Source of the DNA: Octopus vulgaris
Lineage: Eukaryota
Length of the DNA: 64,000 nt
NCBI GenBank assembly: GCA_951406725.2
Contig: OX597825.1
Location: forward strand, 83,576,001-83,640,000
Direction: 5' to 3'
Below the pieces are notes generated by a model. The model had not been told where the DNA came from, searched no databases, and was given only the letters and a program-made list of their open reading frames with translations. Both the position numbers and the translations under genes were made by a program. Of the stretch, positions 1 through 64,000 are shown one piece after another (position 1 is the stretch's first letter; every line of letters starts with the position of its first letter).

Positions 1-2
1 AG

Positions 3-80
3 AACTTCGAGGAACGACTGCATCAATCGATTGCCAACAACGGCCGTCATTTGCCTAATATAGTTTTTAAAACCCAGTAA
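3..80 (+). pseudogene. C-terminal remnant of a Tc1/mariner-superfamily transposase (cut by window edge)
   Basis: Frame 3 reads NFEERLHQSIANNGRHLPNIVFKTQ*, matching the typical RL..CI..NGRHL..I.FK C-terminus of Tc1-like/DD37D transposases. Confidence 0.6.
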
Positions 81-2017
81 AATAAACTGTTTTTATTTTA
101 TTTTCAGAAACATAATAAACTGGCGGGGTTCTCTTTTTATATTCCTGCACAATGTGGGAGATCTTTATTCTTCATCCAGTATATAATTAGCGCAGAAGAG
201 TGTGACAGAAAGAGAGGTGCCGGGGGTTCCACAGGGGAGCCTAGTTTCTTAATTTTACATTTAAGATTTATTTTTATCTTTGCTAAATATTACGAATCCA
301 GCGACCAGCTATGAAATATATAAGCGGTCATTTCACAAAAATTGTCTCTTCGTGTGCGGTTAAGTTTCTCTTTATTAGACTTCGGAAAATTTTTGTTTTA
401 ATATGATACAAATATATGTAATTTTGGAGATCAACTCAGTGATGCATTCATAGCAACTTCAAGAAATATGGTCTTGGTGGAATAGTGACCACATTTGTCT
501 CACATTACTCGTTCTTCAAAATGTAACTATAACCAAACTGTATAAAGAACATTCACTATATTGAATATGCTGCTCCTGAATTAACTCAACTATGTATATA
601 TTGAGAGCTAAGCCTATTGAAAAGGTTTCAAGGTGCAACGAAAATTTTAGGAAAGTAAAAATAAGAAAAAAAAGTGGAAATTTTACCGGTGAGTGTGTTA
701 CATTATAGGGCACAAAAAGATAATGACTCTCCCCAGACACAACAGAATATGCTTCAACACACGAACTCATATAAAGAATCTTGCAAACCAAATCCAAAAA
801 CGAAATACGTATCTATAAAGTTTTGTATATACATACATGAACAAAAATTATCCGAAGTTGTCAGTGATCAATTTGCTAGAATTCATTTCTTGGATCTCGT
901 GTATGCAAATTGATTATAACAAGAAGATTTTTGGTGTTTGTTTTGGTTTTTCGGTTTGAGTTGTCAACCTTCAAAGCATTTCAGAAGTGTTCAATAACGT
1001 TCGCATTTTTTCAATTAAGGGTATTATCTATAGTTTGAGTTAATTAAAGTTATCGCCTTCAACGAAGTGTGTAGGCGCTACCTCTCCACATTTAGAGATC
1101 ACGCCTCCGGTTCTACGATGTGGGATTAGAATATCACAAGAAAGAATGGCAAAGCAGGTGCTTCAAGCATGGCAGTTTGGCAGGAGATTTCCACGAAGAG
1201 GGAGGTGGTAGGAGAATCCAATCGGAGATTGTTTTGTGAGTTGTTTCTGATAGAAGTTCACGGAAGAGGACTCTCTCTTTCTTTCTTTCTTTTCCCTCTT
1301 TCTTCCTTTTTATCTTCTCCCCTCTCTCTCTCTCTCACGATTCTCCCAGGAATAGACGACTGAGCATATAGATGGATGGACGGATGATTCGATCGATAAC
1401 TGGAGTGATAACTGGATCAATGAACGTAAAGTATAGTAGGGCCCTTCTCTAAGATGTTATACCAGAGCAAACTCACACAACAGTGGTACTGTAAGTCTAA
1501 ATCTAATGACAAGAACCGACTTGCTGCAAGGATCTTGCACAGTCTATTATTTTAGGAATATTGACAGAATATTTCTCGAGGACGTATCTTATAAATACAC
1601 GATACACATGAACTTGGATAATATCGACGTACAGTACATATTCTGCGTCTCTAATTGATGCAGCAAGAATATATCTACCAGTGTATGTATAAATGTATTC
1701 ATCTATGTATGTATCGACGTATATATATATATATATATATACGTATGTGTGTGTGTGCACGTACACATATATACACATGCGAATATGTATATACGGACGA
1801 CTTATAACTTATGTGAATTCATATTGATGCGTTATTAATATTCAACTATAAATTAAATATATATATTCATTTTTTTTTTTCGTAATATTCTTTTTCCTCA
1901 GAATCAACATTAAAATAACCGCCGGCAGAAAGTAAAGCGGAAATCGATAAAATCGATGGCTAAATCGTTATTTTTAATTTTTAATATGTACTAATTTACA
2001 ACTCTGACACAGCTTTG

Positions 2018-2074
<57 letters not shown>

Positions 2075-2097
2075 GTGTGTATGTGCATGTGTGTGTG

Positions 2098-2132
<35 letters not shown>

Positions 2133-2960
2133 GCACATACACTTACGTACATATATATGTACGTATGAAATAAAGTGGATACGTGTGTGTGCGCGCATAT
2201 ATATATATATAAGTATAAATATATATGTATATATATATATATATATAATATATATAATATATATATATGTATGTATATACACACACTTATATATACATAT
2301 ATATGTGTGTGTATGTGTGTGTGAGTGTGTGTGTGTATGTATATATGTATGTATTATTGTGTTTATACGCGTATTTGTTTAAATCTAATAGGTGAGTAAA
2401 AAGATGGATATGTGATATTAAAGAGATGAAAACTGCAATATCAAGAACAACAACAAGAAGAATAACAACAACAACAGCAGCAGCAACAACAACAACGGTT
2501 TCATCGACAGATTCTTCCATGATTATTTCAAGTAATATATCGGCAGGAATAATCAACTGAACAAACACGAAACCAAAGTGGAAATTACAAACATTGAATA
2601 TTTTATTTGCGGTTTGTTTCTTGAATTTCATTTTTATAAAGTGTTTTCGATTTTAATTAAAACACAACCAGTTCACATTTAATACATTCCATGTAATTTA
2701 CAAACTGCATACATGGAAAACTGTAAAGTCTCGAGAATTTTTTTTTGCGTAACGGATAGCGTAGAGTGCCGTGTATCTCCCAGCTAAAAGTCAAAGGTGT
2801 TCGTCTATTTAATAGGACGGACTTGTTTATAAATCACAGCATTCCGATGTTCTTTCTTCATCTGTTGGTCTGTCTACCTATCTACCTATTCAACCATCTA
2901 TCCATCCACCCATCCACCTATCTACCTATATATCTATTTTTTTAAACATAGGTATGTTTC

Positions 2961-3187
2961 TATTTCTTTACTATCCACAAGGAGCTAAACACAGAGGGGC
3001 AAAACAAGGACAGACAAACGGATTATTTCGATTACATCGACCCCAGTGCGTAACTTAATTTATCGACCCCGAAAGGATGAAAGGTAAAGTCGACCTCGGC
3101 GGAATTTGAACTCAGAAAGTAACGGCAGACGAAACGCGGTTACGCATTCGCCCGGGGTGCTAACGTTTGTGCCAGCTCGCTGCTTTA
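2961..3187 (-). mobile_element. tRNA-derived SINE, family A, full length with TSD
   Basis: Minus strand carries head GCGAGCTGGCA, B box GAGTTCAAATTCC and tail AAAGAAATA. Flanked by a 17-bp direct repeat AAACATAGGTATGTTTC at 2944-2960 and 3188-3204. Many copies in the window. Confidence 0.9.
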
Positions 3188-3517
3188 AAACATAGGTATG
3201 TTTCAGCTAAAATTGGCCCGACCATGTGCACCTTAATAACGCCATCTGGTAGAGCCTACTGAATCATTTTCAAATGTAGTTTTGTCGCATCACACCCCGT
3301 TCAAGACATGAGTAGGTAGCTGTTATTGACTGGGATATAACCATGTATAGTTAGTTAGGCTGGTATCCATTGGCGAAATTTTGTCCAAATATCGTTTGAA
3401 GATTATCGGATTTGTTCTTCCTTGATTTCATTTTTGTTCATTTTAGATAGAGTAGGACTTAATAATGAAAAGTAATGTTGCAATTTGGGTGTGTGTGTTT
3501 GGAGCAGGATCTGAACT

Positions 3518-3531
3518 GTTGCTATGGTAAC
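3518..3531. promoter_or_regulatory. RFX X-box-like palindromic motif
   Basis: GTTGCTATGGTAAC fits the RFX consensus GTTGCYATGGYAAC. It lies in non-microsatellite sequence. Motif match only. Confidence 0.4.
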
Positions 3532-3818
3532 ATAGCCAACATGCACAGAGTGAAACCGCTTAGCGTAGATTAAGCTTGAACACTGTCACGCATAAACACT
3601 AAGGGGAAGGCGAAGTTTTTCTAGGCATGGCCTCACAAGGGAAGAGAAACCCGTCACCTTGTTGTACGAACTGGAAAATACTAAGGGTCCTGGCACGTAA
3701 ACTTGCGAGCACAGTCAAGTTTATAATCGATGTGAGCGCTCCAGTGAAGGCTGTGGTCAATAATAACTGCTAGGTATCTCATGGAAGGAAGGCTGTATTT
3801 TATTTTGAGCAGACGGTG

Positions 3819-3902
<84 letters not shown>

Positions 3903-4631
3903 ACATGCATAATATATATATATGTGCATGCATGTAATACATATATTTGTATATGTATATATATACATGTATGTATATATATATTTTTTTGTGTGTGTGT
4001 TGGGCGGTGTTCATACATATATATTGAAACAACACAGAAACGAATGATGTATGTATATTATATTTTTATACGCTTAAGGGCAGGATTTTCTCCGGGGACG
4101 AGCTCCGAAGCTGAGATCTGCTCATGTGGAAGCGCACTCGACCATGTTGGATAAAACTTTACATGTGTATAATATTTGTTTTTTTTATTTTTTCACTGCC
4201 TGCAGATACCGACGTATCAAATCTGTCAATACGAAGGGATATGATATTTCCCATAATCGCAGACGTATTTACGATTATTGAGAAATATGGGTTAATTGGA
4301 TTAATAGACATATCACACGTATTAAGAACAATATATTGTTATACAAAATACTTAAGAATCACTGATGTAGCATTTTGAAACTATGAACATACGACCCATT
4401 TAACATTTGTCAGAGAAAATCAGGAACAAAAGAAATTAGAAGTATATATGATGTTTTTGATCGCTATAAGCTGTCGTTATATATCCTTATTGTCTATTAT
4501 GCTATACGTTATATGTGTTACGTATGAGCACGGTGGAATAATTCGTCTGGACGTATAGTCACACACATATACACACACATGCTCACACGCGCACACACAC
4601 ATTCATATATATATATATATGTATATATGTA

Positions 4632-4751
<120 letters not shown>

Positions 4752-4779
4752 CATATAAATATATACATATAAATATATA

Positions 4780-4838
<59 letters not shown>

Positions 4839-4894
4839 GCAATAGAACCTCGGTTTTTCAAACAACACGAACATATCGTGCTTTATATATATAT

Positions 4895-4974
4895 GCCATA
4901 TGGCGTAGTTGTCAAGAGCACGGGCTACTAACCCCAAGATTGCGTGTTCGATTCCTAGCAGTGACCTGAATAAT

Positions 4975-5033
<59 letters not shown>

Positions 5034-5135
5034 TAATAATAATAATAATGAAGGCTGGTGGGTATATCAGCCGAAACTTTGTGTCAACAACAAACAAGAT
5101 GGGGACAAATATCGTCATTGTAAATAATGTAAATA

Positions 5136-5140
<5 letters not shown>
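4895..5140 (+). mobile_element. tRNA-head / (AAT)n / Penelope-type hammerhead-tail element, copy 1
   Basis: A box TGGCGTAGTTG, B box GTTCGATTCC, (AAT)n, then TGAAGGCTG..CAGCCGAAAC and tail AAATAATGTA x2. Homologous to 38452-38743. Confidence 0.7.
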
Positions 5141-5186
<46 letters not shown>

Positions 5187-5351
5187 TCACCGTGATTACC
5201 GTGACCGGCCAGGCTATCAGATGTTGCTACACATTGCTGGTCACAATGCGTTTCGCATTGTTTTAGCCTTTAAATGACGCCACCCCGCTGGCTAAGCGAG
5301 CAGGCCATATATATATATATATATAATGCGCGATTTATATATATATATATA

Positions 5352-5750
5352 CCATGCGATGGGTAAACTCTCATTATTGTATGTTCTTAATTTCGCGCAT
5401 GCGCATTGTTTGTTTTTTATTTTGTCGACAACATAGTATAGTGGGGTCAGTTGGTCACCGTCTGTGAGAAAAACAGCGCCTCAACGCAATTAACTCTGCC
5501 AGAAATTTGGAATCCACCTGCTATGCTGCTTGGCATTTTCACTGGAAGCCCCAATAACGAACAGTTCAGAGTGTTTGGGTGACAATCTGAGGACAGTGCA
5601 GTCTGAGGACCTGCACCGAGAGTGATAAAAATGAAACATCCAGTCAACATCATGGTGCTTCGAGTGATCACTTGTAATGTCGACGTTATGCCTCCATCCA
5701 TCCATCTTCCCACACGTCCTCACACTCAACACGGAGGTTTACATCAAACA
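5352..5750 (+). mobile_element. Internally deleted maT (DD37D)-family DNA transposon remnant
   Basis: 5640-5750 aligns by eye with 33246-33345 (CAGTCAACATCATGGTG...CCCACACG..CCTCAC.CTCAACAC), which encodes the transposase core. The upstream part looks like the element 5' region. Confidence 0.7.
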
Positions 5751-5817
5751 CGGTGGTTTGCATAAATCTTTTTTTTTTTATATTCTACATAATTGTTGAC
5801 ATTATTTATTTGCCATT

Positions 5818-6010
5818 AAAGATAGCAAGCTGGTGGAATCGTTAGCGCGCCGGACAAAATGCTTTGCGGTTTGTTGTCCGTCTTTACGTTCTGAGTTTAG
5901 ATACCCACGAAGTCGACTTTGCTTTCATCATTTCGTGGTTGATAAAATAAGTACAAGATAAGTTCAAGGGTCTCCCTAAAATTTCAGATCTTATGCCTAT
6001 GGTAGAAACA
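5818..6010 (+). mobile_element. SINE family A, degenerate
   Basis: AGCTGGTGGAATCGTTAGCGCGCCGG...TTCTGAGTT...GTCGACTTTGC matches the family A head. Confidence 0.7.
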
Positions 6011-6843
6011 ATTATTTATATACCATTTTTAACATTCGAAATAAAAAACGTTTTTCAAACGAAAAAAAAAAAAAAAACAGAAACATTCACCGTTTCAAGT
6101 TTATTAAAACAAATATTTCTGTAAATATATGATATCTCTCGGAAAAAATTCCTTGGAATATTATTTTCTAATGTAATTGGTTAATTTAATTCTGTCTATA
6201 CCAAAGGCAAGATCATTAATAGCTCAATTAACAAATATAAAATAAAAAGGTATTGAAAAAATTGTTCTTTATAGAAAATTCAGACGTGCTAAACAATCAT
6301 TCAGGAAATGAATCGAACTATTTTCTAAACGAAAAATATTCTATTCACATTACAATTTCTAATACATTGAAATCAATATCAAACTGCATCATTTCCTTCC
6401 GCTTTACAATTGCACCCGATATGAATTTTACACCTGACTAGCATTAAAATCAACAAATACCTACGACTATTTCGTTTTGTGTAATCGTGACTGAAATTGC
6501 GTTCACAATTATGGTCTTTTATATTTCTCTGTCGTGAACTTATTTCTTTTTCTTGTCCTTTTATTTTTTTCGCCTTCCTTACTGCAGTTTCCGACTTCAA
6601 GAGAAACGTTCCTTGGAAACAGTTGGGTAATCTTATGTCTGCTACCAGTAAATATATATATCGTACTACCCGTTCGTTTCTTATCTCATATAAACATTCG
6701 ATACAATATAACCATGTAATTTGGAACAAAAAAGAATTTTAAAATAATACACGACATCTGATGTCGTGAAAATGTAATTCCCCATGTTTAAGCACATATA
6801 ACTATATCTATCAATCTTCTCTCTCTCTCTCTTTCTCTCTCGC

Positions 6844-6922
<79 letters not shown>

Positions 6923-7254
6923 TAATCGTAGTATACAGTATTTTGTATACAGTATTATGTATTTCGTTCGCAACAGATGTTTGTTAACTAGACGTTTAAG
7001 AAAAATGGAAGTTATCAGAATGCACGAGCTCTTCAGAGATGAACGTGACTTTAGATACCCGGCAAATTATTTAACATCCGGTTATCTAATAGCCATTACG
7101 AGACATATTGGTAAGATCCGCTGAAATGCATGTATAACACACTGTATGCATATATGTATGTATATATGTATGTGTGTTTATATACATTATGTGAGTAAGT
7201 ATGCATTTATGTATGTATGTAATGCTAATTTCACCAAAATTACCAGAGAATATT

Positions 7255-7705
7255 TATGTCTTTATTGCCCACAGGGGGCTAAACCGATAGGGGACAAACA
7301 AGGACAGACAAAAGGATTAAGTCGATTATATCGACCACAGTGCGTAACTGGTACGTATTTAATCGACCCCGAAAGGAAAGAAAGACAAAGTCGACCTCGG
7401 CGGAATTTGAACTCAGAACGTAGCGGCAGACGAAATACCACTAAGCATTTTGCCCAGCGTGCTAACGTGTCTTATTTCTTTACTGCCCACAAGGGGCTAC
7501 ACACAGCGGGGACAATCAAGGACAGACAAAAGGATTAAGTCCATTATATCGACCGCAGTGCGTAATTGGTACTTATTTAATCGACCCCGAAAGGATGAAA
7601 GGCAAAGTCGACCTCGGCGGAATTTGAACTCAGAACGTAACGGCAGACGTAATAACGCTAAGCATTTCGCCCGGCGTCCTAACGATTCTGCCAGCTCGCC
7701 ACCTT
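7255..7705 (-). mobile_element. Two SINE family A copies in head-to-tail tandem
   Basis: The unit CCCACA.GGGGCTA...GTCGACCTCGGCGGAATTTGAACTCAGAACG occurs twice, with the junction near 7471. Confidence 0.9.
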
Positions 7706-10150
7706 ACAAGGCTTTAACGCCCTTACTGGTAGATCTGCTCTAGACTTATGAGCGACGTTTAAACGACTATAGTAACTCTGGAATAAGATGAGATGCATTT
7801 TTTTAACAATATCCTTTTGGTTTTTTTTCTTTTTCTTTTTCTGAATGGACAGAATTATTGTCATATGGAAGAGCATTCGGGAAACATAGTATATCCTGCT
7901 TAAAATTTTATTACATCATCTGTAACAGATCCATTGTTACGCGGACAATTGCTGTGACAAATATCCATTATTATAAAAATGCCATCCTACCGATCTATTC
8001 TACCAGCGAGACATACATGTAAATGTATTTAAATTATGGGAATTTAAGTATTTTGGAGCTTAAAATAGACAATAGAGATACAAGTTTAGAAACACATGAG
8101 AATTTACTAATAATACATTGAAACTGCAGTCCGGTTCTGGCATCCAGCGCATGAGAAAACGGCGATAGTTTAGTATATTACAGTATATTTGTTTCATTTC
8201 TAAAAAGAAGTTAATAAAAATGTAATATTTTTGTCACATTTTTTTTTTCGCAATAACAATAAAGCGTAATGGTAGTTTCGTAGTTGTTTAAGTCATAATT
8301 ACGATATAATCAATTTGAAGCAATTATAGAGACAGAAAAATATGACTCCTTCATATTAAATATCAAGTATTATATGAAGTGTTATATATAAATATATACT
8401 ACTTCATATCAAGTTTAAAACAATTTTCTTTTTTGCATTTCAGCTGCTGATTTTGCAACAAGTAGCTAGTTCTGAAATCGCTATAAGAGATCTAACTTTT
8501 GAAAATGTTTGTGTCTCTCATACAATGTGCGACGAATGACCGGTAACACAGATGCCTGTATGCCGTTTAGCGGTTGAATATAGCAGATAAATTGCCCTCA
8601 AATCACATCAAACCAGCGTATGTTAAAGACGAAAGATCCTATAGAGTGTTGTCTTTAGTATACAAGACGGGTTGTTTACACCTGGGACATTTTTTCCGAC
8701 TCGGCCTCACCTGAACAGAAGCTATAACAACGACAGCAACAGCAGCAAGAATGGGTAATGAAACAATCTGAAATATTATACATGGATGACGCATTACAAA
8801 CACAATAGACCACGCTTACATGCAGAATACTGCTCTGCATCAATGCTCGGAGTATGGATCTTCATGTAATATTATTTGTCAACAATATAACCAGCAATAT
8901 CCTGAAAGTCTGACAATTTTAATATCAGTTGGTTCTGAAGATGAAACGTAATTAATCATGTTATTTACGTGAGTAATACGGCGACCGTAATTGCAAAAGT
9001 AATTCAAGAGACTAGTTAAGTAAATGCTGTCAATGATGTTGTCAATGATTGAAACCAAGGAGACGATATGTTACATATGCTGTTCAATTATCCTACAATA
9101 TTTCGGGCAACATTCTCCTTTTCAGAAAGATGAAACAAAAGATATAAACCGAAACGTTCAAACAAATATGTCGTTATCTACAGGAATGCATTAACATCAA
9201 CTATTCAACTAAGTGGACAGGAGCAACATGAAATAAATCGTCTTGTCCAAGATGAAACGCGCACCACCAAGCCACGCGCACCTTTACTCACTGTACATGA
9301 GAATGATGTGTCTGGTAAAGTTGAGCTGGACAGAAACTGAACTCAAAATGCAAAGTGTTGGAATTGAATATCACAAAACATTTTGTCCGACGCTCTACCG
9401 ATCCAGTGAGGCAACCCCCGTCTCAGGATTTCCTTTAATGAATGCAAATTTCCCTTGATTTATTCAATCAATTGGTCGTGGCAACATCCTGTAATGGGTA
9501 GTATGGAAGTCTCAACTAGTCACTTTCTCTTAAGTTTATAAGGTTACACTAGAAACGGCAATTTCTGCTGTCGAATAATAATTATTCTGTGCACACGCAC
9601 TTCCATATAATAAGGTTTTAATCAACGGCGTCGTTGTCGCTGCAGTCTTCAGCGTCACCATCGCCTCTTCCTCAACAAAACAACAATAAGAGAAGAGCAT
9701 CGCTAACAACACGTTACATAGATCGTTTCCTACCTTAATTTAATTAACAATCTTACAGTAGGTTGCATGTTAAATTTAGATGCCAGAGCTAACAGAGTTA
9801 AATCAACAATACTTTTATATTAATGTATGCCACAAATTAAATTGAAGTGAACATTCGACTGGAATGGAAAGGGTTAAGGCGTAAAGGTGGAAGGAACAAT
9901 AACAACAAGAGCAAACTTAATCTCTTAACAGCAACAGCAATGACAACAGCAATAAACACGACCAGCAGTAGCGGCTGAACCAACAACAATAAAGACAAAT
10001 ACAAATAACGAGATAAACGGAAACAGATGCGGCAGACATGATGGAAATAAGGATCTGATTTGAAAAAGTATCGATATTACGAACTAACACAAGATTCTCT
10101 ACGCAGTCACTGAGAAATAGCAAGCAACTTTCCTTCAAATTTAAACCTAA

Positions 10151-10293
10151 CTATTTCTTTACTACCTAGAAGGGGCTAAACACAGAGGGGACAAACAAGG
10201 ACAGACAAACGGATTAAGTCTATTATACTGGTACGTATTTAATCGACCCCGAAAGGATGAATGGCGTTAACGTTTCTGCCAGCTCGTCGCCTT
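10151..10293 (-). mobile_element. SINE family A, internally deleted, with TSD
   Basis: Both SINE ends are present. 15-bp TSD TCAAATTTAAACCTA at 10135-10149 and 10296-10310. Confidence 0.85.
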
Positions 10294-11829
10294 CATCAAA
10301 TTTAAACCTACCATGCATAAAGTACGGCTATATTGTGCGATATAATTGACTTCTTAAATTATGAAAAAAAAACCGTGATGGTCCAGACTGGAATGCCTCG
10401 TGTGATTTTGAAACTATTTCTCAGCATCTGTTTCAACATCCTCGTACTCTGAATGATGTTTCACGACAAGCAGTTTTCGTATGTTTCGCAAAAGAAATCA
10501 AAGCAGATAGTTCTAATCAAACGGGAATTAATTTTACACAGTGGCTTACTATCCATATTTTCTGATATCCCACTCAGCGTTTAGCTCTTTCGAAGTATTT
10601 CTCTTGATTAGTGCCGTCTATCTTAAGTCTTTGGTGGAAAGCATTAAACAACTGTTTCAAATCATGGGACAAGACCAACAATTTTGAGGGAGGAGAGGAG
10701 ACGATTACATCAAGTAGTACTTTATTTTATCAACCCTGAATGGAAGAAAAGCAAAGTTGACACAAACAGCATTTCAACACACCGACACCAGTGCCAAACT
10801 GGAGCTTATTTTATCGAGCACCATGTCAGGAAAAGCAAAGTCGACATCTGCCGAATTTAATCTCAGAACGTAAAGTAGCGAAAGAAAAGCTGGTATGCGT
10901 TTCTTCCGATGTGCTAACGGTTCTGCCAGATCATTGCTTTAGGAAATTACTAAATAATGGAATTCATCCTCACCAATGTTTTATATATACTTTCTGGCAC
11001 ATATTCTATTCCTAGATGTTTTATCCAAATTGTGGACAAAATATAACCGTACAGGTTTAAGTATACTATTTCTAGGAATAGACGTGTATCTTTTACCCCA
11101 TACTATTATAAACTCATCCATGTTTAACGTGATTCAAACATATATATATGCCATTTTATATCTCTACATATATCTTTATATATATTTATATATATATATA
11201 TATATTATTTATATATATATTATTTATATATATAAATAATATATTTTTAAATATATATATATGCGTTCATGTCTGTCTGTATGTATGTATGTATGTATGT
11301 ATGTATGTATGACCCTATATATTCTTTCCGTCTTTCAACAATAATTGAACAAAGTGAAAATATCAATATAAAGCTGTATCTTTCTGGTTTTGTTTTTGTT
11401 TTTTTGTTTGAGTTGTTTTCTTTATTTTTGCTTGTTTGTTTGTTTGTTTCCTTTTGTTTTGTCAAGAAATGATTAATGCTTTTAAAAATGAAAGATGAAG
11501 CTCTTCCAAAACACTACGGAATCAGTTATTAAGAAGACGCGAATAATTGATACCGCAATTCGACTGCCAATAAAAATGTAATGAAAATTTAAAATTTAAA
11601 ATGTATTAAAAATAACAACAACGATGATGATGATGATGACGATTATGATGGTTATGATGATCATGATGATGATAATGATGATGGGCGGAAGGAGGAGGAG
11701 GAAGAGGAGGAGGAGGACAATGGTTTCTTTTATTGTCTTCAGTGGCATTATTTTAGATGGATGCTACGAGCGAAGTTCATAATAATAATCACAACTACGA
11801 AAACAAAAACTGATAATGATAATGATGAT

Positions 11830-11905
<76 letters not shown>

Positions 11906-11909
11906 TTTT

Positions 11910-12116
11910 CAAATATTGGTACCATACCATCACTGTCGGGAGTGGCATAAGGTAGATTACATCGACACCAGTGTGTGACTGGTAGTTATTTTATCGAGCC
12001 TGAAAGGATGAAAAGCAAAGTCGACATCGGTGGAATTTGAACTCAGAACATATGACAGGACCACATGATGCTAAGCATTTTCCCCGGTGTGCCATTCATC
12101 CCGACAGCTCACCGCC

Positions 12117-12117
<1 letters not shown>
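11910..12117 (-). mobile_element. SINE family A between (AAT)n tracts
   Basis: GTCGACATCGGTGGAATTTGAACTCAGAAC...CAGCTCACCGCC. Confidence 0.8.
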
Positions 12118-12195
<78 letters not shown>

Positions 12196-12202
12196 TAATA
12201 AT

Positions 12203-12672
12203 TGTTTTGTCTTGGTATAACAGATGTGCTACAGCAAATATTCTACTCCATACCACAGATTTGCTTGTCAGTTACCAGTTGAGCATGTCCCTGAGTGGTT
12301 GACGATATGTGCATCTCCGATCACGAGCAGAAGTAGTGGCGGAGCATCGTAGCCATGTGTTGAGAGGTATTCTTTGGGGTTTTCATAATTCACCTCTGGA
12401 AACGTGGGTGTTTCGTTCAATATCCTTAAACAACCCTTATTCAGGGACCTTTTGAGTGGGATGGGCTACTCGACCAGAAGAAAATTCTAACTGTGCCTCA
12501 CCTGTAAAGTCATGCACTGTTTATCTTCATATGAGATCACCATGTCGCGCACATATTGTTGTGATGCATGTGCCTAGAGTACCCTTATCAGACAAGTGGT
12601 CATGATCTGTATACTGGGCTTCGTATATTTTATGCCAGTGTCACTTTGATGTCATGCACTAGTTTCTCATTC
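12203..12672. repeat. 470-bp non-coding insert bounded on both sides by (AAT)n; candidate 3' UTR of a microsatellite-targeting non-LTR element
   Basis: Sharp rise in GC content between two (AAT)n tracts, no convincing ORF. Family assignment is inference. Confidence 0.45.
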
Positions 12673-12673
12673 A

Positions 12674-12727
<54 letters not shown>

Positions 12728-12749
12728 TTGATGATAATGATAATAATTT

Positions 12750-12938
12750 CAAATGTTGCCGCAATTTTGTGGGAGGGGATAAGCCAATTACATCAACCCA
12801 GGTGTTCGACTGTTATCCACTGCGAAAGGATGAGAGATAAAGCCGAGCGTGTCGTAATTTTAACTTAGAAAGTAGCTGACAACGAAATATCGCTAAGCAT
12901 TTCGCCTGGCGTGTTAACGATTCTACCAGCTCACCGCC
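12750..12938 (-). mobile_element. SINE family A, degenerate
   Basis: CGCTAAGCATTTCGCCTGGCGTGTTAACGATTCTACCAGCTCACCGCC is the reverse complement of the family A head. Confidence 0.75.
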
Positions 12939-13500
<562 letters not shown>

Positions 13501-14385
13501 AGGTTAATGCGACCTTTAAAACATTGGGTAGAAACTAAATTGAAAATTAAAATCAAATTAGAATGAAATGTTTTATGATTAGCGTTATATTGTGTACCTC
13601 GTTATTTGTTAGCATAAAGCATTCTTCAGTATTTTCTGTTTTATTTCCATCTTTATATTTTGTTGACTTTTAAAATTTTAATAACATTCTTGTCATCTCC
13701 ATTAGAATTTTGTTGCTTCATCGTCGAAATTCAGCAGATGAATTTAATACGTTGCAAAGGAAGAAATATTGGTGAAATATTCCTCAAATTATATTAGAGA
13801 CTTGTTAATTCATTCCGTTTTTCGTTTTTATTGTTTGTTATAATATTTCGAACCTCAACAAATTATCTGAATTTTTAAACTTTTTTTCTTTTTATGTATC
13901 TATTTTTTTTTTTGTTTCACTTACTGAACTTTGGCCATGCTGATGCACCGCCTTGGGAGGTTTCACTCAAAAAGCTATGCCCACAGTACTTAATTCTTTC
14001 GTCCTCTTCATTTACAGGGGAACGTAAGCCAACCAACACCGAATGTCAAGTGATGGTGGGGAAACAAGCAGTCAAACACACACACACACACACAAACACA
14101 TTTATAAATATATATTGTAGGTGTCATGAGAATTTTACAAACTTTCGAAAGAACGTGAAACATCGATTTTTGGAAGATTGGTTCTCGAAGCACATCGCCT
14201 AAAGTCTTCGACTTTCTCTATCCTCCAGTGTTTTGCAATATTTACATGCTATATTTATAGCTTTATGTGATTGGCTCCGGGAAAATTTCTTCCAAAATAA
14301 AGAGTATATATATGCGCGCGCGTGTGTGTGTGTGTGTGCATATTTACATATATATATATATAAGTACATACATACATGTATATAC

Positions 14386-14482
<97 letters not shown>

Positions 14483-14950
14483 TATACATATATATATGAG
14501 ATAAGAAATATATATATATATATATGCATGCATATGTTTGTGCAGTTTATGTACGTGCGTGTGTGCACCTGTTAGAGTGTGTGTATTTCTCTAGATTCTG
14601 CTGTATTTCCAATTAGAGTTTTAACAAAACTAAATATATTTCTATTTACGCAATTTACTGTAGCAAATATTTTCTTGTTTTAAGACAAAACAACGCAACA
14701 CAAATATATTTACGAAATGCCTTTTTTAATAGATTATAATGTGATTTATAAGTCTTTTGCGTCTTATACACATGACACACATTAATGTAAACGCAACTCG
14801 TAAATAATTACTTGTTCCTGGATAAACATTTATAAATATTACAAATATTTATAAAGACATTTATGTATGTATATGCAATTAAGCATGTATGCATATATGT
14901 ATATATATAATATATAATATATAATACATATATATATATATGTGTGTGTG

Positions 14951-14999
14951 TAGATAGATAGATAGATAGATAGATAGACAGACAGATAGATAGATAGAC

Positions 15000-15098
<99 letters not shown>

Positions 15099-15114
15099 CT
15101 GATTGATTGATTGA
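14951..15114. repeat. (GATA)n tetranucleotide microsatellite
   Basis: Direct inspection. A similar tract lies at about 59958-60175. Confidence 0.95.
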
Positions 15115-15117
15115 TTC

Positions 15118-15515
15118 TGGCCTGGCTGTATGAGCAAGAACCTCATCGCCGAACCATATGGTTTCTCTGGTTCAATCTCACCTTACGACACCGTTGAAAA
15201 TCTGTTTCTACTGTATTCCCGGACCGATCAAAGCCTTGTGAATGGGTTTGAGTAGCGGAAACTGAAAGAATCCCGTCGTACATATTTATGCGTGTATGTT
15301 TCTCTTCATCGCCGTCAACCACTTGCCAATCGGTGTTGGTTTGTTTATTCCCTGCAACGTAGCCGATTGGCAGAAAAGGGAACGGTTGTATAAGTAACAG
15401 GCTTTATAAATAAGTTACAAATAAACTCGATTCATTCAGCTAAATCCCTTTAATATGTTTCCTCAGCGTGGCCGCTGTTCAACGACGGGGACTAATGAAA
15501 GGTAAAAGAAAAAGA
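15118..15515 (+). mobile_element. SINE family B, degenerate
   Basis: Collinear with 57656-58050: AAGCCTTGTGAATGG..CGGAAACTGAAAGAA.CCCGTCGTA, ...CAGCGTGGCCGC..., A-rich tail. Confidence 0.7.
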
Positions 15516-16235
15516 TATGGTACGAACATACATGGCTTTTAAAACATAAACAGGTAATAATGTATTTACAGAATAATTATTAATTAAAATCAGTCTGTTG
15601 ACATCTATAGTATAGAAATAAATATTTGATGACATGTTTAAATATTATGGTGTAGGGACACTGTTTGACACACCAGGTGAGTTGTATATTCCCCCAGCAT
15701 TGATAATCGGAACACCTGCAATAAGTACAGAGTCAAAAGCAACAGAAAGCATATCATTAATAATCCTCGCTGTTGTGTTTGTAGAATTTGAAAGATTAAA
15801 TATCATATAAACACTACGAAGAGACTGGCGAATGAAGATTTGTTGCAGTTCAAAGGAAATTCTTTAAGAAAATTGAAATATATATCTGTATGGAATCTAG
15901 AAACTTATTAGAGTTCAAGAAATGTTTTTTTTTTTCTTTTTTGGTTATTACATGGAATCGAGAACACGTAAATGAATGCTGATACTCATTGGAGCGCTAA
16001 ATCTGCACTCGCAGAATGATAACTTAACACTGAGTTTGGCATTTTAATATGGTGGTTACACGAGGAATTCGGTAGAGAAAAGGAATATTCACCATTTTAA
16101 AAATTTACCGCAAGGGCTGTTTCTTCTTTTCTAAATAATATTGATATTTTAGCTTCGTAACTTTGAGTTAGTGAAATTTTTCATAAACTTGAATTCGTAT
16201 TTAAGTGAAATATTAATGTCTAATGACCTAATATA

Positions 16236-16467
16236 TATTTCTTTATTGCCCACAAGGGGGTAAACATAGAGGGGACAAACAAGGGATGAACAAAGGGATT
16301 AAGTGATTATATCGACCACAGTGCGTAACCGGTACTTTATTTATCGACCCCGAAAGAATGAAAGGCAAAGCCGACCACGGCGGAATTTGAACTCAGAACG
16401 TAGCGACAGACGAAATACTGCTAAGCATTTTGCCCGGCGTGCTAATGTTTCTGCCAGCTCGCCGCCA
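16236..16467 (-). mobile_element. SINE family A, full length with TSD
   Basis: Complete head and tail. 22-bp TSD with 1 mismatch, TAATGTCTAATGAC(C/T)TAATATA, at 16214-16235 and 16491-16512. Confidence 0.9.
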
Positions 16468-17560
16468 TATAATGTCTAATATCTAATGTCTAATGTCTAA
16501 TGACTTAATATACTGAAGCAAAAAGATAATGAAAACATTTTTATTATATCTTCTTCATACTCCATAGTTGGTTTATAAATTCGACTGTTTACGCAGTTCT
16601 TTGTCTCTTCTACGCTGAGAATCACCTGTGATATCCGTCACATGTTACTTACTGCCTCTTTACCTTACATTTCAATGTGAAAGAGTGTGAAGAAAAGCCT
16701 ATTTTGCTTTTTACATAAACAAATATACGGTTTCATAAGTAACTTTAAGAGGAACAAAACTAATTTTATCGAATATTCTTTTCTTCCATCGAATGCGTCA
16801 AAATTAGTAAACGTCTGGTCAGATGCGTCTTAGTAGCATTATAGACCCCAGAACAAATTAATACACTGGGTCCTGTAGTATTTATTGACAGCCAAACACA
16901 GCATACATAGATCAAAATTGGGACCCTAGATTTATGGGTTTTTTTGGACACTGATCTGTATGTCCGTTCCTTAAGACGACATTACGTATGGTTTGGTAAT
17001 ATTTGAAATTGTAACAGGCGGTGAATTAAAACTATTTAGAGAAAACTGTTGACATATGATATTGTGAAAGGGTTGGCGGAATCTGCCGCAAATGGAAACG
17101 GGTGTAACGAATATTTCTGATTAAATAAATTCACACGACTGAGCTAACAGGTTTTTTCACCCCGCATTCAAGTCACTTTAATTCACACGTTACATATCGC
17201 TTGTTATTGTTGTCGTGGTTCAACTATGCATCGCAATCGTTGCTACGAATGTATTCCCTAATGTAACCATCTATTATAATTCAATACAGTCTATATTTGC
17301 TATGAGATAGAAATTTAACTGCTATTTCTAGATGCTTCAATGTTGCAGTGTTTCCTTTATATTTAGCGAGTAGGTTGTGTATCAACCGTCACAGTAAGGC
17401 ATCTCTCTACACTACGTTCTACTCACATACAATTACAATATCGTCCTCAAAGCCAAATAAACGATTATTCGGTTGCACATAATTCAGATTTTTCTGATAT
17501 GTTTCTACAATATGAATATTTCATATGATGTAATATTTTGTACATATATACATACATACT

Positions 17561-17630
<70 letters not shown>

Positions 17631-18231
17631 ATAGATAAAAATGAGTTTCCTTTCGTGATTTATCTTTTGAAGTCCAAGATTTACGATAGACATAATTTAC
17701 ATAATACATATTGATGGAAATGTTTCTCTCGAAAATGTATCTCATGGCATCAAAAGTAACCGATAATTCAGTGGACTCTTTATAAAAGTGAGAGATCTCT
17801 GACATGATTGAGACTATCTGAAATAAAAAGAATCCATTTCACAACACAGCAAGTGGCCAATAATATATTACTAGAGGCTACACACGAAAACATCGCGCTC
17901 CAATCCTGCAAAGTTCATTTCAAGTACTTGAATAATAGCCATAATTTGTATTGACGTCTCCAGATTTTCTCAGTGAAGCTATCAATACAAACTAGCACCA
18001 TAGGGCTGTATTTTATTCCACAATAAATATTCTATATAACTCTCTTCGAAATCAGTCTATCAATCTCTGAATTTATTATTGCTGTTTCCCATAACTGCGT
18101 AAACACCAAGGCAAAAGAACTGTTTACTAATATATATGCCCGCATGTATGTACGTGTGTACGTATGAATGTGTGTATTTATGTACGTATATGTACGTATG
18201 TATATGTACAAAATATATGTATATAACAGGA

Positions 18232-18511
18232 GTAGTCAGTCGGTTACGACGACGTGGGTCCCAGCTGATACGATCAACAGAACCGCCTGCTCGGGAAATT
18301 AACGTGCAAGTGACTGAGCACTCCACAGACACGCGTGACACAAAGAGTGACAAGGTCGGCCCATTTAAATACATGTACAACTCATTTTTGCCAGCTGAGT
18401 GGACTGGAGCAACGTAAAATAAAGTGTCTTGCTCAAGGACACAACACGAACTCACGAACTCACGACCTCACAATCCTGAGCCGAATGCCCTAACCGCTAA
18501 ACCACGCGACT
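18232..18511 (-). mobile_element. tRNA-derived SINE, family C variant
   Basis: Minus strand: A box TGGTTTAGCGG, B box GAGTTCG, central GTGTCCTTGAGCAAGACACTTTA, and the tail GTCGTCGTAACCGAC shared with 60889-61280. Confidence 0.8.
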
Positions 18512-19317
18512 TCACATATGTATGTACGTATGTATAGTTATATATGTATACGGCAAGGGTCCCACCAAAAATGCATTCACGCACTGAATGATTATAAAGT
18601 CAGTGTTTATTAAAATACATTTTTCATTTTTCAGAATGTAATACAATCTACGGAGAGAATTTAATTTTGCTATGAATTTATTTAAACTGATGACCATCCT
18701 GGCCGACGCTCTTCATATAACCAAAAGCAACGGAATCGTAAACATGAAAAAATACTTCATTTGGCATTCTTCGTGAGCATTCTCGCTCAATGGTTACTCT
18801 TAATTCGACGGTGGCTCCCGATTTTGAACCATAAGCGTTATTATTAAAGGTTCCTCATAAAAAAGACTTGTGGTGTGAGATTTACTGAGCAGGAAGCGTA
18901 CAATATTGGGCCTCTGCCTCCAATCTAACGGTGCTGCAAAATCTAATCAAGACAGGCCCTTTACATTACTATGCTTGTGTAGGGGTCTACTTTTGCACTG
19001 GAAATATACTGCACATCTCCAAATTCCCTTTGTATGCTTGAGGGGAAACATTGCTGCAGTAAGTTCAAATGACTCCAGTCACAGCATATTAACAACTTGT
19101 AGGCACGTGGTATTTCGTAATACAACTATAATATACTATAAAGTATGTTAAATGTTTTTTATAAGTCAACACAACGATCTACTGCGTTAGCAGTGCTCTT
19201 TACATTATTTTATTGAGGTTATTTCTACAGAGTGAAGGCGCATGGTTCAGTGGTTAGAGCGTAGAGCTTACGATCGTGAGGTTATGAATCCGATTCCCGG
19301 TCACGTGATCACGGGAT

Positions 19318-19418
<101 letters not shown>

Positions 19419-19734
19419 CACATATATATATATACTATAATTTTAATGCAGACGATATTTGCTTACGAGTTACTAATAACTTCATACATTGGAAATATTA
19501 TCTAGGAATGTTTTATCGCTCACGTGTCTAAACGACCTGGGGTCCTGGTTCACGTGCAGCATCTTTGAGCCTCTGGCATCTGGAACATTGACATGTACCC
19601 AATGCTCATTGGCAGCTAAACCATAGAAAGTTTGCTCTTGCAATATATGGGGGATGATCGAGAAATTAATTGAGGTTGGCCTGAGGGCTTACTAAGACCG
19701 CTTGAATAATATCAGTCATTGGTTTGAAGTTTTG

Positions 19735-19933
19735 AAAAACAGCCAGCAAGTTTGTAGAGGGCGTTAAGATGATTACATCGAACCCAGTGTTCAAATGGTA
19801 CTTATTTTATCGACCCCGAAAGGATAAAAGGCAAAGTCGACTTCGGTAGCATTTAACCTCAGAATGTAACACGGATGAAATTCTGCAAAGCATTTTGCCC
19901 GCCGTGGTAACGATTCTGCAAGCCCACCGCCTC
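19735..19933 (-). mobile_element. SINE family A
   Basis: ATCGACCCCGAAAGGATAAAAGGCAAAGTCGAC core plus head. Confidence 0.8.
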
Positions 19934-20296
19934 CGTCATCTCAGTTGTTACTGAATCATCCAGGAGGACTTAGTGAACCGATTTTTGGGTGATAGTAAAA
20001 TGTTTTGGGCGCGGTTATGACACTAAAATATGGTGGTTGTTTCGGATAAACTATATTGACACAGCAAGGGGAGTCGTCCACAACAAACCAGGTTTACGTT
20101 TGACATAAACCTGGTGGGATGGATGAGAATTTACGTGTGTGTGTGTACACATACACACACACAAATGAAAATATATATATATGTATATATACACATACAC
20201 ATATATACATACATACAAACACGCATACTCATATATCTATAGAGAGAGAGAGAGACAGATAGACTGACAGATCGAAAGAGAAAGGGAGAGAGAGAA

Positions 20297-20344
<48 letters not shown>

Positions 20345-20521
20345 TTAATATTAAATTAGAGTAAAACACTATTAGGCATATCATATAATGAAAAACTTAA
20401 GCCATACATAAGATTATTTAATTTATATTATTTAAATATATAACAAAATTATTTTTTTCACGCTAACTACTGATAATTTCTTATAAAGATTTTATCCTCA
20501 ATTGTAAATATATATATATAT

Positions 20522-20583
<62 letters not shown>

Positions 20584-20589
20584 ATGTAT

Positions 20590-20649
20590 GCTCTGATGAA
20601 GCTATAACATATGATACACCAGCCTCTTATAGCAGAAACACATATAAGC
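20590..20649 (+). ncRNA. Degenerate Penelope-type minimal hammerhead motif
   Basis: GCT-CTGATGA-A-GCTATAA..TTATAGC-A-GAAACACATATA-AGC: 7-bp stem II, 3-bp stem I, decayed stem III. Confidence 0.45.
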
Positions 20650-21611
20650 TAATGAAGTTGATCGCAAAATTTTTTGTTCTCTTGTCATATAATCCAAATT
20701 CTTATGCTTTGATCTGGGTTTACTTTTTTTCTGAAGCATAAGTATAATGAGTTCTAACTCCAGGCTGCTTGTATCGCTTTGCCTAAGCCAAATATTAATG
20801 CGTGTGTGTTTGTTGTGTGGTCGTGTGTGTGTGTGCGTGTGTGTGTGTGTGTGTGTGTATGTGTGTGTGCGTGCGTGTGTTACTGTATGTGTATCTGTGT
20901 GCTTGAAAATATCGACACAGAATTATTAGGAACGGTTATATGTTTATGTGTGTACAGTGTATCTAAACTTTTTAAGTTGTTCCATAGAAAAGACTGTGAA
21001 GTTGATTTACAAATAGATTTATGTTTTTATTTATCTCTTCATTTATTTATTTCAAATGTCATTTGTTAATTTAAGTATCTTAGTTACCTAACTGAATGTA
21101 TCAATATATTTGCTGTAAAGTTCTTCTAAGGCTGCCTGCCAAGCTTTTCATCATAACAGACATTTGGCTCTAAGACATATATTTGGCAACTAATGCCGCT
21201 GCTACTAATAACAATAAGCATTTAACCTTTCAGTTATTTTTAGTTTCTCTTCTGAGATTCCTTCCGAGATATATTTTCCAATACAAATAAACAAATACTT
21301 ATTTTCCAACAGCTTTTAAATATTAGTTTATTACGTTCACACAAAGCCAGATATTTTAGCGGATGGAATGTGTATTAACGTCTGACTGATGCAAATAGCG
21401 CCCGCTGCGGATGGGTGAGAGAAAAGTCTACAGCAGGAAAACCACGAGCACGAAACAGAAAGAAACTGAATTAGATGCGTTTTGAAGTCCATCGATCCTT
21501 GTAGTGCTTACATTGTTGTCTTGTAGACAGATAAAGCTGGGCTTATAGGTTCTTAAAGGAATGCTAAAAACTGCAAAGTTTCTATGAAACCGATTTGTTA
21601 AGGAACGTCAT

Positions 21612-21830
21612 AAGGCGGCGAGCTGGCAGAATTGTTAGCGCGCTGGACGAAATGATTAGCGATATTTCGCCCGTCGTTATGTTCTGAGTTCAAATTCCAC
21701 CGAGGTCGATTTTACTTATCATTCTTTAGGTGGTCGATAAAATAAGTACCAGTTGAATACTGGGGTTGATGTAATCGACACATCTCCTTCCCCAAAGTTG
21801 TTGTCATTGTGGCAAAATTTGAAATCGTTA
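21612..21830 (+). mobile_element. SINE family A
   Basis: AAGGCGGCGAGCTGGCAGAATTGTTAGC...TTCTGAGTTCAAATTCC. Confidence 0.85.
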
Positions 21831-23660
21831 TTAAGACGTGCAATAATATCGGAGAAAATTTTGGTGGCACTGGTCACTTTCTACACGTCATACTACAAAT
21901 AGTTTCTGTAAGTTACTGCAGGACGGAATTAGTTTTAGCCGAACCTAGTAGCTACGAAGGATTTGTCAAAGAACCGGAAAAAAATGATACTGCAAAAAAG
22001 GATTTACTGCATTGTAACTCATATGTATAAAATATAATTTTACTGATCCTTCAGTTTTTTTTATATGCTAGACCACCAATGTGAAATTGATGGTAATTAA
22101 ATTATTAATATCAAAATTCTCACCTCATTTTAAATTAAAATTTACATCAATACATTCTCTAACCAGCAAAGGCTACTGCAGTAAATTATTTCCTGCAGTA
22201 TCATTTTTTTCCGGAATTTTTAGCGCGCCAAAACGAGGACATTTGAATAGTAGCCACGAAGGAAAAGGATAGAACTGTTTCAAGTCTGACTTTGTGCGGA
22301 CGTCCCAGCATACTGTTCTGCAAATTATATTCATTTGGACGGCCACACCGAAGATCTACGGACATCTTACGTAAGTAAAATTACGTAATATGTTGATAGT
22401 GAAACATGTATGTGAATAATCCATATTTTCACTGCTTTTCTTTTGTCTTGCGCGATTACGTTTTGGTTGTTTGCCGAATTTTTCTTGAGAGCATTTCTTA
22501 GTGGTATGACCATAGCGGATCTACTTCTAGCATAAGGTTGTCCACATAGTGGTTATCCCTCTCATATGTATATAATACAATTTTACTGACCCTTCAGAAT
22601 CTTTTCTAGATGTCCGCTAGTGAATCGGTGACTTAGGAACCACATTATTTAAATGGGAACGGTTTTTACTAATACAGAACCTTTCTTATTATACCGGGGC
22701 TCGTTTGGCTTATTTTAAACGAAGAAATTAGGTAAACGTTAATCTACATACTTGAATGAGCTGGTTTTGGACTAGGAGCTCAGAGAATCGCATATGAATT
22801 CACTTGGTCCATGATCAGAATGACTTTTCCATATATGGGCAGAGGAGTAGAAGCGATCTATGTTCGATTGAAGCACAGAAAGTCATTAAACGACAATGGT
22901 AAACTTGGTATGGAATTTCATAAAACGTCCAGTATTAGTACAACAGAACTTTTGGAAAGCACTCATGATTTTCATTTTTTTCTCTCTTTTGTCAGGTATT
23001 CTTGTTGCAGACGTCAATATATATTCTGTAAAATGGATATGTTAATTTTTTTTCTGGTTTCATATTCCTGTTCCTTAAGTTGCTCGAAACTTTTCTACAG
23101 TTATTCTGTTGGCAAAAATCGGGATCGGTATTTTTTAGATTTTAGTCTAAAAAAAACAAAACATAATGCTTTGCTGTGAAACTCATGATCCACATAATCA
23201 GATTACTTTTAACGTCAATAAATCAAATTTGCTTGTGATCGGATCAGGTGATATGCATTTAGATACTAATTAAGCATTTTCTCAAAGCAGAAAATATTAA
23301 ACAATTTTGCCAAAGGCAAACTTTGTTATAAACGTCAGTGATACATCCCTCACAGAGTCTAAATGTATTGCAAACCTCATTGAAAAATATAAACCAAAAC
23401 TTGAGCATTTCTAACATTTTATTCTATCAAAACCAAATCATGTTAAATTAAGAAAGCCTGATAATTCGCAACAGTTTTTATTATCTCCTGTATACCGAAA
23501 AAATCCCTGATAACTTCCTCTTGTTTCGAACTCTTGTACATATATATTCTATTCTTGAGCGTTATTCTAATACATCTGTTTGTTTTGTACACCACCTGTC
23601 TTCGTCTTTTGTTTTTTTTTTTCTGTAAACTCTTCCTGTATCTATCTATCTATCTATCTA

Positions 23661-23710
<50 letters not shown>

Positions 23711-24088
23711 AAGAATACAAAATTTTTTTATATTGATTAATTATGAATTTTCTGGTTAATTCCGTAATGGAATCGACGGTGCCGATAAATTTGTGCGACG
23801 ATTTGAAAATTTTAGGTCAGATATTAACTTATCGGAAATGCCTCGTGAAAATATCTGTTCCGTCTTGGGCTATTTCTTACTGAAGAATCTGAGGGCCTGT
23901 GGAAGATTGGCTTGATTTAATTTAATCAGGTTAGTTTACCATTAATCAGCAGATGAAACGGTATATCGTATAAGAAATTACAGGGTAAATGTTTTTAAAT
24001 TTTTTCCTGTTTACTGAATTAACTTTTATTTGCGGTTGAAGCTTTGCTGTTATTTCTATGAATGGCCTATTATGGCGTTCCTTTATTG

Positions 24089-24145
<57 letters not shown>

Positions 24146-24305
24146 GCGTGTGTGTGTATTGTGTATAGAAGAATATATTAATAAAAGGAATTCCAACCTT
24201 GTCTGATTTTCACGTTTTATTTACAATCTTATAATGATATATTATAAGATAATATAATATAATAGAATAAAATAAAATAGTAGAATGTTAAATGTTCATT
24301 CTGAT

Positions 24306-24350
24306 TGAACTAATACTTTCATGCATTAAATTCTGCAATCTTCAGGTTCA
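24306..24350 (-). ncRNA. Penelope-type minimal hammerhead motif
   Basis: Minus strand TGAAC-CTGAAGA-TTGCAGAATTTAATGCAT-GAAAGTATTA-GTTCA: 5-bp stem I, intact CUGANGA and GAAA, imperfect base of stem II. Confidence 0.55.
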
Positions 24351-24450
24351 TGTAGTAGTGGTGACAGTCATGCTTCACAATTTTTGACTGTGTATATATA
24401 TACATGTGTGTGTGTGTGTGTGTGTGTATGTGTGTGTGTGTGTGTGTATT

Positions 24451-24675
24451 TGGTGGTTGTCCACTCCTTATGCAAAGTCTGACCACCTCCTGTACCTACA
24501 CCTTAGCACCATCATGGCGTCTGATGTGGCTTTTTAAACCAGACAATATTTTGAAAAATTACCCACAAATATTCCATATCTGATTTCAACCATCAAGAAA
24601 TGCAGTAAAATTCTGATCTTTGTGGTTCGTAAAATGTCTTTTGAGGCCTCCGTTGGATTTACAAACCTTTTGGCA
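24451..24675 (-). pseudogene. 3' end remnant of an RTE-like LINE (C-terminal C2H2-type fingers plus short tail)
   Basis: Minus strand reads CQKVCKSNGGLKRHFTNH and ICG*FFKILSGLKSHIRRH, followed by a short 3' UTR ending ACAACCACC. Compare the RTE C-terminus CPHCDRSFQARIGLIGHLRTH at 39470. Confidence 0.6.
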
Positions 24676-24891
24676 TATATAAATATATATATATGGTGGG
24701 GTGTATGTATGTATATGTATATGTCTCTGAACTGTGTGTTCATGTGAGTACGTGCGTGCATAACCAAGCAGTCATCCGCACATACGCACATGCGCATGTA
24801 TATTTCCATTAATATTGAACCACCGTGTTTGTAGATATCATCGTGAGTAAATTTACACGCGTAATGTTTATTAAACATACACATAGCCATG

Positions 24892-24936
<45 letters not shown>

Positions 24937-25578
24937 GTATATATCACACGGCCTCTGTTTTAATGTTTTAATGTTAGCCTCTTTATTACAGAGAACAATT
25001 AGTAAACGCATTGTATATCAACCTCGATATAAAAGCTACCTGATATTAAAATCAAAAAATTTAAGTTTGAAACCCACCCCTTTCTATTTCTGATATCTTG
25101 TCCACGCTTTCGAAGATTAGTTAAAACATTAAAAACTGGAAAATTAAATTTCAAAATACCCCCAAAATATTCATAGTTGACGAGAAGCGTTAAATGAAGT
25201 GAAAATTCAATGATCTCTTCAGAAAATATAGCTTAACGTTATAAAATAATGGGTATTTAATTGACTGAAGCGATGCGTTATCTGAGTTTAGTGAGGTTAA
25301 CGTTTTTAAAACATTTGAATTTTTCGCATAAAAAAGGGGGAAATATGGAAATGAGTTAAATAAATGAATAAAAATAAGATAGGTGAACAAATACTGTGTT
25401 TGTGATATGTGATATGGTGATGGAGGCATGTGACATGAAGAAAGGCTTAATGTTAAAACGACAGAGACGTCGATATTGTCCTGTTGCTGTTGCTCCCACC
25501 TTCACCACTACAATCTCCATAACAAATAAAACTAGGTAAATGAAAAGATCAGTGGCGACACCTGCTGGGTCTGACTAC

Positions 25579-25621
25579 GCTACATTGACAAAGGGCAATT
25601 ACCCTGAAACGCGTCTGTAGC
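25579..25621 (+). ncRNA. Penelope-type minimal type-I hammerhead with two core substitutions
   Basis: GCTACA-TTGACAA-AGGG CAATTA CCCT-GAAA-CGCG-TC-TGTAGC: perfect 6-bp stem I, 4-bp stem II, palindromic ACGCGT stem III, GUC site. Confidence 0.7.
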
Positions 25622-26241
25622 TGTCTGACTGGCAGTGTGAAGCGGCTGACCTCCCTTGTTCGAAGGTTATAATGGATATAGTTTGTGTATCAAATAGCTA
25701 GCTTAAGGCGATGGCCTCAGGGAGCTAATCAGCGACAGCTTTAGTCTTATGTCCATAAGACTGCCATATTAATATGGCGATAACAATTAATTTCCAGTAA
25801 CGCTGACGTAATCTCTTTTAGAGAGACTTAGTAATTTTAATATTTCTATTATAAATAAAACAACTTTATATATGTATTACAAAATTGTTCAAGGTTATGC
25901 CCCAGCATGGCCGCAGTCTAATGCTTGAAACAAGTGAAACACAAAGGATAAAAGATAAGAAACAGATTACTTCTCATGGTAAGGGTAACATTCAGTTTTA
26001 TTCTAAATATATTTTGAGGAGAGAAGAGTCCAGTGAATGGTTTGGATGATGCAACTTACAATCTCTACATTTAGTTGCAAGCATCGATAGCATCCGTTGC
26101 GTAATTTCAATGATTCTGACCTATTCTTGCATCAACCGGATTCTAATTACATCTCCTGTGGAACTACTCACTGAAAGTTTGCAGTAAGTTAGGAAGGCGC
26201 GTGTTCAAGTGCTTTCCATTGAAATCCATTTACATACATAC

Positions 26242-26361
<120 letters not shown>

Positions 26362-27001
26362 ATATATATGTGTGTGTGTATGTGAATGCGTGTGCATGTG
26401 TGCATACGATGTTAAGCACATTCATATATATATATGTTTGTGTGTGTATACATGCACATACATATTTGTGCTTGCGTGTTTGTATGTACATATAAAACAT
26501 GTATATATTTATATGTGTATGTGTGTATGCGTTTGTTAGTTTGTGTGTACGTATATATATATAAACATGTACATATAGATTTATAAATATATATATATAT
26601 ATACATACATAGATACTTGCACGGCTGCGTGTATGAGAATCTGTATGTATTTGTGCGCTATAAGAATCTATATATTACAACTAGCACTAGAATTGGTCAA
26701 AACAATTGCAGACGATCACAGTTGAAGGGAGTAGCTTCGCTTTCAAAGAACGAAGCGATATAAGTGGAACTAAAAGCAAGAGATTTCAACAGAATCTGAA
26801 TAGGAACGTTATAATATCGGACTTGGTATCAAAATTCTAATAGCCACGTACACGAAAATACACTTTTTATGCGTATTCCACTCTCTATATATAAACATAC
26901 AGTTTACATTTAAACACGTAAGAAATGGCCATAACAGGACATCTGATTCGCTAGAAAGAGTAGCAAAGAAGGTTTCTAAATGTTTTTGCTACCCTAAGAT
27001 T

Positions 27002-27030
<29 letters not shown>

Positions 27031-27033
<3 letters not shown>

Positions 27034-27181
27034 AAAACGGAAAGCTTTATGAAAATAGACAAAAGACGAAGGCATGTTTACAGAAATAAACAAAAGACGA
27101 AGGCAGGTAGAATACAAACAAACAATTGTATTAGTATGGCGCTCAGGAAATATAAATAAAACAAGTCTTTATCGTTTCGAG
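27031..27181 (-). repeat. Penelope-derived repeat fragment in a (TA)n tract
   Basis: Reverse complement of 60484-60631. Begins at CTCGAAACGATAAAG, the 3' half of a hammerhead. Confidence 0.6.
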
Positions 27182-27230
27182 TATATATGTATATACAAAT
27201 TATAAAACTAATTTTTAAAAAATTACAGTG

Positions 27231-27311
27231 CAGTATTTTCTCTACTTCGCGGATTTTCACCTATCGCGAGGGTTTTGGAAAATAACACCCGCGATAGTCG
27301 AGGGATTACTG
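27231..27311. mobile_element. Tigger/pogo-like terminal fragment
   Basis: Ends CCGCGATAGTCGAGGGATTACTG, whose reverse complement CAGTAATCCCTCG..ATCGCGG is a Tigger-type TIR. The subterminal CTACTTCGCGGATTTTCAC motif is also present. Confidence 0.55.
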
Positions 27312-28221
27312 CGTATATATATAATTGTTTTACTATTCTACCTTCGTCAGATTTCGATGGATATACGAGACTAACGGTTAGAAAATTTCTGTAATGGTCC
27401 TTTCTATTTTCAAGGCATTTTACCTCTTCACTTCCTCTGCATATTTTATGTACTGTTCATGTATTTTTCGAAACGTTTTCTCTACCTTTTAGTTGGGTTA
27501 GTCGTTGGAGGGCAGCCATGCTTGGACGGCGCCTTGATGCGTTTTACTCAAACGAATCTAATCCTAGTGCTTAAGTCTGGAATTTTTATTTATCCGACTC
27601 TTCGGCGGAACGGGATTCTTAAGATGACGTAGACAAACTGACACCGGTTTTTTCAAGCGGTGGATAGGATCAGACACGAAAATAAGCAACTAAACACATA
27701 CATAGATATATACGTAAACGAGCTTCTTGTGGTTTCCGTCTACCAAAACCAGCCAAAATACTTTAGGTTCCCAACGCTAGAATAGAATAAACGTCCAGGT
27801 TTTGCCACAGTAGGCTTGAAGGCGATACCAGGCGGTTGGAAGGCAAAGTCTTTACCACACAGCCACGACTGGATTCTTTGGCTTTCAATATCAAATATAT
27901 TAGTACGGACTTTACTATTAAATTTTCATGCAGCATGTGTCGCTGGGTATTCCCTTCTCCCCTTCTCCCCCACCCCCACTTATATGTCCATTTTTGTGTG
28001 GCATAAAACTAACAAAAATAACAGAAAATAAAAAAAAAACCTGAGAAATGAGACTTGACAGATTTGACAGATACTGTCAGATGAAACGACAAATATATTT
28101 CTCCTTCTCTCTCTCTCTTTCTCTCATCTTGTACATCACACAGTCTTTGTTTGAATCATGTTCTCGTCATTTGTTTCTTTTCTTTTCTCCAGCACTCTAT
28201 CTCTCTTTCCTTCACCCTGTT

Positions 28222-28265
<44 letters not shown>

Positions 28266-29152
28266 GCCATTTTCCCTTTTTCCTCTCTTCTCTTTTTCAG
28301 TCATTCGATACATCTCTTTGTGTTTTCTTACTCGGATCATTTGTACCTTGCTCTCTCTCTCTCTTTCTTCTCCTTTGTTTCTGTCTCTCTCACTTTCTCT
28401 CTCTCTCGCATACACACTCACACACGCGCGCACTTTCTATATGTCTCTGATGTCGCAATGTCTCTGATGTGTTAAGACGTCATAAGGAACACATCACCTC
28501 GATGTCAATCTACTCTATTTATCGTAAGACAACTGGAACGCCGAGAAAAATTATGGGAATTTCCTAAATGATATCAAACTGTAAATAAAATAATTCAACA
28601 AATATCTAAATACATGTTCTAGTTTGCTATCAGGAAGAATCTCGATTAAGGAAATATTTATAACTTCATTCTGAAACGCCCAGGATCTTTTGGTCGTTGA
28701 TGTTGTTCCTCTCCCCTCTTCTCTTATTTTGTTCTATGAAATTCCATTTTCTCTCCTCATAAAAGTGTTCACTTCTCGAAATAAATCAATGACGGGTTGT
28801 ACTGTCAGCACTAGAAGACAAACGTAATTCTTAAATTAAGTTTGTGTCCTAGTTACTGAAACAATCGGATAGACAGTTTATAAAAATTTCCTCAGCAAAG
28901 GCATGGCTATTGTTAGGAATTCCGCTTTGCAGTCACATGGTATGGGTCTTAGTACCTTTAAGTCTCACCTTGTATAAGTGTCTTCTATTATAATGCTATA
29001 GCCCCAGACTGACCGATGTTCGTGGGCAGATCTAGCAGCCGGTAACTGTGTGGAACCTGCTAGTATATATATCCATATACTCTTTTATTCTTTTACTTGT
29101 TTCAGTCATTTTGACTGCGGCGATATATATATATATATATATACTTATACAC

Positions 29153-29511
<359 letters not shown>

Positions 29512-30600
29512 AATGAAGATCAAATAACTAGTGCTTCAGATTATGTGTGCGTGCGTGTGTGTGTGATAGAGTAAGAGAACAGATGTTTGTGTGTGCATAT
29601 CTCTCTTTGTTCATCTCCCAGCGCTTGACAACCGGTGTTCTTGCATTTACCTCCTAGTACCTTAACTGCTCGACGAAACATTTCGATGGAATAAATGCCA
29701 GACTTTGAAGTACTGATATCTACTTGTACGAAAACAAAGCCTTCAATGTGTTGCCACAGCACGGCTGCAATTCGATTAATGAAACGAGTAAAAGATATTC
29801 AATTGTAGTTATGAACACAAATCTTGCAGGATGATATTTTACAAAGATGTTATTGTCTTTAAAATTAACAGTCTTTTGTTTACATTCAAGTAAAACTGTA
29901 TTATCTGTAATTCCTGTTTTGCCTGAGAACATTTGTGTTTGAGATAATATAACGCAGGTGAAACGTACAGCAGTAGGCAACATTATGAACCAGAGAAAAT
30001 CTCATCAACTTATAACCATATATAACCATAATATGTTTACTCGTTATTAGGAGCTGTGTGTGTCAAGACAAAAACTATAGACAAAGCTATTGACTATTTT
30101 ATTGCTCTGCAAAACAAGTTTACAGGATCTGTGTTCCCGTTTGTATATCTGCTTTTCATTTGTTTATACTCATTCGATATGAAGTAATAAGTATAAATAT
30201 CTGTAAAGATAATAAATCATGACATGAATTGAGCTGTCGTTCACAACTGTTCCCTTGTTTGCACGTTCAGATGCGGTGCACATGTTTCGTCCTTACAACG
30301 CATGAGCGAGTTCAAACCGATTTACAAATTACTCCTAGGATACTCAATGAAGTTACTGATTAAAACAAAAAAAAAAAAAGCATGAGTTGTGTATAACTAA
30401 GATGTATCACAGGTGTCAGACATTTAACCACCATCCATCCAATTGAGATGACGAGAGAAAATTATTCTGTTAATCAATTCACCAACGAAGTATAATTGGT
30501 GTATGATTATATGGAAGTGATAAATCATGCTGTTACATCTATCTGACTATCTATCAATCCACTCGTCTGTCTATGCCTCTCTATTTCCCTCTCTCTCTAT

Positions 30601-30644
<44 letters not shown>

Positions 30645-30656
30645 TATATATGTATG

Positions 30657-30736
<80 letters not shown>

Positions 30737-31424
30737 TATATGCATATACGTGTAAGTATGTATATATATGTGTGTCTATATAAGTGTGTATACATATATA
30801 TATATCTTTACTAACCTTGTAGACAGTCAATTTTGTAGCAATACACGCAATTATTTGCAAATTTAATACACAAACCTATATATATATATATATACAGAAG
30901 ATATATGTGCATATATATATAATGTGCGTGTGCGTGTGTGTATGAGTGTGTGTTGGTTTGTGTGTGTGTGTGTGTGTGCGTGCAAAATGTGGCTGATACT
31001 TTTGAGCAGACAAAGTAAAAGATGGCGTATGTAGGTACGGGTAAAAGAAATATCCACGGAAATACTGAACAAATATTATCGTAAACATAAACAATTGCAG
31101 AATGCCAAATTTCCCCCAGATAATTCTGATTGGAAAGGAGTGACCAAGAGCTCGAACTTGGACATATTCCAAGGAGATAGAAGTTTCCTTTTGTCTACAT
31201 CTCTTATAATATTCTGTCTTTAAGTTTACCGTCTGACATCAATAAACGGTCGCAAACCCAGACAGAGACGCATAAATTTGCTGGGTGTGTGACTGCGGGT
31301 GTCCATGCGTGTGTAGGATACGAATGTATGTGTACAAATGTATGTGGCTTGTACATGTAAGTGTGTGCGTTTGAGTGTGTGTGTGTATGCATATATATTA
31401 TATATAAAATTATGCATACATATG

Positions 31425-31470
<46 letters not shown>

Positions 31471-31663
31471 CATAACTGTGTATATATATATACACACACA
31501 GATATTTACATATGTGGGCATATATATATTCTTATATTCTTTTACTCGTTTCAGTCATTTCACTGCGGCCATGCCGCAGCACTGCCTTTGTTCGAAGAAA
31601 TCCACCCTTATATATATGCACACACAGATATATATATATATATATATTACCACACATCCATAA

Positions 31664-31698
<35 letters not shown>

Positions 31699-32137
31699 CA
31701 TACATACATACATACATACATACATACACACATACGTACTTACATTCATACATACATGCATACATACATACATACATTCACAAACAGGCAGACATATATA
31801 TATATATGCATACCTGTTTATACACTGAGAAACGTCTCCGCAAATATATGTAGACGTATGCCTACACATATATATTTTTCTGCTTCTGCGTGTCTCTGCG
31901 TTGCGTTCCGACATTCATTAACATTCATTAGGCTTCGTTAGTTTCCACTTGTTTCTCGCTTTGTCTTGCTTTGTTTTGTGTTTTTAATTTATACCCCTTT
32001 CTATAATTATTCCATAATATTAAGAAGCAATATTAATACAATTTTCATAATACCATACACAATTGATCCATTATAAATTACTAAGTTAACATCAAATTAA
32101 ATATACACATATATGTATATATATATACATATATGTA

Positions 32138-32175
<38 letters not shown>

Positions 32176-32233
32176 TACATACATATATACATAAATGTAT
32201 GAAGCTATATTTATGTATATATTTATACATGTA

Positions 32234-32367
<134 letters not shown>

Positions 32368-33239
32368 GTCTATATATAGGTGTGTGTGTGTGAGGATGTA
32401 TGCGTGTATTGGTTCAATTGTTAATGAATTGCATCGCAGTAATGTCGACATAGTGAAGTCTGATATCAATTAAGCTTTGATTAATTACAAATAATTAGGA
32501 AAAAAATCAAGAGAGAAAAGTGAAGCCAATCTCTATGTCGAGACTCGAACCCCAGTTTCAGGCTTTTAGGTGAAAGCCGAACCTATGAGTCTAAAATATA
32601 TATATTTTTTAATTTTGGCACGATGCCAGCAACTCTGAGGGAAAACGGAAGTGGATTATATCGTCTTTAGAAATGCCGCTAAGCATTTTGCAAGGCACGC
32701 CTTGGGTGATTCAATTATATCTAATTTTCCGTAAAAGGGAGCAAACACGTCGAATAGTTAAAGAGTGCGGCTTAAAATACTAAGCTCCGGCCATCCTCCT
32801 GCGAGTTCAAATCCCATCGAGACATTACGGGTGATGAACAAAGAACCACTCTACTGCTATTGCTTCCACTAACGGTATCGGATATCTCGTAAATTCCGCT
32901 ATTCGATACTGCGTCATTGTTGTACGAGGAGTCAGCGTTAAAAACTATCTCCTCTGATGACTCTTTTGCATATATTACTTATGAGAGTTTTGAGAACAGA
33001 GCGTGGGAGATTGGAGTACTTGTTAGTTGACAATAACCTATCATTAGGATTAATATGGCTTAAAGGTGCAAATCTAAGTTGATATATAAAAATATTCCTG
33101 CCAACTTTTGGAAGAATACAATAAAATTCTTCCTGTGTTCAATCAGCTGATGCCCATTCATATTACGGGTGATAAGGAGTCCAACATCCCTATTTAGATC
33201 TGAGATGGATATGTCTACGATTTCACGACACTTGAAGTC

Positions 33240-33740
33240 ATGTTTCAGTCAACATCATGGTGTTTGGAGGGATCACTAGTGATGTCAACGTTATGTCTCC
33301 ATTCATCTTCCCACACGGCCTCACGCTCAACACCTACATCAAGTGCCTGGAGGAGGTAGTGCTGCCCTGGGTCAACAGGGTGGCTGCTGGACGACCCTAT
33401 GTCTGGCAACAGGTCTCTGCATCATGCCACACACGCAGGGGAACACAGTCATGGCTGTCAGACAATTTCTGCGACCACACCACCCCCAACTTCTGGCAAA
33501 CAAACTCCCCAGACTGCAACATCGTTGATTATTATGCGTGGGGCGCAGTTGAGCAAAAGACCAACAAAACCCCCTCTAATACCAAAGATGAACTGAAGGC
33601 AAGGATTATGGTAGCATTCACCAACTTAAACAAGAAGACCATCCAGAAGAGTTGCAGGAGATTCCAATGTTATGTGGAGGCCATGGTTGAAGCCGATGGC
33701 GATATTATTTAATAAATTTACCCTTCAGCATTTCAAGATA
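33240..33740 (+). pseudogene. maT (DD37D) Tc1/mariner transposase 3' half, inactive
   Basis: ORF 33257-33712 has WQQ(V)SASCHT...SPDCNIVDYYAWG. There are 37 residues between the second catalytic position (D mutated to V) and the third D. Confidence 0.9.
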
Positions 33741-34097
33741 TTTTAATTTAGACGACAATTTATTCATCGCACCTTGTATGTATATATATATATATGTGTG
33801 TGTGTGTGCATGTGTGTGCGTGTATGAGTGTGTGTGTGCATGTGTGTGTGTATATGTAATATATATGTATATATATAGGTATATATGTGTTTATATATAT
33901 ATACATATCTATATATGCCTTTGTGTCTGTGTGGCTGTGTGTGTCCGAAACTGGTTAGTCTGTTCACGTAAAAGGAAAGATGTTTTGTTTAACTCATTCA
34001 TAAATATATTCTGAGGTATTTATTCGTGAAAATATAATTGATTTCTCTAGCTTTAATGAGTAGGCGTTTCCTACGTAGGTGCAACACACACACACAC

Positions 34098-34206
<109 letters not shown>

Positions 34207-34699
34207 GTTTGTATGTATACGTACATCCATGCACACACACACTCATTCATAAGTAGATATATTTATAGCACAACCGGACGAGAATAGACGTAGGTGTTAA
34301 GCGTAGGCTGGGAGCATTAAGTTACGGATACAGCAGAGTGATTCTGCTAACAAGCGTGACGGAAATACAGGATTGATAGATCTAGTAAGACTTTGAATTC
34401 AACTCTTAAGTGAGCATATTTCCTCATCTACCAATATCTGTTCGAATGATGAATGATGTTATTTATTTATACATAACAGGATTTTGAAATCCCATTCCAG
34501 TTTGTGAAAATGTATTTAATAATTTCCTAACTGTTTTCTAACTGCTTGTTTCCTGCCATCATCATTCGTCTCAGTGGCTAATTTATTATTGAATATACTA
34601 CGGTACTCCGTCGGTTACGACGACGAGGGTTGAAGTTGATGTGATCAACGGAACTGCCTGCTCTTGAAATTAACGTGAAAGTGGCTGAGCACTCCGTCT

Positions 34700-35000
34700 G
34701 ATCGACTGGCCCCCTCCCCCAAAATTTGGGCATTGTGCCTAGAGTAGAATAGAATATCAATTTATTTATTCGTCTGTCTTTACGTTCTGAGTTCAAATTT
34801 CACCGTGGACGACTTTGCCTTTCATCCTTTCGGGGTCGATAAATTAAGTACCAGTTGCATACTGGGGTCGATATAATCGACTGCCCCTCTCCCCAAAATC
34901 ATTCGGGCCTTGCGCCCTGACAGTTGCATACTGGGGTCGATCTAATCAAATGGCTTCCTCCCCCGAAAATTTGGGCCTTGTGACTAGAATAGAAAATAAT
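34700..35000 (+). mobile_element. SINE family A fragments with duplicated 3' segments
   Basis: TTCTGAGTTCAAATTT..GACTTTGCCTTTCATCCTTTCGGGGTCGAT. The segment CAGTTGCATACTGGGGTCGAT is repeated. Confidence 0.75.
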
Positions 35001-35939
35001 ATTAATTTATTCATTATTTCTATACCAAATACGGCTTATAAGGGGCAGGTATGGTCGTACGGTTGAGAAGTTTCCTTCGCAACCACATTGCACGCGAGTA
35101 TTTCATAAATACTCCAAGGACTTACAACCGTGCCGTTCGCATTTAATGGTTGCCATTCAACCACCCTTGTCAGGGATATGGCGAAATGGATCCAACCTTC
35201 ATAAACTTGTGTATTTTCCTGTGGGTATACAGTAGCTCCACCTGTATTATAGAAAATATCCCTATAATTGTTTATGCATCCATCCATTATTTTCAATTTG
35301 AAGATTATAAAAGCTGACCAAATGCGTTCGATTAATCCCTTAAACTATTGACTGACAACTTATTGTCGCTGCGGCAATTGTTGCATAATTAAAATTGCTA
35401 AAGACAGCAATTAGCGAAATTAAATTTTTTTCTCTTGTTTTAGGCAACATGTATTTAATATTTTTATTCCTGTCGTATATGTGTGATTGTGTGTGTTTGT
35501 GTGTGTGTGTGTGAGGCCTTTTCAATAATCGGAAGTGTTAGACCAGGAAATTTTAATTAATAAAAATTGCCCCTATAGTAATGATACTAATCGTTTAGAA
35601 GTATTACAGATCAAAAGATAATTACTAACAATATTGAACTGTGGGCGATCGGCTTCAGGTGATATATATAGCATTACAGGAAGGAAGTATAAACGTAGGT
35701 GCAAAGAGTTGGCTGACAGCGTTGGCTGCGGTCACCATGGAATGGTTCCGCTAACAGCTATTACAGAAATACGTCATTAATGGCTATTAAAATAATGATT
35801 TTTAATCCCGATACTAGTCAAAGCATTTTCTAATCTATCAAGCGCTATTTAACCGAATTAAATTAGCCATATCCGTGATCGTTCGTAATAACTATTGGAG
35901 CATTATGGGGAAAAAAGTATTTATATTTTTTTCACATAT

Positions 35940-36350
35940 GCGCAGGAGTGGCTGTGTGGTAAGTAGCTTGCTTACAAACCACATGATTCCGGGTTCAGTC
36001 CCACTGCGTGGCAACTTGGGCAAGTATCTTCTACTATAGCCTCGGGCCAACCAAAGCCTTGTGATTGGTTTTGGTAGACGGAAACCGAAAGAAGCTCGAC
36101 GTATATATGTATATATATGTATAAATGCATGTGTGTATATGTTTGTGTGCGTGTGTTTGTCGCCCCAACATCACTTGACAACCGATGCTGGTGTGTTTAT
36201 GTTCCCGTCAACTAGCGGTTCGGCAAAAGAGACCGATAGAATAAGTACTAGGCTTACAAAGAATAAGTCCTGAGTCGATTTGCTCGACTAAAGGCGGTGC
36301 TCCAGCATGGCCACAGTCAAATAACTGAAACAAGTAAAAGAGTAAAGAGT
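35940..36350 (+). mobile_element. tRNA-derived SINE family B, full length
   Basis: GCGCAGGAGTGGCTGTGTGGTAAG (A box), GGTTCAGTCCC (B box), internal (TA/TG)n, tail ACTGAAACAAGTAAAAGAGTAAAGAG. A degenerate second copy follows to about 36790. Confidence 0.9.
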
Positions 36351-36911
36351 ATATAGGCGTATGATGAATGCGTGGTAATGAAACTGGCGTTGTAATCACA
36401 ATGTCTCACGTTCAGTCCCATTGCATGACTGGTATCTTCTACTGTCCCAGACCGACCAATGCGTTGTGAGTAAATTTGACGGACGGAGAAACCCACGTAT
36501 ATATGTGCATGTGTGTGCGAGTGAGTCTGTGTGTGTATGCGTGGGTGTGTGTTTTTCGCGTGCGTGTTTTCTGTACGTGCGATAATATTTGTGTCTTTGT
36601 GTCTGTATTTTGTACCCACCAGACCCCCTTGAAAACTGGCGATGATTTGCTTACATAGCTGTAATTTAGCTGTTCGACAAAGATGCCGATACAATAAGTG
36701 CCGATAGAATTGAAATATGCATCAGTTGATTTCTTCAACTACTTCCCTTCAAAGCGGTGCCCCAGTATGGCCTCCATTGAAATAAGTGCAGTTACTAACA
36801 GACAAATGCCAAGCGAAATAACGCATTTATTTATTCTATTCAAAGTTATGACAATGTATCTAATAAAAACCTCTTTGCTACTATTTACTTACGAATAGGT
36901 TTGTTTAAAAT

Positions 36912-37483
36912 TTCGGCACAATGCCAGCAATTTCCGAGGAGGGTTAAATCGATGGTATGAATCCTAGTACTCGACTGGTAATTATTCTATCGACCCTGAA
37001 CGAATGAAAAGTAAATCCGACTTCGGAAAATTTGAACTCAGAACGTAAAGCCGGACGAAATACCTATTTCTGTACTACCAAACAAGGGGCTAAACACCGA
37101 AGGGACAAACAAGGACAGACAAATGGATTAAGTCGATTATATCGACCGCCGGTGCGTAACTGGTACTTATTTAATCGACCCCGAAAGTATGAAAGGCAAA
37201 GTCGACTTCGGCGGAATTCGAACTCCGAACGTAAAGCCAGGCGAAATACCTATTTCTTTATTACCCACAAGGGGGATAAACATAGAGGGGACAAACAAGG
37301 ACAGACATAGGTATCAAGTCGATTATATCGACCCTAGTGTGTAAGTGGTACTTAATTTATCGACCCCGAAATGATGAAAGACAAAGTCGACTTCGGCGGG
37401 ATTTGAACTCACAACGTAACGGCAGACGAAATACCACTAAGCAAATTTTCCCGACGCTGCAACGATTCTGCAAGCTTGCCGCT
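36912..37483 (-). mobile_element. Three SINE family A units in tandem
   Basis: The junction GAAATACC|TATTTC occurs twice, near 37064 and 37250. Confidence 0.9.
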
Positions 37484-38451
37484 TTATTTCCATACTAATA
37501 TATTGCAATTGAGTTATAAAGCAGTGAGCTGGTAGAATCGCTAGTCTTTGCATCCTGGGTTCGAATCCCACCATGGTCGACTGTGCTTTCATTCTTTCGA
37601 GAAATGCTGCTAACCATTTTGTTCAACTTGCTAGTAATTCTACCAGGTCGATTCTTTATGTAGAGAAACCATAATTCTTCCGTAATACAGGCCCAAGGCC
37701 CGAAATTATGGTTGCACGGGGTATTGTTGATTGCATCAATCGCAGTGTTCAGCCGATATTTATTTATCAACCCCGAAAAGATGGAAACAGTATTGATTTC
37801 AGCGAAATTTTAACTCTGAAAGTGGCGAAAGAAACTCTGCTAAAATATTTAACCATTTTGCTACTGATTCCAGGAGCGCGTTGCCTTGTTTAGGGAAATT
37901 ATGCTTCTTCTGTGATGTAGGCCCAAGACCCCAAAAGTAGGCTCAGGCGGTACAGAATAGTTGATTGCATCGACCCCAGAGTTTAATCAGTACTTATTTT
38001 GTCGGTGTTTGTGTTCTTTTCTCTTATCTTCCGTTGTGGCCGACCTTGCTTTTCATCCTTTCTTGATCGATGAAATAAGTGCCACGTTATCAATGGGATA
38101 CATGTAATCGACTAGGCCCTTTTCTCCAAATTTCAGGCCTTGTGCCTATAACAGAAAGTATATTAATGGATGAAGTTGCTTCATATTTACAACAGCTCAA
38201 TCCACATGACCTCACATTCACCATGTGGCCTTCACCCCACGTTACTAAAGAGCAGACAGTAAGTATTGCACTGAAGGATTTTCCGAGCAAGGGATCAAGC
38301 AACGGGGTTCTATTTATTGCTCAGCAATTTTAATTGACATTACTCCAAGGATTCATTCTTACAGAGAATAACCAAGAATAAATTTATAATCCAAAACAAC
38401 GATGTGCAGAGGATTTGCAGCAAAAATTAACAAAGAACATGTGCAAACATA

Positions 38452-38743
38452 CAGTTCTATATGCCCAGGGGCATATGGCGTAGTGGTGAATAGCGCGGGC
38501 TACTAACCTCAAGATTCCGTGTTCGAGTCGAAGCAGTGGCCTGAACACTAACAATAATAATAATAATAATAATAATGATAATAATAATAATAACAACAAC
38601 AACATCGGAAAATTCCTTAGGAATGAAAACCCAAGTTCGAAATTTCCTGAAGAAGGCAGGACGGTATATCAGCCGAAACGTTGTGTTAACAACAAACAAG
38701 ATGAGGACAAATATCCGTCAAATTTAAATAATGTAAATAATGT
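38452..38743 (+). mobile_element. tRNA-head / (AAT)n / hammerhead-tail element, copy 2, with TSD
   Basis: A box TGGCGTAGTGG, B box GTTCGAGTC, CTGAAGA-AGGC..GCC-GAAACGTT. 13-bp direct repeat ATGTGCAAACATA at 38439-38451 and 38744-38756. Confidence 0.8.
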
Positions 38744-38930
38744 ATGTGCAAACATATTTGCACATACATTATTATGTTAAAGGTATATGTCAAAGTTACG
38801 TAAATTTTAACGATAGCAATAATGAGCAGCTGCCTTCATGTAAAACAGCCAAACTTTTAGTAAAAGACTGGAAGACGTTAATCGTAAATATTTTATTGCA
38901 TAGAATTTTGTATCTTGTATTATAAGAAGA

Positions 38931-39260
38931 CTAGCAGTATCGCCCGGCGTTGCTCGGGTTTGTAAGGGAAATAGCTATATAAGCATTTTTAGAGATGTAA
39001 AGTATAATAGCCATCTCAATATGGCTAACAACAAAGGGGGTGGGGGTGTTACTGTAGCTTTTTACGTTCTGAGATTCAATAATACATTTTTAGAGAGTTA
39101 CTTCCCTTATATAAACCGAGCGAAAATGCATTAAAAATACGGAAAAATTATGGAAATTTTTTTTTTAAATCGTAGACTCATCGTAGACGCGCGCTAATAC
39201 CCAGAAGATCTCGATATGAATCACGACTATAAGATACCCGGTTTTGGTTAAACTGCAATT
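38931..39260 (-). mobile_element. Non-autonomous Helitron-like element, 3' end
   Basis: Minus strand ends with the GC hairpin CCCGAGCAACGCCGGG, 8 nt, then CTAG followed by T, which is a canonical Helitron 3' terminus. The 5' limit is uncertain. Confidence 0.6.
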
Positions 39261-39469
39261 TCATATAATGAGATCTCAAAATAGACGAAAGCAATTAATT
39301 ATATACTGTGCTGCTGCTTTTTCTACTGTTTTTACATGCCTCTAACTTCGCCGTTCGGCAAAAAGGGTCTGACGAAATAAGTTTCAGGCTTAAAACAATT
39401 TTAGAGCAATGACTGAAACAATCATCATGGCAATCTCTCAAGGTCGAGGATGATAGTCTTCGCGCAAAT

Positions 39470-41199
39470 TTACTGGTGAGTCCGTAGGTGACCGATAAGA
39501 CCAATTCTTGCTTGAAAAGATCGGTCGCAGTGCGGACATCTAGTGCCGGAAGGGAGAGTCGCACGTGGTTGTTGTTGTTGGCGCTCTTTCCGTCGTCGTC
39601 TTTTCTCCTCCAGCTCTGCAGACCTTTTCGACTCGAAAGTCGCCGTTCCCTCATGGATGGTGGTTTTCCAGAGTGGTCTGTTTTTTGCCGTTTCCTCCCA
39701 GTCGATGTCACACATTTTGAGGTTCGTTTTCAGGGAGTCATTGTAGCGTTTCTTCTGGCTTCCTTTTGTGCGCTTGCCGTCTTTGAGTTGGGAGTAGAAG
39801 ATCTGTTTGGGAAGTCGTTCGTCAGTCATTCTAACCACGTGGCCGCTCCATCTTAGTTGGCCTTTGATGACATAGGCTTCGATGCTGGTCATTTTTGCTT
39901 CTTGTAGCACGCTGACGTTTGTTCTTCTGTCTTCCCAGCTGATGTTAAGGGTCTTCCGAAGACAGCGTTGGTGAAATTTCTCGAGCGTTTTCAGGTGGTG
40001 ACTATACGGGGTCCGGGTTTCGGATGCGTAAAGGAGGGTTGGAATAATGACTGCCCTGTACACCATGAGTTTGGTTTCGGTTCGGATGTCCCGATCAGCA
40101 AAACCTCTTGTTCGAAGCTTGCCGAAAGCTGTTCCTGCACACTTCAGACGGTGTTGGATTTCATCGCTGAGGTCTACCTTTGCTGACAGATGGCTCCCAA
40201 GGTAGCAGAAATGGTTCACATTTTCCAGTGGAATTCCTTCGAGTTGAATCGATGGCGGGTTGTCAACACGTGCATTGGGAGGAGGTTGGTAGAGTAAGTG
40301 AGTCTTCTTGATGTTGATGCTCAGTCCAAGTTTAGTAGGTGCATGATGAAAAGCATTTAGGATCTGTTGGAGGTGATCCTCTCTGTAAGCTGCTACACTG
40401 TTGTCGTCGGCATATTGGAACTCTAGCAAGCTTCGCACCATTGTCCTTGACGTACTTTTGAGGCGAGCGAGGTTGAAAAGCTTGCCGTCCATTCTGTACG
40501 AGATCTCGAGCTAGGTGGAAGGTCATCTCGTATGATGTGCAACACTGTCGCGATAAAGATGGTAAAGAGGGTTGGCACTATCACGCAGTCTCGCTTCACT
40601 CCGGAGGTGACTTTAAAGGGCTCAGGACTGCCTCTGTCGGTCTGGACTCTGGCGTGCATATTGTCGTGGAGGAGTTTGAAGATCCGGATGAACTTATCTG
40701 GGCATCCATACTGGGCGAGAATATCCCAGAGGAGCCCTCGCGAGACACGATCAAAGGCTTTGGATAGGTCGATAAAGGCCAAATAGAGCGGTTGGTGTTG
40801 CTCACGACATTTTTCTTGTAGCTGTCGCAGCGTGAAGATCATGTCGGTTGTGCTTCGTGATGGCCTAAAGCCGGTCTGCGTCTCAGGAAGGATCCTCTCT
40901 GACAGCGTTTTGAGGCGGTTGTTCAGGATTCGAGCGAGAGAATAATCTTTGGCCTCTTTAGGAATCATGTCAAGTATGCTTTTGTCGATGGTAGCCTTGT
41001 GACTGAGGAGGTCATCGAAGTGTTCTCTCCATCTGTCTCCTATTTCAGTGTTGCTTTTCAGGATGGTCGCTCCGTCTTTCACTTTTGGTCGGAGTTTGAT
41101 TTTCATGGTGGAGGCGATGAGGCGATGATCTGTCCAACACTCATCTGCTCCAGTGGCGGCTCTGGTGAGCAACACATCTTGCTGGTCTCGGGATCTCAC
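39470..41199 (-). pseudogene. RTE reverse transcriptase and C-terminus, split over two frames
   Basis: QTGFRPSRSTTDMIF, FIDLSKAFDRV, QYADD, FCYLGS, LRWSGHVVRM and a terminal C2H2 finger. Frameshift near 40510. Confidence 0.95.
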
Positions 41200-41228
41200 G
41201 ATGATATAGTCGATGAGATGTCATTTTT

Positions 41229-42059
41229 TTATCTTGGATGCTGCCATGAGACCTTATATCGATTATTCTGGCGAAAAAGGGTGTTGGTTATCACCAGGTT
41301 ATGTTCAGCACATTTGGTGAGTAGCAGAGTTCCATTGGCATTGACTTTTCCCACTCCTTCCTTTCCGATGGTTCCTGTCCAGAGTTCACGATCTCTCCCA
41401 ACTCTGGCGTTGAAATATCCCAGGAGAATGATCTTCTCGTCCTTTGGGACGGTAGAGAGAATGCTATCAAGCTGGCTGTAAAACTCTTCCCTGACTAAAT
41501 CCTCCGCGTCAAGGGTGGGAGCATACGCGCTGATGATAGTTGCGTGCTGACTTTTGACAAGCTGGATTCGGAGGGTCATGATCGTGCGGACATTCCGATG
41601 GGCTGCCCTGTCAGTTTGGATAGAATGGTGTTTCGTATTGCAAAAACCACACCATGGATTCGTTGATGGTCGGGATCGTAACCTTCCTTTCCAGAAAAAG
41701 GTGTATTGACCGCCTTCTTCTCTCAGCCGGCCTTCTCCGGCTCTCCGGGTTTCAGTGAGAGCTACGATGTCAAAATTGAATCGATGGAGTTCCCGGGCGA
41801 TGATTGCAGTTCGCCTTTCGGGTCCGTCTGAGTTGGTGTTATCTATGAGAGTCCTGACATTCCAGGTCCCGAATTTCAGCGTTGTGTATCTTGATCTTGA
41901 TTTTCGATCGCATGATGGTGATCCCTCTGGACGCGGTTTTCCAGAGAGGATTGGGGTGAAGCAGACTATGTTTAGGTCACCTTTTCTAGCCCCTTCCCAA
42001 TTCAGGGTGAGCAGAGTGGATCCTAAACAGGGCTGCTCAGTCGTGGATACTGCTGCCAA
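41229..42059 (-). pseudogene. RTE apurinic-like endonuclease domain
   Basis: Motifs FGTWNVRTL, DIVALTETR, SAYAPT and LLG(Y)FNARVG (catalytic D replaced by Y). TDHRL lies in the next frame. Confidence 0.93.
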
Positions 42060-42392
42060 ACATCTTCCCTGCTTCTTCCGAAAGATAGAGCGACTGAATC
42101 ATGTAACCACTGCATTCGTGCCGGTTCTGCACTAGGAGCCTCCAGCCTTCACGAGCCTGCTCCCGTCATCCATCGCCGATCGGCGAAAGACTTGGAAAGA
42201 ATAAGAAGAGTGGTGGCGAAGACGCCTGTGCGTGAAATTTTTTAACGTGTGCTTGTGATCGCACGCCCAGTAAAGCACACGTAAACTTGACAGACCACCA
42301 ACTTGACCCAATGGCAAGGTAAACCGAGACGATTGGAGTCGATGGTCTGCTGCAGCCTTCGTCCGCCTTCACAGCCGTTGAGTTGTTAAGGC

Positions 42393-42519
42393 AACTTCAT
42401 CCGCCTGTTCCACCGTTGAGGACTTGATGACTGTCATAGCCCCGTTTGCACAGCAGGCTTGCTGTGCTCGCGTTGCCCAGTCTGCACCCCGTGGAGGAGG
42501 GGTTGAACTTTTGCAGACC
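42393..42519 (-). ncRNA. Putative HDV-like self-cleaving ribozyme at the RTE 5' end
   Basis: GGTCTGC (P1)..ACCCC TCCTCCAC GGGGT (P3/L3) GCAGACT (P1', G-U first pair) GG (P1.1), a P4-like hairpin, then GGCGGA-TGAA (J4/2-P2'). Confidence 0.55.
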
Positions 42520-42613
42520 GACGTATAAAAGGTACGTATATATATATGCATATACTGAAACAATAAAGATAAAAGGTACGTGTACCTGTATATACATATA
42601 CACATATATACAT

Positions 42614-42660
<47 letters not shown>

Positions 42661-42769
42661 GATAGATACATACATACATACATACATACATACATACATA
42701 CATACATACATACATTCATACATAAATACAGGTACACACATACCAGAACAAGTAGAGAAAGTATCGCAT

Positions 42770-43280
42770 CTCAGTAGGCGGCACCTCGGGCAAGTGTTCC
42801 CTCCCTCGTCCCGAGGCAAGCAAATTCTTGTGTGTCAATATGGTAAGCAGAAACTGAAAGAAGCCCTTTTGTGCAAATATGTTTATTTGTGTGCGTGTGT
42901 GTTTGTTGTTGTTATTATTGTTGTTGCTGCCAATGTATGTGTGTGTGTTTATAAATAATAAAATATATGTATACATCAATGCATGGATATGTATGTGTAG
43001 TTAGATAGATAGATAGATTGATGGTATATGTATATATATATGTATATCTGTATACACAAATGAGTAAATACTTATGAGTGTGTGTGCTTGTGTTCGACAT
43101 CACCATCGTTTGACCAAAGATGTTGGTTTGTTTACATCACTGTAACTTATCCGTTCGGCAAAGAGTACCCGATGGAATAAGTATATGGTTTAAAAATGAA
43201 TTCCAGGGTCGATTTGTCTGACCAAACACTTTAGGGTGTTGCTACAGCACAGCCATATTCCAACGAGTGAATAAAAAAAT
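42770..43280 (+). mobile_element. SINE family B, degenerate with expanded internal microsatellite
   Basis: GCGGCACCTCGGGCAAGTG...GTTCGGCAAAGAG..CCGATGGAATAAGTA. Confidence 0.65.
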
Positions 43281-43308
43281 ACAAGATATATATGTGTGTG
43301 TCTACATG

Positions 43309-43365
<57 letters not shown>

Positions 43366-43464
43366 ATATATACATATATACATACATATATACATACATA
43401 TATATATATACATATATTTGTATGTAAGTATGACTGTCTAAATTAAGCAATATTAATTAATTAA

Positions 43465-44005
43465 GACTACACCTATAGCAATAACGAATGAGACCAATCG
43501 TTGTTCTGATGAATTCATTCATGAAAATATAATTGTTTTCCTTACTGAACTATCACAGTTTGTACTATGTTGACGCCTACGTATATTACCTTTATCCTGT
43601 TCGACTGTGTACTAACATAACATCATCGGACGAATAAAAAGACGTAGGCGTCAGGCGTGGGCTGTAAGCGTTTGTCGCGGACATAACGGAATGTCTTCCT
43701 TAACAAGCGTGACCGAAATATATTATTCACGGATATAGTAAAATTTTCTGTTGATTTACAAGTAAAAGTATGTTCTCCGTCTATCAATATCTATTCAACC
43801 GAACGAGATTAATAATATCCGTGATCGTTCGTAATAATTATTGGAGCATCATAGCAACGCAAATAATGTTATTTATTTATACATAACAGTATTTTAAAAT
43901 CCATTGCCAGTTCTAAGAGTGTATTTATAACAATTTCCTCCTGTTTATTTAGCCGCTATTTCCCTGCTAACATATACCGCTGAGTTATTAATTTATTATT
44001 AAATA
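43465..44005. repeat. Diverged ~540-bp repeat with two further copies at about 34008-34595 and 35565-35910
   Basis: Shared blocks TGAAAATATAATTG, ACGTAGG, TAACAAGCGTGAC, ATATCCGTGATCGTTCGTAATAA.TATTGGAGCAT and ATGTTATTTATTTATACATAACAG. Confidence 0.75.
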
Positions 44006-44654
44006 TATTCATGATACTCTAAATGTTTAATTCTGTGAATAAATCTCATGTTTCCTCCGTTCCTGTAAAGCATAGACAATATTGCCAATTCGTGCCAGGC
44101 TTTTTATTAGTTTTACTAACACTAAATCAATAATATATCTTTCTCACTTTCTCTCTATCTTTCATTATCACTTACCTCACAAGCACTCGATTATACCTAC
44201 ACACACAGACAAACACACTCACAGAGACAAACTCACACACACACACAAACTCACACACACAGACAAACTCACACACATAGACAAACACGCACACACATGC
44301 ACCGAGCGGGAGAGGCTCATGTGAACACTGCCGCTTAAGAAGAGAGCCTTAGGCCACCTTGCGTATCGTTAGCTAATTTGGCGCCTACATGTGACCCGCC
44401 ACCAACAGTATCCAATTCCGCATGAAACCACAATCTAACCTCATAAAAAGTAACATTCTAGATAATATATCCCTAATTACGGTATGCCTTGAGAACATAA
44501 TTTGAAAAATATGGTTACCGATCTGTATATCGATTGAACACTTTGCTATCATTCCCTCTGACTGTCTTCTTCTGTTCGCCATCACACACACACACTTTCA
44601 CACACACACACACACACATGGACAAATCAGTCAGTCTGAAGTTGCCATATATTC

Positions 44655-44832
44655 TTTTCTACTCTAGACACAAGGCCCGAAATTTATAGGGAGGATACCA
44701 GTCGATTAGATCCACCTCAGTACGCAGCTGGTACTTAATTTATTGACTCCGAAAGGATGAAAGGTAAGGTCGACCTCGGCGGAATTTGAACTCAGAGCAC
44801 TGTCCGAAGCGATCACGCTTCTGCCAACTCGT
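44655..44832 (-). mobile_element. SINE family A, internally deleted
   Basis: GTCGACCTCGGCGGAATTTGAACTCAGA core. An oppositely oriented degenerate copy lies at about 45003-45240. Confidence 0.8.
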
Positions 44833-45714
44833 CGATTTTGATTTGGAAATATGATAGCTGCTTCCGAATTTATGATAGCTTTCTTAGCAAAACTCATCTA
44901 TATAATTCACTTTAAGACATGCTTATCAAGAAATCACTCAACGCAGAATGTCTTCCTCGAGCGGCGTTGGAATTAGAATCTCATTATTTTCAGTTGTTAT
45001 GTGAGTAGCAAGCTGACTGAATCTTTAAAGTTTTGGACAAGGCAGTTTTGGACAGTATTCCTTCCGTTTTCTTTTTTTCTTTTTCTTTTTTTTTTTCATG
45101 TTCTGAGTTCAAATTCAGCCGAAGTCGATTATGCCTTTCGATCTTTCGTGGTCGCTAAAAATAAGAAGTCGGGCACGGAAGATTAATGTAATCGGCTGAT
45201 CCTCTTCCAACAAACTTGCCGGCCTTGGGCAATAAAAATAATCTGGAACAATTATTTTCTTTCTCAGGGTACCAGTATCATTAATACATGAGTTCCTGAT
45301 TCACATAACGCAAATACTCGAAAATTCCCCAGTTCCATGCTTTTAGTTAAGGATGTCGTTATACTTGTAAGAAGCCGTATCGTTCGAAGAATTTGGTGCC
45401 AGCCAAGGGTCGGTTTGGCAATTTCCTGATTATAAACGTTGATACCTAAGACATAATGATCCAAAATACAACACTGAGTTTTAAATTAAAGAATTGATTT
45501 GCCTCTTCCTACTTTTCCAATGTAATTTATACACGGGATATATCTCTTACAATTCAAATGACCCCATCATATTTGGAGCAGAATCATTATATTCCGCCAA
45601 GGTTGTGAGCGTAATTTGAAATGGTTGATACAATAATGCGCAGAAGATATGTTTGTCCCAAGGTAAACCATTAAACTGGTATCAACCATAACGCTGTCAG
45701 ATATGAATAATCTA

Positions 45715-46492
<778 letters not shown>

Positions 46493-46764
46493 AAACTGTG
46501 AATAATCCATCAAAGCTGATATAATTTTAAATCGAAGAATCAGAAAGTACGATGTTAATTGTCATCGTTTCGAAACCAACCATCCAAATAAACAGCTTTC
46601 GACAGTTTTGAAACCGATTTTCTCGACCAAATTGAAATATTTGTATCTTGTCTCTTTCTTCTATTTTGATATATTTTCTACGGATTACACAGTTTTACAA
46701 TTTTTTATGACGTTAGTTTTTAAGATGAAATGTTGCGATACAGCTGCGTCTTATATGCGCTGGA

Positions 46765-46818
46765 ATAATAATGACGATGATAATAACAATAATAATAATG
46801 ATAAAAATAATAATAATA

Positions 46819-46865
<47 letters not shown>

Positions 46866-46956
46866 AATAATGATAATAATAATAATAATAATAATGATGA
46901 TGATGACAATAATAACAATAATAATAATAATAATAATAATAATGATGATGATGATG

Positions 46957-47019
<63 letters not shown>
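46765..47019. repeat. (AAT)n/(GAT)n microsatellite
   Basis: Direct inspection. Confidence 0.95.
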
Positions 47020-47698
47020 GAGTAAGATGGAACGTCTTAGAGAATGACGTCTGCAAATGTGGAAAAGTCGGTACACTAAAACATATTCTTTCCAACTGTT
47101 CGTTAGCATTGAACAGGTACACATGGAGGCACAACTTGGTCCTTAAGGTTATCTTCAATGCTATAAAGAATCAAATTCATCTCAACAACACTGAGGAAAA
47201 ATCGTTAAAAGTACCATCAAGAGAGTTCATTACCTTCGTGCGACCAGGTCAGCAGATCCGTTTCAAGAAGAAGACCAAGAAACTTCCTGAGAAAAATGAA
47301 AAGTGGAACGACTATTGGGAGGTAACTGCAGATTTACCTGGGTGCCAGGTTTTCTTTCCCATCCCAGTTTCGAAAAACCAGATATTTTGATGTGGTGTGA
47401 AAGAAAGAAAGTTTTAAATATAGTCGAGCTAACGGTTCCTCACGAAGATAATATGGACGCCGCTCGAGCTCGAAAATTAAACCGTTATGAAAACCTCCTC
47501 GAGGAATATGAAGACGCAGGCTGGAAAGCGGAACATTTTCCTATCGAAGTCGGATGTAGAGGGTTTGTAGGACACAGCGTGAGACGACTGTTGTTATCGT
47601 TAGGCCTAACTCATCGTAAAGTCAATACCACCATGACTGATATCCAATCTACAGTGGAGAAGGCTAGCCACTGGATTTGGTTAAAAAAGAGACGATGA
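47020..47698 (+). pseudogene. HERO-like non-LTR retrotransposon, zinc knuckle plus REL endonuclease, 5'-truncated, one frameshift
   Basis: CKCGKVGTLKHILSNC (CCHC) and RYTWRHN, then after a frameshift near 47370 KPDILMW..IVELTVPHE..RKLNRY..GW..PIEVGCRGF..EKASHWIW, all characteristic of HERO-clade REL domains. Confidence 0.88.
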
Positions 47699-47740
47699 GC
47701 GATGGCTAGAAGTATATTGAGTTCATCATAACCAGCTGAT

Positions 47741-47852
47741 CTAGCAAGCGGGGCCTCATATCAGTGAGGGGGGCCGGTGCGCATTGATGCCGTCGAGAGG
47801 TAGGCCCCGAAACGGCGCGCATTCTCTCCTGATGACCCCATACACTTGCTAG
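47741..47852 (+). ncRNA. Putative strand-permuted, pseudoknotted hammerhead ribozyme in the HERO 3' UTR
   Basis: GUC (47792-94), GAAA (47809-12) and CUGAUGA (47829-35) are each flanked by perfectly pairing stems I, II and III, plus four extra helices. See findings. Confidence 0.65.
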
Positions 47853-48380
47853 CTTCCGATATACGGAGCTTTTAACTGGTAGCACTTGCATGTGCAAGTT
47901 GTTTGCAAGATATATATAGAAACACTTACTCAACCAGATGAACCTCAGTGAGAAATGACATAGACGTTGTTAACGTTAGAACATTCTTCCGTTTATTCGA
48001 GCATCGAATCAGTGTTTGTAATTAAAGGAAGTCTCAACACATAATATTAATGATACGATCGATTTAGCCTTTACACAGTTTTTCCTGGATTTTCTGACGC
48101 TCTCAACATACATTGTTTAAAACAACAATTAAGAAAATGAAGATATTACAGCTGTCATATGGTGTTTTATTTCTTGAATCTTCTAAAAATATTTGCACTG
48201 TCAAAATGTGTGTGCTTACATTAATATATATATATATGTGTGTGTGTGTGTATGTATGTAGGTATATATACATGTATATATGTGTGTGTGTACGTATGCA
48301 TGCATATATGTATGTATCTATATATGTATATATATGTGTGTATGCATGTATATATACATATATATGCATATGCATCTATG

Positions 48381-48439
<59 letters not shown>

Positions 48440-48624
48440 GGATAGATATATGCATATATATGTGTCTGTACGTATGTGAAGTGCACATTAAGTTAGTGAC
48501 GTAAGAAAACAAGAAAGATTAATTAATTAAATACCACACCTCTGGTGAAGAATCAGGTGAGGCCAACCCTATGTGTGTGTGTATCTGTATATATATATAT
48601 ATATATATACACATATATATATAT

Positions 48625-48723
<99 letters not shown>

Positions 48724-49164
48724 CACACATACATATATATATATATATTTGTATAGTATTACTATTATTTCTAGTTTTGCTGTTGTTATATCTATGCATA
48801 TATATATATATATACATACATATATATAGGCACACATTTATATAAGTATATATTCAACTGTTTAACTGAGACAGGGACATACATATACCAGTGTACTTGT
48901 GTACATGTATTACCTGCATATTTCTATGCGTTTATTCCGTGGAAGGTATTTCAATTGTCATTTGTTTATTGAAGATAATAATATACTTAACACGAGTCAA
49001 CGGTAAACACCAGCACTAACCATTTCCAACTCTGTACGTATGAAAGAGAATTTTACGTAACGGTTATTTTAGACTCATTATGGATAAAGCAAGACAAAAA
49101 ATTACAAGAGCTTCATGAAAATTCAAGAAGAAGACGGTTTTCCCTCAGGAGCACAAACAATCTA

Positions 49165-49350
49165 ACCAGTAATCCACAAGGGAAGAGAAAGAGAGGGCAC
49201 CCTAATTATAGATGGATGTAGAATCCTGAGGCAGGGCTGAAAGGACAGGGATTCTACTGGGGAGTTCCAGAAAAGACAACCAAGAAACGAGAACAATGGG
49301 AAAAGTCTTCGATGGGCAATGCTCCATCGTCAGGGAAATGATCAAGTGGA
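49165..49350 (+). pseudogene. Degraded 3' end of an RTE-type LINE
   Basis: Reads NPQGKRKRGHP..W..E..G..W....REQW, the typical RTE C-terminal GKR.RGRP..W motif, with an internal stop. Confidence 0.6.
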
Positions 49351-52083
49351 TAGGTTAGTAAAATAAATAGGTTCCATCAATCGATAATACCCCTCATTCT
49401 TTGGAAAGAATGGTTTCTTCTCCGCTGCCTATGATATTTATGCTTCATGTTTTCCCTAGCTGAATTTTTATCGAAACGCTTGAATTTAAGATTTAGTCCA
49501 ACGAGAAATCAAATGTATTTATTACAAAATCGTTATGAAGTTGTTTCAATTTAACTTTAAAGTTAATTGTGATAAAAAATAAAACTAGATAAAGAACAAA
49601 ATCAAATGAAATGAATAGAAAATTAACCTGAATATAAATGAAAGGCGTTTTAATTAAGAAGTCCATATGAAATTTACATTAAATATACATGAATCAACTA
49701 ATTAATTAATAAGTCAGTGATCCGCAATTAAATGACAAAAGAAACGATTAGTTGTTAATGAAATAATATTAAGAAAAAGAAGAAAGAAGCGAATACTCAT
49801 ATTTCTTTAGACATGTAAACGGGATGTTGCGTTCGTTGTGAGTTCATAGGTTCACTAATGCGCTCTTATGGGCCTTATTGTTGCTGATCTTTAGCAGAGG
49901 TCACCACTGATTGAAAAGTTTCAAAATGAAAGGCATCATCGTCATTATTATTTTGTTATTTTTGTTGTTGTTGTTGTTGCTCTTGCATAACCTTTTACTA
50001 TTTCTATTATCAAAGGCCTTGCAATTCTTATTACATCACATTTGTTCTTATTCCTTGGTCCCAGGTTAGTCCTCTTTGAGAAAGACTGAGAACAAATGAC
50101 TTGAAACTATGATCACATCATTGTTACTATTGTTTAGCCCCGGGCCAGTTTTATTTGAGCGGACTTCCGGTTACCAAACGAACCGAAACAGTGACCATAA
50201 AGTTGTCGCTATTGTTTAATCCCAGGTCAAGTCTCTTTGAGCAATTCTATGATCAAAGACATTAAGATTGCAATCTATTCGTTATAACGGCATCTCTAGC
50301 GTTCATTAGCGTTAGGTCTACTCCATCAGTTCGCAGACTTGTTAGAGCATCATATACTATATGCGGCCCCTTAAAATGACGGCGAGGTCAAATTTACCTG
50401 TCTTCCTTTTCTGGTCAAGAAATAATGTACCAGAATGGTCCTGGAATTAATTCTTCTTTATCTCTCATTTTTTCTGTGTTTATCTTGCTTCTTGAAACAT
50501 CCGCTATGGTTGATCATACCTGGAAAGGACTAGGATCCCTTATGTATTTAAAAAGTGTCAAAGATGTATAGCATTTCCCGACGGTGCTTCTACATCTTTT
50601 GCAAGGATTTGAGGGCACAAGGTGAGGCATTGATTGCAATGTGACTCTCCACGATCGTTCCTATGTTAAGGTGAGGTTAAAGAGCAAATTTGATGCTGTT
50701 TCTGATTAGTCGAAAGACAACAGAGATTGCACCCTATTGGTTGACTGTCTTCTTCAATTTCAAGTGCCTTCTTCATAAACACATCCAATTGTCGTTGACT
50801 TAGAAATGGAACTCGCGATCTCGCAACTCACAGTTCTTCTATAAACCACTACATCACACCTCGAAGCTCTTGCCTTCAGTTAATATACAAATTAATTATT
50901 ATATACAAATTACTTTATAATGTTATCAATAACTTGTTAGTAATGAAACAGAACACTCCTTATCTCTATTTCTTTCTGTATCTCTCTCTCTCTCTTTCTA
51001 TCTCTTTCCCACTCTCTCTTATTCTCCATCTCTCATGAGTATAGTCTTTGTGTAAGTGTGATTCGCAATAAGAAATTGCTCTTTTCGTAGTTAAGACAAA
51101 TATTCTCTGATGTGTTTCGTCCGTGCCGTACGTGCTCCATGGCAAGTGTGATAACTTTCAGTCAATTCATTGTCGAAATATAAAGCAACAATCAATGTTT
51201 TATTATCCATATTGTCTTCTTTCAAGAGAAGTTTCCAGCAGACATGTTTAACATCCACTTAAATATCAAGGGGATACATCACTTGAATAGTGTGAACTGC
51301 TTCCAAAGTAATTCCAATGATAAAATAGAAGTATCGAGCGGACATTTCACCAAAGATTCACTTTCTCGAATCTATCTCAATTGGTCCTGTGGGTAATATA
51401 TATAAACTGTCTATATACATGCAAACAAACAAACATACGTACATGAATACGTACTGACAGACAGATAAACAGAAAGATATATATATATATATACATATAC
51501 AAAAATACATACAAAGACATACACATATTTAATCAAATACATATTTCTTTCTCCCCTCTCTCTCATCCCACTCTCTCTCTCTCTGTATATACAATACATT
51601 GAATATATATACATATATATATATAATATCTATACATATAATACATATATATATGAACGTACATGCACGTGACAACAACGCACTCAGATACACAAATGCA
51701 TGTATATGCTATATATAAGTATAATATATATAAATATATATATGTGTGTGTGTGTGTTTGTGTGTATGTATATATATATTTATATATACATATATATATA
51801 TATATGTATGTATGTATGTATGTTTGTATGTATATATGTATACACGTATACATATATATTAATATATACATGTATATATAGTTATTAGTGAGGTATTATC
51901 AATCCGAGCAAAATATTTAGTAAGCTCTCTGTTAGTACACCAGGCTAAGAAAATTGTTTAGATTAGTAAAGAGCCCCACGTAGACTTCTGCCCAGGTCGG
52001 AGGTTATAGTTGATCACCATTCTATACTATAGATCTATGGCTGTTTCCCAGTTATACTGATTTTATCATTGAGTGATACACAA

Positions 52084-52427
52084 GACAAGGAACAAATAAT
52101 GGCCATTACATATTTCCCTGTTTTGTAGTAGACTTTACTTACAAAACTTTCTCGCAGTCATTATGAGTTCGTTGTTGATGGGTTTACTCAATCGGACCAT
52201 TGATTGATTGAGAACAATTAAATGACTTAGAAAACTAATGGTACTTTCGTTAGAGAAATGACGAAAGTAGCATTCAGTTTGTAGGTCATTCAATTTTTCG
52301 CAAGCGGTCAATGGGCCGATCGAGTAAACCTATCAATAACGGACACATAATGGCTACTAAAAAGAGCTGCAAGTCAAACCTACTGCAATAAAGATAAATA
52401 TATAATGACCATTATTTATGCCTTGTG
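52084..52427. repeat. Imperfect ~340-bp palindrome (foldback / MITE-like)
   Basis: Arms pair from ATAATGGCCATTACATATTT / AAATATATAATGACCATTAT inward to ACTTTCGTTA gagaaa TGACGAAAGT. Confidence 0.85.
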
Positions 52428-52951
52428 TTACACACACACGCACAGGCATACACACACACATATACATACAAACATACATACAAATATACATACATACATA
52501 CATACATACATTCATACATATATAATACTAAATGGGACAAGAACGCAAAACATCCAGATATACGATACAAAAAACAAGGAAGGGTCATTTGGAGTTTTCT
52601 TCCTTCAGTCGGGTTCCAGAATATCTTTGCAATTTCGGCTGGTTATACCCGAGATTACTCCAATCAGGCCAGTCCCAAGGATAAACTAAACTAAGAGCAT
52701 TAGATTCCTTGGAAGAAAGCAGCGAATGTATACGAAAACTACGACGGAAAAAACGGAGAATGTTACACAAATACAAATAACAGGACATGACAACAGGTGT
52801 CTTTCGACTAAGGACGGATTAAATTAAGTCGGCGTGCGTGGAAATTAATCCTTACGGCAGGGATAAACGATTTCACAGACACAGGGAAGAATATAGATGT
52901 TGCGCGGATGGCGGCCGATTGACGAAAGAAAGGTCAGGCTTGGCCATATAT

Positions 52952-53269
52952 ATAAACAAATAACAAAAAAGATGGAGACTGGTTTATTCACTACGGCTGT
53001 TTCAGACCTGTTTTTTTTATTGGGGAATAGAATTATTACATCATGTGAAACAAAAATGATTTTTATCATGTGAATATATGCACGAATTAAACGTTTCAGC
53101 CAAATATTCCACGAATCCAAATATGTACCATTTTCTGATTTCCTGGAAAACTTTGACCAGGGAAACGGTTTTTTTCACATGACGTAATAAGGTTATTCAG
53201 CAATAAAAAAAACATATCTGAAACAGCTGTAATGAGTGAACTACTATCTATCTGTTGTTTTTTGTTTAT
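52952..53269. repeat. Inverted ~100-bp arms, each with a decayed hammerhead-like motif
   Basis: 52952-53055 is a diverged reverse complement of 53169-53269. Motif TTCAC-ATGAYG...CTGAAACAGCYGTA-RTGA. Confidence 0.7.
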
Positions 53270-53563
53270 TATTCACCCTACTTGGCAACTTCAGTTAGCG
53301 TAGATCTGGAGATTATTAAGTGTGGTACAATTGATACAGCATGTATTCATAGATACAGCCTAACTTGTGTCACATTCAGATGAGCACTTGTGATCATATA
53401 TGTAACTGAAATATATTAATCTGTTGGTACTCCCATATGTACGTATATATTCCTCTAATTTTGCTTTGTATGCGACAGAGATCATTCACTCGACCTTGGT
53501 GCCTTACTATCTAAGGACCACATTCACTTAATTCTCACCTTATAATCATATATATGCTTATGT

Positions 53564-53637
<74 letters not shown>

Positions 53638-53639
53638 TT

Positions 53640-53837
53640 AGTTAATCCAAACAAGAAAGGACAAAACAAAACACAACAACGCGAGGACGTGGAACAAATA
53701 TAGTATTATTGGACGTTCAGGAAAGAAGGAGGGTTTATCGTTTCGAGCGGAGCTCTTCGTCGGAAACATAGGAGAAGGAAAGATCCATAGACGGGAAGAC
53801 AGAGGAAAAAAATCGCCAACGGTACACACGAAGTCAC
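53640..53837 (-). repeat. Penelope-derived repeat with minimal hammerhead motif at 53733-53767
   Basis: Minus strand GTTT-CCGACGA-A-GAGC TCC GCTC-GAAACGAT-AAAC, two substitutions from a canonical motif. Preceded by a (TG)n tract. Confidence 0.6.
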
Positions 53838-53880
53838 ATGTTTCTGTGTCTTTGTGTTTTTGGCTGTCCCCACATCACGC

Positions 53881-53950
<70 letters not shown>

Positions 53951-54372
53951 TTTCTTTTTTTTTCACACTGTATTCAAACAGACATACATTTCTATGCATG
54001 CTTGTGTGTGTATACGTGCATGTGTAGCCGTACATGTAAATACACACACATACATATATCAATACCTATATATATATCAATTTCTATTTATATCTGTCTC
54101 CCCTTCAGTTCATATGTGTATGTGTGAGTTTGTGTGTGTGTGTGCGTGTATGAATAGTGATATTATTTTAAATATATTTAGAATGCATTGATACACACCG
54201 ATGCTTAAAATATACAGATTAGCAACATAATCAGATAGTTTCGACATATATCAATCCCTAATATTATAGTACATGTTATATCATGATATATATATATGCA
54301 ATAAATATAGGTGTGCATCTATTTTTATGTACATATACATATAAGTGTGTGTGTTTGTGTGTGCGTGTGCAC

Positions 54373-54438
<66 letters not shown>

Positions 54439-54653
54439 GAATGTTTGTATTTATGTATGTATATGAATATATCTGTATATGAATATATATGTATATATGT
54501 ATATATATACATGCCTATATGTATATATATATAAATGTATATATGTACGTATATATGTATATATATATATATATGTGTGCGTGTGTGTGTATATATGTGC
54601 GTATACATACATATAAACATATATATGTATATATATATATATACATGCATATA

Positions 54654-54694
<41 letters not shown>

Positions 54695-56230
54695 GTATAA
54701 ATATATCTATATTCACATATATATGTATGAATATATTTATATATGTATGCATATATATAAATGAATTTATATTTATACATATATGTATGTATATATATAT
54801 ATGTTTATATATATATACTTATATATATACATATATGTATATATATATTTATGTACATATTCGTATATAGATGCGTGTGTGTGGATGTATATGTTTACAT
54901 ATAGATCTACATAAACGCAGACATATACGCATAAGTGTTAGCGCAGACACACAAACACACACGAAGCACACATACTCATGTATGCATGTATTTATGTATG
55001 CACATATGAACAGGCTGTGTCTGGAATCACATTAGTTTTGTAGATTACGTGGGTGGAATCAGCAAAGCAGAACCTATTCGTCTCGCAGCATTCTCCACGG
55101 GAGAATATGATTTCATTATGGTTGCAGAATCTGATTAACCCTTATTTACGTGGTGTTTGTAAAGTGATAAACACTGCATTGGAATCAATGCAAATATGTG
55201 CTAATCCGTAACGGTTCATTGGGCCGCCATTGCATGCTTCGTTAATCGAAATACAGTAAGCACTGCAGAATATACATTTTCGATTTAATGTCTAAAAGTG
55301 GCTCCTATATGGCTCTTTGTGGAGCTAGAAATAATAGAAATATCTTGCTCAAAGTGGAGATTATTAATTAAAAAATATGAAAGCCATAGGTTTCATAAAT
55401 ATCACCATAGTTATATTATTTAGGAAGATATAGAGGTCAGCCATTGCTGGAATACTTTTGATCGTACACCTGCTCGATCAGTCCAGACTGATAATCACGA
55501 CCATAACAACAGCACCTTGTATCAGGTAGTTCATGATACCTGCATAGAATTAATGGAACCTTATTTGTACGTGTGTACCTATGTATAGAATGACCAAACA
55601 CCAGCATACGCCTGTCTTCGTCTTCTGTTTTTTCTATAAATTTCAAGTATATATATATATATATATATAAACTGATATATAAATAGATAGATAGGTACAT
55701 AGGTAATACGGACAGGCAAGCACAATCACACATACACACACACATACACAGAGGAACACTATAAAATGGTAAAACTTAAATTCTTTTCCCCAAGATCTTA
55801 GACCCCACTTGGGGTAAAACATCCTGACCAACTAACCGGCAGAACAATTTTTTCTTCCTCCCTCTCTCCCTCTTCTCCTTTCCCCTCTTTTTCTTTAACA
55901 CACCTTCCAAATACAAAAACACACAAACACACATGCTCTCTCTCTCACTAACTCTCTCCCCATTCATCACCTTCCCGTACTATCTTATATCCCTCCCCAC
56001 GACAACACACTCAATAACACCATAAAATAGTCAAAACGTTTTTCACAGGAACTTAGTTCGATTTGAAAACCCCATTAGAATGGGAGAAAGCGCTATTATA
56101 TGATCTAAGTTATATGATGTATAAACACATGTAATGTACAAATAAATATATGTAAATATAAAACCATCTGAATTTCTGAGTACCTCATTTCTTCTAATAT
56201 AAAATATCTGTACACATCATCTCCAAACCT

Positions 56231-56273
<43 letters not shown>

Positions 56274-56275
56274 TA

Positions 56276-56690
56276 CAGGGTGTCCACAAAAACACTCCCT
56301 GCTTTCACGATGTTATGATATTTAAACTAATTCAAGGATATTGATAAACATTTTGTGAACTGATTCTATGTATTTGTTTTTTTTTTTTCATTTTTTTCAG
56401 GTGATTAGACATCTTTGACCTGAAAGCCACAGGGATTCAATGAAATCTAAAAATGGCTGCCACTCCACAGCAACGCTGCTGATGTGCACTGGAATTTGCA
56501 AGATCAAATAGCGCTGTGGCCATGCAACGTGCTTTCAGACTCAAGTGTTCTGCAAGTGGCCTGCAAGGTCACTGGATATAACTTTTTGTGACTTCTTTCT
56601 TTGTTGGTATATGAAGAGCACGGTTTATGTACCACTACTACCTGCGACTTCAAAGTTTAAATGAAATATATTTCAAAAGATGTGTATTGG
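56276..56690 (+). mobile_element. Internally deleted Tc1/mariner (DUF4817-type N-terminus) remnant
   Basis: TA|CAGGGTG terminus. MAATPQQRC*CALEFARSNSAVAMQRAFRLK is joined to WPARSLDITFCDFFLCWYMKSTVY (WPPRSPDLTPCDF motif). Confidence 0.8.
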
Positions 56691-57534
56691 AATAGCTTAG
56701 ATTTTTCTCGGTGTATAGGGCTGGGCTAGCATTCATGCATGTTTCTCTGACAGAACACATACTGGAATTGACACATCGCTTCCCTGGCACTGGAAACCAG
56801 TTCCACCATATCGAATGCCACGAATTCCCACCACCAGAAGCCGATCATATCAGGCTGGGTTGAGGTTAAATCGCATAGAACCGAAATAGACTACATTAAG
56901 TGCTCCTACAATTTCCTAAAGAAATACCAGTAATCCACCACCCCGTTGTAATCTATTTATCAATTCCACAAGGGCGAAAGCTGATTATGAACTCATCAGA
57001 ATTTGAACGTATAGCTTATCCGAGCTTGTAATAACACTAGTTATATTCCACCAAACCAGCAAAAACTTACAGTAACAATTCGCAATTGAAGATTATTGAT
57101 ATATCGAATATGATACGTGTTCAAAATGATATTCTCAAAGAATAACGGAATATTACTAATTGGCAGATGTCCACCATCAATAGAATTTGGTGAGGGGTGA
57201 CTGGGAGGCAACTGTCTACACATGGATTTCCAATACTATTAAAACATATATTTCTCTTAATAGAATATTATTTTAGGAAGCAAGTCTTGATTTTCTGTAA
57301 AAACAAAGTCGATATTTGTTTCATAAATATTTGGAAAGTAAGATATGAAACGATTGTTGGCACGGTGAATTATATTGAAATTATTTTTTCGTGATATATA
57401 AATACCGAAGTGGACTTTAAGAGAACTTTTACAAATTAAACGTTCAATGTGTGTGAAATTAACGTTTCTGTGTATTGCGATACTACCATACTACCGTTCA
57501 GTCACACACTCACAAACAGAAGCACGCACACACA

Positions 57535-58050
<516 letters not shown>

Positions 58051-58449
58051 AAAAAAAGAGTATATATATATATATATATAGTGTAGAGTTCCGTAATAGT
58101 AAGATTTTTTAAAATTGACTCCATCTGGTGAGAGATAAATATTATTTAATAAACACAAAACATATATTGTTTATGAGCTATTATTAGTTTCATGCGATGA
58201 AAAACCTCTCTGATGTTATATTCTTACACGTAAGAGCTCCACGCATTGGGATTCATATTTTGCGCGCGCGCGTGTGTGTGTGTGTTTGTGCGCGGGTGTG
58301 TGGGTACGCACTTGTGTATGTGTTCAAAGTATTCCCCATTTGAAGCAGCGCATGTGTCCAGATGCATTTTCTACTATTCTAAGCAGTACTCGAACTCTTG
58401 CAAAAGAATGCCTGTCGTTTTATTCTTCACCCCCCATACATCTGCAAAC

Positions 58450-59099
58450 TCTGTAGCACCAGCTTTCGTCTCCAGTAACGCCCTTCGAAACAAGGTCCGG
58501 ATCAACTTCTCCCTGTTCTTTCAGTTCACGGGGCGCATTCAGTCCTCACTGCTTTTGATCTCCCATAAACAAGCGAGGCACAAATTTTGTCGCATTCTTT
58601 TCATTCGCCATTCCCCTCTCAAAATTCGTTAGCAGGACCTCCAAGACACACCAATCGTACCAACAAGGTTCTCAATTATTTCACTGACCGTTCTCACTGA
58701 TTAGTTCATGAATTTTCATGTTTCCATACGTTCGAGAGGTCGATGGTCGCCCTGAACGAGTTTGGTCTTCAAGTAACAAGTGACCATTGCAATAACCACT
58801 CGTAAACTTGTGCTCCTGCTCATGGTAGCGTCCTTGTAAGCTGTTTGAAGCATGACAACTGTTTCGGCTGCCATTTACCTCAGCAGAAAACATAATTTCA
58901 CAGACGTACATTGTCCCTTCGTTTCACATCGCAAATTTCGGAGAACAGAAGAGAAACACTACAAGACAAAGATGTACGACATGGAAGTACAACTACACCT
59001 GAAGACGTCGGTCGGCAGACCAATACCGGAGGGTCGCACCAAGTGGCTTCGAGCAGCGGAAACCTGAACTAAAACGAGCTTGTACTTTTGGGTACCTCG
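58450..59099 (-). mobile_element. mariner element 5' half (TIR, HTH region, first catalytic D), degraded
   Basis: Minus strand TA|CGAGGTACCCAAAAG terminus. Fragments AAETVVMLQTAYKD, LEDQTRSGRPSTS, KFVPRL and VTGDESW. Confidence 0.85.
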
Positions 59100-60048
59100 T
59101 ATTTGTGTGTGTGTGAGCGCATGTGTGTGGGTGCATGCGCGCGCACGAGTGTGTGTGTGTGTGCGTGTGTGTGTATGTGTGGATAAGTGTGGATAAGAGT
59201 GTCCTTAAATGTCTCACCAAAATAAATGCATAGCTGCACGCTAGAACGCTTTTAGAAACGATATTAGATTCAAGCTGCTTAATATATGCCTCAATCATGG
59301 TGAGGTTATTTTGAAAAAGTACGCTGACAAACTATAATAGTCTAAAGTAGCCATTTGAAAGAAACTGAACAATGCAAAACTAGGCTCTTCAACATACTAA
59401 GCGAGAATAGTTCTGACAATATTTATATACTCTCTGCAGGCGTTCGCAATTTGTTGCTGCTACTAAATTGAGATTGTTCCGCCTACAATATCGAATTCTC
59501 ACTTAAACGATATTGAAAATGTCTTGGACACGAACGAAAATTTAAGAAAGTATGTCGTAGATATATCATGTGACAGGAAGATATTTTTTGACCTCTTTTA
59601 GCAAAGATTGAAGTGAATATGAAATATATGAATATCGGGAATAATGTACGTTGGGCAGTAATCGTTTGTTAAGTTTGTCGTTGCTTAGCGTCTTTCTAAG
59701 ATCAAGTCGGTAAACAGAGAAAGGACACGTTATGCAGAACATTGTTGGAAAAATAGAAATGAAATATTCAGAGATCTCCTTCTCTGTAAACCCCCGCACA
59801 TCATACAAGCATCAGAAGAGCAAGGAACAGCATATATCGATCAACTTGTGGAAGATATTAGATATTTGGTTGGGGATGTGCAAACTGCTATGAAGTATAG
59901 GGACATCTAGGGTGGAAAGATTTCATTGGTTCCGACAAGTCGACCGAGCGGATACTCAGACAGATAGACAGGCAGGCAGGCAGCCAGACAGACAGAGAGA
60001 GACGGACAGAGATAGACAGACAGACAGACAGTCAGACAGATAGAGATT

Positions 60049-60086
<38 letters not shown>

Positions 60087-60091
60087 CAGAC

Positions 60092-60166
<75 letters not shown>

Positions 60167-60414
60167 CAGATAGATATGTTTCTTTATTAGCCACACAGAT
60201 ACATACATACATACATACATAAATATACCGACTGATTGATGGATTGATTGATTGATTGATTGATTGATAGGCTTCTGAAAATGACTACACTGCCTAACAA
60301 TTTTGTAATTGAAAGGGTTTCAAGTCGCATAAGGGCAGTAATTATTCCTCTCACAATGAGGTGTCAAATATACTTCATGGCGTCGAGCAGCTACTGTTTA
60401 TACCACGGTAAGAG

Positions 60415-60483
<69 letters not shown>

Positions 60484-60485
<2 letters not shown>

Positions 60486-60629
60486 CTCGAAACGTTAAAG
60501 ATTTGTTTTATTTATATTTCCTGAGCGCCATACTAATACAATTGTTTGTTTGTATTCCACCTGCCTTCGTCTTTTCTTCTATTTCCGTAAACCTGCTTCG
60601 TCTTTTGTCTATTTTCATAAAGCTTCCCG

Positions 60630-60631
<2 letters not shown>
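60484..60631 (+). repeat. Penelope-derived repeat fragment bounded by (TA)n on both sides
   Basis: Starts GGCTCGAAACGTTAAAG (hammerhead 3' half with palindromic AACGTT). Homologous to 27031-27181 and more weakly to about 23520-23640. Confidence 0.6.
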
Positions 60632-60665
<34 letters not shown>

Positions 60666-60725
60666 GAGAAATTGTACAAAATATTTAAATCGATGATGAG
60701 TAAAGCACCGACACAGTTTCGATTA

Positions 60726-60773
<48 letters not shown>

Positions 60774-60888
60774 TGTAATGTACTGTTCCACGATAGAAAA
60801 TTCAACAAAAAAGTACTTCATCTGGTGAGAGATAAGTATTGTTTGTATTATATATATATATATAGCCAACATATTGGCCATACTTAAT

Positions 60889-61280
60889 GGAATGGAAGCA
60901 CTCCGTCGGTTACGACGATGAGGGTTCCGGTTGATCCGAATCAACGGAACAGCCTGCTCGTGAAATTAACGTGTAAGTGGCTGAGCACTCCACAGACACG
61001 TGTACCCTTAACGTAGTTCTCGGGGATATTCAGCGTGACACAGAGAGTGACAAGGCCGGCCCCTTGAAATACAGGTACAACAGAAACAGGAAGTAAGACT
61101 GAGAGAAAGTTGTGGTGAAAGAGTACAGCAGGGAACACCACCATCCCCTGCCGGAGCCTCGTGGAGCTTTTTTAGGTGTTTTCGCTCAATAAACACTCAC
61201 AACTCCCGGTCTGGGAATCGAAACCGCGATCCTATGACCGCGAGTCCGCTGCCCTAACCACTGGGCCATTGCGCCTCCAC
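60889..61280 (-). mobile_element. tRNA-derived SINE family C, full length with TSD
   Basis: Minus strand GTGGAGGCGCAATGGCCCAGTGGTTAG (A box), GTTTCGATTCCC (B box), tail GTCGTAACCGACGGAGTGCTTCCATTCC. 9-bp TSD ATACTTAAT at 60880-60888 and 61283-61291. Confidence 0.9.
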
Positions 61281-62546
61281 CTATACTTAATATGTATATG
61301 ATCAACCATGATATTGCGTATAAAAATCTACAACCAAAGAAAGATCTCTGGATAAACCAAGCAAATGTTCTTCAAATCACTCCCTGGAGGTCGTTTGAAG
61401 TTGAAACATTGGATAATATAGTCCTAGATTTAATGTTTTCACCAGACGGAAAGGTCAAGCTGGGGCAATTTTGATCACAGCTCTGCTGGATCAGAACTGG
61501 CTGGGAACCTAACGACAGCATATGTTCGCGCACAATAATCGATCGTATATATATTCCAGCTATATTTAATACTCAAAATCTTTGCCAAATTCTCAACATA
61601 TTTTAACTGCAATGTTGCAGCCTCTTTACGATTCATCACGTCATTGGTGTTTGATGTAGGATGTATTTTGTATTTTTGCTGTTTTTATTATATGTTTTTT
61701 TTAGTAATGCATGATCTTACCACGTGACATCGACATGACATGTGAGAAAATTGATTTCATAAGAGAGTATGGTATGCGTTTCTAGTATGGAATTCTTCAT
61801 AATTTATATTTACAAGATGAGGTACATGTTGACCAATTTGTCCTACAAGGAATAGTAGCCACAACGCCCTCAAGTTAAAAACTAGTATCTTACATAGCAA
61901 TAGAACACCCTGGAAAATATAGTTCTAGATTGACAGTGCCTTTACTAGCAGCAGTACTAAGCGGGAAGGGCTGGCTGAACCCAATTTACGCTTTTACGTG
62001 TCCCCACTTTGGGTGCGCATGTTAGGAAGCTTGTTAGGAAGCAAGATACTTAATACACTGTTCCATTTCTACCTATATTATTCCCTTTCTATTTTGTTGT
62101 TAATTGCCACAACTATCTTCAAAGGAATTCCAGCAAATATCATTGTCTTTCTTTTATGGTAATGGTATAGTTAGGTTGTGTCTCACCCGGGATAGCCCTT
62201 CGACTTGCTGGCCTGTTCAGGACACTAAGCCTACACAGGTATACACAGCAGACCCAAAAGGGGGCTCCCATAAAAACGTCATTTGGGTTAAAACATCGCT
62301 TCTCCCCTAGCACCGTTATATATATATATATATATAAATATATAAATAGATGAGTGCATTTTTACCTTGTTAACAGTTAACACGGAAAAAATAAATAAAT
62401 AGTTACCAGGGTAGCAAAATTCTCACAAGTAAAGATGTTGTAACTCCTTGTTTATAAAGGTAGAAACGTCGTGTTTACGTGAAATATTTTCAATAATATA
62501 TGAATAATTAAATGGAGTTTAACGCAGGTGTAAATCAAATATTTTT

Positions 62547-62632
62547 ACTTTCGACACATGTTTCGAAAATTCCACTGATACTATTCAAAAGAATAAATGG
62601 TATAAACAATGCAATCTTCTCTTCAGGAAAGT
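62547..62632 (-). ncRNA. Type-I hammerhead ribozyme, intact core (mirror copy)
   Basis: Reverse complement of 62730-62815, with identical core and stems. Confidence 0.8.
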
Positions 62633-62729
62633 GAAAAAAACGGAATTAATATTAATAGCGTTCTGTCAATCGCTATACAAATCCATCATTTTTTGCTAAA
62701 ATATCTTATTGACGAGTTTCGGTTTTATC

Positions 62730-62815
62730 ACTTTCCTGAAGAGAAGATTGCATTGTTTATACCATTCATTCTTTTGAATAGTATCAGTGGAATTTTCGAA
62801 ACATGTGTCGAAAGT
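62730..62815 (+). ncRNA. Type-I hammerhead ribozyme, intact core
   Basis: ACTTTC-CTGAAGA-GAAGATT..AATTTTC-GAAA-CATGTG-TC-GAAAGT: 6-bp stem I, 7-bp stem II with G10.1-C11.1, GUC site at 62807-62809. Confidence 0.8.
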
Positions 62816-62876
62816 AAAAATATTTGATTTACACCTGCGTTAAACTCCATTTATTTATTCATATATACATAAATAA

Positions 62877-62915
<39 letters not shown>

Positions 62916-63578
62916 TGTATGCATGTTTGTATGTAGTCATGTATGTATATATATGTGTGTGTGTTTTTTGTCCTATGGCTAAGCAACATCAGCAAGGAAG
63001 GACACATTAGATGACATAGTCCAAGATACACTATCCCTGAATAAATCACAAGGTAGTTACAATCGAAGCACGTTTCATCGTAGGTCAGTCGTGGCACAGT
63101 AAATCTAGGACTATATTTTCCAATGTATTATATTGCTATGTAATATACTAGTTCGTGACTACTATATACAATGCAGTTAGTTGATTCACAACACGTACGA
63201 ACCCACAAAAATGCAAAGGATATCGGCCCAAACAAACATAACTCCGCAAATGCAATGAATACTCGCCCCCGCAAATGCAAACCATGCAAAGGCAATTCCC
63301 ACACACATACAAAAGCGCAACCAATACAGGCCCTAACAAATGCTACACCTACACATCCATTCATACATACGTCATTTATACAAAATTACTAAGTTGAAGG
63401 AAAATCACTCCAACTCGGTCGAAAGCCCCATACAACCACGCTAAGATGGCGCCTAAATATATTTATATCCTCTAAGTGGAATCTTCCAATTCTCAAGTAT
63501 TTATCTTCCGAAGATTTCCGGCCTTGATGAAATATTTTGGTCTCGCTGCGTAAGGAACCATACAATACCGGCAATAGT

Positions 63579-63652
<74 letters not shown>

Positions 63653-63743
63653 GCACGCAACCATAGACATCGCATCTAGATATATATTTCACAAACATAT
63701 ATAGTTACAAACATGTATATTCAGAGATACATTTATGTATATA

Positions 63744-63808
<65 letters not shown>

Positions 63809-63934
63809 TATATACACATATATATATATATATACATATATATACACACACACACATATATGTATATGTATCCACAAAAACGTACTTTTGACTTCGCTTT
63901 TACATTTGCAGAAATCGATAGCCAGGTAAAATAT

Positions 63935-63968
<34 letters not shown>

Positions 63969-64000
63969 CTATACATGTACGTATGTACGTATATATATAT

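Follow-up and report, generated by a model that had tools for sequence, protein, structure and literature searches.

Solo pseudo-LTRs of an octopus Penelope-like element carry the element's own tRNA-derived promoter sequence

The transcription of Penelope-like elements (PLEs), and the roles of their pseudo-LTRs (pLTRs) and hammerheads, are largely open questions. Drosophila Penelope and one Chlamys copy each have a characterised promoter (accessible part of PMC8557442), and one PLE protein works in vitro (accessible part of PMC11167929). PAc, a Poseidon element of Anolis carolinensis, is described in the latter source as having a single ORF for a reverse transcriptase (RT) plus, C-terminally, a GIY-YIG endonuclease, a hammerhead that overlaps the beginning of the ORF, two internal RT start sites around a 30–40-nt tail, and partial tandems as well as inverted arms (PMC11167929, in part), and the octopus element reported here has all of these. 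The two differ in that the accessible text describes no tRNA-derived or Pol III promoter for PAc, whereas the octopus pLTR begins with A and B boxes, and in that the octopus copies are mostly solos with a fixed 5′ end.

The octopus SINEs OK, OR1, and OR2 are reportedly tRNA-derived and present in tens of thousands of copies, and the OR families are said to be of tRNA-Arg origin. Cassandra, Helenus, and Ajax are non-autonomous LTR elements, whereas the octopus case concerns a PLE pseudo-LTR on a protein-coding element; like that pLTR, they carry small-RNA-derived sequence within the terminal repeat. This last likeness is taken from the accessible part of PMC10886601. OR2 is a CORE-SINE according to the accessible parts of PMC4758252 and PMC5804259; unlike it, in a comparison by description, the octopus unit has its head and tail separated by (AAT)n alone. 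The short repeat may be listed already among the octopus SINEs (e.g., as OK or OR1). Schistosoma Sm-alpha and Sj-alpha, as far as the available text of PMC6765202 describes them, are likewise short, high-copy retroposons in which a Pol III-type promoter is followed by a hammerhead; they are non-autonomous tandem repeats freed by ribozyme cleavage, whereas in octopus the autonomous partner holds the promoter, the hammerhead is of the minimal PLE type, and the copies are dispersed and inverted, with 5′ ends at the promoter rather than at the cut. The dispersed minimal PLE hammerheads resemble the octopus sequence in a 5-bp helix I, an unpaired base before helix II, the lack of a proper helix III, and the prevalence of solos from truncated PLEs; the words "tRNA" and "polymerase III" do not occur in the available text (PMC4209133), and the octopus helix II is 5–6 bp. 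Chlamys elements such as MRC1, like the octopus solos, are non-autonomous copies with the 3′ ends of an autonomous PLE, but they belong to another PLE clade, with an N-terminal nuclease, and the accessible part of PMC8557442 reports no tRNA head. In a search of the open full-text literature, with most subscription papers and the sequences of Repbase, Dfam, and SINEBase lying outside it, no paper turned up in which a PLE pLTR has a tRNA or Pol III promoter or an octopus tRNA SINE is mobilised by a PLE.

The stretch of Octopus vulgaris DNA analysed here (64 kb, hereafter the window) holds two copies of such a unit. In the initial annotation, they were read as possible members of a SINE- or retrozyme-like family in which a tRNA head had been joined to a borrowed PLE tail, and the parts it listed (an A/B-box tRNA-like head, an (AAT)n spacer, a hammerhead remnant, a 13-bp duplication, and a second copy) are all present. 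Copy 1, on the plus strand except where noted, opens with the left target-site duplication (38439–38451; 13 bp, identical to the right one at 38744–38756), the last 3 nt of which are common to a minimal inverted arm at 38449–38462 (minus strand). This arm repeats the element's long 3′ end, the PLE "tail" terminus, in inverted orientation; it is the reverse complement of the tail end of other copies and fits a pairing of long and short ends. A 6-nt leader follows (38463–38468), at which the 5′ ends of solo copies cluster and which lies 23 nt past the stop codon in ORF-bearing copies; its first G, 13 nt 5′ of the A box, is the likely transcription start. The tRNA-derived head (38469–38545), for which the nearest of the host tRNAs compared is tRNA-Arg, contains an A box (TGGCGTAGTGG, 38476–38486) and a B box (38520–38530), and is followed by an (AAT/AAC)n spacer of variable length at 38546–38603. 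The rest, 38604–38744, is the 3′ part of the pLTR; it overlaps the start of the PLE ORF, into which other copies continue unbroken, and stops at the short RT start site, one of two at which 3′ ends accumulate. Within it lie the first in-frame ATG of the PLE ORF (38623–38625), the remnant of a minimal type I hammerhead (38647–38687), and AATAATGT repeats ending at 38744. The remnant comprises the CTGAAGA core (38647–38653), stem II (GGCAG/CAGCC, with one mismatch), GAAAC-GTT, and the 3′ strand of stem I, and includes GAAACGTT at 38675–38682; the 5′ strand of stem I was lost in a 10-nt deletion directly upstream. This deletion was considered as the mark of a subfamily sharing it and was ruled out as such, since it occurs with both core alleles.

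The 13-bp duplication shares 3 nt with the element at its left side and 1 nt at its right, so between 9 and 13 bp derive from the target. Copy 1, which has the short end as its right boundary and no more than 14 inverted nt of the long end as its left, is the minimal case of the inverted insertions described below. Separately, a 38-nt palindrome at 38736–38773 overlaps the right duplication and the 3′ end of the element, as though copying had turned back on itself at the junction. Copy 2 (4897–5141, plus strand) matches copy 1 at 86% over 74 nt of head and 89% over 94 nt of tail. Its head (4897–4970) has an A box at 4901–4911 with a GG>TG change and a B box at 4945–4955; its (AAT)n spacer (4971–5049) runs straight into the hammerhead core, and in its pLTR tail (5050–5141) the hammerhead is broken, with the palindrome mutated and the 5′ strand of stem I gone along with the first ∼53 nt of the tail. 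The 3′ end is at the short site, inside (AT)n, with no clear duplication. ARAGORN found no tRNA within the 64-kb window, and of the 345 Rfam matches to the window, the best 150 included neither a tRNA nor a hammerhead; a better-preserved copy gave neither as well, and the window matches themselves were dismissed as microsatellite-driven miRNA matches. The tRNA and hammerhead calls therefore rest on alignment and inspection rather than on a family match.

An autonomous PLE with the same tail, which the initial annotation proposed to look for, was found. At one locus (L024) the tail continues into PLE-like coding sequence, and two walking searches gave a frame that begins at an ATG inside the tail and passes through the hammerhead into an RT (RVT_1, E 1.8e-8) and then a C-terminal nuclease. 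The ORF has 599 relatives at E≤1e-20 and is colinear with a PLE-type protein of Anolis (P0108), sharing 29% identity at the N-terminus (E 6e-23) and 39% across the RT and thumb; its nuclease, with the region CVYSIPCSCG-x-x-YKGET...R..EH, aligns with residues 661–806 of P0108 at 27% (E 1e-13). P0108 (836 aa) is taken here as PAc on organism and length only. The Pfam GIY-YIG model matches neither the ORF fragment nor P0108, and it does match a relative (P0060) at the equivalent place. With a predicted PLE-type RT and a predicted C-terminal GIY-YIG-type endonuclease, the partner has the make-up of an EN+ PLE (Penelope/Poseidon type), and the tail is continuous with its ORF and not with a LINE. 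A second PLE family in the genome searched was sought as an internal control and abandoned, all 42 loci from the P0060 search being of the same family. Viral contigs contained no relatives. PLE ORFs were also seen on contigs filed under bacterial or archaeal genome bins (L462–L472), and these are most likely animal or other eukaryotic DNA within the bins.

The head does not belong to a separate unit but to the 3′ UTR of this PLE. Among 20 extended ORF loci, 12 have a complete sense ORF end, which the head follows in 11 and its first 11 nt alone in the remaining one; of 30 loci picked by RT protein, 22 contain the ORF end and 21 of these have a head within 70 nt, the exception being rearranged. 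The spacing is fixed (stop codon, 23 nt, the 6-nt leader, tRNA position 1), and the full layout runs ORF, stop, 23 nt, leader, tRNA head, (AAT)n, ATG, hammerhead, tail, ORF. One locus (L120) is continuous from the first base of a head through the whole ORF to the next head. Contigs of four other organisms cover the region around the ORF end and head, those of at least three bridging the stop codon with at least 31 nt on each side. Since the head lies 23–29 nt past the PLE stop in 21 of 22 ORF-selected copies, we conclude that the unit is a solo pLTR, and we regard the structure, a solo pLTR of a PLE carrying its own tRNA-derived promoter sequence, as practically certain.

A comparison of 55 attached with 105 solo heads, the latter set being partly biased toward the window copy, revealed only four polymorphic columns, with both alleles in both sets and no fixed diagnostic difference; one column had opposite majorities (p 0.03), and the allele ratio was shifted at one core position (p 0.004). 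The spacer had a median of 26 nt in attached and 52 nt in solo copies. Two features expected of a SINE2 are present, namely a tRNA-derived 5′ head with A and B boxes and a target-site duplication of variable length. The head, however, is not independent of the partner, in whose own UTR it sits without fixed differences, and the 3′ tail is shared not with a LINE but with the PLE ORF, into which it runs. Head and tail are linked in 24 of 30 position-ordered head copies, as the initial annotation had expected of a real unit, and a head-only SINE family was rejected, as four of six tail-less heads have an inverted element arm. Its proposal of a family mobilised by PLE machinery agrees with insertion signatures of PLE type. 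The picture of a separate SINE or retrozyme with a borrowed PLE tail is not supported, nor did we see retrozyme-like tandem arrays, the copies being dispersed and mostly single or inverted. Because the "SINE" is the partner's own end, the line between a SINE and its partner is blurred, and the autonomous element would act as its own SINE.

The genome searched (G000; 2.8 Gb in 227 contigs) contains 8,676 exact matches to a 27-mer of the tail, 1,149 to a 26-mer of the head, 483 to a nuclease-end motif, and 119 to an RT motif, with none for the reversed-pattern control of each. These counts are not copy numbers, because the motifs survive exactly in unequal fractions of copies (15–41% of ORF-selected copies, measured partly on motifs shifted by 2–4 nt). 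In 100 evenly spaced 10-kb stretches, the element occurred in 14, a head in 7, and an ORF end in 1; at 14 insertions per Mb sampled, this gives an estimated ∼39,000 insertions (21,000–66,000), with solos and ORF-bearing copies at about 5:1. Fifteen tail matches of at least 80 nt from this sample diverged from the majority sequence by 2.8–12.7% (mean 7.6%). None of 151 matches, obtained by scoring 150 of 11,532 candidates, had an intact ORF, the longest stop-free stretch being 569 aa. With this divergence and no intact ORF seen, the family looks old and silent. A tRNA promoter in the pLTR would explain a family of ∼40,000 insertions that is likely annotated as a tRNA SINE.

Insertions carry the marks of a PLE. 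The 3′ ends are bimodal, at tail positions ∼135–155 and 175–182, some 35 nt apart, and 44 of 77 insertions contain the element in both orientations. Where tail ends lie at both outer edges (32 insertions), the pairing is long/short in 28, short/short in 3, other/short in 1, and never long/long (P 3e-6 for long/short pairing under independence), and 21 of the 32 inverted insertions are flanked by duplications of 7–13 nt, as compared to 5% of mismatched control pairs. The two RT start sites and the "tail" described for PAc (PMC11167929, in part) fit this long/short pairing, and a tail with inverted arms is a PLE insertion signature in the accessible part of PMC8557442. The 28 of 32 provide genomic support for two-strand priming.

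When the head was compared with host tRNA loci, limited to Arg, Ala, Thr, Cys, Lys, and Glu, the best three matches were all Arg, at 51 identities. The A and B boxes of copy 1 score 16.5 bits, above all 60 shuffles, and both are kept in the majority sequence; the stems are not, and the cloverleaf is decayed, with acceptor and T stems largely unpaired. The short copies have a sharp 5′ end, 7–13 nt 5′ of the A box in 25 of 30. Among these 30 copies (the first on contig C1 with the head motif), 14 start 0–2 nt and 11 start 4–7 nt before tRNA position 1, forming two groups (−2 to 0 and −7 to −4 from the tRNA's first base), and the remaining 5 extend ∼60–480 nt into the ORF. Because this sample requires the head motif, we recounted on random and tail-motif samples, where 12 of 31 copies begin within the head (+12 to +45 from the leader G), 17 at −3 to +11, and 2 further upstream. 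Truncation is thus heavy already within tail and head, but 17 of the 19 copies that reach +11 in these samples, not chosen by head, end between −3 and +11. The rate of 5′ ends is 0.091 per nt at the leader versus 0.013 inside the head, and this roughly sevenfold rise makes it likely that the copies share a defined RNA 5′ end at the leader; its distance to the A box suggests that Pol III starts there. With a tRNA promoter in its terminal repeat, a PLE offers a defined start site that can be mutated. At two other loci (L069 and L071), the leader G of a downstream head is joined without a gap to N-terminal pieces of the ORF, which would be expected if the RT had reached the RNA 5′ end and then switched template.

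Runs of four or more T are absent from the 2.6-kb majority sense strand, where 2.7–3.6 are expected (P 0.07 under a dinucleotide model), and the natural in-frame stretches contain 10 such runs versus 52 expected. These stretches all trace back to a single master, however, and a fair comparison is therefore 0 versus 3.6 (P 0.026). Control PLE loci (79 from metagenome contigs, of which 60 have an ORF of at least 1.2 kb) gave no such depletion in the ORFs of other organisms, with 465 runs versus 412 expected in the 60 ORFs and 85 versus 88.5 in 25 controls of similar T content; 3 of the 60 ORFs lack T4 altogether. Runs of four G are likewise absent from the majority sense strand (P 0.056). With a single master and P values of 0.026–0.07, the shortage of T4 is suggestive only as a sign of Pol III transcription.

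Taken together, we consider it probable that the unit is a solo pLTR with tRNA-Arg-derived A and B boxes that likely serve as a Pol III promoter, and that its RNAs were likely inserted by the element's own RT-endonuclease; that Pol III templated the short copies is, judging from sequence features, probable to the same degree. Under such circumstances, Pol III would start at the leader G and its transcript, meeting no TTTT, would run through the pLTR past both priming sites; the PLE protein would nick both target strands, cDNA would be primed at the long site on one strand and at the short site on the other, and the two cDNAs would be joined, often at short homologies, to leave a head-first copy with an inverted arm. 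Every ORF-bearing copy would have a promoter at its 3′ end, and a few thousand such copies could therefore seed tens of thousands of solos. An uncapped Pol III RNA leaves translation unexplained, which counts against the Pol III reading.

A capped RNA would remove that problem, and one could envision the same solo pLTR with the tRNA as a passenger, transcribed by Pol II from a pLTR promoter or by read-through, its 5′ ends piling up at a Pol II start or where the RT stalls and folds back at a small palindrome at the start site (GCCC-AC-GGGC). Drosophila Penelope does have an internal promoter and a start in its pLTR (PMC8557442, accessible part), and a TATA-like TATAA at −28, present in 27 of 55 attached copies, suits Pol II as well, although it overlaps the stop codon and may be incidental. 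The palindrome could itself stop the RT or cause fold-back, and some copies are near-perfect head-to-head repeats centred on it (L135, L298, L044); however, its hairpin is only 4–5 bp, and solos without an inverted arm start there too (e.g., L140). The start also sits where that of a tRNA gene would relative to the A box, the majority sequence retains both boxes but not the stems, and T4 runs are depleted, so we consider Pol II transcription unlikely. Still less can be said for a 5′ end made by processing, in which RNase P or another nuclease would cut a long precursor at the tRNA-like fold: 14 of 30 copies do start no more than 2 nt away from the RNase P position at tRNA base 1, but 11 of 30 retain a leader of 4–7 nt, most of the acceptor and T stems is unpaired, and neither ARAGORN nor Rfam recognises a tRNA, which makes this scarcely credible.

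Alternatively, the solos could form a true, separate SINE lineage of tRNA head and PLE pLTR with its own masters, the autonomous element having acquired the head secondarily. Solos outnumber ORF-bearing copies about fivefold, have longer spacers and other allele ratios, and, where their boxes are intact, could re-seed. Against this, the head is found on every ORF end examined except that of one rearranged copy, no fixed difference separates the 55 attached from the 105 solo copies (the solo set being partly biased to the window copy), and 5 of 30 heads run on into the ORF; we think a separate lineage very improbable.

The probable reading, of Pol III-templated solo pLTRs, could be extended, tentatively and with a good deal of doubt, to the whole element: its ∼3-kb transposition RNA would be made by Pol III from the captured tRNA promoter, with the sense strand purged of TTTT, each new full copy would keep a 5′ internal promoter while its 3′ pLTR sheds solos, and the same design would have arisen separately in at least one other PLE lineage. 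If full-length transcription by Pol III is true, PLEs would be a direct birthplace of SINEs with hammerheads. The candidate second case (L383) comes from a metagenome contig and is an intact tandem PLE unrelated to the octopus family. After its stop, at positions 2759–3030, it has TATAA, an A-box-like and a B-box-like sequence, a short run of AAT, and a hammerhead that lies within the start of the ORF, in the same order as in the octopus element. The A and B boxes of L383 score 21 bits, as compared to 22 in the best octopus-family copies, above 38 other control UTRs (maximum 6.9) and 6 further ones; 4 of 5,000 shuffles reach this score, or ∼0.04 when corrected for 45 loci. The T4 ratio of this element is the second lowest of 46 controls (2 versus 7.1 runs), both runs lying directly past the hammerhead. 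In a quick 48-row tree, built without named Repbase references or an outgroup root, it is not sister to the octopus family, and the intermediate lineages are without boxes. The scan is blind to decayed boxes (2 of 8 test regions from the octopus family itself score nothing, window copy 2 among them), so the controls may hide more cases. Relaxed ARAGORN matches on the control UTRs were indiscriminate and were disregarded.

Hammerheads elsewhere in the genome are better preserved than those of the window. Among 51 motif-spanning copies in samples not chosen by tail, the GACAC strand of stem I precedes the core in 36 and is deleted in 3, and the whole motif is intact in 5; the strand is indeed missing from both window copies, as the initial annotation noted, and these are dead, as it had thought probable, and the check it proposed for the strand before CTGA found it in most copies. 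The layout (5-bp stem I, CUGA(U/A)GA, one unpaired A, a stem II of 5–6 bp, GAAAC-GUU) is that of minimal PLE hammerheads in the accessible part of PMC4209133, and minimal hammerheads act as dimers (PMC7761336, in part). Stem III would be impossible in a monomer, and the AACGUU palindrome would permit it between two molecules. GUU is a weak cleavage triplet. Unconstrained folding of the majority sequence gave stems I and II, but the core was paired otherwise in monomer and dimer alike, and activity is therefore not predicted by folding. The hammerhead comes from the PLE and would probably work only in dimeric form. The 5′ ends of copies do not appear to be fixed by it, as no pile-up occurs at its cut in 30 tail-motif matches and near-cut starts are confined to one insertion pair and one further locus (L305).

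Several other repeats in and around these copies deserve mention. A 366-bp near-palindrome (86%) at 62496–62866 has in each arm a minimal-hammerhead-like motif (CTGAAGA ... GAAACATGTGTC, with palindromic ACATGT) and likely represents inverted arms from the pLTR of another, unrelated PLE family. In many cases other retroelements that themselves end in (AAT)n have left their 3′ ends within the (AAT)n spacer (L011, L028, L046, L048, L058, L284, L289), which therefore seems to be a preferred target. A far commoner repeat family of ∼230 bp, sometimes in tandem, accounts for more than 10 pieces in the window (2960–3187, 7249–7706, 16230–16465, 36940–37486, and others). Finally, a broken LINE, which we take by its motifs to be RTE-like, lies on the minus strand at 39473–42098, ∼700 bp downstream of copy 1, with endonuclease and RT frames.

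Follow-up and report, generated by a model that had tools for sequence, protein, structure and literature searches.

Does the RNA that follows the coding sequence of a LINE in the Octopus vulgaris genome fold into a hammerhead ribozyme and, if so, what could the ribozyme do for the element? The question arises from an earlier note on the 64,000-nucleotide stretch of DNA analysed here (the window), in which the parts of a hammerhead were recognised in an unfamiliar strand order. The element is a young, 5'-truncated copy of a non-LTR retrotransposon of the HERO clade, with a restriction-like endonuclease (RLE), at positions 47021-47913 of the + strand. Its 893 bp correspond to positions 2845-3737 of a 3737 bp unit. 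They are 99.7% identical to an intact unit (L037:1109-4845), from which they differ by two 1-nt indels. A (TAA)n/(TGA)n microsatellite (46767-47020, no strand assigned) abuts the truncated 5' end. There were 2671 candidate matches to the copy in the same genome; the 40 that were scored were all 99-100% identical.

The intact unit has a single ORF of 1112 aa. Its only Pfam match is RVT_1 and its best PDB matches are structures of R2. Its C-terminal motifs are of the CCHC and PD..E kinds, the latter being that of restriction-like endonucleases. The intact unit has the single ORF of the HERO clade, with RT, C-terminal CCHC and restriction-like endonuclease. The GIY-YIG endonuclease and PLE-type RT of Penelope-like elements were not found; RVT_1 was the only match, and relatives and PDB matches are R2-like. 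In the window, the C-terminal CCHC and endonuclease part persists as a frameshifted remnant (47021-47720, +). The stop codon of the intact ORF lies at 47718-47720 in window numbering, 74 nt upstream of the predicted cut. The hammerhead had been placed about 40 nt after the stop, which is correct for the frameshifted frame and not for the intact ORF. By eye, the RT signatures agree with the HERO-1_BF and HEROTn rows, and not the Utopia row, of a supplementary alignment that was available in part (PMC7650587). The earlier assignment to HERO is upheld at the level of this by-eye comparison.

All nine of the helices and core segments named previously (47731-47880) pair fully at the positions given; every part described here is on the + strand. 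Block S (47789-47799) contains a strand of stem III, C17 and a strand of stem I. Stem III pairs 47789-93 with 47812-16 and stem I pairs 47795-99 with 47824-28. C17, of the GUC site, is position 47794 and the cut is predicted on its 3' side. A GUA linker (47800-47802) leads from stem I to stem II. Block G follows (47803-47816), with a stem II strand, C11.1, GAAA (47809-12) and the second strand of stem III. The segment 47817-47839 then carries the 3' strand of a helix X, the second strand of stem I, CUGAUGA (47829-35) and the 3' strand of a helix P. The stem II strand with G10.1 (47770-47775, pairing with 47803-08) is displaced upstream of block S. Immediately after it, the 5' strand of helix X (47776-47782) pairs with 47817-23.

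The upstream position of the stem II strand means that the link between A9 and G10.1 is replaced by a four-way junction. One arm is helix P, in which 47750-47753 pair with 47836-39, starting at the nucleotide after A9. A second arm is hairpin H (47754-47769; 47754-58 paired with 47765-69, extendable to 6 bp), which ends immediately 5' of G10.1. The claim that two helices join A9 to G10.1 with no unpaired base is borne out in the window. The junction has four arms (P, H, stem II and the core), and A9 and G10.1 meet where its strands cross over. Judging from the zero-unpaired geometry, stem II would stack on the core and H on P. Helix P is prolonged by P2 (47741-47748 with 47845-52), and the outer helix P3 (47731-47735 with 47876-80; pair probability 0.89-1.0) is specific to this family. 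In the window's family, 35 bp bind the two cleavage products to each other (stem II 6, X 7, stem III 5, P 4, P2 8 and P3 5). Two small hairpins (47851-56/47865-70 and 47884-89/47894-99) occupy the RNA between the ribozyme and the end of the element. The integrated 3' end is GATAT (47909-47913), 119 nt 3' of the cut and likely an internal priming site; in tandem loci the same position is a fixed junction to the 5' UTR.

A descriptor for this split topology, applied to both strands of the 64-kb window, gave one match, at 47794. A scan of positions 43000-50000 with Rfam gave no hammerhead at E<=10, and only repeat-driven miRNA noise. Pseudoknot-free folding did not show the motif (z 0.05), and stems I and II had zero probability in the nested ensemble. 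Both outcomes are as expected for a doubly pseudoknotted fold. Other pairings for stem II were considered. A competing helix (47749-56/47802-09) is possible in the window's HERO family only; the corresponding alternative stem II was rejected since relatives favour the proximal strand. A canonical type-SGC stem II directly after A9 was rejected as well: it could be formed, with at least 4 bp, in just 1 of the 28 motifs described below.

We looked for the motif in relatives of the element. A protein search gave 293 relatives, 50 of which were aligned, and 70 metagenome loci were fetched, from the best 80 of 396 confirmed stretches. The encoded proteins are 32-69% identical. The descriptor gave 34 matches on the sense strands of the 70 loci and none on the antisense strands; three dinucleotide shuffles of the 270,933 nt also gave none. 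Relaxed inspection added nine motifs, and a copy truncated at the edge of its contig was left out. Of the 39 loci whose sequence extends past the end of the ORF by 150 nt or more, 36 had the motif. The three loci without it have 182-468 nt of downstream sequence, and sisters of two of them carry the motif 0.7 and 1.6 kb out. Motif-bearing loci occur across the whole RT tree (made by a quick method, unrooted and used to show spread only). The suggestion that fish HERO elements have a similar motif is borne out by motif-bearing loci 79-89% identical to named fish proteins; others are ~71% identical to a scallop protein. Among the matches in viral contigs there was only one distant RT, which has no bearing on the motif.

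The non-redundant set comprised 28 motifs with a median identity of 0.51. The first five positions of stems I, II, III, P and H were paired in 21-28 of the 28, with many pair types. Because the anchors had been picked by pairing, we ran non-circular controls in which strands were combined across families. A perfect junction (P and H of at least 4 bp each, zero unpaired bases) was formed by 24/28 native motifs and 112/756 cross-family combinations. When helix P was anchored from H alone, at least 4 bp formed in 20/28 and 69/756, respectively. The first four pairs of H form in every motif, and in most relatives P is a single helix of 5-15 bp. Helix X had at least 5 bp in 26/28 motifs; at least 7 bp were found in 18/28, compared with 62/756 for cross-family combinations. 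The linker between stems I and II is short in all 28. In a sequence-only MAFFT alignment of 24 motifs, 81% of cells were paired, against 59% after shuffling and 35-44% after sliding, and 22 of 24 pairs had two-sided changes. Hence, the fold is real and its structure is conserved across HERO families, with compensatory changes in stems I, II and III as well as in the extra helices, while control sequences gave no matches.

The core was equally informative. CUGANGA is present in 26/28 motifs; one of the other families has U3-A8 and one U3-G8. G10.1 is found in 28/28, its pair with C11.1 is G-C in 27 and G-U in 1, and N7 is free. When the cut site was anchored without constraint on its letters, U16.1 was found in 28/28 and N17 was C in 12, U in 8, A in 8 and G in none. 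This is the NUH rule of hammerheads (A15.1-U16.1, and H not G). At 0.51 median identity, G5, A6, A9 and G12-A15.1 are invariant. One hammerhead feature is absent: A9 is not connected to G10.1 directly or via 1-2 nt, and helices P and H take the place of this link. The core of CUGANGA, GAAA and NUH and the covarying stems I, II and III nonetheless identify the motif as a hammerhead, as first proposed.

Does this conservation reflect cleavage? The motif could be a catalytically silent scaffold, derived from a hammerhead and bound by the HERO protein in the manner of the R2 3' UTR pseudoknot. Integrated copies retain both sides of the cut site, the broken A9-G10.1 link has no tested precedent in the literature covered, and the nested ensemble gives no weight to stems I and II, both of them pseudoknots, all of which suits a scaffold. 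Yet a scaffold does not account for the strict NUH rule or for the invariant core bases in such diverged sequences. The 3-8 pair of the hammerhead core forms in the active fold, and the swap to U3-A8 falls at this pair. Furthermore, type-SGC hammerheads that cleave tolerate a one-base insertion at A9-G10.1 (descriptor with an extra U; PMC10085705). We consider a silent scaffold very improbable. Judged from the sequences, the pattern of conservation is that of a working hammerhead, beyond that of a mere fold, and the RNA is predicted, with good confidence, to cleave itself after C47794.

The strand order had been thought undescribed. This is not so. Eckert, Friedrich, Weinberg and Weinberg (2023; PMC10085705, available in part, as were the other papers cited) treat the hammerhead as made up of three blocks, S, G and C, and report the order S-G-C, named type SGC, in metatranscriptomes and viroid-like RNAs. 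In type SGC, a linker of ~3 nt connects stems I and II, and a helix ties the extension of the stem II strand to the linker from G to C; helix X is the equivalent of this stem I-II interaction helix. In vitro cleavage has been shown for type-SGC RNAs (HRIMA-1 and variants) that combine these three features (PMC10085705). Hence, the strand order of the HERO motif is not new. The two also have in common their core bases and two core pseudoknots. They differ in block C, which is whole in type SGC and split in the HERO motif, where the stem II strand is upstream of S. They differ also in setting, as the HERO motif is genomic and inside a LINE, whereas type SGC comes from metatranscriptomes. In the sections available, no type-SGC RNA was found in the genomes of known organisms (PMC10085705).

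The same paper assumes that blocks are uninterruptible, and its descriptor requires the stem II strand 0-1 nt past CUGAUGA (PMC10085705). Since a four-way junction stands at A9-G10.1, the published descriptor cannot match the HERO motif. The motif has the type-SGC order, linker and tying helix (at least 5 bp in 26/28) without the uninterrupted block C. A full-text search whose reach takes in little of the subscription literature turned up no paper that connects HERO to hammerheads, no subsequent paper on type SGC and no four-way junction at G10.1. The parts available of PMC4640811, PMC13708176, PMC13580325, PMC3088659 and PMC10162972 contain nothing on a HERO hammerhead or a junction at G10.1. 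Taken together, the HERO motif is a real, clade-wide hammerhead variant, closest to type SGC but lacking its intact block C. Within the literature searched, the new part is the split of block C, with the four-way junction at A9-G10.1.

We examined the ends of element copies in relation to the cut. The idea that cleavage defines the 3' end of the element does not hold. Each of the 30 copies fetched first stops at GATAT (in one case GATA), 118-119 nt beyond the cut, and retains the sequence on either side of it, which excludes the cut as the integrated 3' end. We also rejected the cut as the 5' end of full-length cDNAs. Genome-wide, C17 is retained in 648 copies (exact 21-mer match), and among 21-mer matches preceded by a purine 2/8 were truncated at the cut, against 0/6 at a control offset. 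Hence, there is no pile-up of ends at the cut.

Copies with a complete 5' end were recovered by searching with the first 222 nt of the unit; 40 of 75 candidates were scored and 37 examined, the three left out starting at positions 33-78. The start of the unit is reached by 32 of the 37 (two of these loci are a segmental duplicate). In 31 of the 32, at least 24 nt of an element 3' end stand upstream, joined to the unit at one fixed junction without poly(A) or added bases. The exception, L071, has ~6 nt of the 3' end before the unit start, and is the only 5'-complete copy that can be said to lack an upstream piece. The junction is the same in copies whose identity to the young unit ranges from 100% down to ~76%. 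Upstream pieces span 24-1974 nt (median ~250 nt); 24/31 pass the cut site and none ends at it. We conclude that the head-to-tail junction and the cut site both lie within an unbroken template, and that reverse transcription is primed internally.

The same layout is found elsewhere. In 17/40 motif-bearing metagenome loci the motif runs into a 5' UTR and ORF start. Short-read assemblies collapse repeats, so these junctions show existence and not frequency. One such locus, L136, is a 1680-nt piece (99.9%) followed by a full unit. Many relatives from the protein search come from contigs 3.6-4.0 kb in length, close to that of one unit; this would be the outcome if the head-to-tail junction leads assemblers to close the unit on itself. 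Contigs bridging the junction occur in 3 guessed-RNA runs of 4 compared; they are contigs only and show no RNA ends, and because the junction is also genomic they are evidence neither way. Target-site duplications are mostly absent at composite loci, and they are uninformative since most single copies lack them as well (one of ~60 bp and one of ~10 bp were seen).

A circular template would explain the partial second copy that is attached to nearly every copy extending to the element start. We propose that the ribozyme cuts out a unit-length RNA, which is closed and then reverse-transcribed for more than one round; we place this at even odds. Transcription reading through a locus of piece plus unit would give an RNA with two ribozymes, and cleavage at both would free a unit-length RNA. 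This RNA could be closed by ligation, presumably by RtcB or by the reverse reaction of the ribozyme, or with its nick held shut by base pairs. Reverse transcription would probably be primed internally on the circle, 119 nt past the cut. Copying up to and past one round would then leave a partial second copy. The sequences themselves show a covarying fold, loci laid out as partial tandems, a junction that is fixed and cDNAs that continue across the cut, and such a scheme has to accommodate them. The 35 bp that join the products would favour re-joining over release. RtcB circularises monomers of animal retrozymes in vitro (PMC7229834) and Poseidon, a Penelope-like element of Anolis, primes internally (PMC11167929). 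The circle model itself is borrowed from retrozymes: double cleavage, ligation by RtcB and tandem cDNA from a circle. Carried over to an autonomous element, it accounts for the facts most simply.

Several findings count against a circle. In about a third of young copies (12 calls in 34 segments) the G run at 47768-73 has 5 G rather than 6, which may be assembly noise; a 5-G run spoils one pair of the junction. Closure of a monomer requires that the products, bound to each other by 35 bp, first exchange partners. The upstream piece of locus L031 shares 2 variants with L013 that its own downstream unit lacks. Locus L127 joins, head to tail, two HERO families that are 67-71% identical, and may be a misassembly. 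Its ribozyme is intact and non-chimeric; the switch falls after the first ribozyme and before the second ORF. Both loci look as if they derive from two templates each. In addition, most upstream pieces are short and resemble fresh truncated insertions.

These last points suit a model in which the RT, on reaching the 5' end of a linear RNA whose ends are defined, jumps to a second element RNA at its 3' end, the ribozyme being incidental; template jumping by the R2 RT is established. In a variant of this model, the head of an existing copy serves as the insertion site for a new one. Either way, tandems are re-created each time. Yet one junction is found in 31/32 loci of every age, without poly(A) or added bases, and the sole 5'-complete copy without a true upstream piece is L071, with its 6 nt. 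Moreover, in 7/19 composite loci the two pieces share variants that are absent from all other of the 70 sampled segments. The differences not shared between composite pieces are mostly C-to-T or G-to-A. We regard template switching as improbable.

The main rival of the circle, which we consider unlikely though less so, is read-through as in Penelope-like elements. The ribozyme would be active, and the template would be an uncleaved multi-copy transcript primed at the junction. Cleavage would free uncapped RNA for translation, or would limit activity by severing the ORF from the priming site. In the tandem layout, the cut lies ~320-390 nt upstream of the ORF. Poseidon has the same partial-tandem layout and internal priming; its hammerhead is dispensable for insertion in vitro, and uncleaved RNA is the main template (PMC11167929), which favours read-through and speaks against a circle. 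Viral type I hammerheads (PMC13725137) and the HDV-like ribozymes of R2 (PMC6765202) have been tied to the start of translation. Uncleaved RNA also predicts continuity of cDNA across the cut equally well.

What separates read-through from a circle is the fate of the upstream piece. Without closure the piece can only shrink at each generation, yet young pieces reach 1974 nt, and the piece-plus-unit layout persists in old copies and in other species. Furthermore, of 36 distinct 3' termini, 20 carry the next 1-7 nt of the junction sequence (at least 3 nt in 11 of them). Composites with such bases at their downstream end imply templates with two junctions, yet no three-piece array was found: no two of the 33 junction-pattern matches genome-wide lie within one unit length. 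Renewal of the piece without three-piece arrays is hard to explain by read-through. The bases could instead come from a preference of the endonuclease or target, and not from the template, and it is possible that arrays are collapsed in the genome assembly.

We note three further features of the element. Internally deleted derivatives (L056, L057, L060, L063, L065, L069, L076, L159 and L162) retain ~270-850 nt at the 5' end and, at the 3' end, 300-620 nt. The majority have the fixed junction, and they are possible non-autonomous circles. The 5' UTR of the intact unit (L037:1143-1231, unit 35-123) has five hairpins with GGAAAGAC loops at ~20-nt spacing, starting 35 nt past the junction; among the metagenome loci, many distant families have similar repeats after the junction. 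Lying next to the priming site, the GGAAAGAC-loop hairpins are a candidate protein-binding signal. Lastly, L032 (and L003/L004) has a 5' inversion, with the unit from 224 onwards joined to opposite-strand 1975-3737 and both ending in the same flank; it may have arisen by twin priming or by local duplication.

The split fold is not confined to HERO copies. The pattern CGAAA-N14-34-CTGANGA has 65,700 matches in the genome, against 15,641 for a reversed control. We inspected 20 of the matches at the head of the list; they include ordinary type I hammerheads and truncated copies, and one is a second HERO-like family. The commonest family with the G-then-C pattern (L182, L183) was set aside as an ordinary type I hammerhead matched by chance. 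Three abundant families, F2, F3 and F7 (loci L202-L221, L222-L241 and L242-L256 in the same genome), are short, T-rich, non-coding repeats with 4603, 2587 and 4479 candidates, 40 of each being scored. They have stems I and III, a stem II strand that lies upstream, and both hairpin H and helix P. A perfect four-way junction is seen in a subset of F3 and F7 copies; in F2, and in further copies of F3, U's are left unpaired in it. The F3 unit is ~880 nt, and three of the loci tested have the piece-plus-unit layout. No partner ORF for F2, F3 or F7 was found in the loci inspected. The second, diverged HERO-like motif family of this genome is seen at L199:1240-1360.

Elsewhere in the window, an ordinary C-G-S hammerhead motif (type I, Penelope-like) of a very abundant family lies at 38640-38700 (+). 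A frameshifted APE-RT LINE with three overlapping frames occupies 39470-42098 (-), and is presumably RTE-like by its motifs. A fragment at 33236-33712 (+) we take to be from a Tc1/mariner-like transposase.

A more far-reaching reading combines these strands. The HERO clade as a whole would consist of autonomous RLE LINEs that replicate via a ribozyme-made circular RNA and rolling target-primed reverse transcription, with a hammerhead outside the six published permutations, and with the same fold driving thousands of short repeats. We give this combined reading a probability of roughly 0.42. If it is true, a large class of animal ribozymes has so far been invisible to every descriptor, and the annotated 5' and 3' ends of HERO would correspond to a circularly permuted form of the true RNA. 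The long-proposed model of tandem cDNA from circular RNA becomes testable in an element that encodes its own protein. In any case, natural covarying examples break the stated rule that block C of the hammerhead is uninterruptible, and hammerheads that are not circular permutations are extended from viroid-like RNAs to animal genomes, at high copy number. HERO, a clade of interest for genome engineering, gains a conserved RNA element. Its layout, with no defined 5' end, a fixed head-to-tail junction and internal priming, is not predicted by the R2 paradigm.

How does HERO compare with known ribozyme-bearing elements? It is like the R2, L1Tc and other LINE ribozymes in having a ribozyme of self-cleaving type, here a predicted one, in an RLE or non-LTR element (PMC6765202, PMC13708176). 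The R2 and L1Tc ribozymes are 5' and HDV-like and set the 5' end of the template, whereas full-length HERO cDNAs run past the cut. HERO resembles Poseidon in its hammerhead near the integrated 3' end, partial tandems, internal priming, AT-rich targets and variable-length 3' ends running into the next unit (PMC11167929). Conversely, Penelope-like elements combine a GIY-YIG endonuclease with a type I hammerhead, and HERO combines a restriction-like endonuclease and a HERO RT with a split SGC hammerhead. With animal non-LTR retrozymes (PMC7229834) and plant retrozymes, HERO shares a hammerhead in each of its tandem repeats. Retrozymes are 170-400 nt long in animals, non-coding and equipped with type I or III hammerheads, and their circles have been shown (PMC7229834). 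HERO is a 3.7-kb autonomous element with an intact 1112-aa ORF, though with internally deleted derivatives, and its circle is predicted from genomic sequence.
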